A DNA stretch of 64,000 nt, taken from contig JBDHSO010000003.1 in the NCBI GenBank assembly GCA_039808125.1, positions 4,860-68,859 of the forward strand, in the 5' to 3' direction. Position 1 is the stretch's first letter. The number at the start of each line of letters is the position of its first letter. The translations under genes were made by a program, and so were the position numbers. Shown here piece after piece: positions 1-64,000 of this stretch. The notes beneath the pieces are model-generated. The model worked only from the letters and a program-made list of their open reading frames with translations. It searched no databases and was not told the DNA's origin. Source of the DNA: Rhodobacter sp. (GTDB taxonomy: Bacteria; Pseudomonadota; Alphaproteobacteria; Rhodobacterales; Rhodobacteraceae).

Positions 1-1806
1 AAGTCGGACAGTGGCGAAGGCGGCGAGGATCCGGCGCATTTCGTCCCCGAACCGAACGGCGACAACCCCAGCGCCAAGATCAAGCAGGTCGCCTCTGGCC
101 GCTTCGGCGTGACGGCGGAATATCTGAACGCCTGCGAGGAGTTGGAAATCAAGGTGGCCCAGGGCGCCAAGCCCGGCGAGGGCGGGCAGTTGCCCGGCAT
201 GAAGGTCACGGCGCTGATCGCACGGCTGCGCCATTCGACGCCCGGCGTGACGCTAATCTCGCCGCCGCCGCACCATGACATCTATTCCATCGAGGATCTG
301 GCGCAGCTTATCTATGACCTGAAACAGATCAACCCGCGCGCCAAGGTCACGGTCAAGCTGGTGTCCTCGTCCGGCGTCGGGACCATCGCGGCCGGCGTGG
401 CCAAGGCCAAGGCGGATGTGATCCTGATCTCGGGCCACAACGGCGGTACGGGGGCCAGCCCGGCGACCAGCATCAAATATGCCGGCCTGCCCTGGGAAAT
501 GGGCCTGACCGAGGCGCATCAGGTCCTGGCGATGAACAACCTGCGCGAACGGGTGACATTGCGCACCGATGGGGGCCTGCGCACGGGGCGCGACATCGTG
601 ATGGCGGCGATGATGGGGGCCGAGGAATACGGCATCGGCACCGCCGCGCTGATCGCAATGGGCTGCATCATGGTGCGGCAGTGCCAGTCGAACACCTGCC
701 CGGTGGGCGTCTGCACCCAGGACCCGAAGCTGCGCGAAAAGTTCACCGGCAGCGCCGACAAGGTGGTGAACCTGATCACCTTCTATGCGCAGGAGGTGCG
801 CGAGATTCTGGCCAGCATCGGCGCGCGGTCCATGGACGAAATCATCGGCAGGGCCGATCTTCTGACCCAGGTCAGCCGCGGCCATGCCGATCTGGACGAT
901 CTGGACCTGAACCCGCTGCTGATCACCGTGGATGGCGCCAACCGCATCACCTACGACCGGTCCAAGCCGCGCAACGCCGTGCCGGACACGCTCGACGCCG
1001 AGATCATCAAGGACGGCCATCGCTTCTTTGAAGACGGCGAGAAGATGCAGCTGTCCTATGCGGTGCGGAACACGCTTCGCACCATCGGCACGCGCGCGTC
1101 GAGCCATATCGTCAAGAAGTTCGGGATGCGCAACGGCCTGCAACCCGACCATCTGACGGTGAAGCTGGCCGGCAGTTGCGGGCAGTCGCTGGGCGCCTTT
1201 GCCGTGAATGGGCTGAAGATCGAGGTGCAGGGCGATGCCAACGACTATGTCGGCAAGGGCCTGTCGGGCGGCACCATCACGGTGCGGCCGCAGATGGAAA
1301 GCCCGCTGACGGCCGAGGCCAACACGATCATCGGCAATACCGTGCTTTACGGTGCGACCGATGGCTTCCTGTTTGCCGCCGGCCGGGCCGGCGAACGCTT
1401 CGCCGTCCGCAACTCGGGTGCGAAGGTGGTGGTCGAGGGCTGCGGCTCCAACGGCTGCGAATACATGACCGGCGGCGTGGCCGTGATCCTTGGACGGATC
1501 GGCGCCAATTTCGGTGCCGGCATGACCGGGGGCATGGCCTATATCTACGACCCCGAGGGTGTGGCCGAGGATTTCATGAACCTCGAGACGATCCTGACCT
1601 GCGGCCTTGGACACCCGCATTGGGAGGCGCAGGCGAGGGGTCTGGTCGAGCGGCATCTGGCCGAAACCGGATCGCGGCTTGCGGCGCGGATCCTGGCCGA
1701 TTGGGCGGATGAAAAGCGGAACTTCCTGCAGATCTGCCCCAAGGAAATGGTGGCGCATCTGGCGCATCCCCTGTCGGATGAGCCGGCGAAAGTTCCCGCG
1801 GAATGA
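1..1806 (+). CDS. gltB: Glutamate synthase large subunit, 5'-truncated by the window edge
   Basis: Frame is open from base 1 (KSDSGEGGED). Carries EIKVAQGAKPGEGGQLPG, the 3Fe-4S cysteines CIMVRQCQSNTC and the C-terminal GXGXG domain. Confidence 0.97.
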   Translation, partial: KSDSGEGGEDPAHFVPEPNGDNPSAKIKQVASGRFGVTAEYLNACEELEIKVAQGAKPGEGGQLPGMKVTALIARLRHSTPGVTLISPPPHHDIYSIEDLAQLIYDLKQINPRAKVTVKLVSSSGVGTIAAGVAKAKADVILISGHNGGTGASPATSIKYAGLPWEMGLTEAHQVLAMNNLRERVTLRTDGGLRTGRDIVMAAMMGAEEYGIGTAALIAMGCIMVRQCQSNTCPVGVCTQDPKLREKFTGSADKVVNLITFYAQEVREILASIGARSMDEIIGRADLLTQVSRGHADLDDLDLNPLLITVDGANRITYDRSKPRNAVPDTLDAEIIKDGHRFFEDGEKMQLSYAVRNTLRTIGTRASSHIVKKFGMRNGLQPDHLTVKLAGSCGQSLGAFAVNGLKIEVQGDANDYVGKGLSGGTITVRPQMESPLTAEANTIIGNTVLYGATDGFLFAAGRAGERFAVRNSGAKVVVEGCGSNGCEYMTGGVAVILGRIGANFGAGMTGGMAYIYDPEGVAEDFMNLETILTCGLGHPHWEAQARGLVERHLAETGSRLAARILADWADEKRNFLQICPKEMVAHLAHPLSDEPAKVPAE

Positions 1807-1808
1807 GG

Positions 1809-1836
1809 GAAGGCCCCCGGCAAAGGGGGCCTTTTC
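1809..1836 (+). terminator. Intrinsic terminator after gltB
   Basis: AAGGCCCCC...GGGGGCCTT stem followed by TTTC, 3 nt after the stop. Confidence 0.7.
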
Positions 1837-1948
1837 GTCACGGCATAGCCGATCCGGTCGGACACAGGTGCAAAAGGCGTGACGCCTTCGGGCGCGGCCG
1901 GGCGTTGCAGCCTTGACCGGATGGCGGGGATCGGGCCTAAGTCGCGCC

Positions 1949-2734
1949 ATGGCCGAAGAGACCGATCTGACCGAGGAGCCGAAACCCGCCCGGCGTGCGG
2001 CGCGCAAGTCGCGTGCGAAACCCGCACGCGGCAAGGCGCCGGCGCGGCCCGGGCTTTTCCTGCGCCTGCGCCGCTGGATCCTGCGCGCGGTGGCGGTGGT
2101 GGTCGCGGTCTTCCTGTTGCTGATCGCGCTGTTCAGCTTCGTGCCGCCGCCGATCAACTATTACCAGTTGAGCGAAAGCCTGCGCCTCGGCGGGATCGAG
2201 AAGGATTGGGTCGGCTGGGATGAGATCGCCCCTGTCATGGGCCGCGCCGCGGTCGCGGCGGAGGATGCGAATTTCTGCAACCACTGGGGCTTTGACATGG
2301 GCGCGATCCGCCAGGCGATCGCCCAGGGCGGCAATCGCGGCGCCTCGACCATCAGCCAGCAGGTGACGAAGAACGTCTTTCTCTGGCAAGGCCGCAGCTG
2401 GGTGCGCAAGGCGATGGAGGCGGCGCTGACCCCGGCGGTGGAACTGCTGTGGTCCAAGCAGCGTATCCTGGAGGTCTATCTGAATGTGGCCGAATTCGGC
2501 GAGGGCATCTTTGGCGTGCAGGCCGCGGCGCGCCATTACTTCGGCGTCGATGCGCGCGACCTGACGGCGGTCCAGGCGGCGCGGCTGGCGGCCGTCCTGC
2601 CCGATCCGAAGGGCCGCAATCCTGCGAAACCGTCCGACTTCGTGAAGAAGCGGGCACGGCAGATCGCCGGTGGCGCCGAGACAATTGCCGCCGATGGCCG
2701 CGCCGCCTGCTTCGAGGAGGGCCGGGCGGGTTGA
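1949..2734 (+). CDS. mtgA: Monofunctional peptidoglycan transglycosylase
   Basis: N-terminal TM segment plus GT51 motifs AAEDANF, RGASTISQQVTKN and LEVYLNVAEFG. Confidence 0.93.
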   Translation: MAEETDLTEEPKPARRAARKSRAKPARGKAPARPGLFLRLRRWILRAVAVVVAVFLLLIALFSFVPPPINYYQLSESLRLGGIEKDWVGWDEIAPVMGRAAVAAEDANFCNHWGFDMGAIRQAIAQGGNRGASTISQQVTKNVFLWQGRSWVRKAMEAALTPAVELLWSKQRILEVYLNVAEFGEGIFGVQAAARHYFGVDARDLTAVQAARLAAVLPDPKGRNPAKPSDFVKKRARQIAGGAETIAADGRAACFEEGRAG

Positions 2735-2786
2735 TCGGGCGGAATCGCGGCGCTATCACGGAGGAAACCTTGACCGAGCCCCGCCG

Positions 2787-3452
2787 ATGAACCGCCTGTA
2801 TCACGTTCCCCTTTCGCCGTTCTGCCGCAAGGTGCGTCTGACGCTCGCGGAGAAACGCATCGAGGTGGAACTGGTCGAAGAACGATACTGGGATCCGTCG
2901 CCCGACTTTCTGCGCCGCAACCCGGCGGGGAAGGTGCCGGTCCTGCGGCTGGAAAACCGGGTGCTGAGCGAAAGCCAAGCGATCTGCGAATTCATCGAGG
3001 AAACCGTGCCCACCCCGGCGCTGATGCCGCGCGACCCCGAAGCGCGCTATGAGGTGCGCCGGCTGTGCGCCTGGTTCGACGACAAGTTTCACAACGAGGT
3101 GACGTCGAAACTGCTGTACGAGCGGGTGAACAAGAAGGTCACGAAGGAAGGCTATCCGGATTCGAGAAACGTCAAGTCCGGCGCGCAGAAGATCAAGTAC
3201 CACCTCGATTACATGGCCTGGCTGCTGGACCAGCGGCGCTGGCTGGCCGGAAACGAGATGACGCTGGCGGATTTCACCGCCGCCGCGCATCTGTCCAGCC
3301 TGGATTATATCTCGGATGTGGACTGGAACCGGCATGCGGTGATCAAGGACTGGTATGCCAAGATCAAGTCGCGCCCGTCGTTCCGGACGCTTCTCGCCGA
3401 TCAGGTCCCCGGATTTCTGCCGCCGGCGCATTATGCCGATCTGGATTTCTGA
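2787..3452 (+). CDS. fzlA: Glutathione S-transferase-fold protein, FtsZ-binding FzlA type
   Basis: SPFCRKVR...NPAGKVPVL GST N-domain and C-terminal YADLDF, in the mtgA/queG neighbourhood typical of fzlA. Confidence 0.75.
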   Translation: MNRLYHVPLSPFCRKVRLTLAEKRIEVELVEERYWDPSPDFLRRNPAGKVPVLRLENRVLSESQAICEFIEETVPTPALMPRDPEARYEVRRLCAWFDDKFHNEVTSKLLYERVNKKVTKEGYPDSRNVKSGAQKIKYHLDYMAWLLDQRRWLAGNEMTLADFTAAAHLSSLDYISDVDWNRHAVIKDWYAKIKSRPSFRTLLADQVPGFLPPAHYADLDF

Positions 3453-3460
3453 GCGCGGCC

Positions 3461-3510
3461 GGCGGGGGCGCCCCTGCCGCGCCCTTGTGGATATTTGTGC
3501 AGAGAAGAAG
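3461..3510 (+). repeat. REP-like intergenic repeat, copy A
   Basis: GC hairpin followed by GGATATTTGTGCAGAGAAGAAG, 20/22 identical to 20550-20571. Confidence 0.55.
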
Positions 3511-3512
3511 GC

Positions 3513-4544
3513 ATGAGCGTTGCGCTCAAAGACCGCCTTGTGGCGCGGGCCATGGAGGAGGGGTTCGCCCGGGCCGGCATCTGCGCCCCCGACGCCGTGC
3601 CCGAGACGGCAGGGCGGCTGCGGGCCTTTCTGGCGGCGGCGCGGCATGGCCAGATGGGCTGGATGGCCGAGCGCGAGGCATGGCGGGGCAGCGCCGCGGC
3701 GCTGTGGCCGCAGGCGCGGTCGGTGATCATGCTGGCCGAGGTCTATACGCCCGACCTCGACCCCCTGTCGGGACTGGCGCAGCGCGACCGGGGCGTGATC
3801 TCGGTCTACGCCCAGGGAAAGGACTATCACGATCTGGTGAAGCGGCGGCTGAAGCGGCTGGGGCGCTGGCTCATCGACCAGGCGGGCGGCGAGATCAAGG
3901 TTTTCGTCGATACGGCGCCGGTGATGGAAAAGCCGCTGGCGCAGGCGGCGGGTCTGGGCTGGCAGGGCAAGCACACCAATCTGGTGGGGCGGGATCTTGG
4001 GTCGTGGTTCTTCCTTGGCGCCATCTTCACCACGCTCGATCTGCCGAAGGATGCGGCAGAGGTCGACCGTTGCGGCAGTTGCCGGGCCTGTCTGGACATC
4101 TGCCCGACGGGGGCTTTCCCGGCGCCCTACCAGCTGGATGCGCGGCGCTGCATTTCCTATCTGACGATTGAACATCGCGGCCCGGTCGATGCCGAACTGC
4201 GTCCGCGGATGGGAAACCGGATCTATGGCTGCGACGATTGTCTGGCGGTCTGTCCGTGGAACAAGTTTGCGCTGGCCGCGACGGAGATCGGTTATGCCGC
4301 AAGGGTGGGATTGCCGGAACTGGCCGATCTGGCCGGGCTGGACGATGCGGCCTTTCGCCTGCGCTTTGCCGGCAGCCCGATCAAGCGGATCGGGCGGGAC
4401 CGGATGGTGCGCAATGTGCTTTATGCCATCGGGAATTCGGCCTGTCCGGCCCTGATCCCGGTGGCGGAGGGTTTGCGCAGCGATCCCGATCCGGCGGTGG
4501 CCGATGCGGCCGCCTGGGCGGTGGACCGCCTGTCACAACCTTGA
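3513..4544 (+). CDS. queG: tRNA epoxyqueuosine(34) reductase
   Basis: [39 protein letters not shown] and [12 protein letters not shown] Fe-S motifs. Confidence 0.95.
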
Positions 4545-4559
4545 GGCGCAAGGGGCTAG

Positions 4560-4585
4560 GGAACCGCGGCAGATCGTGATACGTT
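4560..4585 (+). promoter_or_regulatory. Putative EcfG (general stress sigma) promoter
   Basis: GGAAC (4560-4564)-N17-CGTT (4582-4585), matching the alphaproteobacterial EcfG consensus. Confidence 0.6.
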
Positions 4586-4606
4586 GTCCTTCCCCAAGAG
4601 GAGGAG

Positions 4607-4780
4607 ATGACCATGACGAGGCATCTGGCGGACAACCGCAAACCATCGACCGGCGGGCGCATGCGGGCCTTCCTGCGGATCGAGCGCGAGGGGCGTGCAA
4701 CCTGGCACCGTCCGCATACGCCGAGCGGAGCGAACCGGCTGATACATTATTTGCGCATCGCGCGCGGCCGGACGGTCTGA
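4607..4780 (+). CDS. Small basic hypothetical protein, 57 aa (not in the ORF track)
   Basis: Strong SD AGAGGAGGAG directly upstream. Reads MTMTRHLADNRKPSTGGRMRAFLRIEREGRATWHRPHTPSGANRLIHYLRIARGRTV and fills the queG-ohrR gap. Confidence 0.65.
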   Translation: MTMTRHLADNRKPSTGGRMRAFLRIEREGRATWHRPHTPSGANRLIHYLRIARGRTV

Positions 4781-4804
4781 ACCTGAGGTTCCGGCCGGCT
4801 GCGG

Positions 4805-5239
4805 TCAGTCGCCGACCGGGGGTTTCAGGCGGCTGCGCAGGTCGATCAGGATGTCACGCAGATCGTGGATGTCGGAAAGCGACAGGCCGGTCTTTGCCGC
4901 GAAGGCGGCGGGAATGCCGGCGGCTTGGTCGGCAAGGCGGTGGCCCTGAGGCGTCAGCGTCAGGCGGACCTGGCGTTCATCGGCCGCATCGCGCCGGCGC
5001 GAGAGCCAGCCCGCTGCTTCCATCCGCTTCAGAAGCGGGGTGAGGGTGTTCGATTCAAGCCGCAAGGCCGTGGCGATCCGGCCCACGGTCTGACCATCTT
5101 CGCCGGCGAGGGCCGAAAGGACGAGGTATTGCGGATAGGTCAGTCCCAGCGGCTCCAGCAGCGGCACATAGGCCGATTGCATGGCATGCGCCGTGGAATA
5201 AAGCGCGAAACACAGCATGTCGGCCGGGGCGAGGGTCAT
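4805..5239 (-). CDS. ohrR: MarR-family organic hydroperoxide sensor
   Basis: LCFALYS motif with the sensing Cys, LGLTYPQYLVL, wHTH, divergent from ohr. Confidence 0.9.
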   Translation of the reverse strand: MTLAPADMLCFALYSTAHAMQSAYVPLLEPLGLTYPQYLVLSALAGEDGQTVGRIATALRLESNTLTPLLKRMEAAGWLSRRRDAADERQVRLTLTPQGHRLADQAAGIPAAFAAKTGLSLSDIHDLRDILIDLRSRLKPPVGD

Positions 5240-5250
5240 GGCTCTTGATA

Positions 5251-5319
5251 TATCGCGCGCGATAGAAGCGCAAGCGATTGACTGGTACGCTGAATGTCGA
5301 TAGAAAAATCGTGTACGAT
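5251..5319. promoter_or_regulatory. Putative OhrR operators and ohr promoter
   Basis: TATCGCGCGCGATA (5251-5264) and ATCGTGTACGAT (5308-5319) share ATCG-N4-CGAT. TTGACT-N17-TAGAAA lies at 5278-5306. Confidence 0.55.
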
Positions 5320-5345
5320 CTAATCGTCAGCGACAGGAGAAACAG

Positions 5346-5774
5346 ATGTCGGTCGATGTAAAATACTGGACGGAATCCCATGCCACCGGCGGCGGCCGCA
5401 ACGGGCTGTCGAAACTGGTCGACGGCAAGCTGACGATCACCATGACCAGCCCGAAAGAGCTGGGTGGGTCGGGCGCAGGGCATAATCCGGAGGAGTTGTT
5501 CGCCGTGGGCTATGCCGCCTGCTATCTTGGCGCCATGCGTTTCGCGGCGCAGAGCGAAAAGCTTGGGACCGTGCCGGACGACGCCTCTGTCAACGCCCAT
5601 GTCGGGATCGGGCCGCGGTCGGATGGCGGCTTCGGGCTGGCGGTGCGGCTGGTGGTGAAGATGCCGGGTGTGGACCGCGCCGTGGCCGAGAAGATCGCCG
5701 AGCGCGGCCATTTCATCTGCCCCTATTCCAATGCGACGAAGGGCAATATCTCGGTCGTGACCGAGATCGTCTGA
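5346..5774 (+). CDS. ohr: Organic hydroperoxide resistance protein
   Basis: ATGGGRNG, NPEELFAVGYAACY and second Cys in ICPYSNAT. Confidence 0.95.
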   Translation: MSVDVKYWTESHATGGGRNGLSKLVDGKLTITMTSPKELGGSGAGHNPEELFAVGYAACYLGAMRFAAQSEKLGTVPDDASVNAHVGIGPRSDGGFGLAVRLVVKMPGVDRAVAEKIAERGHFICPYSNATKGNISVVTEIV

Positions 5775-5833
5775 CCCCGGGAACGACCGGCCCCCGGCGC
5801 GGGATGGGCCCGGGAGCCATCGCAGGTTCCGGG

Positions 5834-5866
5834 AAACCGGCCCCGGAAACGCCCCGGGGCCGGTTT
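5834..5866. terminator. Probable bidirectional terminator between convergent ohr and ilvE
   Basis: Perfect 13-bp stem AAACCGGCCCCGG/CCGGGGCCGGTTT. Confidence 0.7.
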
Positions 5867-5879
5867 GTCGTATCAGCGA

Positions 5880-6746
5880 TCAGGCGCGGACCAGTTTTTC
5901 GTAGGTTTCCGCGATGTCGCGGGCCATGGCGCCCACTTCGAAGTTGAAGCCGCCGATCTGGCCCACGGGCGTGACCTCGGCCGCGGTTCCCGTCAGCCAA
6001 CATTGTTCGAACTCGGCCAGTTCGGTCGGGTCGATATGGCGTTCGTGGACCTTGACGCCCTTCTTCTGCAGCAGTTCGATCACGGTCTGCCGGGTGATAC
6101 CATTCAGGAAGCAGTCCGGCAGCGGGGTATGCACCTCTCCATTCTTGGTGAAGAAGATGTTGGCGCCGGTCGCCTCGGCCACATAGCCGCGATAATCCAT
6201 CATCAGCGCGTCCGAGCAGCCCTTGGCCTGCGCCGCGTGCTTGGACATGGTGCAGATCATGTAAAGCCCCGCCGCCTTGGCCGCCGAGGGGATGGTTGCC
6301 GGATCCGGGCGGCGCCATTTCGAGATGTCGAGCTTGGCGCCCTTCATCTTGGCATCGCCGTAATAGGCGCCCCATTCCCAGCCGGCGATCGCCAGACGCA
6401 CCGGGTTGCCCACGGCCGAGACGCCCATCTCATCCCCCGCGCCGCGGAAGGCGATGGCGCGGACATAGGCGTCGGTCCAGTTGTTCGCCTTGAGCATGTC
6501 GTATTTGGCGGCTTCGATCTCCTGCACGGACCAGGGGACTTCCATGTCGATCAGTTCGGCCGATCTGCGCAGGCGCATGGAATGCTCGACGCCCTTGAAG
6601 ATCTTGCCGTTGTAGCAGCGTTCGCCCTCGAAGACGGCAGAGGCATAATGCAGCGCATGGGTAAGGATGTGAACATTGGCGTCCCGCCAGGGGACCAGCT
6701 TGCCGTCCATCCAGATGAATCCGTCGCGATCGTCATATGCCGCCAT
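5880..6746 (-). CDS. ilvE: Branched-chain amino acid aminotransferase
   Basis: HALHYASAVFEG, AKAAGLY, EATGANIF, LNGITRQ and GTAAE (PLP fold IV). Confidence 0.93.
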   Translation of the reverse strand: MAAYDDRDGFIWMDGKLVPWRDANVHILTHALHYASAVFEGERCYNGKIFKGVEHSMRLRRSAELIDMEVPWSVQEIEAAKYDMLKANNWTDAYVRAIAFRGAGDEMGVSAVGNPVRLAIAGWEWGAYYGDAKMKGAKLDISKWRRPDPATIPSAAKAAGLYMICTMSKHAAQAKGCSDALMMDYRGYVAEATGANIFFTKNGEVHTPLPDCFLNGITRQTVIELLQKKGVKVHERHIDPTELAEFEQCWLTGTAAEVTPVGQIGGFNFEVGAMARDIAETYEKLVRA

Positions 6747-6885
6747 ATCCCGGCCCTCCGTTTTGTGAATGTTGCGCCGGATATGTCCGCTGCGGACACG
6801 ATCTTGCGCGAAAGCGCAGTACGGCTACGCTTTATGACTTGGAAAGTCAACAAGGCTGACGTAAATCTGCCCCAAAGGGAGGCGG

Positions 6886-7386
6886 ATGATGGCCGAGACT
6901 TCGGGCGGGGAGGGTCTGCTCTACCTGACGGATGAGCAGCTGCGAAAGGGCATCGAGGCAATGTTCTTTGCCTACCGGGGGTTTACTGCCGATCCCGACC
7001 GCATTCTCGAAACCATGGAATACGGCCGCGCCCATCACCGGGCGCTGCATTTCATTCATCGCGCGCCGGGCACGACGGTCTCGAATCTGCTGGCGATCCT
7101 GGGGGTGACGAAGCAGTCGCTCAACCGGGTGCTGCGCACGCTGATCGACGACGGGCATGTCCGCAGCGAAAAGGGGCGGAAGGATGCCCGCGAACGCCAC
7201 CTGTTCCTGACCGAGAAGGGCGATGCGCTGGAACGCCAGCTTTCCGATGCGCAGCGGGCGCGGATGCGGGCCGCCTACCGCGCAGTCGGGCCGGCGGCGG
7301 TGCAGGGGTTCCGCCAGGTTCTGGAGGCGATGATGGACCCCGATATGCGCCATGCCTACAATCGCCTGAAGGAGGGCGGGGCATGA
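6886..7386 (+). CDS. petP: MarR-family regulator, PetP-like
   Basis: wHTH with GRAHHRALHF and VTKQSLNRVL, coupled by an ATGA overlap to an OmpR-type regulator as in Rhodobacter petPR. Confidence 0.7.
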   Translation: MMAETSGGEGLLYLTDEQLRKGIEAMFFAYRGFTADPDRILETMEYGRAHHRALHFIHRAPGTTVSNLLAILGVTKQSLNRVLRTLIDDGHVRSEKGRKDARERHLFLTEKGDALERQLSDAQRARMRAAYRAVGPAAVQGFRQVLEAMMDPDMRHAYNRLKEGGA

Positions 7387-8090
7387 CCGAAGCCAGGACA
7401 GCCGAGGCGCATCTTCTGGTGGTCGATGACGACGAGCGGATCCGGGGTCTGTTGCAGAAGTTTCTGATCCGCAGCGGCTATCTTGTCACCGTCGCCCGGG
7501 ATGCGGCGCAGGCGCGCAAGCTGCTGTCGGGGCTGGATTTCGACCTGATCGTCCTCGATGTGATGATGCCGGGCGAAGATGGGATCAGCCTGACGCGCGC
7601 CTTGCGGCAGCGGATGCAGACGCCGATCCTGCTGCTGACGGCAAAGGGGGAGACGGTGAACCGCATCGAAGGGTTCGAGGCCGGGGCCGACGACTATCTG
7701 GTCAAACCTTTCGAGCCGAAGGAGCTTCTCCTGCGGATCAATGCCATCCTGCGGCGGGTGCCGCAGGTCTCCACGGCCGATCCGGTGCCGAAGGTGCTGC
7801 ATCTGGGCGCCGTGCGCTATGACATGGAGCGCGGGGAACTGTGGCGCGGCGACCAGCCGGTCCGGCTGACGGCGACCGAGGCGGCGCTGATGCGGTTGTT
7901 CGCCCAAGCGCCGGGTGCCGCGATCAGCCGGGAGAAACTGGTCGGCGACCTCGGGCGCGAGGATGTGGCGCAGGAGCGCGCGGTCGATGTGCAGATCACC
8001 CGGCTGCGGCGGAAGATCGAAGACGACCCAAAGGCGCCGCGCTACCTGCAAACCGTGCGCGGCGAGGGCTATATGCTGCAACCGGACTGA
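7383..8090 (+). CDS. petR: OmpR-family response regulator, PetR-like, with no adjacent kinase
   Basis: VVDDD, LDVMMP, KPF and winged helix ERAVDVQITRLRRKIE. Confidence 0.7.
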   Translation: MTEARTAEAHLLVVDDDERIRGLLQKFLIRSGYLVTVARDAAQARKLLSGLDFDLIVLDVMMPGEDGISLTRALRQRMQTPILLLTAKGETVNRIEGFEAGADDYLVKPFEPKELLLRINAILRRVPQVSTADPVPKVLHLGAVRYDMERGELWRGDQPVRLTATEAALMRLFAQAPGAAISREKLVGDLGREDVAQERAVDVQITRLRRKIEDDPKAPRYLQTVRGEGYMLQPD

Positions 8091-8171
8091 GCGGCAGGGG
8101 CGCATCGGTCGACAGGAGGCCGGGATCTTCGCGCGGCGACTGTGCCTGCCGCCGAAAGAGTTCGGCCGGGG

Positions 8172-8585
8172 CTACAGTGTCATCGCCATGTCGCGATGGG
8201 GAATCCCGGCATCCATGTATTCCGGACCGAAGGCGCGGAAGCCCAGTTTTTCGTAGAAGGCCAGCGCATGGGTCTGGGCGCCGAGCTTGACGCGGGCGAT
8301 CCCGGGGCGCCGGCGGAACTCCTCGACCGCGGCGCGGATCAGGGCGGCGCCAAGCCCGGCGCCCCGTGCCGCGGGCAGGACGCAAACGCGGCCGATCTTG
8401 CCGGTATCGCCCTGTTCCAGCAACCGCGCCGTACCGACCGGGCGGCCATCGACCAGCGCCAGCAGATGGGTGGCAGAGGGGTCCAGCCCGTCGATATCTT
8501 CCTCCGGGCTGACGCCCTGCTCTTCGATGAACACCTGCCGGCGCAGCGCGAGGCAGGTGTCAATATCGCCGGTCACGCGGATCAT
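8172..8585 (-). CDS. GNAT acetyltransferase, ElaA-like
   Basis: [22 protein letters not shown] and FYEKLGF. Start overlaps the dapE stop (ATGA). Confidence 0.85.
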
Positions 8586-9727
8586 GCGAAATAGTCCCGC
8601 AGGATACGGCCATAGATCGCCTTCAGCTTTTCGATCTGGGCAATCTCGACCCGTTCGTCCACCTGATGCATCGTCTTGCCGACCAGGCCGAACTCCACCA
8701 CCGGACAATGCGTCTTGACGAAACGCGCATCCGAGGTGCCGCCCGAGGTGGAGTAGTCCGGGCGGATGCCGGTCTCGGCCTCGACCGCATCGCGCACCAG
8801 GGCCGAGAACTCTCCCGGCGGGGTCACGAAGCTTTCGCCCGAGATCGAGATGGCGCAGCCGATCATCACCCCTGTCTCGTCCTGCACGGCGGCGGCGTGA
8901 TCTTCCAGCCATCGGCTCAGGCTTTCGCCGGAATGAAGGTCGTTGAAGCGGATGTTCACGGTGGCGGTGCCCCGGGCGGGAATGACATTCGTTGCGGGGT
9001 TGCCGCAGTCGATGGTCGTGATGGCCAGCGTCGAGGCATCGAAATGGGCCGTGCCCTCGTCCAGCGGCTTTTCTTCGAGCCGGCCGAGAAGGCGGACCAG
9101 CGCCGACATCGGGTTCCGGGCCCGCTGGGGATAGGCGGAATGGCCCTGCACGCCGGTTGCGGTGAAGCGGCAGGTCAGGCTGCCGCGGCGCCCGATCTTC
9201 ATCATCTCGCCCAGCCTTTCGGGGCAGGTCGGTTCCCCGACCAGGCAATGCGTCATCCGCTCGCCCTCGCGCGCCATCCAGTCCAGAAGGGCGAGGGTGC
9301 CATCCTTCGCCTCATCCTCTTCGTCGCCGGTGACGGTCAGGATCACCGCGCCTTCTGGCGGCGTGTTCCGCACGAAATCCACCGCGGCGGCGGCAAAGGC
9401 CGCAACGCCCGACTTCATGTCGGTCGCGCCGCGGCCATACATCCAGCCCTCGACAACGGCGGCGCCGAAGGGATCCTGCGTCCAGGCCGCGATATCGCCT
9501 GCCGGCACCACATCGGTATGGCCGTTGAAGCCGAAACTGCGATTCGCTCCCTTCTTGCCCCAGCGGGCAAAGAGGTTGGCAATGCCGTTGCGGTCTATCC
9601 TGTGGCATTCGAAGCCGGCATCCTCCAGCACCTCCTGCAACAGGACAAGCGCACCGCCTTCGGCCGGGGTGACGGAGTTGCAGCGGATCAGGCGGGCGGT
9701 AAGGTCGACGGAATCTGTGGCGGTCAT
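8582..9727 (-). CDS. dapE: Succinyl-diaminopimelate desuccinylase
   Basis: [33 protein letters not shown] and MHQVDE (M20 family). Confidence 0.95.
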
Positions 9728-9741
9728 GGCAGGGGTCCGGC

Positions 9742-10086
9742 TCAATCGTCAAAAGGTGTCATCTGCGCGACGATGACCGAGTTTTCGGCAAGCGCCCGCG
9801 CCATCAGCGCCTCTTCCGCGGCGTCGATCTCCTCGCCGGCCTTGCGGCGTTCATCGAGCGTCCCCAGCCCCTGCACCTCGAGCGGCGCGAGGTCGGCCTC
9901 CTTCAGGATCGCCACGGTCTCGCGCACGGCCTCGGCCTCGTCGACGCCGCTGGCATAGCACATCAGCGCCGCTCCGGTGGCCTTGTCGGGCAGGCCGTCG
10001 CCAGCCTTTCGCCCGACCTCGACGATCAGCGTATACACCTGCTGCGGGCGCTTTTCCTTCTTCGGGCGGTCTTCGCTATCGGCCAT
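9742..10086 (-). CDS. Conserved hypothetical protein
   Basis: 114-aa ORF with typical codon use, tightly packed between selD and dapE. Confidence 0.7.
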
Positions 10087-10095
10087 GACCCGCCC

Positions 10096-11163
10096 CTATC
10101 CGACGATCAGTCGCGGGCCGGGATCCGCGTCGCCCACGCGACCCACCACGGCAGCATCGGCGAAGCCATGGGTCGAAAACACCGCCAGAACATCCTCGGC
10201 GGTCTCGGGGGTGCAGGCGACCAGAAGGCCGCCCGAGGTCTGCGGATCGGTGATCAGCGTCTGGACCTCGGTCGGCAGGCCCGGATCCAGCGCCACCTCG
10301 GCGCCATAGCTGGCCCAGTTCCGCCCCGAGGCGCCGGTGACAAGGCCCTGCGCCATCAACTCGCGCACGCCGGGCAGGACGGGCACGGCCGCCCAGTCCA
10401 GCGCGACATGGCAGCCCGCGCCGCGCATCATTTCCAGCGCATGCCCGGCCAGGCCGAATCCGGTGACATCGGTCAGCGCATGAACCCCCGGCAGGCGGGC
10501 CAGATCGGGGCCGGGGGTATTCAGCCGCGTCGTGGTGGCGATCATCCGGTCATAATCCTCGGCCGAAAGCGCCTCCTTCTTCAGCGCCGCGGAATAGATG
10601 CCGACGCCGATGGGCTTGCCCAGGATCAGCAGGTCGCCGGGGCGGGCGCCGGCGTTCTTCTTGACCAGCGCGGGATCGACCAGACCAAGCGCGACAAGGC
10701 CATAGATCGGCTCGACCGAATCGATGGTGTGCCCGCCCGCGATGGGAATGCCCGCCGCCCGGCAGGCCTCGGCCCCGCCCGACAGGATGCGGCCGATGGT
10801 CTCGACCGAAAGGACGCCGATCGGCATGCCCACCAGCGCCAGCGCCAGGATCGGCGTGCCGCCCATGGCATAGACGTCGGAAATCGCATTGGTCGCCGCG
10901 ATCCGGCCGAAATCGTACGGGTCGTCCACGATGGGCATGAAGAAATCGGTGGTGGCGACCAGCGCCTGCCGGTCGTTCAGCCGCCAGACCGCGGCATCGT
11001 CCGAGGTCTCGATGCCGACCAGCAGGTCTTCGGGCACCGGCAGGCCGGGGGTGGCCCGCAGGATGCCCGACAGCACGCCGGGGGCGATCTTGCAGCCGCA
11101 GCCGCCGCCATGGGACAACGAGGTCAGCCGCGGTTCGGGTTTGCTGGGCGCGGAGGCATTCAT
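10096..11163 (-). CDS. selD: Selenide, water dikinase (Cys type)
   Basis: SHGGGCGCK, DDAAV, TTDFFMP, SDVYAMGG, GGHTI, DVTGFGLAGH and DPQTSGGLL. Confidence 0.95.
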   Translation of the reverse strand: MNASAPSKPEPRLTSLSHGGGCGCKIAPGVLSGILRATPGLPVPEDLLVGIETSDDAAVWRLNDRQALVATTDFFMPIVDDPYDFGRIAATNAISDVYAMGGTPILALALVGMPIGVLSVETIGRILSGGAEACRAAGIPIAGGHTIDSVEPIYGLVALGLVDPALVKKNAGARPGDLLILGKPIGVGIYSAALKKEALSAEDYDRMIATTTRLNTPGPDLARLPGVHALTDVTGFGLAGHALEMMRGAGCHVALDWAAVPVLPGVRELMAQGLVTGASGRNWASYGAEVALDPGLPTEVQTLITDPQTSGGLLVACTPETAEDVLAVFSTHGFADAAVVGRVGDADPGPRLIVG

Positions 11164-12215
11164 CGCGGTGCTCTTTCGGTGATCATATCGGCGAGTTTCC
11201 GGGCGAGGTGGGGCAGCGCCTCGGGGGCGAGGCTTTCGGCGGCAAGGTCCGTCACCAGCACATCCATCCGGCTGCGGTGACGTTGATAGCGCGGGTCATA
11301 ATGATGCAGCATCAGATCTTCCGCCAGCGTTGCAAAGGAATTTGCGCGGGCCATTGCCAGCCAGTCCTCGATTCGATCGGCCGGATGCCAGGGGCGCAGG
11401 CGGTTCAAAATCGCGTCCAGCCGGGCGGTATCGGCGGTGACATCGGCATAGGCGCGCGTCAGATAGGCCGCGCGCGCGGCACGCGGCACCTCCAGCGCCA
11501 CCCTCGGAGCCGTCGCGATGGCCTTCCACAGCGGCGCGGGCACCGCCAGATCGCCGACCTTGGCGCTTTCGGCCTCTACCACCACCGGCCGCGCGGGATC
11601 GAGGCGCGACAGAGCAACCGCGATCCGGCCTTCAAAGGCCTTTTGCGACGGCTGCGGCCCCAGGGCGCCGAACAGCGATCCACGGTGATTCGCCAGCCCC
11701 TCAAGGTCCAGAACCTGAAGGCCCAGCCCGGGCAGCAGGTTCAGAAGTTCGGTCTTGGCAGATCCGGTGTTGCCATCCAGCACCACGACCGGCGCGGGCA
11801 CCGGCCGTTCGCGCACCGCCTGGACCACCAGCGCGCGCCAGGCCTTGTAGCCGCCGGCCAAGGTCTCGACCCGCCAGCCGACCTGCGCAAGTATGGTTGC
11901 GAAGGCGCCCGACCTTTGCCCGCCCCGCCAGCAATAGACCAGCGGCCGCCAGCCGCCGCCCCGGTCGGCCAGCGGCCCCTCCAGATGCGCCGCCACATTG
12001 CGCGCCAACAGCGCGCCACCCAGCTTGCGGGCGGTGAAGGGCGAGACCTGCTTGTAGATCGTGCCGACACGGGCGCGCTCGGCGTCATCGAGGACCGGCA
12101 GGCTGATCGCGCCGGGCAGGTGATCCTCGGCATATTCCGACGGCGCGCGGGCGTCGATGATCTCGTCGAAGCCATGGGCGGCAAGGTCGGACAGCGAGGT
12201 GAGCGTGATGGCCAT
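11160..12215 (-). CDS. selU: tRNA 2-selenouridine(34) synthase
   Basis: Rhodanese domain YCWRGGQRS, GNTGSAKTELL, DLEGLANHRGSLFG and VEAES. Overlaps selD by 4 nt. Confidence 0.93.
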   Translation of the reverse strand: MAITLTSLSDLAAHGFDEIIDARAPSEYAEDHLPGAISLPVLDDAERARVGTIYKQVSPFTARKLGGALLARNVAAHLEGPLADRGGGWRPLVYCWRGGQRSGAFATILAQVGWRVETLAGGYKAWRALVVQAVRERPVPAPVVVLDGNTGSAKTELLNLLPGLGLQVLDLEGLANHRGSLFGALGPQPSQKAFEGRIAVALSRLDPARPVVVEAESAKVGDLAVPAPLWKAIATAPRVALEVPRAARAAYLTRAYADVTADTARLDAILNRLRPWHPADRIEDWLAMARANSFATLAEDLMLHHYDPRYQRHRSRMDVLVTDLAAESLAPEALPHLARKLADMITERAPR

Positions 12216-12284
12216 GGGAGCGAGCCATAGCGCAGCCCGATGCGGGCGGAAAGGGCCGCCTGTGCCGCGATGCTGCGGCTCGCG

Positions 12285-13271
12285 TCAGGCGCCGGCTGTG
12301 CGCCGCAGCATCGCAGCATAGGCAGCCGCGGCGCTGGTCTCCACGTCCTGCTGCACGGCGCGGCGTTGCCGCACCCGTTTGCGCCGCGCGGCATCCATCT
12401 CTTCCAGCGGTTTGTGCGGCAGCGGGAAGCGCAGCAGGTAATGCGGCCCCAGCGGCACGCCCCCCAGCGTCTGCCAGAACTGATCATAGGCCCGTTCGAA
12501 CTGTTCGGCGCGGTCAGGCGTGTTCGAGGGATGCATGCGCGCCCCGATGCCCACGGCGACATCGGTCTGTTGCGCCCGCAACAGGCCGGCAAAGGCCGCG
12601 ATCAGCATCTGAGCCACGGTCACGCGATGGAAGGCGCGATGAAAGTCGGGCTGATAGGTGCGATCCTGTGTCAGGTGCTTGCGCGTGATGAAGTCGACCA
12701 GCGGCGGCAGGCCGCCCCTGCCATGCGGATCGAGAATTCGCGAGGGCAGGAGGGAGAAGGACAGGATGCCGATCGATTCGCCCGCGGCGCGAAAGACGAC
12801 GCTCAGCCCGCCTTCGCGGCAGACATCGCGCCCGGTTTGCAGCAGAATGTCATAACCGCCGTCCCCGCTGCCGGCCCGCCAGAGCGGCAGCCCGTCGTTC
12901 AGATAGACGGCGCGGAAATAATCGTCGCACAGCGCGGTGTCCTCGTGGCGGTAATGCGCCGCGGCGGCAAGGATCCGGGCGCGCGGGGTGAAATCGCGCG
13001 AAAGGAAGTAGCGGTGCGAGAGATAGAGCAGCGGATCGCCGCGCCCCTGTTCCGCGACATGGACGGCAAAACTGCGGGAATTGCAAAGATCGGCGCCGGG
13101 GCCGGGTGCAAGGACAACCCGCGCCCTCCGCCCCGCCCGCAACAGCGTTACCGGCATGGGAAAGGCATGAAAGTCCCGCCTCAACCCCCTGGCGAAGGCG
13201 CGTAGCAGGCCGGGTTGTGGCAAAGGCGCGGATGGGCGAGGCAAGGCAGTTCTATCAACCCCAGAGAACAT
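12285..13271 (-). CDS. DUF535 / VirK-YbjX-like protein (start uncertain)
   Basis: Resembles DUF535 blocks: RYFLSRDF..R..A.HY, REGGLSV, YDQFWQTLGG and PLPHKPLEEM...RKR.R.RR. Confidence 0.55.
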   Translation of the reverse strand: MFSGVDRTALPRPSAPLPQPGLLRAFARGLRRDFHAFPMPVTLLRAGRRARVVLAPGPGADLCNSRSFAVHVAEQGRGDPLLYLSHRYFLSRDFTPRARILAAAAHYRHEDTALCDDYFRAVYLNDGLPLWRAGSGDGGYDILLQTGRDVCREGGLSVVFRAAGESIGILSFSLLPSRILDPHGRGGLPPLVDFITRKHLTQDRTYQPDFHRAFHRVTVAQMLIAAFAGLLRAQQTDVAVGIGARMHPSNTPDRAEQFERAYDQFWQTLGGVPLGPHYLLRFPLPHKPLEEMDAARRKRVRQRRAVQQDVETSAAAAYAAMLRRTAGA

Positions 13272-13460
13272 GCGACATGTGGCTCCGAATGGTTTCCATG
13301 TTTTCGACAATAGTCAGGTACTGTGAAAAAAGGGGCAAGAGTACGGCCCGTTGCCGGCCATTTGGCGCAAGCGGACAAAGTCGGCCCGCGCAAGGGGGCG
13401 TGATTGCGGGCGGGGCGCGCGCGCGGCCATATCTGCGCCCCCCCCGATGCGCGGCTGCGA

Positions 13461-14285
<825 letters not shown>

Positions 14286-14384
14286 ATGGGGCACCTTCCT
14301 GTTGCTGCGCGCGTCTTAGGGGAAAGCCCGGCGCTTGTCAGCGGTCGCAATGTCGCGGCCCCCGATTTTCGGCCGGCCGGCCGC

Positions 14385-15317
14385 TCAGAACGGGCCGGGT
14401 GCGGGATTCGCGCCGCAGACCAGCACGGCGACCCTTTCGCCCGGCTCGGGGACATAGGCGCCCGAGGTCAGCGCGGCCAGCGCGCAGGCCCCGGCCGGTT
14501 CCACCCATTGCCGCAGCCCGTGCCAGAGCCGGGCCTGCGCCCCGGCGATCGCCGCATCGCTGACAAGAACCGATGTCACTCGCCGGTCTCTGGCCAGGTC
14601 ATAGGCCAGCCGGCCGATCTGCCGCGCGCCAAGCGCATTGGCGGCGATGCCGCCCACATCTGTCTCGGCCTCGGGGCCTTCGGCCAGGGCACGGGCCAGC
14701 GTGGGCGCAAGTTCCGGTTCCACCGCCACCAGCTTGCGCCGCCCGCCAAGCCAGGCAAGCGCGCCGCCGATCAATCCGCCGCCGCCCACCGCGATCAGCA
14801 CGGTGTCGGCGGCAAGACCCTGTTCCTCCCATTCCTTCATCAGCGTTCCCTGCCCGGCCAGCGTGGCGGGCGCGTCATAGGCGTGGATCATCAGCGCGCC
14901 GGTCCGGTCGTGCCAGGCTTCGGCCCGGGCGAAGGCATCGGGGTAAAAGCCCGGCACCACCTCAAGCGCGGCGCCCTGCGCCTCGATCAGGGCGATCTTG
15001 GCCGGCCCGGCGATCTCCGGCACGAAGATGCGGGCCTGCACGCCCAGCCGGGCCGCCGCTGCCGCCACCGCCGCGCCGTGATTGCCGCCCGAGGCCGCCA
15101 CGACGCCCGCGTCGGTCAGAGGTAGCGACAGAAGGCTGTTGAACGCCCCGCGTGCCTTGAAGCTGCCGCTGACCTGCATCTGTTCGAGCTTGAGTTCCAC
15201 CGCGAACGGCAGGCCGAGTTCGCGGCTTTCCAGCACCGGTGTGCGCAGAAGCCAGGGCGCGATGCGCATCTGCGCGGCGGCAATGTCATCGGCGGTCGGG
15301 GCAGGTGTTGCGGGCAC
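14385..15317 (-). CDS. PLP-dependent serine/threonine dehydratase family protein
   Basis: KLEQMQVSGSFKARG, ASGGNHG, GGGGL and EPAGA. Confidence 0.88.
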   Translation of the reverse strand: MPATPAPTADDIAAAQMRIAPWLLRTPVLESRELGLPFAVELKLEQMQVSGSFKARGAFNSLLSLPLTDAGVVAASGGNHGAAVAAAAARLGVQARIFVPEIAGPAKIALIEAQGAALEVVPGFYPDAFARAEAWHDRTGALMIHAYDAPATLAGQGTLMKEWEEQGLAADTVLIAVGGGGLIGGALAWLGGRRKLVAVEPELAPTLARALAEGPEAETDVGGIAANALGARQIGRLAYDLARDRRVTSVLVSDAAIAGAQARLWHGLRQWVEPAGACALAALTSGAYVPEPGERVAVLVCGANPAPGPF

Positions 15318-15386
15318 GGGGGCGCCTTTCCGGGTGGCATGCGTGGCGACAGCAGCCTATTCTGCGGAAAATCGCAAGGAAAGCAC

Positions 15387-16205
15387 ATGAAGGACGACCG
15401 GCGCACGCATCCCTTCCGGCACAGCACGCAGGACATCGAGACGGCGAAGCGGATTCCCGATACGCCGCAGACCCGCTCGCCCTCCTACCGGCTGGCCTTT
15501 GCCGATCACGATTTCCTGACGCGCGAGGAATTGCGCCCGGTGCGCCTGCAACTGGAGCTTCTGAAGCCGCAGATGGAGATGGACGCCCGCGGGATCGAAT
15601 CGACCGTGGTGATGTTCGGCGGCGCCCGCATCCTTCCGCCCGACAGGGCGGCCGGGGCCAGCACGCCCGAACTGGCCGCGCTGTCGTGCTATTATACCCA
15701 GGCGCAGATCTTTGCCCGGATCATGACCGAGCGCAGCCTTGCCTCCGGCAACCGCCGCTGGGTGGTGATGACGGGCGGCGGCCCCGGCGTGATGGAGGCC
15801 GGCAACCGCGGCGCCGCCGAGGCGGGGGGCCAATCCGTCGGGTTGAACATCGTGCTACCGCACGAGCAGGCGCCGAACAGCTATGTGACGCCGGAACTTG
15901 CCTTCAACTTCCATTACTTCGCTATCCGCAAGATGCATTTCCTGATGCGGGCGGCGGCGATCTGCGTCTTCCCGGGGGGCTTCGGCACGCTGGATGAAAC
16001 CTTCGAGACGCTGACGCTGATCCAGACCCGCCGGATGAAGCCTATTCCCTTCCTGCTCTTCGGCCGGGACTGGTGGAGCCGGGTGGTGAACTGGGAGATG
16101 CTGGCCGAATCGGGGCTGATCGCGCAGAAGGATCTCTCGCTTTTCAGCATGGTCGAGACCGCGGACGAGGCGGTGGCCGCCATCGATGCCTGGCCGGCCG
16201 GCTGA
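15387..16205 (+). CDS. LOG family (TIGR00730) nucleotide phosphoribohydrolase
   Basis: TGGGPGVMEA, FAIRKMHF and PGGFGTLDE. Confidence 0.88.
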   Translation: MKDDRRTHPFRHSTQDIETAKRIPDTPQTRSPSYRLAFADHDFLTREELRPVRLQLELLKPQMEMDARGIESTVVMFGGARILPPDRAAGASTPELAALSCYYTQAQIFARIMTERSLASGNRRWVVMTGGGPGVMEAGNRGAAEAGGQSVGLNIVLPHEQAPNSYVTPELAFNFHYFAIRKMHFLMRAAAICVFPGGFGTLDETFETLTLIQTRRMKPIPFLLFGRDWWSRVVNWEMLAESGLIAQKDLSLFSMVETADEAVAAIDAWPAG

Positions 16206-16253
16206 CGGTCGCTGCCTTGTCCGGCTGCCTGCCTCCGGGGGAGAATCGTCGAG

Positions 16254-17357
16254 ATGCGGCTCTTTAAATGCCAATGCTGCGGCCAGGTGCTGCATTTCGA
16301 GAATACGGCCTGCCTGAACTGCGGCCGGCCCGTCGGCTATCTGCCCGGCGTGAACCGGATGGTGGCGGTCGAGGCGGATGGGCCGGTCTGGCGCATGGCA
16401 CCGGCCGAGGCCGGGCCGGCGGCGTTGCCGCCCGATGCCGCATTACGCTTTTGCCGCAACTGGGAACTGACCGGCTGCAACTGGATGCTGCCGGCCCCCG
16501 AGGGTGACGAGGCCGCGTCGGGCGGCTATTGCCGGGCTTGCCGGCACAACCGCATCGTTCCCGACCTGACCGACCCCCTCCTCCATACCCGCTGGCAAAA
16601 GATCGAGACGGCGAAGCGGCGGCTCTACTACAGCCTTCTGCGTCTGGGCCTGCCGCTTCCCCTGCCTGGAAGCGGCCATCCGGAACCGCTGGTCTTCGAC
16701 TTTCTTGCCGACGACCCCGGAGCGGCGCAGCGGGTGATGACCGGCCATTCCGGCGGCGTGGTCACGATCGCCCTGTCCGAGGCCGACGATGCCGGACGCG
16801 AGGCGATGCGCGCCCAGATGGGCGAGGCCTATCGCACCCTGCTTGGCCATTTCCGCCACGAGATCGGCCATTATTACTGGGATCTGCTGGTGTGCGGCGG
16901 CGGAGCGGTCGATGCCTTCCGTACCGTTTTCGGCGACGAGACACAGGATTATCGCGCGGCGCTGGACCGCTATTACGGCGGAACCCCGCCCGCTGGCTGG
17001 GAGGGAACCCATGTCTCGGCCTATGCCACGATGCATCCGTGGGAGGATTGGGCCGAGACCTGGGCGCATTACCTGCATATGGTCGACACGCTGGAAACCG
17101 CCGCCGCCTTCGGCATGACCATCGACCCGGCGGTCGACGGGGACGGCGAGCTTTCGGCGGAGATCGACTTCGACGCCTACCGGACCCGGCGCCTGCCACG
17201 GCTGATCGCGGCCTGGATGCCGCTGACCGTGGCGCTGAACGCGCTGGCGCGGTCGGTGGGGCAACGCGACCTCTATCCTTTCGTCCTGCCCGCGACGGTG
17301 CTGGAAAAACTGGGCTTCGTCCATCGGCTGGTGACGGTCATGCGGATCCCCGCCTGA
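16254..17357 (+). CDS. Putative zinc-binding metallopeptidase (zinc ribbon plus DUF2248-like)
   Basis: N-terminal CxC..CxxC ribbon, YRTLLGHFRHEIGHYYW and HPWEDWAETWAHYLH. Confidence 0.82.
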   Translation: MRLFKCQCCGQVLHFENTACLNCGRPVGYLPGVNRMVAVEADGPVWRMAPAEAGPAALPPDAALRFCRNWELTGCNWMLPAPEGDEAASGGYCRACRHNRIVPDLTDPLLHTRWQKIETAKRRLYYSLLRLGLPLPLPGSGHPEPLVFDFLADDPGAAQRVMTGHSGGVVTIALSEADDAGREAMRAQMGEAYRTLLGHFRHEIGHYYWDLLVCGGGAVDAFRTVFGDETQDYRAALDRYYGGTPPAGWEGTHVSAYATMHPWEDWAETWAHYLHMVDTLETAAAFGMTIDPAVDGDGELSAEIDFDAYRTRRLPRLIAAWMPLTVALNALARSVGQRDLYPFVLPATVLEKLGFVHRLVTVMRIPA

Positions 17358-17386
17358 CCTACCAACCGGCGGTTGCGGCAGACAAG

Positions 17387-17402
17387 CCACAACATCTAGG
17401 GG
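17387..17402 (+). promoter_or_regulatory. Putative NrdR box
   Basis: CCACAACATCTAGGGG resembles the NrdR consensus acaCwAtATaTwGtgt and sits just upstream of an RNR operon promoter. Confidence 0.5.
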
Positions 17403-17427
17403 TCAGGTAACAGATCATTACATCTGA

Positions 17428-17456
17428 TTGACGGGCTGCGTCAGGGGTGGCTAATT
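17428..17456 (+). promoter_or_regulatory. Putative sigma70 promoter of the riboswitch-nrdHIEF transcript
   Basis: TTGACG-N16/17-GCTAAT immediately before the riboswitch. Confidence 0.5.
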
Positions 17457-17459
17457 GGG

Positions 17460-17620
17460 CCGGTCATGGTGCCCGGGGCGACTCGGGTGAAGACGGGAAG
17501 TCCGGTGCAAATCCGGGGCTGCCCCCGCAGCTGTAAGCGGCAAGCGAGGCCGAACATGCCACCGGGCAACCGGGAAGGCCGGTCAAGCGAGGACCCGCAA
17601 GCCAGAAGACCTGCCATGAC
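17460..17620 (+). promoter_or_regulatory. Cobalamin (AdoCbl) riboswitch
   Basis: GGTGCCC...AAGACGGGAAGTCCGGTGCAAATCCGGGGCTGCCCCCGCAGCTGTAA...GCCACCGGG...CCGGGAAGG...GCCAGAAGACCTGCC, closed by a GTCAT/ATGAC stem. Confidence 0.95.
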
Positions 17621-17734
17621 GACGACAAAGAAACCGCGCGGCGGGCGCGGGGTGTCGGGGCCTCTGGCCGCTTTCGGGCGGCCTGTCCCGTGCCCGTTCG
17701 GCCGGCGCCAGAAACGAAAAGGGACTTGAGGCAA

Positions 17735-17956
17735 ATGGTCGTGACCGTCTATTCCAAACCCGCCTGCGTGCAATGCACCGCCACCACCCGCGCGCTGGAC
17801 GCCCGGGGCATTTCCTACAGCGTCATCGACCTGACCGAGGATGCCGCCGCCATGGAGATGATCGCCGGTCTTGGCTACCGGCAGGCGCCGGTCGTCGTTG
17901 CGGGGGAGGCGCATTGGGCGGGCTTTCGGCCCGACATGATCGGCCGGCTCGCCTGA
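17735..17956 (+). CDS. nrdH: Glutaredoxin-like NrdH redoxin
   Basis: YSKPACVQC, GYRQAPVV and WAGFRPD. Confidence 0.95.
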   Translation: MVVTVYSKPACVQCTATTRALDARGISYSVIDLTEDAAAMEMIAGLGYRQAPVVVAGEAHWAGFRPDMIGRLA

Positions 17957-17966
17957 GGATGCGGCC

Positions 17967-18379
17967 ATGCCCGGGCTTGTCTATTATTCGTCGGCCTCGG
18001 GCAATACCGCGCGGTTCATCGCGCGCCTTGGCCTGCCGGCACTGCGCATCCCGATTCGCCCCGGCGATCCGATGCCCGCCCCGGTTTCGCCCTTCGTCCT
18101 GGTCACGCCCAGCTATGCAGATGGCGAGGGCAGGGGCGCCGTGGCCAAGCAGATCATCCGGTTTCTGAACGATCCCGACCGCCGGGCGCTGATCCGCGGG
18201 GTCATCGCCAGTGGCAACCGCAGTTTCGGCGCCACCTATGCTTGCGCCGGCGGGGTTGTTTCTGCCAAGTGCAATGTCCCGGTCCTCTATCGATTCGAAC
18301 TGGCCGGACTGGATACAGACATCGCCCGCGTCCGTGCCGGGCTGGAAAAATTCTGGGCGGCGCAGCCGCAGGGGGAATC

Positions 18380-18398
<19 letters not shown>
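17967..18398 (+). CDS. nrdI: Class Ib RNR flavodoxin NrdI
   Basis: [20 protein letters not shown] and YRFELAG. Confidence 0.95.
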
Positions 18399-21566
<3,168 letters not shown>

Positions 21567-21624
21567 TCGCCGCCGTGTCGCCGGCGGGACAGACAGGCCG
21601 CGGGCGGCGAAGGACGGTCGAGCC

Positions 21625-22566
21625 ATGGCTGAGACCTCATCTCCGGGGCAACCGGCGCTGACCGGAATATTGCTCATCACCGGCGGCGCGCTGATCTTTT
21701 CGATCAACGACATGGCGATGAAGCATCTGTCGGGCACTTATGCGCTGCATCAGATCATCCTGATCCGCGCGATGATCGGCATGGCGTTCCTGTTCGCGAT
21801 CGCGATCCCATCGGCGGGCTACGGCTTCGCCCGCACCCGGCGGCCGGGCCTGCATCTGCTGCGGGTGACGGTGATCCTGATCTCGAACGTGACCTATTTC
21901 ACCGGGCTTGCGCGGATGGCGCTCGCCGATGCGGCGGCGGTGGCCTATGTCAGCCCGCTGGTCGTGACCGCTTTGTCGGTGGTGGTCCTGGGCGAAAAGG
22001 TCGGGCCGCGGCGCTGGACGGCGGTGCTGATCGGGCTGGCGGGCATCGTGGTGATGCTGCGCCCGGGGGCGGGGGTGATCCAGCCGGCGGCGCTGTTGGT
22101 GCTGATTTCGGCGGTGATGTATGCTTCTGGCAACCTGCTGACGCGGCGCATGGGCGGCACGGAAAGCGCGATGACGCTGGCCTTCCATGTGCAGCTTGGC
22201 TTCATCGTCGCCTCGGCGACGATGGGGATCTGGGTGGGCGACGGCCATCTGGCAACCGACGATCCGCTGTGGTCGTTCCTGTTCCGGCCCTGGTTCTGGC
22301 CGCCGGCTGCCGACTGGCCCTGGCTGCTGGCGACCGGGCTTTCGGTTTCGATCGGCGGGCTGATGGTCTCGCAGGCCTATCGCACCACCGAAGCAGGGCT
22401 GATCGCGCCCTTTGAATATGCCGGCATGCCGATGGCGATCTTCTGGGGCATCACGATCTTCGGCACCTGGCCCGATGCGCAATCCTGGCTGGGGATTGCG
22501 CTCATCTGCGGATCGGGGCTCTATGTGGTGCTGCGCGAGGCGCAGATCCGGCGCGAGCGGCGGTGA
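21625..22566 (+). CDS. DMT/EamA family transporter
   Basis: About 10 TM segments, LGEKVGPRRW and APFEYAG. Confidence 0.9.
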   Translation: MAETSSPGQPALTGILLITGGALIFSINDMAMKHLSGTYALHQIILIRAMIGMAFLFAIAIPSAGYGFARTRRPGLHLLRVTVILISNVTYFTGLARMALADAAAVAYVSPLVVTALSVVVLGEKVGPRRWTAVLIGLAGIVVMLRPGAGVIQPAALLVLISAVMYASGNLLTRRMGGTESAMTLAFHVQLGFIVASATMGIWVGDGHLATDDPLWSFLFRPWFWPPAADWPWLLATGLSVSIGGLMVSQAYRTTEAGLIAPFEYAGMPMAIFWGITIFGTWPDAQSWLGIALICGSGLYVVLREAQIRRERR

Positions 22567-22634
22567 CATCTGCCGCCCCCGGGGGCGCCGGTCTCCCGGC
22601 CCCTTGCCGATGGCGGAGAAGGAAGCCCGATCGC

Positions 22635-23555
22635 ATGACCCCCGATCTCATCCCGTTCGACGCCGAATCACTCCTGACCTGGCCGGGGCTTCTTGCGGCG
22701 CTGGAGGCCGGCCATCGCCTGCCGCAGCCCGACATCAAGGATCTGTTCTGCTATCGCGGCCCGGACACGATGCTGGACCGGGCCACCTGGATCGACGGAA
22801 TCGGGGCGCTTGTGAAGGTGGCGATCGTGGCGCCGGGCAATGCGGCGCGGGGCAGGCCCACGATCAACGGCTCGGTCACGCTTTACGACGACATCGGCGG
22901 GGAGCTTTCGGCGCTGATCGACTTCCACCTCGTGACCAAGTGGAAGACGGCCGGCGACAGTCTGCTGTCGGCCTCGAAACTGGCGCGGCCGGACAGCCGG
23001 CGCATCCTGCTGGTCGGCGGCGGAACGGTGGCGCGGTCGATGGTCGAGGCCTATTCCAGCCTGTTTCCGGGGGCCGAGATCCGCATCTGGTCGCGCACCG
23101 CCGCCACGGCCGAGGCGACGGCGGCGGCATTGGGGCTGGCGGTGGCCCGGGATCTGGAGGCGGCGGTGCGCTGGGCCGAGGTGATCTGCACCTGCACCAT
23201 GTCGACAAAGCCGCTGATCCGCGGCGACTGGCTGCAGCCGGGCCAGCACCTCGACCTGATCGGCGCTTATATGCCCGACATGCGCGAGGTGGACGATGCC
23301 GCGATGGCGCGCGCGCGGGTCTTTGTCGATGCGCGGGCAACCACGGTCCACCAGATCGGCGAGATCATGTAGCCCATCGCCTCAGGCGCCATGACCGAGG
23401 CGTCGATCATTGCGGATTTCTACGACCTCGCTTCGGGGCGGTATGCGCGCCAGTCGCAGGACGAGATCACCATCGCCAAAAACGGCGGCGGCGCGCATCT
23501 CGACCTGATGACGGCTGCCTATATCCAGGACTGCTGGCGCCGGCGGACCGCCTGA
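22635..23555 (+). pseudogene. Ornithine cyclodeaminase/mu-crystallin family gene interrupted by an in-frame TAG at 23370-23372
   Basis: LVGGGTVA Rossmann fold, GQHLDLIGAY and MREVDD. After the TAG the same frame continues for 60 codons with the family C-terminus (DEITIAKNGGGAHLDLMTA) to TGA at 23555. Confidence 0.8.
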
Positions 23556-23558
23556 GGC

Positions 23559-23738
23559 TCAGTCGAGCTTGCGCGCTTCCGAAACCAGCATCACCGGAAT
23601 GCCGTCGCGCACCGGAAAGGCCAGATGCGCGGCTTTCGAGATCAGTTCCTGACGCTCCGGGTCCCAGGTCAGGACGGCATGGGTCACGGGGCAGACCAGC
23701 GCCTCGAGCATGCGGCGGTCGGCGGCGGGATCGGTCAT
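23559..23738 (-). CDS. Trm112/YcaR family protein
   Basis: LEALVCPVT...[12 protein letters not shown]. Confidence 0.9.
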
Positions 23739-24400
23739 TGGCGGGGGTCCTTCGGGTTGCCGCCGCGCAGGGCGAATTCCATCAGCGTCACCAGCGTTTC
23801 GCGCCGGGCGGCAAGATCCGGCGCCTCGAGCAGCGCCTGCTTGTCCTCGGGCGGCAACGGCAGCAGCATCGCCGCATCGTCGATCAGCCGCGCGGCGGGC
23901 GCATCGCGCAACCCGGTTGCGGGCGCCGAAAGCCCGCGCGAATCGAGATACCGTTGCAGGAGCGAGACAAAGCCGGCACGGTCGAAGGCCGGGTCCTCCC
24001 CGGCGGGGCCAAGGTCGCGGGCGAAGGGAGTCCAATCCACCTCTGCCCGGCGATAGGGTGTGAACCCCGGCACTTCCTCGCGCAGGCGAAAGCGTGAGAT
24101 GCCGGCAAGCGCGATCATCAGCCGGCCATCCTCGGCCTCGGCGAATTCCGTCAGCCGCCCGGCGCAGCCGACGGATGCCAGTTGGGGATGCGCCGGTTCC
24201 GGCAGGCCCAGAACCTCGCGCGCCGAGATCATGCCGATCAGCCGGTGCGGGGTCTTCATGCTATCCTCGACCATCGCCAGATAGCGCGGCTCGAAGATGA
24301 AGAGCGGAATCCTGGCCCGGGGCAACAAAAGCGCCCCGGGCAGCGGGAAAAGCGGAATCCGTCCGGGCAGGTCGGCCAATCCGGGGCGCCAGGCGGACAT
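23735..24400 (-). CDS. LON peptidase substrate-binding domain protein
   Basis: [27 protein letters not shown] and KQALLEA. Confidence 0.9.
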
Positions 24401-24410
24401 TGCCCGGCCC

Positions 24411-25319
24411 TCAGGCGAAGATCATCGAGGACAGGCGGCGGCGTCCCTTCAGAACCACGGGATCCTGGGGCTTCAGCGCGTCGAAGATCGTCATCAACTG
24501 CGCCTTGGCCGCGCCGTCCTTCCACTCGCGGTCGCGGCGGAACAGTTCCAGCAACTGGTCGACGGCCTCGTCCACCTTGCCGCTGGCATTCAGGGTGACG
24601 GCCAGATCGAACCGGGCCTGATTGTTCGCCGGATCGGCCTCGACCGCGGCGCGCAGATCGGCCTCGGGGCCCGCATTGGCCGATTGGCGGGCCAGTTCCA
24701 GCTGCGCCCGCGCGGCCTCGATCTCTTTCGTCCGGGCCATGGCCGCGGGTGCGCCGTTCAGAAAGGCTTCGGCCTGATCGAGGTCGCCAGCCGCGATATG
24801 CGCGCGGGCAAGACCTGCATAGGCGGCCGCATTCTCCGGCTCTTCGCCCAGGATCGCGGCGAAGGTCTCGGCCGCGTCGACCGCGGCGCCCTCGGCCAGC
24901 ATTTCCTCGGCGGCGGCGATTGCATCGGCCAGCCCGCCATCGCCGGCCAGCCCGGTCAGCTTGTCGATGAAGGCCTTGATCTGCGACGCCGGCAGCGCGC
25001 CCTGAAATCCGTCGACCGGCTGGCCCTGCCAGAAGGCATAGACCGTCGGAATCGACTGGACACGCATCTGCGCGGCGATCGCCTGATTGCTGTCGACATC
25101 GATCTTCACCAGCCTGACCTTGCCCCTGGCGGCAGTGACGGCCGCTTCGAGACTCGGGCCGAGCTGCTTGCACGGGCCGCACCAGGTGGCCCAGAAATCG
25201 ACAATGACCGGCACCTCGCGCGAGGCTTCGATCACATCGGCCATGAAGCTGGCCTCGGTGCCATCCTTGATCAGGTCGGAGGCCGCCGGCGGCGCGGAAT
25301 TTTCGCCAAGTCCAAGCAT
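24411..25319 (-). CDS. cnoX: Thioredoxin-TPR chaperedoxin (YbbN/CnoX)
   Basis: DFWATWCGPCK followed by TPR helices and GRRRLSSMIFA. Confidence 0.88.
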   Translation of the reverse strand: MLGLGENSAPPAASDLIKDGTEASFMADVIEASREVPVIVDFWATWCGPCKQLGPSLEAAVTAARGKVRLVKIDVDSNQAIAAQMRVQSIPTVYAFWQGQPVDGFQGALPASQIKAFIDKLTGLAGDGGLADAIAAAEEMLAEGAAVDAAETFAAILGEEPENAAAYAGLARAHIAAGDLDQAEAFLNGAPAAMARTKEIEAARAQLELARQSANAGPEADLRAAVEADPANNQARFDLAVTLNASGKVDEAVDQLLELFRRDREWKDGAAKAQLMTIFDALKPQDPVVLKGRRRLSSMIFA

Positions 25320-25348
25320 TGGGGGTCCTCTTGTTCAGCTTTGCCCGT

Positions 25349-25377
25349 ATATGAGGCTTTCGGGCCGAAACGCCAAG
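25349..25377 (-). promoter_or_regulatory. Putative RpoH (heat shock) promoter of cnoX
   Basis: Minus strand reads CTTG-N18-CTCATAT. Confidence 0.55.
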
Positions 25378-25424
25378 GGGGCGCTTGGCCGGCAGCGCGG
25401 GGATGGCGACGGCCGGGGGCCGGC

Positions 25425-26006
25425 TCAGCCAAGGGCGGTGCAGGCAGCGTGGCGCGGGCAGGTGACAAGGTGGTCGTTCACCATCCCGGTGGCCTGCATG
25501 AAGGCATAGGTGATCGTCGGGCCGCAGAAGGTGAAACCCCGGGCCTTCAGTGCCTTCGACATTGCCCGCGATTCGGCGGTTTCGGTTGGCACCTCGGCCA
25601 GCGAGGTCCGGCCGGTCTGGATCGGCTGGCCGTCGACAAAGGACCACAGGAAGGGCGAGAAACCCTCCTTCGCCTCGATATCCAGATAGGCGCGGGCAGA
25701 GCGGATCGTGCCCTCGATCTTGCCGCGATGCCGGACGATACCGGCATCGGCCAAGAGCCTGTTCACCTCGTCCTCGCCCCAGCCGGCGATTTCCCCGGGG
25801 TGAAAGCCGCGAAAGGCCGTGCGGAAATTCTCGCGTTTTTTCAGAATGGTGATCCAGGACAACCCCGCCTGGAACCCGTCGAGCACCAGCTTTTCCCACA
25901 GGGCGCGGGGATCGCGCTCGGGCACGCCCCAGTCGGTATCGTGGTAATGGACGTAAAGCGGATCGGCGCCGCACCAGTCGCAGCGCGTTTCGGGTGTGTC
26001 GGTCAT
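25425..26006 (-). CDS. tag: DNA-3-methyladenine glycosylase I
   Basis: RCDW, YHDTDWG, FQAGLSWITIL, IVRHRGKI and NDHLVTC. Confidence 0.95.
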   Translation of the reverse strand: MTDTPETRCDWCGADPLYVHYHDTDWGVPERDPRALWEKLVLDGFQAGLSWITILKKRENFRTAFRGFHPGEIAGWGEDEVNRLLADAGIVRHRGKIEGTIRSARAYLDIEAKEGFSPFLWSFVDGQPIQTGRTSLAEVPTETAESRAMSKALKARGFTFCGPTITYAFMQATGMVNDHLVTCPRHAACTALG

Positions 26007-26111
26007 CGCAGCCCGGAAAACGTTTCGGATTTTAGGCAAATGCCAGTCGTTCAGCCCATGTTTACCGCTTTGGCACAGGATTGCCAGAGTCCGACTGCCG
26101 GGGGTGCCGGG

Positions 26112-26960
26112 ATGAGCTTTCTGCCGGGGCCGCGCAGGCCACATTTCGACGTCGACCCCGAGGTCGCCTCGCCCTTCGCCGTTGCCGCGACCGAGGTCGA
26201 ACGTGAAACGCTGACCCTGCTGCGCAACGCGCTGGATGAGGGGCGGATGCGACTGGCCTTCCAGCCGGCGGTCTATGCCGCGGATCCTTCGATCATCGGC
26301 TTTTACGAAGGGTATATCCGGCTTCTCGACCCGGCGGGGCGAGTGATACCGGCCCGCGATTTCGTCGGTATCTCCGAAACGCGCGAGATCGGCCGCGAGA
26401 TCGACGTGGCCGCCCTGCGGCTGGGTCTGTCCTGCCTGCGCCGCAATCCCGGCATCCGCGTGGCCGTGAACATCTCGGCCCGGTCCGTGGGCTATCCGCC
26501 CTGGACCCAGCTTCTGGCCGATGCCCTGCGGGCCTATCCCGAACTGGGCCGCGGCCTGATCCTGGAGATCAACGAGGCCTCTGCCATGCAGATGCCGGAC
26601 GTTCTGGTCCCCTTCATCGAGGAATGGCGCGGCGCCGGGATTGCCTTCACGCTGGACGATTTCGGCGCTTCCTTCACCTCGCTGATGCTGCTGCGCGATT
26701 TCGGCTTCGACATCGCCAAGATCGACGGTCAGTTCATCCGCGGCTGCGACCATGACACTGCGGCGCAACTGATCGTTCGCGCCGCCGGCGCCCTCGCGCG
26801 CGAGTTCGACATGTTCCTCGTGGCCGAGGCGGTTGAAACCATGGCCGAGGCGGACTGGCTGGCGGCTCAGGGCGTCGGATGCCTCCAGGGCTACCTGTTC
26901 GGCCGGCCGGAAGTGACCCCCGATTTCAGCCTGTTTCGCCGCGGGAGAGAGGCGGCCTGA
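26112..26960 (+). CDS. Stand-alone EAL domain protein
   Basis: LAFQP, EGYIRL (EAL variant), NIS, EINE, LDDFG, KIDGQF, AEAVE and LQGYLFGRP. Confidence 0.85.
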   Translation: MSFLPGPRRPHFDVDPEVASPFAVAATEVERETLTLLRNALDEGRMRLAFQPAVYAADPSIIGFYEGYIRLLDPAGRVIPARDFVGISETREIGREIDVAALRLGLSCLRRNPGIRVAVNISARSVGYPPWTQLLADALRAYPELGRGLILEINEASAMQMPDVLVPFIEEWRGAGIAFTLDDFGASFTSLMLLRDFGFDIAKIDGQFIRGCDHDTAAQLIVRAAGALAREFDMFLVAEAVETMAEADWLAAQGVGCLQGYLFGRPEVTPDFSLFRRGREAA

Positions 26961-26991
26961 ACCGGCGCCGCTGCCGTTGCGGCAAAACCTG

Positions 26992-27004
26992 GCTGCACCG
27001 CAGC
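26992..27004. promoter_or_regulatory. Putative PhaR site upstream of phaA
   Basis: GCTGC-ACC-GCAGC matches the CTGC-N3/4-GCAG PhaR motif. Confidence 0.45.
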
Positions 27005-27094
27005 AATCCTCGACGCAACAAACTTGCGATTCTGCCCCTGATCGCCTAGGCCAGTTGGGGCGCGCGGGCGCGCTGCCGTTTGGGAGAGCATCAC

Positions 27095-28270
27095 ATGACC
27101 AATGTCGTAATCGTTTCGGCGGGGCGGACCCCCGTGGGCAACTTCAACGGGTCGTTCGCCAACACCCCCGCGCATGAGCTTGGCGCCAGCGTGATCGCGG
27201 CCGTCTGTGAGCGCGCCGGCGTGGACAAGGCCGACGTCGAGGAAGCGATCCTCGGCCAGGTGCTGACGGCCGGCGAGGGCCAGAACCCTGCCCGCCAGGC
27301 CGCCATCCTTGCCGGCCTGCCGAAAGAGGCCAGCGCCTGGAGCATCAATCAGGTCTGCGGTTCGGGCCTGCGGACGGTCGCGCTGGCCGCGCAGCATGTG
27401 CAGCTGGGCGATGCGCGGATCGTCGTCGCCGGTGGCCAGGAATCCATGTCGCTGTCGCCCCATGTCGCGCATCTGCGCACGGGCACCAAGATGGGCGACA
27501 TGAAGATGATCGACTCGATGATCAAGGACGGCCTCTGGGATGCCTTCAACGGCTATCACATGGGCCAGACCGCCGAGAACGTCGCCGCCCAATGGCAGAT
27601 CACCCGCGAGCAGCAGGACGAATTCGCGCTTGCCAGCCAGAACAAGGCCGAAGCCGCCCAGAAGGCCGGAAAGTTCAAGGACGAGATCGTCCCCTACACC
27701 GTCAAGTCGCGCAAGGGCGACACCGTGGTCGATGCCGATGAATACATCCGCCACGGCGCGACGCTGGAAGGGATGCAGAAGCTGAAGCCGGCCTTCATGA
27801 AGGACGGCACCGTCACGGCCGGCAACGCCAGCGGCATCAACGATGGCGCGGCCGCCGTCCTGCTGATGACCGAGGAAGAGGCGGCGAAACGCGGGCTGAA
27901 GCCGCTTGCGCGGATCGCCTCCTATGCGACGGCCGGGCTTGATCCCGCGATCATGGGCGTCGGCCCGATCTTCGCCAGCCGCAAGGCGCTGACGAAAGCG
28001 GGCTGGAAGGTCGCCGATCTCGATCTGATCGAGGCGAACGAGGCCTTTGCCGCCCAGGCCCTTGCGGTAAACAAGGACATGGGCTGGGATCCGGCAAAGG
28101 TGAACGTGAACGGCGGCGCCATTGCCATCGGCCATCCGATCGGTGCCAGCGGCGCGCGCATCCTGAACACGCTCCTGTTCGAGATGAACCGTTCGGGTGC
28201 GAAGAAGGGCCTCGCCACGCTTTGCATCGGTGGCGGCATGGGCGTGGCCATGTGTGTCGAAGGGCTGTAA
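27095..28270 (+). CDS. phaA: Acetyl-CoA C-acetyltransferase (beta-ketothiolase)
   Basis: [23 protein letters not shown] and LCIGGGMG. Confidence 0.95.
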
Positions 28271-28295
28271 TCAAAAAGCCGGACCGGATTCTTGG

Positions 28296-28326
28296 GGGCG
28301 TGCGCGGTTGCGCACGCCCTTTTTTT
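28296..28326 (+). terminator. Intrinsic terminator between phaA and phaB
   Basis: GGGCGTGCGC-GGTT-GCGCACGCCC followed by T7. Confidence 0.8.
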
Positions 28327-28569
28327 CATGCTGTCAGACGGCAGGCAGGGCCGGGGACGGCAGGTCCGGTCCATGTTTCCGACGCAACCGAAGGGACCTA
28401 TGCGCCGGCACTGGCCGGCGTTATGCTGGAACAGGCCGCATGGCGCCGCGCGGGATCAGGGGTCGGGAAAGAGTAATTTTGCTGCTATGGCAAAATAGTT
28501 GGCGCAATAATATTGCGCATGAAATCGCCGTTCGTTAGCAAGGTCGATAGAGACTTCGAGGAGGGAATC

Positions 28570-29295
28570 ATGTCGAGGGTTGCACTTGTCACCGGGGGGT
28601 CGCGCGGGATCGGCGCTGCAATTTCGGTTGCGCTGAAGGTCGCGGGCTACAACGTGGCGGCCAACTACGCGGGCAATGACGAGGCCGCGGCCGCATTCAC
28701 GGCCGAGACCGGCATCCCGACCTACAAATGGTCGGTCGCAGATTACGAGGCCTGCAAGGCCGGTGCCGCCCAGGTCGAGGCCGACCTGGGCCCGATTGCG
28801 GTTCTGGTGAACAATGCCGGCATCACCCGCGACTCGATGTTCCACAAGATGACGCCGCAGCAGTGGAAAGAGGTCATCGATACCAACCTTTCCGGCCTGT
28901 TCAACATGACCCATCCGCTCTGGTCGGGCATGCGGGACCGCAAGTTCGGGCGCGTCATCAACATCAGTTCGATCAACGGCCAGAAGGGGCAGGCCGGCCA
29001 GGCGAACTATTCTGCGGCCAAGGCCGGCGACCTGGGCTTCACCAAGGCGCTGGCGCAGGAAGGTGCGCGCGCCGGGATCACCGTGAACGCGATCTGCCCG
29101 GGCTACATCGGCACCGAAATGGTGAAGGCCATCGACGAGAAAGTGCTGAAGGAACGCATCATCCCGCTGATCCCCGTCGGTCGCCTGGGCGAGCCGGAAG
29201 AGATCGCGCGCTGCGTGGTCTTCCTGGCCTCCGACGACGCCGGTTTCGTCACCGGCTCGACCATTTCGGCCAACGGCGGCCAGTTCGTCGTCTGA
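28570..29295 (+). CDS. phaB: Acetoacetyl-CoA reductase
   Basis: TGGSRGIG, NNAGITRD, SSINGQKGQAGQANYSAAK. Confidence 0.95.
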   Translation: MSRVALVTGGSRGIGAAISVALKVAGYNVAANYAGNDEAAAAFTAETGIPTYKWSVADYEACKAGAAQVEADLGPIAVLVNNAGITRDSMFHKMTPQQWKEVIDTNLSGLFNMTHPLWSGMRDRKFGRVINISSINGQKGQAGQANYSAAKAGDLGFTKALAQEGARAGITVNAICPGYIGTEMVKAIDEKVLKERIIPLIPVGRLGEPEEIARCVVFLASDDAGFVTGSTISANGGQFVV

Positions 29296-29447
29296 CAATC
29301 ACTGACCTGGCCCGGTGCGGCAAGGGCGGTCCTTGACGGGGCCGCCCCTGTTTTCTTGCGCCACTCGGCATCCCGGCGCCCCGTGTCGTTTCGCAGGGGT
29401 TGCGCCGGATGCGGGCTTGCGTCAGTCAGGGCGCGGCGGAGGATTTC

Positions 29448-30296
29448 ATGACACGCAACCGGGCGACGATCATTGGCAGTACCGCCATCCTGATGTGGGC
29501 GCTTCTGGCGTTCCTGACCATCAGATCGGAACCCGTGCCGCCGTTTCTTCTCTCGGCCCTGAGCTTCGGGGTGGGCGGGATGATCGGGCTGGTCTGGACG
29601 GCCCGCACCGGGCTCGCGGTGCTGCGAACGGTGTCCTGGAAGGTCTATGCCTTCGGAACGGCGGGGTTGTTCGGCTATCACTTCCTCTATTTCACCGCCT
29701 TCCGCATCGCACCGGCGGCGGAGACCGGGCTCATCGCCTATCTCTGGCCATTGTTCATCGTGCTGTTCTCGGGCCTTCTGCCGGGGGAGCGGTTGCTCCC
29801 TCGTCATGTGGTCGGCGCGCTGATCGCCTTTGCCGGCGCCGCGCTGATTGTGCTGGGGCGGGGCGGAGAGGGCGCGGCCTCCCCGCTGGGGCTGGTGTTG
29901 GCCTTCGGCTGCGCGCTGACCTGGGCGGCCTATTCGATCCTGTCGCGGCGGCTGGGCAACGTGCCGACCGAAAGCGTGACCGTCTTTTGTCTGGCCACCG
30001 CAGCCCTGTCCTTGCTGGCGCATCTGGCACTGGAGCCGACGCTGTGGCCCACCGAGGCGAAAGGCTGGATTTCCGTATTTCTTCTGGGGCTTGGCCCGGT
30101 CGGCGCCGCCTTCTTTACCTGGGATATCGGGATGAAGAAAGGCGACATCCAGCTTCTGGGTGTCGCCTCCTATGCCGCGCCGTTGCTTTCCACCTTCGTC
30201 CTCATCTGGGCCGGGATCGCAAAACCCAGCCTGTCTCTGGCTGTGGCGGCGTTGCTGATCACCGGCGGTGCGGCGCTGGCGGCAAGAAAAGGTTAA
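29448..30296 (+). CDS. DMT/EamA exporter, YddG-like
   Basis: AILMWALLA, YLWPLFIV and WDIGMKKGD. Confidence 0.85.
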   Translation: MTRNRATIIGSTAILMWALLAFLTIRSEPVPPFLLSALSFGVGGMIGLVWTARTGLAVLRTVSWKVYAFGTAGLFGYHFLYFTAFRIAPAAETGLIAYLWPLFIVLFSGLLPGERLLPRHVVGALIAFAGAALIVLGRGGEGAASPLGLVLAFGCALTWAAYSILSRRLGNVPTESVTVFCLATAALSLLAHLALEPTLWPTEAKGWISVFLLGLGPVGAAFFTWDIGMKKGDIQLLGVASYAAPLLSTFVLIWAGIAKPSLSLAVAALLITGGAALAARKG

Positions 30297-30463
30297 TGTG
30301 TCTGGCTCAGCCTCGCGATTTCTTCCTTGAGCTTCAGTTTCTGTCTTTTCCATTCGGCGATCTGCAGATCATCCATGCCGGGGCTGCGTTGCGCCTTTTC
30401 GACCATGTCCGAGAGGGTTTCGTGCTTCTTCCGAAGTTCCGCAAGATGCGAAGCCATCGTCAT
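30293..30463 (-). CDS. DUF465/YdcH family small coiled-coil protein
   Basis: SHLAELRKKH...KRQKLKLKEEI with SD ACAGGAGG. Confidence 0.85.
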   Translation of the reverse strand: MTMASHLAELRKKHETLSDMVEKAQRSPGMDDLQIAEWKRQKLKLKEEIARLSQTH

Positions 30464-30575
30464 GTTCGTCCTCCTGTTTCGTGACACTCAACAAGATCAG
30501 TGCATCACGGAACGTGAGTCGTGTCACTTGCCTTTCGCCGGATGCCGGCGAAATCAGCCAAGGATCTGTTGAAAA

Positions 30576-31337
30576 TCAGCCGAATCGAGCCGAAAGCGAT
30601 GCGCCGTCGCGTAAAATTGCATTGGCCTCGGTTGTGTAATGTTCGCGGTCGCCCAGATGCGCGGCGCCTTCGTGAATGATCAGCGGGGCCAGCAGGCGGA
30701 AGGCCGCGCGGCCGCCCTTGCGCGCGCGCAGGATCACCCGCAGCGCCGGCCGGCCGGATCGTGCGGCAAGCGGCAGGACGGCGGCCGAGCCGAGCTTGGG
30801 CGCCAGCGCGCCCAGCATGTCCGGCAGGCTGTCGGCGCCGGCGATCAGCGTCAGCCAGCCGCCGGGCGCCAGTCGCCGGGCGGCGGCGGCGATCCAGGCC
30901 GAAACCGGCAGGTCGATCTGCATCGCCGTGGCCCGAACGGCCACGGGCGAGGGCGTGCCGCCCGGCGGATACCACGGCGGGTTGGCGATCACCTGATCGA
31001 AATCGCGGCGCAGGGCCGCGGGCATTCGCGCCAGATCGCCCTCATGCACCGCGACCGCCATGCCATTGCGCGCAGCGTTCCGGCGGGCGAGATCGGCATA
31101 TTCCGGTTGCAGTTCCAGCCCGGCCAGCCGCAGATCCGGCACCCTCGCCGCCAGGCACAGCGTTGCAGCCCCCGCGCCGCATCCGATGTCGAGGACGCTT
31201 TCGCCGGGCCGGGCCGGGCAGGCGGCCGCCAGCAGCACCGCATCGGTCGCGGCACGATAGCCCTTTTGCGGTTGCAGCAGGCGCAACCGGCCGCAGAGGA
31301 AGCTGTCGTCGGACAGGGCATCCTCGGCGAAGGTCAC
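30576..31337 (-). CDS. tRNA1(Val) A37 N6-methyltransferase family (YfiC/TrmN6)
   Basis: GYRAATDAVLL, LDIGCGAG and IANPPW. Confidence 0.85.
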   Translation of the reverse strand: MTFAEDALSDDSFLCGRLRLLQPQKGYRAATDAVLLAAACPARPGESVLDIGCGAGAATLCLAARVPDLRLAGLELQPEYADLARRNAARNGMAVAVHEGDLARMPAALRRDFDQVIANPPWYPPGGTPSPVAVRATAMQIDLPVSAWIAAAARRLAPGGWLTLIAGADSLPDMLGALAPKLGSAAVLPLAARSGRPALRVILRARKGGRAAFRLLAPLIIHEGAAHLGDREHYTTEANAILRDGASLSARFG

Positions 31338-31549
31338 GCGCTGGGCTCCACCCCGTTGTCGCGCAGGATGGCGCTGGCCATGAAGTGATCGCGGTCAGCC
31401 ACCATCAACCGCCGCGGCAATGCGCCGATGCCGCCATCGAGGATGCTCATGTGGACGTCGAGCGGGAAGGCCGCTATACCCTCGCCCTCAAGTAGGGCCG
31501 TGGCGAAGGCGATCACCGTGGGGTCGGTCGTGCGCAGAAGCTCTCTCAT
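31334..31549 (-). CDS. DUF2007 domain protein
   Basis: MRELLRTTDP...LLEGEGI...DVHMSILDG..G..PRRLMV. Confidence 0.8.
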   Translation of the reverse strand: MRELLRTTDPTVIAFATALLEGEGIAAFPLDVHMSILDGGIGALPRRLMVADRDHFMASAILRDNGVEPSA

Positions 31550-31614
31550 GGCAATGACGTAGCCGGCCGGGGCCTTGCAGGCAAGGGCGGCGGGCGCGGG
31601 GCGGAAACCGGGGG

Positions 31615-32628
31615 TTGACGATGGACGGCGGGGCGGAACAGGCAAAAGGGCCGCAGGACCGGCTGGCCGAGGCTCTGGCCGAGGACATGGCCGCGGTCAA
31701 CCGCATCATCCGCGCGCGGATGGCCAGTGAACACGCCCCCCGGATCCCCGAGGTGACGGCCCACCTGATCGAAGCCGGCGGCAAGCGGTTGCGGCCGATG
31801 CTGGTGCTGGCCGCGGCGCATCTGTGCGGAATCGCTGGCGGCGAGGATCACCGCAAGCTGGCGGCGACGGTGGAATTCATCCATACCGCCACATTGCTGC
31901 ATGACGATGTGGTGGATGAAAGCCGGCAGCGCCGCGGCCGTCCGACGGCGAATCTGCTCTGGGACAACAAGTCGAGCGTCCTTGTCGGCGACTATCTTTT
32001 CGCCCGGGCCTTCCAGCTGATGGTGGAGCCGGGAAACCTGCGGGTGCTCGACATCCTGGCCAATGCCAGCGCGACGATTGCCGAGGGCGAGGTGCTGCAA
32101 CTGACCGCGGCGCAGGATCTGGCAACGAGCGAGGAGATCTACCTCAGGGTCGTGCGGGGCAAGACGGCGGCACTGTTTTCGGCGGCGACAGAGGCGGGGG
32201 CGGTGATCGCGGGGGCCGGGGATGCACCCGTGCGGGCGCTCTACAACTATGGCGATGCGCTGGGGATTGCCTTCCAGATTGCCGACGACCTCCTCGACTA
32301 TGGCGGAACCAGTGCCGCGACCGGCAAGAATGTCGGCGATGATTTCCGCGAGCGCAAGCTGACGCTGCCGGTGATCAAGGCGGTGGCGAAGGCCGATGCC
32401 GATGAGCGCGCCTTCTGGGTGCGGGTGATCGAAAAGGGCGATCAGCGCGAGGGCGATCTCGAACGCGCGCAGGAGATCATGGCCCGCCATGGCGCGCTGG
32501 AGGCGGCGCGGACCGATGCGATGGGCTGGTCGGCGCGCGCGCGCGCAGCGCTGTCGGTGTTTCCCGATCATCCCCTGCGCGGGATGCTGGACGACCTTGC
32601 CGATTTCGTGGTGGCGCGGATCGCCTGA
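31615..32628 (+). CDS. ispB: Long-chain (decaprenyl) polyprenyl diphosphate synthase
   Basis: GGKRLRP, LLHDDVVD, RRG and FQIADDLLD. Confidence 0.92.
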   Translation: MTMDGGAEQAKGPQDRLAEALAEDMAAVNRIIRARMASEHAPRIPEVTAHLIEAGGKRLRPMLVLAAAHLCGIAGGEDHRKLAATVEFIHTATLLHDDVVDESRQRRGRPTANLLWDNKSSVLVGDYLFARAFQLMVEPGNLRVLDILANASATIAEGEVLQLTAAQDLATSEEIYLRVVRGKTAALFSAATEAGAVIAGAGDAPVRALYNYGDALGIAFQIADDLLDYGGTSAATGKNVGDDFRERKLTLPVIKAVAKADADERAFWVRVIEKGDQREGDLERAQEIMARHGALEAARTDAMGWSARARAALSVFPDHPLRGMLDDLADFVVARIA

Positions 32629-32652
32629 CCGGCGCGACCGGCAGACCGGCCG

Positions 32653-33477
32653 TCAGTCGAGTGACGGGGCTGCAACCACCCACCAGTCGGCGCGCGCGCG
32701 GGCAAGGCCGGAGGCCGCGGCCCGCGCCGCGGCTTCGGTGGCGAACAGTCCGAAAACGGTGGCACCGCTGCCCGACATGCGGGCGAGAAAGCAGCCGGAG
32801 GCGGCGGCCAGCGCCGCGCGCGCCTCGGCAATGACCGGGGCCATGGCCATGGCCGGCGGTTCAAGGTCGTTTCGGGTGGTGGCGAGATAGCCGGCCAGCG
32901 CCCCGGCATCCGGCAGGGCCGGCAGCGGCGGCAGCGGCGGGTTGTCCTTGCGCGCCAGCGCCCGGAACACGGCCGGGGTCGACACCGCCACGCGGGGATT
33001 GGCCAGAACCAGCCAGAACGGCGGCAGGGTGACGGGATGCACCCGCTCGCCCACCCCCGTCATCCGGGCCGGCCGGCCCGTCAGGCAGATCGGCACGTCG
33101 GCGCCAAGGGTCAGAATGGCCTCGGGTCCGGGCAGCGGGCGGCCAAGGCGGGCCATGGCGCGCAGCGTGGCCGCGGCATCGGCCGAGCCGCCACCGATGC
33201 CAGAGGCTACCGGCAGGTGCTTGTCCAGCGTGATACGGACCCCGCCGCCCATGGCGCGCGCCGCGGCGAGGCAAAGGTTGTCATCGGCGACCGGCAGGCT
33301 GGCCGCGCCGGGGCCGGTGATGGCAAGGCCGGTTCCGGGGGCCACCGCCACCCGGTCACCGGTGCCGGCAAAGACCACGAGGCTGTCGAGAAGATGGTAG
33401 CCGTCGCCGCGCTGCCCGGTCACATGCAACGCGAGATTCACCTTGGCCGGCGCAAATTCGCCCGCGTCAATTGCCAT
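32653..33477 (-). CDS. ispE: 4-(cytidine 5'-diphospho)-2-C-methyl-D-erythritol kinase
   Basis: [25 protein letters not shown] and RMSGSG. Confidence 0.95.
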
Positions 33478-35215
33478 TCCCGGCCGCTTTCACGGCGCCC
33501 GGCGCGGTGCCCTCTTCGCTCAACACGGCATCGAGCCCCAGGTCCAGCTTCTTGCGGATGCGCGCGGCGTCCTTTTCGGCGGGGCCGAACGAGAGGGCAC
33601 GACGCCACTGGAATTCCGCCTCGCGCTTGCGGCCGTTCATCCAGTAGACATCGCCCAGATGGTCGGTCACGGTCGGATCGACGGGTTCCAGAAGCGAGGC
33701 CTGTTCCATCGGGGCCAGCGCCTCTTCATAGCGGCCAAGAGTGAAATAGGCCCAGGCGAGGCTGTCGATGATATAGCCCGCGTCAGGCTCTGCCGCGACG
33801 GCCTGGTTGATCATCTCGAGCGCCTCGTCAAGGTTCTGGCGCCGTTCGATCAGGCTGTAGCCCAGGTAGTTCAGCGCCTGCGGCTGGCCCGGGTTCAGGC
33901 TCAGCGCCTTGCGGAAATCGGCATCGGCGGCATCGTACTGGCCAAGCCGTTCCTCGGTGATGCCACGGCTGAAGAACAGCGACCAGTGCTGGTTCTTCGG
34001 CTCGGCGACCAGACCGATGGCGGCGTCATAGGCGGCCAGCGCATCTGCCCAGCGCTCATCGCGCCGGAGCATGTCGCCCAGCGAAGCTCGCACGACCAGC
34101 AGGTCGGGATGGCGGCGGGCAAGGCCCTGCAAGGCCTCGATCGCGGCATCCTTGCGGCCGGCGGCGTAAAGCGCATCGGCGCGGCCGATCTCGGCCGAAT
34201 AGAAGGCCGGGTCCTCGGGCTTGATCGCGCCATAGGCCTCGACCGCCAGGTCGTATTGTTGCAGCGCCTCAAGCGAGCCGGCGGTCATCAGCAGGGCCTG
34301 GGTATGATCTGGGCGCAGCACGGCGGCCGTGCGCGCATTCATCAGCGTCAGCGCGGGGTCAGCATCGGCGGACAGCAGCGTCGCTATGGTGAAGAACACC
34401 TCGGCAATGCCGTCGCGGGCGCTCGTCACGCTGTCGAACGGTAGGGGCGCGCCGGCCTGAAGCCGCGCGCGCAGCGCATCCACCACCGGGTTCGGCTCGG
34501 TCCCGAAGGCCCGGTCCAGCAGGACAAGGGCATCGGCATTGCGCTCAAGCTGCGAAAGCACCTGGATATTCGCGATCACGCCGCGCTGGTTCAGGTCTAT
34601 CGCGCCGGCTTCCTCGCCGGAAAAGATGCGGTTCGCCCCTTCGTAATCGCCAGCCAGCGCCAGGGCGAGCGCCTTGTGGTAAAGCCCGAAACTCTCGAAT
34701 CCCCGCGTCTTGGCCACTTCATCGAAGGTTGCCAGCGCCTCGGTCATCTGGCCCTCGCCGACCCTGGCCCAGCCGAGGGCCAGCTTGTCGAACAGCGGTC
34801 CGATGGCTTGCCCCGAGGACAGCGCCTTGTCGAGCGCGCCATAATCCTCGTGCAGCGCGTCGGCGGCGATGAGGGCGAAGTCGACGAGTTGGCCGCCCGC
34901 GCCGCGCTCGCGCATTTCGCGGGCGATGCGCGCGGCTTCGTCGACATTGCCGAGGTTCAGGTTGGCAAACAACGCGCCGTCGCGGATCATCATGTTGTCG
35001 GGGTCGATGGCGGCGGCCTGTGCGAACCAGGCGGCGGCCGCGCGGAAATCGCCATGCGCCTCGGCGCTGCGGCCGGCAAGATAGGCGCCGGGATCGGCCT
35101 TGCTGGGCGGCGGCAGCATTTCGGCCGACGGTGCGGGAGCGGGTTCCTCGGCGACGACAGGCGCGGCAAGGGCAAGGCCGAACGCCACGGTCAGGCGCAG
35201 AAGGGCAGAGATCAT
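33467..35215 (-). CDS. Exported tetratricopeptide repeat protein
   Basis: Signal peptide, many TPRs, ALNYLGY and IIDSLAW. Conserved upstream of ispE. Confidence 0.88.
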
Positions 35216-35352
35216 CGGCGGCAGTCTCCTCGGGTGGCCGCCGGGCGGCGGTCGCGGCCACAAGGCTAGCGATGCCGCCGGTGCTGCGCAATGACAAGGC
35301 CGCCGCAGACGATGCCGCGGCGGCCCTGACGACTGACAACTGCGTGAGCGGA

Positions 35353-36999
35353 TCACATGTTCGGATAGTTCGGTCCGCCGCCACCCATCGGCGTGGTCCA
35401 GGTGATGTTCTGGCTGGGGTCCTTGATGTCGCAGGTCTTGCAGTGGACGCAGTTCTGGAAATTGATGCGGAAGGTCGCCTCGGCGCCTTCGCCCAGCACT
35501 TCATAGACCCCAGCCGGGCAATAGCGCTGCGCCGGTTCGGCATATTCCGGCAGGTTCACCCGGATCGGGATCGACGGATCCTTCAGCTTCAGATGCGCCG
35601 GCTGGTTCTCGTCATGGTTGGTGAAGGAAAAGGCGACATTGGTCAGCCGGTCGAAGCTGATCTTGCCGTCGGGCCTCGGGTAGTCGATGGCGGCAAAGTC
35701 CTTGGCCTTGCCGGTGGCGGCGGCGTCGGTCTTGCCATGTTTCAGCGTGCCGAAGGCGGTCAGGCCGATGGTGTTCAGCCACATGTCCAGCCCGCCGCCC
35801 ATCATGCTGGCGACCAGCCCGTATTTCGACCACAGCGGCTTCACGTTGCGGACCCGCTTCAGATCCTTGCCGATCGCGCCGGTCCGGACCTCGGTCTCGT
35901 AATCCGCAAGCTCGTCGCCCATCCGGCCGGCCTTGATGGCGGCATGGGCCGCCTCTGCCGCGGCCTTGCCCGAGAGCATGGCGTTGTGGTTGCCCTTGAT
36001 GCGCGGCACGTTGACCATGCCGACCGAGCAGCCGAGCAGCGCCACGCCGGGCGCCACCATCTTCGGCATGGATTGCCAGCCGCCTTCGCTGATGGCCCGT
36101 GCGCCATAGGCCACGCGCTTGCCGCCTTCCAGCAGGCTGGCCACCATCGGATGATGCTTGAAGCGCTGGAATTCCATATAGGGGTAGAGGTAGGGGTTCT
36201 TGTAGTTCAGGTGAACCACGAAGCCGATGAAGATCTGATTGTTTTCCAGATGATAGATGAAGGATCCGCCGCCTGCATTCGATCCCAGCGGCCAGCCCAT
36301 CGTATGGGTCACGGTCCCCTCGTGGTGCTTCGCGGGGTCGATCTCCCAGATTTCCTTCATGCCAAGGCCGAATTTCTGCGGATCCTTGCCATCGGACAGC
36401 TTGTATTTCGCGATGATTTCCTTCGCGAGGCTGCCGCGCACCCCCTCGGAAATAAACACATATTTGCCGCGCAATTCCATCCCCGGCTCGTAGGCCGGGC
36501 CCGGCTTGCCCGTCGCAGGGTCAAGACCGAACTCGCCGGCCACGACGCCGGCCACGCGGTCGCCGTCATAGACGGCCTGGCTGCAGGACATGCCCGGAAA
36601 GATCTCGACGCCGAGACCCTCGGCCACGCCGGCCATCCAGCGGCAGACATTGGCCATCGAGACAATGTAGTTGCCGTGATTCGACATCAGGGGCGGCATG
36701 GGCCAGTTCGGCACCCGCATCTGGCCGGCCGGTCCGAGAATGTAGAAATTGTCGTGCTTGACCGGCACCTTGACCGGCGCATCCATATTGCGCCAGTCGG
36801 GCAGAAGCGCGTCAAGGCCCGCAGGGTCGAGCACGGCGCCCGACAGGATATGCGCGCCGACCTCCGAACCCTTTTCCAGCACGACGACCGAAAGCTCCGG
36901 GTCGAGCTGCTTCAGCCGGATCGCGGCGGCAAGACCCGACGGGCCCGCGCCCACGATCACCACATCGTATTCCATCGACTCGCGGGTAGTCTCGGTCAT
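35353..36999 (-). CDS. Electron transfer flavoprotein-ubiquinone oxidoreductase
   Basis: VGAGPSGL, EKGSEVGAHILSG, YCPAGVYE and NCVHCKTCDIKDP. Confidence 0.95.
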   Translation of the reverse strand: MTETTRESMEYDVVIVGAGPSGLAAAIRLKQLDPELSVVVLEKGSEVGAHILSGAVLDPAGLDALLPDWRNMDAPVKVPVKHDNFYILGPAGQMRVPNWPMPPLMSNHGNYIVSMANVCRWMAGVAEGLGVEIFPGMSCSQAVYDGDRVAGVVAGEFGLDPATGKPGPAYEPGMELRGKYVFISEGVRGSLAKEIIAKYKLSDGKDPQKFGLGMKEIWEIDPAKHHEGTVTHTMGWPLGSNAGGGSFIYHLENNQIFIGFVVHLNYKNPYLYPYMEFQRFKHHPMVASLLEGGKRVAYGARAISEGGWQSMPKMVAPGVALLGCSVGMVNVPRIKGNHNAMLSGKAAAEAAHAAIKAGRMGDELADYETEVRTGAIGKDLKRVRNVKPLWSKYGLVASMMGGGLDMWLNTIGLTAFGTLKHGKTDAAATGKAKDFAAIDYPRPDGKISFDRLTNVAFSFTNHDENQPAHLKLKDPSIPIRVNLPEYAEPAQRYCPAGVYEVLGEGAEATFRINFQNCVHCKTCDIKDPSQNITWTTPMGGGGPNYPNM

Positions 37000-37227
37000 C
37001 GGACGATCCTTTCGATCCTTGTGCGCGCGACAGCGGCGGCTTGCATGGCTGGCACGGCAACGTGATTGCCCGAGGTGCCGGGCAAGGTCAACCTTTACGC
37101 AACATCACGTCCGCAGCTTGCCACCGCGCGGCAACATTCTTGCCCGCAAGCGGGGACCCGCCGTTTCCGCGCCGCGTGCCTCTTGCATTTTCCCCCATGT
37201 GCGGCAAGGGTGCCATGAACGCAGTGT

Positions 37228-37270
37228 GAAGTCATGGACCGGCCCGGCCGGTCCGTGACTTCTTAATTTT
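37228..37270 (+). terminator. Terminator-like hairpin in the greA leader
   Basis: 15-bp stem GAAGTCATGGACCGG/CCGGTCCGTGACTTC (one G-U pair) followed by TTAATTTT, 18 nt before the greA ATG. Confidence 0.55.
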
Positions 37271-37288
37271 GGACTGAACGGTACGGCC

Positions 37289-37759
37289 ATGGACAAGATT
37301 CCGATGACTCGGCGCGGCTTCGACGCTCTCGATTCCGAGTTGAAGCAACTGAAGACGGTCGATCGTCCGGCGATCATCAAGGATATCGCCGAAGCCCGCG
37401 CCCATGGCGATCTTTCGGAAAATGCCGAATACCATGCCGCCCGCGAGAAGCAGGCCTTCGTCGAAGGCCGGATCAAGGAGCTGGAGGGCGTCCTGTCGCG
37501 CGCCGACGTGATCGACACCTCGCGCCTGTCGGGGTCGATCAAGTTCGGCGCCACGGTGGAGATCGCCGATCAGGACAGCGGCGAGGAAAAGACCTACCAG
37601 ATCGTCGGCGAGGTCGAGGCGAATATCGAGGCCGGGCTGCTGAACATCCGCTCGCCGCTGGCCCGCGCGCTGATCGGCAAGGAAGAGGGCGACGGCGTCG
37701 ATGTCGCCACCCCCGGCGGACAGCGCAGTTACGAAGTCCTGTCGGTCCGCTACGTCTGA
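37289..37759 (+). CDS. greA: Transcription elongation factor GreA
   Basis: HGDLSENAEYHAA, IKFGATV and SPLARALIGK. Confidence 0.97.
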   Translation: MDKIPMTRRGFDALDSELKQLKTVDRPAIIKDIAEARAHGDLSENAEYHAAREKQAFVEGRIKELEGVLSRADVIDTSRLSGSIKFGATVEIADQDSGEEKTYQIVGEVEANIEAGLLNIRSPLARALIGKEEGDGVDVATPGGQRSYEVLSVRYV

Positions 37760-37770
37760 AGGTAGGCGCC

Positions 37771-38772
37771 ATGCCCGCGCCAGAGGATCATGCTGCAATC
37801 GGGTCGCAAGACCATCCTGCCCCGGCCCGCGGCGGCCGGGCCGTCGAGGCGATTGCCGGACTTCTCAGCATCGTCTGGGTCATCGCCGTCCTGGCCTATC
37901 TACTGGTCTCGCCACCCGGCGACGACGTACAGACGCTGGGGTTGGTGATGACGCTTCTGGTCGTCTTCCTGCCCCTTGCGCTGATCTGGGTTGCCGTCAT
38001 CACGCTGCGCTCGATCCGCGACCTGCGGACCGAGGCGGCACGGTTGCAGGCGGCGGTCGATGCGATGCGGGCGCAATATATGCAGACCTCGGCCCAGGTC
38101 CAGGCGGCAACGCTGCGGCCGCAGGTCGACAAGGTGGAGCGGAAGCTCGACGAGATCGCGGCCACCTTCGTCTCGCGCCGGGATGCCAGCCTGTCCATTC
38201 CCTCCGCCGATCGCAAGGCCGCGCTTGCGCCACCGAAGGCCGAGCCGGAGGCGGAACAGCCCGTCCTGGCGCTCGGCACCCCGGCCGAGGCGCTGCACCC
38301 GCCGGTTTCCGTCGCCGATTTCATCCGCGCGTTGCAGTTTCCCGAAACGCCGGACGACAAGGAGGGCTTTCGCGCCCTCCGGCTGGCGCTGGAAGATCGC
38401 GAGACGGCACGGCTGATCCGCGCGGCGCAGGATGTGTTGACGCTCCTCAGCCAGGAAGGCATCTACATGGATGACCTGAAGCCGGAATTGTCGCGCCCCG
38501 ACCTGTGGCGGCGCTTTGCCGCGGGCGAGCGGGGGCGCGGCGTGGCGGGCATGGGCGGGATCCGCGACCGTTCGTCGCTGGCGCTGACCGCGGCGCGGAT
38601 GCGCGAGGACACGATCTTCCGCGATGCCGCGCATCATTTTCTGCGCACCTTCGACAAGGTTTTCCAGGCGTTCGAGAAGAACGCGACCGATGTCGAACTG
38701 GCCGAACTGGCCGATACCCGCACCGCACGGGCCTTCATGCTGTTCGGTCGCGTCGCGGGCGTCTTCGACTGA
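37771..38772 (+). CDS. Conserved membrane-anchored hypothetical protein
   Basis: Two N-terminal TM segments, a coiled coil and a soluble C-terminal domain. Lies 11 nt after greA. Confidence 0.75.
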   Translation: MPAPEDHAAIGSQDHPAPARGGRAVEAIAGLLSIVWVIAVLAYLLVSPPGDDVQTLGLVMTLLVVFLPLALIWVAVITLRSIRDLRTEAARLQAAVDAMRAQYMQTSAQVQAATLRPQVDKVERKLDEIAATFVSRRDASLSIPSADRKAALAPPKAEPEAEQPVLALGTPAEALHPPVSVADFIRALQFPETPDDKEGFRALRLALEDRETARLIRAAQDVLTLLSQEGIYMDDLKPELSRPDLWRRFAAGERGRGVAGMGGIRDRSSLALTAARMREDTIFRDAAHHFLRTFDKVFQAFEKNATDVELAELADTRTARAFMLFGRVAGVFD

Positions 38773-38799
38773 ACGAAAGACCGCTTGTCCGGTGGCCGG

Positions 38800-39402
38800 C
38801 TAAAGCGGGCGCACCATGGTGGTGGCCGAGGTGAAGCCGAAGACGAAGCGCAGAAGGCCGATCCGTTCGGTCCGGGCCGGCAGGAAGCCCGCGCGTTCAT
38901 AGAGCGCCCGCGCGCGCCAGTTCGTGTCGATCACCTCCAGCCGGATTGCGCCATAGCCGCGCGCGCGCCCCTCGTCGCATAGCAGGCGAAGAAGCGCCGA
39001 GCCGATGCCCTGCCCGCGCGCCGGCCGGGTGACGGCGATGCCGTCGACCAGAAACCGGCCGTTGTCGATTTCATGCGCCAGAAGCCAGAGCACCGCCTGC
39101 CGCCAGCCCGCACCCCAGCGCCCGTAGACCCGGCGCAGATCGCCGGGGCCGCCGCCGGCGAAGCTGCCCGCCGGCGTCTTGAACCCGGCGATTCCGACCA
39201 GCCGTCCGTCCGTGTCCAGCGCGGCAAAGCAATGGTCGGGGCACAGGACCTCGCACAGGAAGGCGACGGCCCGCGCCTCAGGCCCAAGGACGGCGCCGAG
39301 CTTGCCGCCGAACGCCTCCCAATAGATGCGGGCGGCGGTCTCGCGCTGGTTTTCGGGAAAGCCGCGGCGCAGGGTGAAACCGGGGTCAGTCAAGGCCGAC
39401 AT
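38800..39402 (-). CDS. GNAT acetyltransferase co-located with mobAB
   Basis: DGIAV..PARGQGIGSALL, LEVIDTN and LYERAGF. Confidence 0.8.
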   Translation of the reverse strand: MSALTDPGFTLRRGFPENQRETAARIYWEAFGGKLGAVLGPEARAVAFLCEVLCPDHCFAALDTDGRLVGIAGFKTPAGSFAGGGPGDLRRVYGRWGAGWRQAVLWLLAHEIDNGRFLVDGIAVTRPARGQGIGSALLRLLCDEGRARGYGAIRLEVIDTNWRARALYERAGFLPARTERIGLLRFVFGFTSATTMVRPL

Positions 39403-39883
39403 CCCGCACGATGAAGGCGGCGATGGCACCGGGATCGTTCAGATCCAGCACCGGCACCCCGATCCCGGGCGGGGCGGCGCCATCGGTGGCGAAGGCGCGC
39501 ACCGTCGGGTCGCCGGGCTGAAGCGGCGGCTGGCCGGTGGCCGCGCGCCAGAGTTCCACCTTGGGATGGGTGTCGCGCTTGTACCCCTCGACCAGCACCA
39601 GATCGACCGGCGCCAGCCGCTCCAGCACCTCGGCCAGCGGCGGCTCGGCCCCGCGATGCTCGCGCATCAGCGCCAGCCGCTGGCGCGAGGCCAGGATCAC
39701 TTCCGCCGCGCCCGCGTTGCGATGCCGCCAGCTGTCCTTGCCGGGGCTGTCGAGATCGACCTCGTGGTGAACATGCTTGATGGTGGAGACGCGCAGTCCG
39801 CGGGCGGCGAACAGGGGAATCAGCCGCTCGATCAGCGTGGTCTTGCCCGATCCCGACCACCCCATGATGCCATAGACCCTCAT
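39386..39883 (-). CDS. mobB: Molybdopterin-guanine dinucleotide biosynthesis protein B
   Basis: GWSGSGKTTL, IKHVHH, GKDSWRH and VEGYK. Confidence 0.95.
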   Translation of the reverse strand: MRVYGIMGWSGSGKTTLIERLIPLFAARGLRVSTIKHVHHEVDLDSPGKDSWRHRNAGAAEVILASRQRLALMREHRGAEPPLAEVLERLAPVDLVLVEGYKRDTHPKVELWRAATGQPPLQPGDPTVRAFATDGAAPPGIGVPVLDLNDPGAIAAFIVRDVGLD

Positions 39884-40461
39884 CGGGCGCGGCCCGCCGC
39901 CACGGCGGCCAGATCCCCGGCGGTGTTGAGGTTGACGAAGGCCGCCGCATCGGGAAAGTCGACCGCGACACTTCCATGCGCGGCGGCAAAATCGGCGATC
40001 CGCGGCTTGGCGCCCGAGGCGAGGAAAGCGGCCAGCGCGGGTGCAAGCCTTGCCGGCCAGAGCGCGGTGGCAGCATGTGTCCGTCCGCCGGCCGTGACAT
40101 GCGCCGGGCGGGTGCCGCCCGAAGCTGCGGCCAGCCGCGCCGCCAGATCGGCCGGAGGGAAGGGCGCATCGACCGGACAGGACAGAATCGCATCGGCCCC
40201 GTTTGCGCCGCCCCAGGCCAGACCCGACAGGATGCCGGCCAGCGGGCCAAGCGGCCGGTCATCCGGCAGGACGGGCAGGCCGAAGGCCGCGAACCGGGCC
40301 GGATCGCCATTGGCCGAAAGCGCCATCCGCCTGACCTGCGGGCGCAGGCGGCCCTCGACATGCGCCAGAAGCGGGCGCCCGCCCAGCATCAGCAGCGCCT
40401 TGTCGGCCCCGCCCATCCGGCGGCCCTCGCCCCCGGCAAGGATGACGGCATCGATCTGCAA
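39880..40461 (-). CDS. mobA: Molybdenum cofactor guanylyltransferase (TTG start)
   Basis: ILAGGEGRRMGG.DK, GPLAGI, PVDAPF and NLNT. Confidence 0.93.
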   Translation of the reverse strand: MQIDAVILAGGEGRRMGGADKALLMLGGRPLLAHVEGRLRPQVRRMALSANGDPARFAAFGLPVLPDDRPLGPLAGILSGLAWGGANGADAILSCPVDAPFPPADLAARLAAASGGTRPAHVTAGGRTHAATALWPARLAPALAAFLASGAKPRIADFAAAHGSVAVDFPDAAAFVNLNTAGDLAAVAAGRAR

Positions 40462-40500
40462 CGGGCAATCCCCTCGGACCGCCGCCGGGCCGGCGGGCGG

Positions 40501-41130
40501 TCAGTTGATCCGGTTGCCCTTCTTGTCGACCATAACGACGCCGTGGCCAAGGCCCGGATTGTCGTTTTCCTCGGTGATGATCTGGGTTTGAACGCCCGGC
40601 AGCGCGCCGAAGGCATCGCCCAGCTTGATCGGAAACATGGTCGACGGCATCGATTCGAATCCCGGAACGCCGCGCAGGATCTCAGCGATCGAATTGGCGC
40701 AGAAAGCCTTTGGCACCGCGCCGTAATTCAGCGCCCGCTGCATCGCGATCTGGGCCACCTCTGGCGAGACGATCACCGTCCGCTCGATGACGTGGAATTT
40801 CTCGGTCTCCGAATCGCGGGCGTGATAATCGCGATAAAAGGCCAGCACCCGGTCGGAAATGCCGAAATGCACATCGTTCCGGATCGGGACGCCCGGCATT
40901 TCGAAGGTGCCGGCCGGATCGAAGAGAATACGCTCCGACCCGTTGATCATCAGCCCGGAATGCGCGCCGGAACCGTTGCGGTCGTTGATCACGGTGAACA
41001 GCGTGATCGCGGGCGGCGGCCCGGCGACATAGCGGGCGGCGGCGACCTTGTCGTCCGGCGCCCAGGTGCGATCTGCGCCGCAGGCGACCAGCGTCAGGAC
41101 GCACGCCAGGACAAGGAGGGCGCGAAGCAT
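40501..41130 (-). CDS. Conserved lipoprotein of unknown function
   Basis: Lipobox LVAC and a soluble domain with AHSGL...FDPAG...FCANS. Confidence 0.75.
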   Translation of the reverse strand: MLRALLVLACVLTLVACGADRTWAPDDKVAAARYVAGPPPAITLFTVINDRNGSGAHSGLMINGSERILFDPAGTFEMPGVPIRNDVHFGISDRVLAFYRDYHARDSETEKFHVIERTVIVSPEVAQIAMQRALNYGAVPKAFCANSIAEILRGVPGFESMPSTMFPIKLGDAFGALPGVQTQIITEENDNPGLGHGVVMVDKKGNRIN

Positions 41131-41152
41131 CGTGTGTCTCGGCAGGTCGGGA

Positions 41153-41296
41153 TCAGGAATCGGCAAGCGCCAGGAAGATCAGCACGGCAAAGATCACCAC
41201 AAGGGTCCAGCCGACAAAGCGGACGAAATTCTCGAATGTCCGCTCATGCTCGCGGACATCCATCGAGCCGTGGCTGTGCTGGGGGTGGTCGGCCAT
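41153..41296 (-). CDS. ctaH: aa3-type cytochrome c oxidase subunit IV, 47 aa (not in the ORF track)
   Basis: MADHPQHSHGSMDVREHERTFENFVRFVGWTLVVIFAVLIFLALADS has the GSMD...E.TF..FVR single-TM pattern of Rhodobacter/Paracoccus subunit IV. Confidence 0.85.
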   Translation of the reverse strand: MADHPQHSHGSMDVREHERTFENFVRFVGWTLVVIFAVLIFLALADS

Positions 41297-41365
41297 CGTC
41301 GCAAATTCCCTCGTTTCCTGCGTGTCGCCCGATTGTTATCCGATTCATCGCCTGCTGTCACGCGG

Positions 41366-42406
41366 TCACATGACCGGCCGGCGGTCGCGGGCCTGCCAGA
41401 TCCAGGCGCCCTCGGGCGACAGGTGGCGGTCGATGCGGCCCGCGTGCAGCAGATGGTTCAGATGCGCCATCGCCTCGACCAGCGCCATCCCCTCGGTGCT
41501 GTGGTCGATCTCGCGGCGAAACAGCACCGGAAAGCAGTCGATCGCGGTCCGCGGGCTGGACAGATGCAGGACCAGCCGGTCAAGGATGGTGCGGTGGTTC
41601 TCCGCCATCTGCTGCAGACGGAACGGCAGGCCGGTAAAGGGCAGCTTGTGCCCGGGCAGGACAAGCTGGTCGTCTCGGGCGAATTCCGCAAGGCGCGCGC
41701 AACTGTCCAGCCATTCGGCCAGCGGATCGGCCTCCGGCTCGGTTGGATAGACGCCGATATTGGCGGAGATGCCGGGCAGAAGCTGGTCGCCCCCGATCAC
41801 CAGCCCCTCGCTCCAGAAGGTGGCATGGGCCGGCGCATGACCGTTTCCCAGATGGATTGTCCAGTCGCGGCCGGCCATGCGCAGGACCTGACCCTCGTTC
41901 AGCCTGGTAAAGCCCGCCGGCATCGGCGCCACGGAATCGGCAAAGTTGAACGGGCGCTCCGCCGCCCGCTGCGCCAGCCGGTCGGACGGAAGCCCGGCGC
42001 GGCGCCAGAAGGTCATCGTCTCGGGCGTCGCCCGCTCCTGCACGTCGAGAACCAGCATCCGCGCATAAAGCCAGGCCACCTGGGTCATCAGCAGTTCGGC
42101 GCCCCGGCCCTGGAACCAGCCGGCAAGACCGATATGATCGGGGTGGTGATGGGTGCCGATTACCCGCGCCGCCCGCCGTCCGCCCAGCGGCCCGGCCAGT
42201 ATCCGCTCCCACAGCGCCAGGCTCCGGCGGCCGCGAAAGCCGGTGTCGATCACCGTCCAGCCGTCGGCGTCGTCCAGCGCATAGACGTTCACATGGTCGA
42301 GAACCATCGGCAGCGGCAGCCGCATCCACAGGACGCCGGGCGCGATTTCGGTCGCCTCGCCCTCGGTCGGCGGTTCGGGGAAAGGGTGGTGGATCTGGTC
42401 GGCCAT
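41366..42406 (-). CDS. Metallo-beta-lactamase fold hydrolase
   Basis: THHHPDHIG, GHAPAH, GDQLLP and LPGH. It is the real C-terminal part of the 1337-aa antisense track ORF. Confidence 0.88.
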   Translation of the reverse strand: MADQIHHPFPEPPTEGEATEIAPGVLWMRLPLPMVLDHVNVYALDDADGWTVIDTGFRGRRSLALWERILAGPLGGRRAARVIGTHHHPDHIGLAGWFQGRGAELLMTQVAWLYARMLVLDVQERATPETMTFWRRAGLPSDRLAQRAAERPFNFADSVAPMPAGFTRLNEGQVLRMAGRDWTIHLGNGHAPAHATFWSEGLVIGGDQLLPGISANIGVYPTEPEADPLAEWLDSCARLAEFARDDQLVLPGHKLPFTGLPFRLQQMAENHRTILDRLVLHLSSPRTAIDCFPVLFRREIDHSTEGMALVEAMAHLNHLLHAGRIDRHLSPEGAWIWQARDRRPVM

Positions 42407-42508
42407 GGCACGCAGGCTTGCGACAGCCGGCCGGCAGACGCAAGGGCTGACGTGGCGCCCGCGGGTGAACCGAAACATGCCGCAACACGCCGCCCGCTCG
42501 CATGGCCG

Positions 42509-42575
42509 CTTCCTCTTGATCCAAATACCCCCCGCGGAGCGTCCGCCGGCGCGGGCCCGCGCATTGCCGCCGGCC
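42509..42575 (-). repeat. REP-like repeat, divergent copy C
   Basis: Minus strand GGGTATTTGGATCAAGAGGAAG (15/22 identical to copy A), preceded by the palindrome GCGCGGGCCCGCGC. Confidence 0.4.
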
Positions 42576-42640
42576 ATGCGGCGCTTTACCTCTTGCGCCC
42601 ATGGCGCTAAGTGCCTTGGGGCTGGATCAAGAGGCTTCCC

Positions 42641-45199
42641 ATGTCGCGCTACGAACCTTCGGCAATCGAACCCAGATGGCAGCAGGCCTGGGACGAGGCA
42701 GGGGCCTTCACCGCCCAGGCCGATCCGGCGAAGGCCAAGTATTACGTCCTTGAGATGTTCCCCTATCCGTCGGGGCGCATCCACATGGGCCATGTGCGCA
42801 ACTACACCATGGGCGATGTGGTGGCGCGCACCAAGCTGGCGCAGGGTTTTGCCGTGCTGCACCCGATGGGCTGGGATGCCTTCGGCATGCCGGCAGAGAA
42901 TGCCGCGATGGAACGCGGCGGCCATCCACAGGACTGGACCTATGGCAACATCGCCGACATGAAGGCGCAGATGAAGCCTCTGGGCCTGTCGATCGACTGG
43001 TCGCGCGAACTGGCGACCTGCGACCCGGAATATTACGGCCAGCAGCAGGCCATGTTCCTCGACATGCTGGAGGCGGGGCTGGTCTACCGCAAGGCGGCGG
43101 TGGTGAACTGGGATCCGGTCGACATGACCGTCCTGGCCAACGAGCAGGTGATCGACGGCAAGGGCTGGCGTTCCGGCGCGGCGGTGGAACGGCGGGAGCT
43201 GACGCAGTGGTTCTTCCGCATCTCGGATTACTCCGAGGAATTGCTGGATGCGCTGGACGGCATGACGCATTGGCCCGAGAAGGTGCGGCTGATGCAGGCC
43301 AACTGGATCGGAAAGTCGCGCGGCATCGAGGTGGATTTCCCGCTGACCGCGCCCTTCGCGGGGCAGGATGTGCTGACCTGCTATTCCACCCGGCCCGACA
43401 CTTTGCGCGCGGCGACCTTCATGGCCATCGCGCCGGAACACCCCATCGCCCGCGCGCTGGCGGCAGCCGACGCGAAGGTGGCGGCCTTCTGCGAGGATTG
43501 CCGCAAGGGCGGAACCAGTGAAGCGACCATCGAGACGGCCGAGAAGCTGGGTTACGATACCGGGCTGAAGGTGCGCCATCCGATCTATCCTGACCGTGAA
43601 CTCGCGATCTGGATCGGAAATTTCGTGCTCATGGAGTATGGCACTGGCGCCATCTATTGCTGCCCCGGCCATGACCAGCGCGACCTTGATTTCGCGCGCA
43701 AATACGGCCTGCCGGTGATGAATGCCTTCAACATGCCGGACGAGACCAATGTCATCGGCACCGAGGCTCTGGTGCCCGCCAAGGATGTAACCGTCGCGTA
43801 TATCGAGCATTTTACCGGTATCACGCTGGCCACCGCCTATGAGGCCATCGAGACCTCGATCGACTGGATGGAGGCGCGGGGACTCGGGCGCGGCCAGGTG
43901 AGGTTCCGCCTGCGCGACTGGGGGATCTCGCGCCAGCGCTATTGGGGCTGCCCGATTCCGGTGGTGCATTGCCCCGATTGCGGCGTGGTGCCCGAAAAGA
44001 AAGAGAACCTGCCGATCCACCTGCCCTATGATGTAAGCTTCGACAAGCCCGGCAACCCCCTGGACCGCCACCCGACGTGGCGCGACGTGCCCTGCCCGCG
44101 CTGCGGCAAACCGGCGAAACGCGAGACGGATACGATGGATACCTTCGTCGATTCGTCCTGGTATTACGCCCGCTTTACCGCGCCGCATGCGCCCACGCCC
44201 ACGGTGGCGGCGGATGCCGAATACTGGATGAATGTCGATCAATATATCGGCGGCGTCGAACATGCGATCCTGCACCTGCTCTACTCGCGCTTCTTCGCCC
44301 GCGCGATGAACGCGACCGGCCATCTGCCGGTGAAGGCGGTCGAGCCTTTCGATGCGCTCTTCACGCAAGGCATGGTGACGCATGAAATCTACATGACGCG
44401 GGATGCCCAAGGCCGCCCGGTCTATCACCTGCCCGAGGAAGTGACCGTCACCGAGACGGGCGCCACGCTGAAGGACGGCACGGCGGTCGAGGTGGTGCCC
44501 TCGGCCAAGATGTCGAAATCGAAGAAGAATGTTGTCGATCCGGTGAATATCATCTCGGCCTATGGCGCCGATACCGCGCGCTGGTTCGTCATGTCGGACA
44601 GCCCGCCCGAGCGGGATGTGGAATGGACCGCCGCCGGGGCGGATGCGACGTTCAAGCATCTTTCCCGCGTCTGGGCGCTGTGCTCGCGCATCGGCGAGAT
44701 GCCGGCCGACCATCAGGGCGAGGGCGATGACGATCTGCGCCGCGCGACGGCGCGCGCCATCGACGAGGTGACGCGCGGGATCGAGGGTTTCGCCTTCAAC
44801 AAGGCCATCGCGGCACTGTTTGCGTTTACCAATACGCTTTCCCGCGCCAATGCCTCGACCCCGGTGATGAAGGAAGCCATCCGCACGCTGGCCAAGCTCA
44901 TGTCGCCGATGACACCGCATATCGCCGAATCGATCTGGAGCTATCAGGGCGGCGCGGGCCTCTGCGCGCTGGCGCCCTGGCCCAAGGCCGACCCGGCGCT
45001 TCTGGTGGACGATACCGTTACCCTGCCGATCCAGATCAACGGCAAACGGCGGGCCGAAGTCCGCGTTGCCAAGGATTTGCCGGCAGTCGAAGTTGAAAAG
45101 ATCGCGCTTGCGAACGAAGATGTGCAGCACTTCCTTGCCGGGCAGCCGGTCAAGAAGATCATCGTCGTGCCGGGCCGCATCATCAATGTCGTCGTTTGA
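42641..45199 (+). CDS. leuS: Leucine--tRNA ligase
   Basis: [16 protein letters not shown] editing domain, [10 protein letters not shown] and KMSKSK. Confidence 0.97.
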
Positions 45200-45671
45200 A
45201 CGCCGCACCCTGCTTTTCCTGCCGCTGGCGTTGGCCGCCTGCGGCTTCACGCCGGCACTGGCGCCCGGCGCGGGGGCGACCCGCCTGCTGGGTACGGTCC
45301 GGGCGGCCGATCCCGCGACCAAGAACGATTTCGATTTTGTCGAACGGATCGAGGAGCGTCTCGGCCGGCCGAAGACCACCGCCTATGACCTGACCTACCG
45401 AATCGTCACCGAGACCGTGGGCGTCGGCATCACCGCCGACAGCCGGACCACCCGCTACAACCTGAAGGGCGTCATCGACTACCGGCTGACCGATGCCACG
45501 ACCGGCGCCGAGATCGCGAAGGGCCGGGTGCAGAGCTTTACCGCCTATGCGGCGACCGGATCCACCGTCGCGGGGCTGGCGGCGGAAGCCGATGCCGGGC
45601 TGCGGCTGATGCGTCTGCTTGCCGATGACGTGGTCGCCCGGCTGATGGCGGTCATGGCCGCGGACGGATGA
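45186..45671 (+). CDS. lptE: LPS assembly lipoprotein LptE
   Basis: Lipobox LAACGFTP, located between leuS and holA. Confidence 0.85.
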
Positions 45672-46681
45672 TCCTGCGCGGCACCGAGGCCGGCCGCTAC
45701 TGCGCCAGGCCAGATCCCGCGCGCCCGGGGCTGTTGATCTTCGGCGCCGATCCCATGCGGGTGGCGCTGAAACGTCAGGAGGCGATTGCTGCCCTGATTG
45801 GCCCCGATGGAGAGGCGGAGATGCGCCTCTCGCGCATCGCGGGGGCGGACCTGCGCAAGGATCCCGCGATTCTGGCGGATTCGATCCGGGAGGTTGGCTT
45901 CTTTCCCGGCGCCCGCGTCGCCTTCGTCGAGGAAGCTACGGACGGGCTGGCCGACACCATCGCTGCGGCGCTGAAGCTGTGGCAGCCGGGCGATGCGACC
46001 ATCGTCGTTACCGCCGGCGCACTGGCCGGCAAGTCGGCGCTCAAGACATTGTTTGAAAAGCATCCCGCCGCTGTCTGCATCGGTCTTTATGACGATCCGC
46101 CCTCGCGCGAGGAGATCGAGGCCGACCTTCGCCGCGCCGGGCTGGAGCGGATCGACCCCGCCGCCATGACCGATCTGGTCACGCTGTCACGCGCGCTCGA
46201 CCCCGGCGACTTTCGCCAGACGGTCGAGAAGATCGGGCTGTACAAGTTCGGCGATGCCACCCCGCTGGTCTCGGCCGAGGTTGCGGCGCTGGCGCCGGCC
46301 ACCATCGAGGCCGAGGTTGACGACCTGCTGCATGCCGTGGCCGAGCATGACGGCAAGGCGGTCGGTCTGCTGATGCGTCGGCTTGAGGGGCAGGGGGTGT
46401 TGCCCGTCACCCTCTGTATCGCCGCCCTGCGCCATTTCCGTGCGCTGCATGTGGCGGCAAGCGATCCGGGGGGCATCGCCTCGGGCCTTGCCCGCGCGCG
46501 GGTCTTCGGCCCCCGGCGGGACAGGATGCAGCGGCAGGCGTCTGGCTGGGGCCGCGACAGGCTTGAAACCGCGATCGGCCTGCTGCTGGACACCGATCTG
46601 ACGCTGCGCTCGTCCAGCCGCGCCCCGACGATGGCGCTTCTGGAGCGCGCGCTTCTCAGGATCGCGCTGACGCGGCGCTAG
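45668..46681 (+). CDS. holA: DNA polymerase III delta subunit
   Basis: LLIFGAD, EKIGLY and LERALLRIA in leuS-lptE-holA synteny. Confidence 0.88.
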   Translation: MILRGTEAGRYCARPDPARPGLLIFGADPMRVALKRQEAIAALIGPDGEAEMRLSRIAGADLRKDPAILADSIREVGFFPGARVAFVEEATDGLADTIAAALKLWQPGDATIVVTAGALAGKSALKTLFEKHPAAVCIGLYDDPPSREEIEADLRRAGLERIDPAAMTDLVTLSRALDPGDFRQTVEKIGLYKFGDATPLVSAEVAALAPATIEAEVDDLLHAVAEHDGKAVGLLMRRLEGQGVLPVTLCIAALRHFRALHVAASDPGGIASGLARARVFGPRRDRMQRQASGWGRDRLETAIGLLLDTDLTLRSSSRAPTMALLERALLRIALTRR

Positions 46682-46707
46682 GTTCGGCGCGGCGGGGCCG
46701 GCCCGGC

Positions 46708-47187
46708 CTACAGCCGGCTGTCGCGGATGCGCAGCTGGCGGGCGCGGGTCAGGATTGCATCCTCGACCGCACGGGCAGTCTCGGGCGCGACGGCGCCGCC
46801 GCCGCGGCCTTGCAGCGCAACCTTCAGGCTGCGGGCCTCAAGTGCGGGATCCTGCACATAGATCGTCGCGCGATAGGCACGCCCGCCGCCGGGCGGCACG
46901 CCATAGCCCGTCACGATCACGCCGGTGAAGGGATCGACCGACTCGATGGGCAGGAAATTCAGCACCTCGAGGCTGGCCTGCCAGAGGTACTTGTTCACCT
47001 CAACCGTCGTGTTCGGGTCGGCGTTGTTGGTGAAAAGATCGCGCAGCGTCGAGCCTTTCTGCTCGCGGATTTCAAGCGTCGAGGTCAGCGAATCCGCATC
47101 TGACGGGGGTTTGCTGCCCGAGCAGGCGCCCAGTGCCACGCAAATCCCACCGAAAAGCACGAATTTGGCCAGTTGCGGCAAGGGCAT
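46708..47187 (-). CDS. DUF3576 lipoprotein
   Basis: Lipobox LGAC, VNKYLWQASLEVL.FLP and AILTRARQLRI. Confidence 0.82.
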   Translation of the reverse strand: MPLPQLAKFVLFGGICVALGACSGSKPPSDADSLTSTLEIREQKGSTLRDLFTNNADPNTTVEVNKYLWQASLEVLNFLPIESVDPFTGVIVTGYGVPPGGGRAYRATIYVQDPALEARSLKVALQGRGGGAVAPETARAVEDAILTRARQLRIRDSRL

Positions 47188-47472
47188 CGCGATCTCCAGC
47201 AGCGTCTCGTCGTTGTCTAGCCGAGCGGGACAGGTGGAACAAGGGTCTTCGGCGCCGCATATCCGGCCCGGCCGGCGAAATCGGGCGCCCGAAGCGCCGG
47301 TTCGTTGCCGGCAATGTGGCTTTGGTGTGGCTTTGCTGCACCATCGCCGGCCCGTTTGCCGCCGGATGGGAAGCTTCAATTGAAATTGTCGGCGTCCGGC
47401 ATGAAATAGGCCGCATCCCCAGACCGGATTCCCCTGGCCTGGGCAGAACCTGGAATTCAACGAGGGAAAACG

Positions 47473-48417
47473 ATGAAAAAGATCCTTCTCGCGACCACCA
47501 TGATCGTTGCTGGCGCCGGCATGGCTGCCGCTGACGTGACGGTTTCGGGTCTGGGCCGCTTCGGTCTGGGCTACTACAGCAAGCCGGGCGTCGGCATGTC
47601 GAAAACCTACATCGAACACCGCCTGCAGTTCGACATCACCGGCACCAAGGAAACCGATGTCGGCGTGACCTTCGGTGGCAAGTTCCGCATGCGGAACAAC
47701 GATGGTGACAACGTCACCGCGGGCAACCAGGCGCTGCTGTTCGCCGAATACATGGGGCTGCGTGTTGAAGTCGGCAACGCGAACACCGCCATCGACTCGG
47801 CTGGCCTGATCTGGAATTCGGAAATCGGTCTGACCGCCTCGTCCTATGGCGACCCGCGCTCGGACTTCTACAGCTACAAGTCGCAGGGCAACGTGTCGGT
47901 GCCGTATTCGGGCTATGAAGGCGTCTTCGCCTCCTACTCGATGGGTGACTTCACGGGCCGCATCTCGTACATCCAGCCCAACCAGTATGCCAGCAACAAT
48001 GCGCCTGGCGTGGATGACGAACTCTCGGTCTCGGTCGACTATGCTTCGGGTCCGTTCGCGGTCTCGGCCTCGGTCGCTCAGAACGCTGCCGGCGTGAAAG
48101 ACGACGACATGTGGTTCCTCGGCGCGGCCTATACGTTCAACGACGCGGCCACCGTTGGCCTGAACTACATCGACGAAACCGGCGAGAAGGCTGACGCGAC
48201 CGGCGACCGCACCATCGTGCTCTACGGTTCGTATGTCTTCGGCGCGACCACGCTGGCTGGCTATGTCGCCAACAACGACTCGGACTGGAACTCGACCGAC
48301 ACCGCCTACGGTCTCGGCGCGTCCTACGACCTCGGTGGCGCGACGTTGACCGGCGCCGTGCACCGTTCGTACAACAAGACCACCTACGCCGACCTCGGTG
48401 TGAAGTTCTCGTTCTGA
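47473..48417 (+). CDS. Major outer membrane porin
   Basis: Signal peptide MKKILLATT, amphipathic beta strands, C-terminal GVKFSF and strongly biased codon use. Confidence 0.92.
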   Translation: MKKILLATTMIVAGAGMAAADVTVSGLGRFGLGYYSKPGVGMSKTYIEHRLQFDITGTKETDVGVTFGGKFRMRNNDGDNVTAGNQALLFAEYMGLRVEVGNANTAIDSAGLIWNSEIGLTASSYGDPRSDFYSYKSQGNVSVPYSGYEGVFASYSMGDFTGRISYIQPNQYASNNAPGVDDELSVSVDYASGPFAVSASVAQNAAGVKDDDMWFLGAAYTFNDAATVGLNYIDETGEKADATGDRTIVLYGSYVFGATTLAGYVANNDSDWNSTDTAYGLGASYDLGGATLTGAVHRSYNKTTYADLGVKFSF

Positions 48418-48438
48418 TCCGACGATCAGACGAAACGG

Positions 48439-48467
48439 AAAGAGCGGGCCTTGGCCCGCTCTTTTCA
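48439..48467 (+). terminator. Intrinsic terminator after the porin gene
   Basis: AAAGAGCGGGCC/GGCCCGCTCTTT stem plus T tail. Confidence 0.8.
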
Positions 48468-48534
48468 TTTTCGCGATGTCTTTTCCTTCCCCTCGCCGGC
48501 CGTTAGCCTTGCGACGGCAAGACGGAGGCGGAAC

Positions 48535-49203
48535 ATGGCATTGCAGGAGATCACCGCGCGGATCCGGGCGGCAGAGCAGACCGCGGGTCGCGAGACCGGC
48601 GCGGTCACGCTGATCGCGGTATCCAAGGTGCAGCCCGCCGAACGGGTCGAGGCGGTGCTGTCGGCCGGACAGCGGGTCTTTGGCGAGAACTACGTGCAGG
48701 AGGCCCAGGGCAAATGGCCAGCCTGGAAAGCGCGCTTTGCCGGAGTCGCGCTGCATATGATAGGCCCGTTGCAGACCAACAAGGTCAAGCCCGCGCTGGA
48801 CCTGTTCGAGGCGATTCATACGCTCGACCGGCCGTCGCTGGCCGATAGGCTTGCCCGTCTGGCCCAGGCCCGTGGCGCCTGCCCTGATCTGTTCGTGCAG
48901 GTGAACACCGGGGCAGAGCCGCAGAAGGCCGGGGTGCTGCCGGACGAGGTGGACGGATTCATAGCAACCTGCATCGGGCTGGACCTGCCGCTTCTCGGCC
49001 TGATGTGCATTCCTCCCGAGGGCGAGGATCCGGCGCCGCACTTTGCGGCTCTGGCGGGAATGGCGGTGCGGAACGGGCTGAAGGGCCTGTCGATGGGCAT
49101 GAGTTCGGATTTCGAAACCGCCATTGCCCATGGCGCCACCCATGTCCGCGTTGGCAGTGCAATTTTCGGCGCGCGGGATTATTCCACCCGCGCGGGCGGA
49201 TAG
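48535..49203 (+). CDS. yggS: Pyridoxal phosphate homeostasis protein (YggS/PLPBP)
   Basis: LIAVSK, FGENYVQE, HMIGPLQTNK, LSMGMSSDF and VRVGSAIFG. Confidence 0.93.
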   Translation: MALQEITARIRAAEQTAGRETGAVTLIAVSKVQPAERVEAVLSAGQRVFGENYVQEAQGKWPAWKARFAGVALHMIGPLQTNKVKPALDLFEAIHTLDRPSLADRLARLAQARGACPDLFVQVNTGAEPQKAGVLPDEVDGFIATCIGLDLPLLGLMCIPPEGEDPAPHFAALAGMAVRNGLKGLSMGMSSDFETAIAHGATHVRVGSAIFGARDYSTRAGG

Positions 49204-49206
49204 GCG

Positions 49207-51093
49207 CTAGAGAAGCCAGAGCCGCGCATAGGGCGGCAGCGCGATCATGCCGTGATGTGCCGTAACCGGAGTGTCGGACAGCGCATCGTGAAAGGCTGAC
49301 GCGCCCATGTCGCGCGCCCAGGTTTCGGGCAGTGCCTGCCGGTCTTCGGTGAAGTTGAACAGGCAGAGCATCGGCGCCTCCGGTGCGGCACGGCGGAAGG
49401 CGAAGAGGCCGGCGCCGGGGGGCGACAGGATTTCGGTCGGATGTCCGGCGTGCAGCGCGGGACTTGCCGCCCGGCGCTTCAGGATATGGCGGGTGCCGCG
49501 AAAGACTTGCGCCGCCGGCGTCGCATCGGTTTCGCGGCAGGCAGCGGCCGTCCAGGCCATCATGGGGCGGTGAATCCAGCGGCTGTCATGGGCATGGGCC
49601 GGCGCATCCGCATAGGACCAGTCGTTCACCTGCGCCAGTTCGTCGCCCATGTAGATCAGCGGGATACCCCCGAAACTGGCGATCAGCGCATGGCCGAGCA
49701 ATATCCTTTGCACGGCGGTCTCGGTTCCGGCCGCATCGGTATCCGACAAGGCCCTCTCCAGCCCCGCAAGCGATGCGAAGCTGCCGGAAATCCGCTTGTC
49801 GCCCGTCGCCTCGTTCACCTGAAACAGGGTGCCGCTGGCGAAGCTGCCCGGGAAGGTGCCGTCGTAGAAATCCGACAGGAACGCCCGATGCGCCGCCCCG
49901 GAGAAGCCGAGCGCGCCCGCATCCTCGTCAGTGACGGCCCAGCCGATGTCGTCGTGGCAGCGGATATAGGTGGCATAGGTGGCATTCGTCAGCCGCGCGG
50001 GGAAATGACTGCGCAGAACATGCGTCATCAGCCGCGTGTCGCGGGTGGCCAGGGACGACCAGAACTGCACCATCAGACTGTTATGATAAGCAAGGTTGCC
50101 CTCTTTCCCGTCGTGCCGCCCGCGGCCGAGGTAGGGCAGCATCTCGGCCGGCGCGACGATCGCTTCTTCCAGATGGATCGCGGCCGGGGCGGCGATGCGG
50201 GAACAGGCGCGCAGGGCCTGCAGGATCACGTGGACCTCGGGCTCCGATTGGCAGCGGGTGCCCATGCGCTTCCACATGAAGGCCACGGCATCGAGGCGCA
50301 GCACATCTACCCCGCGGTTGGCGAGAAAGAGCATGATCTCGACGATTTCCAGAAAGACCTGTGGATTGGCCCAATTCAGATCCCATTGATGTTCGTTGAA
50401 GGTGGTCCAGACCCATTGCCCGATCTCGGGGTAGTGGGTGAAGTTGCCGGGGGCATTGTCGGGAAAGACCTCGACCAGACTTTCCTCAAAGCGCTTTGGC
50501 ATTTCGTCCGAATCGAACATGAGATAGTAGTTGCGATATTTCGGATCGCCCTTCGCGGCCTTCTTCGCCCAGACGTGCTCCTTGACGGTATGATTCAGCA
50601 CCAGATCGACGCAAAGCGACATGCCGCGTTCGCGCAGGGCACGGGCGACAGTCTCGAACTCCGCCATCGTGCCATAGGCGGGGTTGATCCGGCGGTAATC
50701 CATCACCGAATAGCCGCCGTCGCTGTCGCCGGGCCGCGGCTTCAGGCAGGGCATGAAATGGATGTAGGTGATGCCGAGGTCCTGAAGATAACCCAGCTTT
50801 TCCATGATATTGGTCAGGTTTCCCGCGAAGCGGTCGATATAGAACACGTAGCCCGCCATGCCCGGCCTGAGAAACCAGTCGGGTTCGAGGTCGCGCTTCA
50901 GATCGAGTTGCCTGAGATCGGCGGGCCGGTCGTTCCAGCCCTTGCGCAGCGCCTTGAGCAGCCCGTCGCGGAAGGCGGCGTAGCCGGAATGCCCGCCATA
51001 CAGCGTCTCCAGCATCGGCCATAGGTCGGGCGCCGACCGGGCGAGGCGCAATGCGAAGATCTCGTCCCCGGACGTGACGGCCGCTTTGGTCAT
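49207..51093 (-). CDS. GH13 amylosucrase-like glycoside hydrolase/transglucosylase
   Basis: DGGYSV, DLVLNHT, QWDLN, RLDAVAF (nucleophile), EEAIV (acid/base), RCHDDIGW and RISG. Confidence 0.85.
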   Translation of the reverse strand: MTKAAVTSGDEIFALRLARSAPDLWPMLETLYGGHSGYAAFRDGLLKALRKGWNDRPADLRQLDLKRDLEPDWFLRPGMAGYVFYIDRFAGNLTNIMEKLGYLQDLGITYIHFMPCLKPRPGDSDGGYSVMDYRRINPAYGTMAEFETVARALRERGMSLCVDLVLNHTVKEHVWAKKAAKGDPKYRNYYLMFDSDEMPKRFEESLVEVFPDNAPGNFTHYPEIGQWVWTTFNEHQWDLNWANPQVFLEIVEIMLFLANRGVDVLRLDAVAFMWKRMGTRCQSEPEVHVILQALRACSRIAAPAAIHLEEAIVAPAEMLPYLGRGRHDGKEGNLAYHNSLMVQFWSSLATRDTRLMTHVLRSHFPARLTNATYATYIRCHDDIGWAVTDEDAGALGFSGAAHRAFLSDFYDGTFPGSFASGTLFQVNEATGDKRISGSFASLAGLERALSDTDAAGTETAVQRILLGHALIASFGGIPLIYMGDELAQVNDWSYADAPAHAHDSRWIHRPMMAWTAAACRETDATPAAQVFRGTRHILKRRAASPALHAGHPTEILSPPGAGLFAFRRAAPEAPMLCLFNFTEDRQALPETWARDMGASAFHDALSDTPVTAHHGMIALPPYARLWLL

Positions 51094-51156
51094 GGTAGTC
51101 CTTCTCCGCGGGTGTGGCGACAGGATACTACGCTATTCAAAGCGGTTTGAGAAGAT

Positions 51157-51651
51157 TCAGCCGGGAATGATCAGCCGGGCGCCGGGGCGCAGCCGGCGGG
51201 CGATCCAGAGCAGGTCGCCAGGCGCGAAGGCCACACAGCCCGCGGTGGCGGCGCCGGGCCGGCGCCAGCGATGCAGGAAGATGGCCGAACCGTGGCCGGG
51301 CGCGGGATCGGGCCAGTTCCAGTCGGTGATCAGAAGAAGATCGTACAGCGGATCGGCCCGGCGCAGGCTTTCGTGGGAAAATCCGTACGGGGCGCGGACC
51401 ATGGTGTTGTAGCCGGGATCGCCGGGATCGTCCGACCACAGGTCGCCTGGCCGGATCGGCATGGCCCAGTCGGCGGGCGGCAACAGGCGGTCCGGGCGAT
51501 AGAGCATGCCGATGATCCGGTGCAGGCCGGCTGGTGTGGCGCCGTCGCCTTCGCGCTTGTTCCGGGTCACGCCGCCACGGCCGAGCGTGCAGGGAAAGCG
51601 ACGGCCGAGAAACAGCGTGCCGGTCGGGGTGACGGTCAGGTCGCCCCTCAC
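51157..51651 (-). CDS. L,D-transpeptidase-like (YkuD fold) protein
   Basis: [16 protein letters not shown] and TAGCVAF. GTG start overlaps the ribA stop. Confidence 0.82.
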
Positions 51652-52748
51652 AGAAGATGTCCGGACTTCGCGGCCTTCGTGGCAAGATAGGCGGCGTTTT
51701 CGGCCGTCCGGCCTACCTTCAACGGCACCCGCTCCACAACCTTCAGCCCGCTCCCCTCCAGCATGGCGACCTTCTTCGGGTTGTTGGTCAGAAGCCGCAC
51801 CTCGGAAAAGCCCATCTGCCGCAGGATCGAGGCGCCGATGCGGAAATCGCGCTCGTCGTCCTCGAAGCCAAGCCGGTGGTTGGCCTCGACGGTATCGAAA
51901 CCCTGGTCCTGCAACGAATAGGCGCGCATCTTGTTGGCGAGGCCGATGCCGCGGCCCTCCTGGTTGAGATAGAGCAGGACGCCGGCGCCCTCTTCGCCCA
52001 TCTGCGTCAGCGCGGCATGCAGTTGCGGGCCGCAGTCGCATTTCAGGCTGCCGAGCACGTCGCCGGTGAAACAGGCCGAATGCAGCCGCGCCAGCACCGG
52101 GCGCATGCGGTCGGGCCGGCCGACCTCGATGGCATAATGTTCGTCGCCCCCGTCTTCGGGGCGGAAGATGTGGACGCGCCCGGCGCCGGCGGCGGCCATC
52201 GGCAGACGGGCCGAGACCACCTCGTCCATCGGCGACAGGCGGGCGAGTTCGGGGGCGATCTCGTCCAGCCGCAGCAAGGTCAGGCCGTTCGCGGCCGCCA
52301 GTGCCAGAGCATCGGGCACCCGGACCAGCAGCGCCGCCGGCAGAAGCCGGGCCGATTTGGCCAGCAGGATGGCCGCGCGGTGCAGCGCCGTACCGCCCTC
52401 GCGCAGGGACCGCAGCGGCCCCTTCATCGGCACGCGCAGATCGTCGGCGGGATCGGCCAGTGCGCGAAGCCAGTCGGCATCGGTGCCGGGGGGAACCGAG
52501 ATCCGCGCCAGATCGCCGTCATAGGCGCGCGCCTTCAGGGTTTCGGCCCGCCGCGCCGTCAGCGCCAGTTCCGGCGTGCCCAGCGCCTGCAATGCCGCCA
52601 GCCGTGCAGGGTCCAGTGTCTCGACGGCGGCGGCAAGGACACCGCCGCCTTCGCCCACCAGCGCCACCGGGACGCCCATGCGCAGATCGCCCCGCGCGCG
52701 GGACAGGTTTTCGACGGTGCCGGGGCCCAGGGATGGTTGGGGGATCAT
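51648..52748 (-). CDS. ribA: GTP cyclohydrolase II with N-terminal extension
   Basis: [27 protein letters not shown] and LLTNNP.K. Confidence 0.93.
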
Positions 52749-52841
52749 GCGGTTCTCCTGTCTCCTATCTAGTTGCGGGATGACAGGATTGAAACATATC
52801 CCGATCCTCCGACACGAGCGCGTGAGCCTTCCGTCACATCC

Positions 52842-52870
52842 CTTGCCGGATGCGGCACCGCGGCGCATCT
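52842..52870 (+). promoter_or_regulatory. Possible RpoH-type promoter of cenR
   Basis: CTTG-N18-CGCATCT. Confidence 0.35.
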
Positions 52871-52896
52871 GATCCACACCGAAAACGGAGGCCAAG

Positions 52897-53583
52897 ATGG
52901 CACAGCTTCGCAAGATTCTGCTTGTCGACGACGATGACGACCTGCGTGAGGCGCTCTCTGAGCAGCTGGTGATGACCGAGGATTTCGACGTGTTCGAGGC
53001 CAGGACCGGCGCCGAGGGCATGGAGAAGGCCCGGGCCGGGCTTTATGATCTGGTCATCCTGGACGTGGGCCTGCCCGATACCGACGGCCGGGAACTGTGC
53101 AAACGGATGCGCAAGGCCGGGGTGAAATGCCCGATCATGATGCTGACCGGCCACGATACCGACAGTGATACGATTCTGGGCCTCGATTCGGGCGCGAACG
53201 ACTATGTGACGAAGCCGTTCAAGTTTCCGGTCCTGCTGGCGCGGATTCGGGCGCAGCTTCGCACGCATGAGCAATCGGAAGATGCGGTCTTCCAGCTTGG
53301 CCCCTATTCCTTTCGCCCCGCACAGAAGATGCTGGTGGGCGAGAAGGACAAGAAGATCCGCCTGACCGAGAAGGAAACAAACATCCTGAAGTTCCTTTAC
53401 CGCGCGCAGCAAGGTGTCGTGGCGCGGGACGTGCTTCTGCACGAGGTCTGGGGGTACAACGCCGGCGTCACCACCCATACGCTGGAAACCCATATCTATC
53501 GCCTGCGCCAGAAGATCGAGCCCGACCCCTCGAACGCGCGCCTTCTGGTCACGGAAAGCGGCGGCTATTGCCTCGTCGCCTGA
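52897..53583 (+). CDS. cenR: OmpR-family cell envelope response regulator, CenR-like
   Basis: [28 protein letters not shown] and [16 protein letters not shown] in ribA/xth synteny. Confidence 0.8.
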
Positions 53584-53666
53584 GCATGTGGTCCGACGGT
53601 CGCATTGCTGCCCGATTCAGCCGCTATTAACTGCCCTGGGTGCAGAATGTTTCCATCGAATCCCCT

Positions 53667-53737
53667 TGCCGTGCCGGGGTCATGACACGGCATCCTCCCT
53701 GTTGGACCTGGCCGGGCTTCGTGCCCGGCATTTTTTT
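53667..53737 (+). ncRNA. SorX/SuhB-like 3'UTR sRNA core, copy 1 (5' end uncertain)
   Basis: TGCCGTG/CACGGCA hairpin, unpaired TCCTCCCTGTTGGAC, then GCCGGGC/GCCCGGC terminator with T7. Confidence 0.7.
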
Positions 53738-53877
53738 GCGCCGCGCGCCGGCATCGGCCAGCGCCCTTGCCGAAGGCGAGTAAACGGACAGGGCGCGCGT
53801 TCTGCGGTTGTGGTCAAAAAGTCACTGTCTGATGCGTCGATCAGATCCGGGCGCGGCTATGCTGCAAGAAGTCCGGA

Positions 53878-53947
53878 TATCGTGATATGTACGCACACCT
53901 CCCTGTTGGACTTTGGCCCGGTGCTTCGCAGTCCCGGGCCTTCTTTT
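53878..53947 (+). ncRNA. Second SorX/SuhB-like sRNA module, copy 2 (5' end uncertain)
   Basis: Identical 14-mer CCTCCCTGTTGGAC (53898-53911), then GGCCCGG/CCGGGCC stem and TTCTTTT. Confidence 0.6.
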
Positions 53948-54024
53948 GACCGGAGACAAGGCGCCGCCCTTGCCGCGCCGGGCGTGGCGCCCTAGTCTCG
54001 CGGCCCGCAGCAGAGGAGCACGCA

Positions 54025-54813
54025 ATGCCTTTCACCCTTGCCACCTGGAACATCAATTCGGTCCGGCTGCGTGAAGGATTGGTGCAACGCCTGCTGCGCG
54101 AAGAGGCACCGGACATCCTGTGCCTGCAAGAGATCAAGACACCGATCGACAAGTTCCCGCTCGAAGGTTTTGCCGAGTTGGGGTACCGCCATCTCGTGGC
54201 GCGCGGGCAGAAGGGCTACAACGGCGTGGCCATCCTGTCGAAGCTGCCGGTCGAGGACATGGGCGATCGCGACTATGCCGGTCTGGGCCATGCCCGCCAT
54301 GTCGTGGCGCGGCTGGAAAATGGTGTCACCATCCACAATTTCTATGTTCCGGCCGGCGGAGACATTCCCGACCGGACGCAGAACGAGAAATTCGGCCAGA
54401 AGCTCGATTTCCTGACCGAAATGCGCGACGCCTTTCTGGCCGACCGGCCGGAGCGCGCGATCCTGGTCGGCGATCTGAACATCGCCCCGCGCGAGGACGA
54501 TGTCTGGAACCACAAGGCGCTGTTGAAGATCGTTTCGCACACGCCGATCGAGGTGGAGCACCTTGGTGCCGCACAGGAGGCCGGGGCCTGGATCGACATC
54601 ACCCGCAAGGATCTGCCGCAGGGGCTGCTTTACAGCTGGTGGAGCTATCGCAGCCCGGACTGGGATGCGGCCGACAAGGGCCGCCGACTGGATCATGTCT
54701 GGGCGACGCCCGATATCGCCAATGCCGGTCATTCCAGCCGCATCCTGCGTCCGGTCCGGGGATGGGACCAGCCCTCGGACCACGTTCCGGTTTTCGCGAC
54801 CTTCGATCTTTGA
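54025..54813 (+). CDS. xth: Exodeoxyribonuclease III
   Basis: TWNINSVRLR, LCLQEIK, YNGVA, GDLNIAP, RRLDH and SDHVP. Confidence 0.95.
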   Translation: MPFTLATWNINSVRLREGLVQRLLREEAPDILCLQEIKTPIDKFPLEGFAELGYRHLVARGQKGYNGVAILSKLPVEDMGDRDYAGLGHARHVVARLENGVTIHNFYVPAGGDIPDRTQNEKFGQKLDFLTEMRDAFLADRPERAILVGDLNIAPREDDVWNHKALLKIVSHTPIEVEHLGAAQEAGAWIDITRKDLPQGLLYSWWSYRSPDWDAADKGRRLDHVWATPDIANAGHSSRILRPVRGWDQPSDHVPVFATFDL

Positions 54814-54934
54814 GATGGCTTGACCCCGGCGTCGCGGGGAGCGGCGCCGGGGAATCGCATCGTGGCCGACAGGACAGGGCGATTGCACCTGTCCCGGCGC
54901 CGCATCCGGATCCGGCCGGGCCGCCTCGCGGCGT

Positions 54935-55615
54935 TCAGACGGTCAGGTCGACGCTGGCGAACGCGGCTTCGATCCGGCCCTTGCCCCAGACCCGCACCAG
55001 AAGCGTCCCGTCCATGCCGGGCGGGGGCGGGCCTGGAGATTCCGGTATCGGCGGCGCCCCGGTGCCCGGTTTGCTGCCGGCCGCGGGTCCGGTCTCGCCG
55101 GGCAGGTCGACGCCCTGGCCTTCCAGCAGGGCAAGGCGGGTGTCGGCCAGCACGACCTCGGCCATGCCGTCCTTGACCAAGACGGAACCGTCCTGAACGC
55201 CGTCGATGAACACCCGCGCATCCGCGAGCAGGACCTCGAAACTCGCGACATCGACCGTGACCGCACCCGGGATCCCGCGGCGGTCGATGACCGCGACACC
55301 GGAGATGTTCAGGCCTTCGCGTCCGTGGCCGCTGCTGCCACGCGCACCGTGACCGAGGCTGACCGAGGTTCGGCCCCCGCGTGCAGGCTGCCGCCACTGG
55401 CGAGGGCCTGTTCGGCCCGCGCCCCCGGGGCCGGTGACGATCCGGCTTCCGGGCGGCAGCCGCAGGCCGGGCCTCAGGGCGACGGTGCCGCCGCCGGAAA
55501 TCTGCGCCTCGCCCTCACCCTCGACGGCGACCACGACAGAATCCTCTCGCGCCGCTGCCGCCGACCATGGCGCGACGGGAAGCGAGAGACCGGCAAGAAA
55601 GACGCGGCGCTGCAT
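54935..55615 (-). CDS. Exported FecR-like domain protein with a probable compensated frameshift
   Basis: Signal-like MQRRVFLAG, beta-rich FecR-like N-domain and Pro-rich C-terminal linker. Confidence 0.55.
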
Positions 55616-55656
55616 CCTCGCAGGCCAGCCGCGGCGAGGCACATGCGGCAAGCGGG

Positions 55657-56259
55657 TCAGCCGCCGGCCATCAATGCCGTCAGGACGGCATGTGCGCTGT
55701 CGCTGTCCCATTCGGCATCACCGATCAGGCGCGCCACCTCCTGCCCGTCAGGGTTCACGATCACCGTGACCGGCAGGGCCAGGACCCCCATCTGCCGTGC
55801 CAGCACCGACTTGGGGTCGCGCAGCGTTTGCAGCGTGGTGATTCCGGCCTCGTCGAAGAACCGGCCGATCCCCTCGGGCGGATTGCGGCCGGTGGCGAGG
55901 GGCAGAACCACCAGATCGGGCATCGCCACTTGCAGCCGGTCCAGCGCCGGCATCTCGGCGCGGCAAGGCGCGCACCATGTTGCCCAGAAGTTGAGCAGCA
56001 CCCATTTGCCGCGATAGGCCTCAAGGCCAGCCGGGGCGTCGTCCATGGTCAGAAGCTCGGCGGCCGGCACCGGCTGCGGGGAGTCGTGAATCGTGAGCTT
56101 CTTCAACGACCCTTCCCTCAGGGCGGCCGGATCGGCCCCCGCGGCGGCGGCCGTGTCCGTCACCGCGGCGGGCTCCTCTGCCAGCACCGGACCCGCGGCG
56201 AGATTTGCGCCAAGCGCCAAGGCCGTGTAGAGCACCGTCAAACCTGTACGCACCGCCAT
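55657..56259 (-). CDS. tlpA: TlpA/ResA-like periplasmic thiol-disulfide oxidoreductase
   Basis: [17 protein letters not shown] and LPVT. Confidence 0.85.
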
Positions 56260-56280
56260 CTTCACCCCCGAGGCCCTGAT

Positions 56281-57684
56281 ATGACCGCTTCCGACCAGAC
56301 CCAGACCGCCAACCAGATGTGGGGCGGGCGTTTCGCCGAGGGGCCGGATGCGATCATGACGGCGATCAACGCCTCGATCGGATTCGACAAGCGGCTCTAC
56401 GCGCAGGACATCGCCGGATCGCGCGCCCATGCCGCCATGCTGGCGGCGACGGGCATACTTACCGATAGCGATGCAAAGGCCATCGGGGAAGGCCTGCTCA
56501 CGGTCTTGTCAGAGATCGAGGCCGGCAGCTTTCCCTTTCGGGCGGAGCTGGAGGATATCCATCTGAACGTCGAATCCCGCCTGACCGAGATCGTGGGCGA
56601 GGCCGGCAAGCGGCTGCATACGGCGCGCTCGCGCAACGACCAGGTGGCGCTGGATTTCCGGCTCTGGGTGCGCGACCAGTGCGATGCCGCCATCGCCGGG
56701 CTGACGGCCTTGATGCGCGCCTTCGTGGCCCAGGCCGAGGCGGGCGCGGATTGGGTGATGCCGGGCTTCACCCATCTGCAAACCGCGCAGCCCGTGACCT
56801 GGGGTCATCATATGCTGGCTTATGTCGAGATGTTCGGCCGCGACCGCGCGCGCTTTCAGGACGCGCGCAGCCGGATGAACGAATCCCCCCTTGGCGCCGC
56901 TGCGCTTGCGGGTACCAGCTTTCCCATCGACCGCCAGATGACGGCCGAGGCGCTGGGTTTCGACCGGCCCGCGGCAAACTCGCTCGATGCGGTGGCCGAC
57001 CGAGATTTCGCGCTGGAATTCCTGTCGGCCGCCTCGATCTGCGCCATGCATCTGTCGCGCTTTGCCGAGGAACTGGTGATCTGGTCCAGCGCGCAATTCC
57101 GTTTCGTCCGGCTGTCGGACCGCTGGACGACCGGCTCCTCCATCATGCCGCAGAAGAAGAACCCCGATGCGGCCGAACTGCTGCGGGCGAAACTGGGCCG
57201 CATCCTCGGCGCCACGGTCGCGCTCTTCACCGTGATGAAGGGGTTGCCGCTGACCTATTCCAAGGACATGCAGGAAGACAAGGAACAGGTCTTCGACGCC
57301 GCCGACAACCTGATGCTGGGCCTGGCCGCGATGACCGGCATGATAGGCGACATGACGGCCAGCCGCGAGGCGCTGCGCGCCGCCGCCGCGAGCGGGTTTT
57401 CCACCGCGACCGATCTGGCCGACTGGCTGGTGCGCCGCCTGGGCCTGCCCTTCCGCGAGGCGCATCACATCACCGGCGCGCTGGTGGCCATGGCCGAGAA
57501 GAAGGGCGTCGACCTGCCGGGCCTGACGCTGGCCGAGATGCAGTCGGTTCATGCCGGGATCACCGAAGAGGTCTTCGGGGTGCTGGGCGTCGACAACTCG
57601 GTCAATTCGCGGACATCCTACGGCGGAACCGCGCCGGTGCGGGTGCGCGAACAGATCGCCCGCTGGCAAGCCGCGCTGGCCTAG
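56281..57684 (+). CDS. argH: Argininosuccinate lyase
   Basis: [25 protein letters not shown] and [12 protein letters not shown]. Confidence 0.97.
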
Positions 57685-57717
57685 GGCAGGTTCGGCCGGA
57701 ACCGAGCGGAGTTGCCG

Positions 57718-57855
57718 ATGCGTCTGATCCTTGCCCTTTCCCTGTTGTCGCTTGCCGCCGCCTGCGGCGTCGATGGCGCGCCGCGGCCGCCGGCCGAAAA
57801 GCCGGGGCTGACCGTTACCGGCACGGCCCGGGTCGGGGTGGCGGGCACGCTGTGA
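57718..57855 (+). CDS. Small lipoprotein 1, 45 aa (not in the ORF track)
   Basis: MRLILALSLLSLAAACGVDGAPRPPAEKPGLTVTGTARVGVAGTL with lipobox Cys16. Confidence 0.75.
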   Translation: MRLILALSLLSLAAACGVDGAPRPPAEKPGLTVTGTARVGVAGTL

Positions 57856-58049
57856 CGCGGGCGCTGCTCCTTCTCGTGCTGGCGAGCGGTTGTTCGACGC
57901 CGCAGATGGGACTGCATCTCGACACGGCAAGCGGCCATGTCTCGCCTTCGCTGGCCACGGCGCTGGGTCCGGTCACGGTGGGGGCGAGTGGCGCTGGCGG
58001 GTCGATCGGTACCCGGCTGGGGCCCGTGGGGCTGTCCGCAGGGTTCTGA
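57852..58049 (+). CDS. Small lipoprotein 2, 65 aa, GTG start
   Basis: GTGA overlap with lipoprotein 1. Reads MTRALLLLVLASGC and ends LGPVGLSAGF. Confidence 0.65.
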   Translation: MTRALLLLVLASGCSTPQMGLHLDTASGHVSPSLATALGPVTVGASGAGGSIGTRLGPVGLSAGF

Positions 58050-58135
58050 ACGCCGGCCTCCGGCCCGCCGCCGCCGCCGATTGCGCCGGTTGCCGGGCAT
58101 GCTATAGCGATGCCGTCACGGGCCGCGGGGGGGCG

Positions 58136-59401
58136 ATGGATCATTTCCTTTACAGGGGCGGCATTCTTCATGCCGAGGATGTTGCGCTGACCGAGATCGT
58201 GGCCGCGGTCGGCACCCCGCTCTACGTCTATTCCACCGCGACGCTGACGCGGCATTTCCGCCTGTTTACCGAGGCGTTGGCGCCGCTGCCGCATCTGGTC
58301 TGCTTCGCGATCAAGTCGCTGTCGAATGTGGCCGTGCTGAAGACACTGGGCGATCTTGGCGCGGGGATGGATGTGGTCTCCATCGGCGAATATCTGCGTG
58401 CCCGCGCGGCGGGCGTGCCCGGGGATCGGATCGTCTTTTCCGGTGTCGGCAAGACGCGGGCCGAGATCCGCGCGGCGCTGGAAGGCGGGGTGCGCCAGTT
58501 CAACGTGGAATCGGAACCCGAGATGCGGGCGATTTCCGAAGTGGCGGTGTCGCTCGGTACCACGGCGCCCATTGCGATCCGGGTGAACCCCGATGTCGAC
58601 GCCCATACCCATGCCAAGATCGCCACCGGGAAAAGCGAGAACAAGTTCGGCATTCCCATCTCCAGGGCCGTTGCCGCCTATGCCGAGGCCGCGCGCCTGC
58701 CCGGGCTGCGTGCCGTGGGCGTCGATGTCCATATCGGCAGCCAGCTGACCGACCTTGCGCCCTTTGAACAGGCCTTCCGCAAGGTTGCGGATCTGACCGG
58801 AACCCTGCGCGCCGAGGGCCACCGGATCGAGCGGCTGGATCTCGGCGGCGGGCTTGGCATCCCCTATGCGCGCTCGAACGAGGCGCCGCCCTTGCCCACC
58901 GATTATGGCGCAATGATCAAGCGCACGCTCGGCCATCTGGATTGCGAAATCGAGATCGAGCCGGGACGGCTGATTTCGGGCAATTCGGGCTTGCTGGTCA
59001 CTCAGGTGATCTATGTGAAGAACGGCGAGGGACGCGACTTTCTTATCCTCGATGCCGCGATGAACGACCTGATCCGCCCGGCGATGTACGAGGCCTATCA
59101 CGACATCCTGCCGGTGATCGAGACGACGCCCGGCGAGCCGACCCGGCCGTTCGACGTGGTGGGTCCGGTCTGCGAAACCGGCGACACCTTCGCGCGCGGG
59201 CGCGAACTGCCGCTGCTGGCCGAAGGCGATCTGGTCGCCTTCCGCAGCGCGGGGGCCTATGGCGCGGTGATGGCCAGCGAATACAACAGCCGGCCGCTGG
59301 TGCCCGAAGTCCTGGTTCATGGGGATCAATTCGCTGTCATTCGCGAAAGGCCGACCTTTGACGAAATGATCGCCCGGGATAAGCTGCCCCGGTGGCTGTG
59401 A
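58136..59401 (+). CDS. lysA: Diaminopimelate decarboxylase
   Basis: FAIKS, SKFG-like NKFGI, HIGSQ, LDLGGG, EPGR and GPVCETGD. Confidence 0.96.
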   Translation: MDHFLYRGGILHAEDVALTEIVAAVGTPLYVYSTATLTRHFRLFTEALAPLPHLVCFAIKSLSNVAVLKTLGDLGAGMDVVSIGEYLRARAAGVPGDRIVFSGVGKTRAEIRAALEGGVRQFNVESEPEMRAISEVAVSLGTTAPIAIRVNPDVDAHTHAKIATGKSENKFGIPISRAVAAYAEAARLPGLRAVGVDVHIGSQLTDLAPFEQAFRKVADLTGTLRAEGHRIERLDLGGGLGIPYARSNEAPPLPTDYGAMIKRTLGHLDCEIEIEPGRLISGNSGLLVTQVIYVKNGEGRDFLILDAAMNDLIRPAMYEAYHDILPVIETTPGEPTRPFDVVGPVCETGDTFARGRELPLLAEGDLVAFRSAGAYGAVMASEYNSRPLVPEVLVHGDQFAVIRERPTFDEMIARDKLPRWL

Positions 59402-59430
59402 TCCCTGGCAGCCAGGAAAGCGATGGCGGA

Positions 59431-61902
59431 ATGGCGGATCCCGCGCCCGAGACGGCCCTGGATGCACTGAAATGGCCCCGCAGGCTGACGCTGGCGGGGC
59501 TTTGGGCCGAGCGCCTGACCCAGGCGTTCTGGCCGCTCTGGACCGTCCTGCTGTTTGCTTTCGCGGCCATAGCCTTCGGCGTGCATGAATACGGGCCGCT
59601 TCTCTGGGTGCAGATCGGCGCCGGGCTCCTGGCGCTTCTGGCCCTGATCGCGCTGCTGCGCGGTTTCTATCGGTTCCGCCGCCCAACCGAGGATGAGGCG
59701 CTCGCCCGCCTTGACGCGGCGCTGCCCGGCCGGCCCATCGCGGCGCTGCGCGACACCCAGATCGTCGGCTCCGCCGATCCTGCCTCGGTCGCGGTCTGGC
59801 GGGTGCATCTGGCCCGCATGGCCGAACGGGCGCGTGCGGCCCGGCCGGTGCGGCCCAACCTTCAGCTTTCTGCCCGCGATCCCTATTCGCTGCGCTATGT
59901 GGCGCTGACGGCGGCGGTCATGGCGGCGCTGTTCGGCTCGTTCTGGCGGGTGACGGAAGTGGCCGGTATCGCGCCCGGCCCGGCCGAGGCGATGCCGGGC
60001 GGCCCGGTCTGGGAGGGCTGGGCGAAACCTCCCGCCTATACCGGCAAGCCCACGCTCTACCTGAACGAGATCGCCAGCGACACGATCGAGGTGCCGGTCG
60101 GGACCCGCATCCAGATCCGGCTTTACGGCCCCGAGGGCGGGCTGACCGTGGAACAGGACATCGCGCAGGTCGCCCCCCCGGCGCCGGCCGCCACCGATGG
60201 GGCGACGGCGGCGGTGCCGCAGGGGCTCGCCGGCCTGACCGACCTGACCGTCAGCCAGTCGGGCCGGCTGGCCATCGCAGGCCGCGGCGGCCGCGAATGG
60301 CAGGTCATGGCAATTCCCGATCTGGCGCCGACGGTTCAGATCTCGGGCGAGATGGGGCGCGAGGCGGATGGCAAGTTCAAGCAGGGTTTCGCCGCCGAGG
60401 ACGATTACGGCATCACCGGCGGGCAGGTGTCGATCACGCTCGATCTTGCCGCGGTCGAACGCCGCTTCGGGCTGACGGTCGCGCCGGAGCCGATCGCGCC
60501 GCTGGTTCTGGACCTGCCGATGCCGGTAAAGGGGGACCGGGCGAAGATCGCCGAGACGCTGGTCGACGACGTGTCGCAATCGGTGCTGGCGAACATGCCG
60601 GTCAGCATGATCTTTTCCGTGACCGATGCCGCCGCCAACGCGGGCGCGGCGCCGGCCTATTCGGTGACGCTGCCGGGCAAAAGGTTCTTCGATCCGATGG
60701 CGGCGGCGGTGATCGAGATGCGGCGCGATCTGCTCTGGAATCGCGAGAACCTATCGCGGGCGCTGCCCATCCTGAAGGCGATGATGTATCGGCCCGAGGA
60801 TCTGACGCGCTCGGCAAATGCCGCCAAGCGGTTGCGGGTGCTGATCCGCGAGATGGACGCCATGGCGCGGCCGCTGACGACCGAACAGCGCGACGCGGCG
60901 GCCGAAGAGCTGTGGCAGATCGCCTTCATGTTCGAGGAGGGCGATCTCGGTTCCGCGATGGACCGGCTGCAACGTGCGCAGGACCGGCTGGAGGAGGCGA
61001 TCCGCAACGGTGCCTCGCCCGAGGAAATCGACCAGTTGATGAAGGACATGCAGCAGGCGATGCGCGACTATACGCGCGAGCTTGGCGAAGAGGCGATGCG
61101 CAACCCCCAGCCGCCGCAGGAAGGTGGCCAGCAGATCACCGGCGACCAGTTGCAGCAGATGCTGGACGAGATCGAGCGACTGATGAACGAGGGCAAGACC
61201 GCCGAGGCGATGGCCCTGATGGAACAGTTGCGCCAGCTTATGGAAAACCTTCAGGTCACGCAGGGCGAGGGCCAGGGCGAAGGCCAGGGCAATCCGTCGA
61301 TGAAGGAACTGGGCCAGACGTTGCAGGATCAGCAGGGCCTGTCCGACGATGCCTATCGCGACATGCAGCGTGACCGCAACGGCGAGCCGGGCGCGCAGGA
61401 TCCGGGCGAACTGGCCGAGCGGCAGGGCGAATTGCGTCAGCGGCTGAACGATCTGCAATCGGGCCGCCTGCCCGGAGACGGCACGGAAGACGGCGAGGCC
61501 GGCCGTGACGCCCTGGACCGTGCCGAAGAGGCGATGCGTCAGGCCGAGCGGGCGCTTGAAGAGGGCGACCTCGACGGCGCGCTCGACCGCCAGGCCGAAG
61601 CGATGCAGGCCATGCGCGAAGGCATGAAGGAATTCGGCGATGCGCTGGCGCAGGAACAGCGCGACCAGCAGGGCGCGGGCGGTGACCAGCGCCAGGCCGG
61701 TCGCGCCGATCCGAACGGCAAGGATCCGCTGGGCCGCGAGACCGGCGATGCGGCGCGGATCGGGTCCGACCAGAACATGGTGCAGAACGATCCCGACACC
61801 CGCGCGCAGGAACTGCTTGATGAAATCCGCCGCCGCTCGGGCGAGGCGGAACGGCCGCAAGAGGAACTCGACTACCTCAAGCGCCTGCTGGATCTGTTCT
61901 GA
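59431..61902 (+). CDS. TIGR02302/DUF4175 membrane-anchored coiled-coil protein
   Basis: N-terminal TMs, W..PP.YT motif, Gln-rich helical C-terminus, DPLGR and YLKRLL. Confidence 0.85.
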   Translation: MADPAPETALDALKWPRRLTLAGLWAERLTQAFWPLWTVLLFAFAAIAFGVHEYGPLLWVQIGAGLLALLALIALLRGFYRFRRPTEDEALARLDAALPGRPIAALRDTQIVGSADPASVAVWRVHLARMAERARAARPVRPNLQLSARDPYSLRYVALTAAVMAALFGSFWRVTEVAGIAPGPAEAMPGGPVWEGWAKPPAYTGKPTLYLNEIASDTIEVPVGTRIQIRLYGPEGGLTVEQDIAQVAPPAPAATDGATAAVPQGLAGLTDLTVSQSGRLAIAGRGGREWQVMAIPDLAPTVQISGEMGREADGKFKQGFAAEDDYGITGGQVSITLDLAAVERRFGLTVAPEPIAPLVLDLPMPVKGDRAKIAETLVDDVSQSVLANMPVSMIFSVTDAAANAGAAPAYSVTLPGKRFFDPMAAAVIEMRRDLLWNRENLSRALPILKAMMYRPEDLTRSANAAKRLRVLIREMDAMARPLTTEQRDAAAEELWQIAFMFEEGDLGSAMDRLQRAQDRLEEAIRNGASPEEIDQLMKDMQQAMRDYTRELGEEAMRNPQPPQEGGQQITGDQLQQMLDEIERLMNEGKTAEAMALMEQLRQLMENLQVTQGEGQGEGQGNPSMKELGQTLQDQQGLSDDAYRDMQRDRNGEPGAQDPGELAERQGELRQRLNDLQSGRLPGDGTEDGEAGRDALDRAEEAMRQAERALEEGDLDGALDRQAEAMQAMREGMKEFGDALAQEQRDQQGAGGDQRQAGRADPNGKDPLGRETGDAARIGSDQNMVQNDPDTRAQELLDEIRRRSGEAERPQEELDYLKRLLDLF

Positions 61903-61905
61903 TCG

Positions 61906-62673
61906 TCAGCCACCGTCGCCGTTCAGCCTGTCGGTCGCGCTGTTCATCAGCGCGTCGAGCCGATGACGCAGCCCGTCGACAAAACCGACATAGGAGTCGA
62001 GCGGGGCTTTCAGGGCCGGCACCGTCTTCTGGATGGCGGGCGCCGCAAGATAAAGGACGGCCGCCACCACGAGGACAGACAGCGCGATCAGAAAGCCGAT
62101 GCGGAAAGCGGTGCCCCGTGTCAGTTCGGTTGCGGCCTCGCCACCCTCCTCCTCCCCGTCCGTGCTGTCGGGTTGCAGGGTGGAGTTGATGTCGTCGACA
62201 TTCGGCAGAAGGTCGCGCCGGGCTGCGGGCCTGGCGGCGGAGGTTTCGGTCTCTTCGCCCTTCGGCGCCGTCACCCGCTGCCCGGCCGCCGAAGGTCCGG
62301 GTGGCGGGATGATGCCCAGATCGGGCTGGGTCCGGAACTGGTCCTCCGCCTCGGCCCGGCGCGAGGCGCTGCGGCGGGCCTCTGCCCGGCGTGCCTCTGC
62401 CTCGCGATCGGCCTCTTCGCGCAGGATGGACAGGACCGAATTGTCGATGGCGTTTCGTGCAGGTGCGGCGGGGGGTGCTGCGGGCGCTGCGGCCGGGTTC
62501 TCGGGTGCGGCGGCAGGGGGTACGGCGGTGGCATCCGTGCTTTCTGCGGCGGCAGGGCGTGTCTGGAACCAGGCATGCCCGCAATTCGAGCATTGCACGT
62601 CGCGACCGGCCTCAGGAATCGCGTCGTCGGGAACCTCGTATCTGGCATCGCAGTTTGGGCAGGCCAAACGCAT
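61906..62673 (-). CDS. MJ0042-type zinc-ribbon membrane protein, ZitP-like
   Basis: CPNC.ARY.V...VQCSNCGHAW, low-complexity linker and one C-terminal TM. Divergent from ftsE. Confidence 0.8.
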   Translation of the reverse strand: MRLACPNCDARYEVPDDAIPEAGRDVQCSNCGHAWFQTRPAAAESTDATAVPPAAAPENPAAAPAAPPAAPARNAIDNSVLSILREEADREAEARRAEARRSASRRAEAEDQFRTQPDLGIIPPPGPSAAGQRVTAPKGEETETSAARPAARRDLLPNVDDINSTLQPDSTDGEEEGGEAATELTRGTAFRIGFLIALSVLVVAAVLYLAAPAIQKTVPALKAPLDSYVGFVDGLRHRLDALMNSATDRLNGDGG

Positions 62674-62847
62674 CAATTCCACCCCGTCTAGGCATTCGCC
62701 CGGTGCCGTTGTAGCAACGAACCCAAGACCATCCAAGACTTTGTGTCCTGCTCTTGTGGGATCCGCAAGGCGCGTGCGATGGAAGGCACAGGGGAAACGC
62801 AGCCAATTCGTGCGGGACGCGCGCACAGGGGCCAGGGGATACAGGCG

Positions 62848-63519
62848 GTGATTGCCTTCGAGAATGCGGCATACAACTATGGCGGGGGCGAATTGCTGTC
62901 CGAGGTCTCGCTGCGCCTGGCGCCGGGATCGTTCCACTTCCTGACCGGCCCGTCAGGTTCGGGCAAGACCACCTTCCTGAAGATGGCCTATGCCGAACTG
63001 ATGCCTACGGCCGGCCATGTCACGATCTTCGACCGCGAGGTGAAGAGCCTGTCGCGCGACGATATCGCCCGCACGCGGCGGCGGATCGGCGTGGTGCATC
63101 AGGACGGCCAGTTCCTTGACCATCTGCCGCTGGCGACCAATGTGATGTTGCCGCTGATGGTGGCCGGGCGGCGCGGCAATGCCGAGGATCTCGGCGCGCT
63201 CCTGGCCTGGGTGGGGCTGAAGCATCTGTCGGATGCGCTGCCGCCCTCGCTGTCGGGCGGCGAACGCCAGCGTGCCGCGCTGGCGCGGGCGATTATCATG
63301 GGGCCGGATGTGGTCCTGGCCGATGAGCCGACCGGCAATGTCGACTGGGAAATGTCGCTGCGGCTGCTGACCCTGCTGGTGGAACTGAACCGCATGGGCA
63401 AGACCATCGTCATCGCCACCCATGACCTGAACCTGATCCGGCAGGCCAAGAACCAGATCCCGGCACGCGTCCTGCGCATCTCGAAACGGCGCATTCAACT
63501 GGCGGGGGCGGATCTGTGA
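62848..63519 (+). CDS. ftsE: Cell division ABC ATPase FtsE (GTG start)
   Basis: GPSGSGKT, IGVVHQD, LSGGERQR and ADEPTGNVD. Confidence 0.93.
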   Translation: MIAFENAAYNYGGGELLSEVSLRLAPGSFHFLTGPSGSGKTTFLKMAYAELMPTAGHVTIFDREVKSLSRDDIARTRRRIGVVHQDGQFLDHLPLATNVMLPLMVAGRRGNAEDLGALLAWVGLKHLSDALPPSLSGGERQRAALARAIIMGPDVVLADEPTGNVDWEMSLRLLTLLVELNRMGKTIVIATHDLNLIRQAKNQIPARVLRISKRRIQLAGADL

Positions 63520-64000
63520 CCCTGCCCCCCGTGCTGTCCCGCCTGACCGACCCCCTCGTCGCGTTGATGGTTCCCGACCGGCAGGCCGACCGGGTGGTTC
63601 CGCCCTCGGGGCCGACGGCCTGGCTTACCACGTTTACCGCCGCCGCCATGACCTTTCTTTGCGTCTTCGCGCTGGCGCTGTCGCTCGCCTCGGGGCGGCT
63701 TGCGAGCCGTTGGTCGGATGCGCTGGCGCGCACGGCGACGATCCGCCTTTCGGCGCCACCGCAACAGATGCAGGCCCAGACCGACGCGGTGCTGGCGCTG
63801 CTGTCGACCACGCCGGGCATCGCCTCGGCCCGGGCGCTGACCGATGAGGAGAACCGCAAGCTCCTGGAGCCATGGTTCGGCCCCGATCTTCCCGTACAGG
63901 ATCTGCCGCTGCCCCGGCTGATCGAGGTGGTCGAGGACGGGCAGGGCTATGACGGTGAAGGTCTGCGCCAGCGCCTGGCCGCCGAGGCGCCCGGCGCGAT
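63516..64000 (+). CDS. ftsX: Cell division permease FtsX, 3'-truncated by the window edge
   Basis: GTGA overlap with ftsE, TM1 AAMTFLCVFALAL, then LLEPWFG..LP...LPLPRLIEV. Confidence 0.88.
   Translation, partial: MTLPPVLSRLTDPLVALMVPDRQADRVVPPSGPTAWLTTFTAAAMTFLCVFALALSLASGRLASRWSDALARTATIRLSAPPQQMQAQTDAVLALLSTTPGIASARALTDEENRKLLEPWFGPDLPVQDLPLPRLIEVVEDGQGYDGEGLRQRLAAEAPGA

Follow-up and report, generated by a model that had tools for sequence, protein, structure and literature searches.

A probable third small RNA gene of the SorX/SorY group between cenR and xth in Rhodobacter sp.

Among the stress sRNAs of Rhodobacter, SorX and SorY are the reference pair, and the species in which they have been studied lacks the third gene considered here. 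In R. sphaeroides, SorX (RSs2461, Rfam RF02784) is released by RNase E cleavage of a longer transcript (PMC6238624), and its host gene, RSP_0847, has been recognized as CenR (PMC9275681). SorX and SorY (RSs1543, RF02651) lie about 1 Mb apart in that genome, at positions 2,598,224 and 1,632,642 (PMC6238624), so the tandem layout described below is not the textbook one. Overexpression of SorY lowers the SorX target RSP_2400 (PMC4615379), which provides a precedent for an overlapping target range between members of the group.

The window analyzed here is a 64-kb stretch of Rhodobacter sp. DNA in which the 14-mer CCTCCCTGTTGGAC, hereafter the seed, has two exact matches, at 53694-53707 and 53898-53911, both on the + strand and 204 nt apart. 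Both copies lie inside the 441-bp gap that runs from the cenR stop at 53583 to the xth start at 54025. The original prediction had placed an exact repeat of the seed in this gap and had assigned to each copy a terminator hairpin of its own and of distinct sequence. The repeat was found just as it had been described; folding and a terminator scan agree that a GC-rich hairpin and then a T run stand behind each seed copy, and the two hairpins are of different sequence. The repeat goes beyond chance, because the first 13 letters of the seed occur in 278 of the 301 genera sampled from the family, as a rule with one to three occurrences in each genome, whereas the reversed 13-mer, searched as a control, matches only a handful of genomes. 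The features of the locus, in order, are as follows.

52812..52826, + strand: candidate CenR autoregulation site of the TGA-N8-TGA type, ACACGAGCGCGTGAG, upstream of cenR
52897..53583, + strand: cenR orthologue, an OmpR-family response regulator of 228 aa (ORF; 83-94% identity to relatives)
53660..53736, + strand: copy 1, SorX (full-length match to Rfam RF02784, 76.7 bits against a gathering score of 46.6)
53667-53692, + strand: 5' hairpin of copy 1 (fold, terminator scan, as for the next two features)
53694-53707, + strand: seed of copy 1
53711-53729, + strand: terminator of copy 1, followed by a T run
53806..53825, + strand: conserved upstream block of the type GGTTGTGG-N-AAAAA-G-CA, about 70-90 nt before copy 2
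53829..53844, + strand: 16-bp palindrome CTGATGCGTCGATCAG, its centre about 60 nt 5' of the predicted copy 2 start
53883..53891, + strand: predicted extended -10 element of copy 2, TG-a-TATGTA, aligned with an invariant TG..TA (GGATTCCGTGGTATAcA block)
53897..53947, + strand: copy 2, predicted sRNA of about 50 nt (putative start at A 53897; seed 53898-53911)
53915-53921/53934-53940, + strand: terminator stem of copy 2 with an inner 3-bp helix, followed by TTCTTTT at 53941-53947 (fold)
53970..53998, + strand: possible own promoter of xth, TTGCCG-N17-TAGTCT, 3' of the copy 2 terminator (predicted from the letters)
54025..54813, + strand: xth, exodeoxyribonuclease III (NCBIfam TIGR00633, 158 bits against a cut-off of 99)

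Elsewhere in the window, a cobalamin riboswitch was identified at 17450-17632 (Rfam RF00174, 116.5 bits).

Because its Rfam score exceeds the threshold and it is positioned behind a cenR orthologue, copy 1 is, as judged from these two features, an ordinary SorX, the assignment that had originally been made for it. It starts 77 nt past the cenR stop on the same strand, in the 3' tail of the gene, and its terminator consists, in the terminator scan, of 7 GC pairs and then seven T. CenR proteins from 80 Rhodobacterales loci are 83-94% identical to the product of this cenR, and nearly all of these loci have a SorX-type unit just downstream; in NCBIfam, the product finds OmpR-family matches that are all below threshold. 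All 15 nt of the candidate autoregulation site are identical to the site given for the R. sphaeroides RSP_0847 promoter (PMC9275681), suggesting that CenR autoregulation may be conserved here. The number of units behind cenR varies among relatives: two full SorX-type units with 5' hairpins stand in tandem at L020:3188-3470 and L023:3188-3450, and L040:2147-3100 holds three seeds, the first SorX-like, the second SorX-like and located past an opposite-strand gene, and the third in a copy-2-type unit with an FNR-like box.

We think it fairly likely that the cenR-xth gap contains, in addition to SorX, a third paralogue of the SorX/SorY group, an anti-Shine-Dalgarno sRNA that would act in trans and would probably be transcribed from its own promoter. 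The predicted copy 2 RNA folds at -19.4 kcal/mol, and it ends in what has the make-up of an intrinsic terminator, with a GC-rich hairpin, a T run, and covariation across relatives. Copy 2 belongs to no curated family. It scores 25.7 bits against the SorX model RF02784 (threshold 46.6), with all seven pairs of the 5' helix as non-pairs, and 27.5 bits against the SorY model RF02651 (threshold 111). The original prediction had also drawn a link to the suhB/MmgR family; the resemblance in layout holds, but both copies score below the family threshold of 41 bits (RF00519; 21.1 bits for copy 1 and 15.2 bits for copy 2). Neither the window nor any of 41 relatives has a 5' hairpin ahead of the copy 2 seed, where the -10 element fills the space, and no RpoHI/RpoHII (sigma-32-type) promoter of the CTTG-N-CCCATNT type was found ahead of copy 2. 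The third gene is not described in Rfam 15 or in the searchable literature. A literature search with the seed letters returned nothing relevant, sequences printed in figures being outside the reach of such a search.

The locus had been read as a two-sRNA module that delivers one seed. This holds for the gap, where both seed copies lie, but the genome has three seed carriers, the third being a SorY-like gene on another contig (G000:C71:9210-9287; locus L004, ~1470-1590). Of all sites in the genome, this gene matches the SorY model best. It has a 5' hairpin, and its score of 61.6 bits falls short of the Rfam threshold, which is very high at 111; it is located behind a sigma-32-type promoter (CTTGCAG, 13 nt, CCCATAAAT). 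A weak match to the SorY model at C27:463-527 was considered as a fourth copy and rejected, as it is the terminator of a coding gene. SorY orthologues occur alongside copy 2, for example in Tabrizicola sp. M-4, Thioclava sp. FR2, R. kunshanensis and Pseudotabrizicola L79, and because the two coexist in the same genomes, copy 2 is a third paralogue rather than a displaced SorY. Cereibacter johrii and C. azotoformans carry SorX and SorY only.

We searched 24 same-genus genomes by BLAST with positions 53738-53950 as the query. A near-full match was obtained in one of them (G322, 83% over 188 nt), and the others match the seed-terminator part only; when the loci were read, a copy-2-type unit was present between cenR and xth in at least 14 of the 24. 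Loci collected by means of CenR placed such units behind SorX in Fuscovulum, Neotabrizicola, Cypionkella, Aliigemmobacter and several MAGs, and further Paracoccaceae with copy-2-type units, including those from two pattern scans, are Tabrizicola, Gemmobacter, Thioclava, Pseudorhodobacter and others. Cultured carriers of copy 2 include Fuscovulum blasticum DSM 2131, Tabrizicola oligotrophica KMS-5 (which has the FNR box discussed below), Gemmobacter strains and Aliigemmobacter aestuarii. The relatives were mostly found through seed searches, so that the invariance of the seed is partly built in. The census with a -10-plus-seed pattern has a high chance background, and we dropped from it 29 matches that had no terminator and came mostly from other phyla.

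Covariation of the terminator was assessed in an alignment of 41 copy-2-type RNAs. The terminator helix comprises 9 pairs and is 89.7% paired, and 6 of the 9 pairs have changed on both sides; the covariation score was reached by none of 500 shuffles, and when the partner was slid by one column as a control, pairing dropped to 57-59%. The copy 2 terminators have a common signature of their own, GGGC then TTTCTTTT, which suggests that copy 2 may be of single origin rather than the product of repeated duplication. Conservation and covariation in relatives were thus both found, and copy 2 is, on this comparative evidence, conserved and under selection. The wide distribution and the compensatory changes bear out the selection that had been proposed for it and argue that it is no decayed duplicate.

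All copy 2 genes share an invariant TG-n-TA motif (consensus GGATTCCGTGGTATAcA) that ends 6-7 nt 5' of the seed, and the A directly 5' of the seed is nearly invariant among them. In the window, the TG is at 53883-53884, the hexamer TATGTA at 53886-53891 and the A at 53897. If TG-n-TA is an extended -10 element, copy 2 would be a primary transcript of about 50 nt that opens with the seed, with A 53897 as its putative start. The window's -10 hexamer agrees with TATAAT at only 3 of 6 positions. A generic two-hexamer promoter scan found nothing at copy 2, a null result to be expected because the predicted promoter has no -35 element.

Farther upstream, the element best conserved among 15 aligned relatives is the block GGTTGTGG-N-AAAAGCCATGG. 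To our knowledge, it fits none of the CRP, sigma-54 and NifA consensus sequences. We rejected this block as a regulon-wide binding site, given its single occurrence in the window's genome, and as a CenR motif (TGA-N8-TGA), which it does not match. The palindrome CTGATGCGTCGATCAG is kept in the nearest relative, L178, with one central change. It was rejected as an FNR box (arm spacing of N6 versus N4) and as a repeat or mobile element, as only three CTGAT-N6-ATCAG sites occur in the genome; the window's other such site overlaps the stop codon of the coding frame 47473-48417 and looks like chance. In both the window and L178, about 20 nt are also inserted in the copy 2 promoter region, between the -10 element and the blocks farther upstream.

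In several relatives, TTGAT-N4-ATCAA stands 21-23 nt 5' of the -10 element. A scan of 185,579 species' genomes for an FNR box 20-45 nt ahead of the seed returned 85 loci, about six of which were estimated to arise by chance, and about as many of the loci as this estimate came from other phyla and had no terminator. Although distances of 20-45 nt were allowed, the box-to-seed gap is 33-39 nt in 76 of the 80 parsed matches, so that the box centre lies about 41-43 nt before the seed. A box centred near -41.5 is the class II geometry of FNR/CRP promoters. In approximately 30 of the scan loci, the unit is of the copy 2 type and a SorX seed lies 50-235 nt upstream of it; the remainder are SorX-position genes (Roseicyclus, Rhodophyticola and others) with the box directly before the 5' hairpin. 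In two sets that were not picked by the box, an FNR box with at most 2 mismatches was present in 6/15 and 14/49 units, always with a gap of 34-36. By this comparison the FNR box is real, yet no more than about a third of the copy 2 genes have it. Other copy 2 lineages have different upstream sequences in its place, and the class II site TTGAT-N4-ATCAA at -41.5 is absent from the window and from L178. In L303, L310, L341 and L347 (Pseudorhodobacter and relatives), a different conserved palindrome, TGTTTGCGCAAAC, stands in place of the FNR box about 42 nt before the copy 2 seed, suggesting that another regulator may have taken over in these loci.

A connection of FNR with this group of RNAs receives independent support from ChIP-seq in R. 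sphaeroides, which places FnrL at the 'putative promoter region' of RSs2461, that is, SorX (PMC4263372). Several loci have an FNR box 37-39 nt before the SorX seed itself (L092, L094, L100, L102, L103, L106-L108 and about 35 more); the genera with such a box before the cenR-proximal SorX seed include Roseicyclus, Rhodophyticola, Palleronia and others. In these loci the conserved GGGGT(C/T)ATGA of the hairpin sits where a -10 element would be expected, which suggests that SorX in these genera may be made as a short isoform that lacks the hairpin, from an internal FNR-driven promoter. In Cereibacter azotoformans and C. johrii (L255/L256), the FNR-like sequence TTGCGTGAGATCAA lies about 110-130 nt before the SorX seed, where it overlaps the cenR stop, and TG-n-TATAGA follows 21 nt past it. 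This site may account for the FnrL ChIP-seq peak at RSs2461, and the two elements suggest that 'pre-SorX', of 116 nt, may be a primary transcript.

Copy 2 could alternatively lack a promoter of its own and be reached by read-through of the SorX terminator, to be cut afterwards from the cenR-SorX transcript in the manner of SorX. We regard this as unlikely. Copy 2 does lie on the same strand, 160 nt past the SorX terminator, SorX itself is a known RNase E product of a longer transcript, shuffled sequences fold less well than the region 53805-53950 (z = -2.35), and the generic promoter scan is null at copy 2. Against this, the SorX terminator is strong, and the fixed TG-n-TA distance and the relatives' FNR boxes at -41.5 are features of a promoter and not of processing. 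As to copy 2 INDEPENDENCE from its neighbours, it is in 40 relatives always between cenR and xth and on their strand. In five of the relatives (L014, L135, L158, L163 and L165) it is nonetheless some 1.5 kb from cenR, with the promoter blocks kept. An opposite-strand, convergent MFS transporter gene separates SorX from copy 2 in L014 (Rhodobacter sp. Har01; L014:3339-4628, minus strand), and judging by the spacing, the same insertion would be present in the other four. Because the upstream blocks persist beyond the opposite-strand gene, copy 2 is independent of SorX read-through in these relatives. This separation, the fixed-distance core promoter and the terminator covariation all lend support to the separate expression that the original prediction had envisaged for copy 2.

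Four RNA-labelled runs covering 52800-54400 yielded contigs from relatives, mostly 90-95% alike. These metatranscriptome contigs cover SorX and parts of cenR and xth, and next to nothing of copy 2; several joints in them reflect relatives without copy 2. A search with the copy 2 of Fuscovulum blasticum listed no RNA run containing that copy.

It is quite improbable that copy 2 is instead a cis-acting leader of xth, with a promoter and terminator that tune xth transcription and a 14-mer that is left over from duplication. The genes are close enough for such an arrangement: xth follows on the same strand within only 46-118 nt in 30/38 relatives, so copy 2 could have a role in xth expression, and the interrupted T run (TTCTTTT) could permit read-through. 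In the other 8/38, however, another gene or 0.5-1.6 kb intervenes between copy 2 and xth, and copy 2 then remains beside SorX, while genomes without copy 2 have xth directly after SorX. Between the copy 2 terminator and xth there is moreover a separate promoter-like element, to which a CTAG(G/T)(G/C)TC element preceding xth in L015, L018 and L023 is similar, and the 14-mer is letter-for-letter that of the trans-acting SorX and SorY. That copy 2 is here a silent, decaying duplicate, left unexpressed by the loss of its activator site, is very improbable: the FNR box of a third of the relatives is missing, the insertion lies upstream of the -10 element, and the closest CenR relatives vary (the seed is changed in L012, and L013 has no copy 2 within 900 nt), but the unit still has an intact seed and -10 element, the A that precedes the seed, and a stable terminator, all of these elements are kept in L178 (83% over 188 nt), where the sole inner-stem difference, G-U to A-U, preserves pairing, and most copy 2 genes without the box are just as well kept.

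Under the preferred reading, in which SorX is accompanied by a third, probably independently transcribed paralogue, copy 1 would be the 3' tail of the cenR transcript and would end at its own strong terminator. Copy 2 would be transcribed from its own promoter as an RNA of about 50 nt, starting one base before CCUCCCUGUUGGAC and thus presenting the seed at a free 5' end. By analogy with the SorX target potA and the SorY target takP (PMC4615379), this seed may pair with GGGAGG-type ribosome-binding sites of the mRNAs that SorX and SorY control, mainly those of transporters, and block their translation. Since SorX, SorY and copy 2 share the seed, the difference among them should lie in when each is made, and copy 2 would answer a different signal than the other two. 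In about a third of the relatives, this signal would act through an FNR/FnrL-type box at -41.5, an indication of low oxygen; the box has been replaced in the window's lineage.

Potential targets were sought in a genome-wide screen for duplexes between the seed and ribosome-binding sites, a crude and noisy list that includes many spurious ORFs and has no background model. The top match was the antisense strand of the SorY-like gene. Start regions complementary to the seed include those of a PotA-like ABC ATPase (G000:C117:10530) and an L,D-transpeptidase, of two solute-binding proteins, and of three permeases, one PotB-like (C107:6254), one for branched-chain amino acids and one a TRAP small permease. 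Used for its annotated transporter genes only, the screen is a weak pointer, consistent with transporter targets and carrying no statistical weight.

More tentatively, we can picture a single, invariant anti-Shine-Dalgarno module of seed and terminator in Paracoccaceae that is driven by three inputs: SorY by a sigma-32-type stress promoter, SorX by co-transcription with the envelope regulator gene cenR, and copy 2 by an activator-dependent promoter that has been rewired by lineage. The copy 2 promoter would then be of FNR class II in many genera, with the box lost in the window. If this were true, the same transporter mRNAs would be shut down under oxidative stress, under envelope stress and in the lack of oxygen, and the tandem locus would be an instance of sRNA sub-functionalisation by promoter capture. 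If copy 2 is what we take it to be, the regulon has more inputs than assumed, with oxygen limitation as one of them in many relatives, and the gene offers a clean natural example of a duplicated sRNA whose targeting part stays frozen as its promoter evolves. The FNR link may also explain the published and unexplained FnrL peak at SorX in R. sphaeroides. Copy 2 would thus extend a known sRNA system and supply a testable hypothesis of oxygen input for its relatives; it is nothing categorically new.

Among known systems, the suhB/MmgR family (alpha-r8, RF00519) resembles the locus in having, by alignment to the model, a hairpin, a single-stranded CUCCCU and then a terminator, but only this short C-rich core is common to both, and the 14-mer is not. 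FnrS of E. coli and AniS of Neisseria are FNR-activated small RNAs. The box-bearing third of the copy 2 relatives has a predicted class II FNR promoter geometry, and these genes would, like FnrS and AniS, be induced without oxygen and repress mRNAs at their ribosome-binding sites; copy 2 is unrelated to those RNAs in sequence, and the window's copy has no box. With SorY of R. sphaeroides, copy 2 has in common the seed, a terminator and, as predicted for copy 2, independent transcription, whereas SorY has a 5' hairpin and an RpoHI/RpoHII promoter, neither of which copy 2 has, and lies about 1 Mb from SorX. Copy 1 matches SorX of Rhodobacter/Cereibacter sphaeroides in its position behind cenR, its 5' hairpin, its single-stranded CCUCCCUGUUGGAC and its terminator. 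Copy 2 is like SorX in the 14-nt seed, in the layout of seed and terminator and in the locus, and it differs in having no 5' hairpin, a terminator signature of its own and, apparently, its own promoter in place of processing from the cenR 3' UTR.
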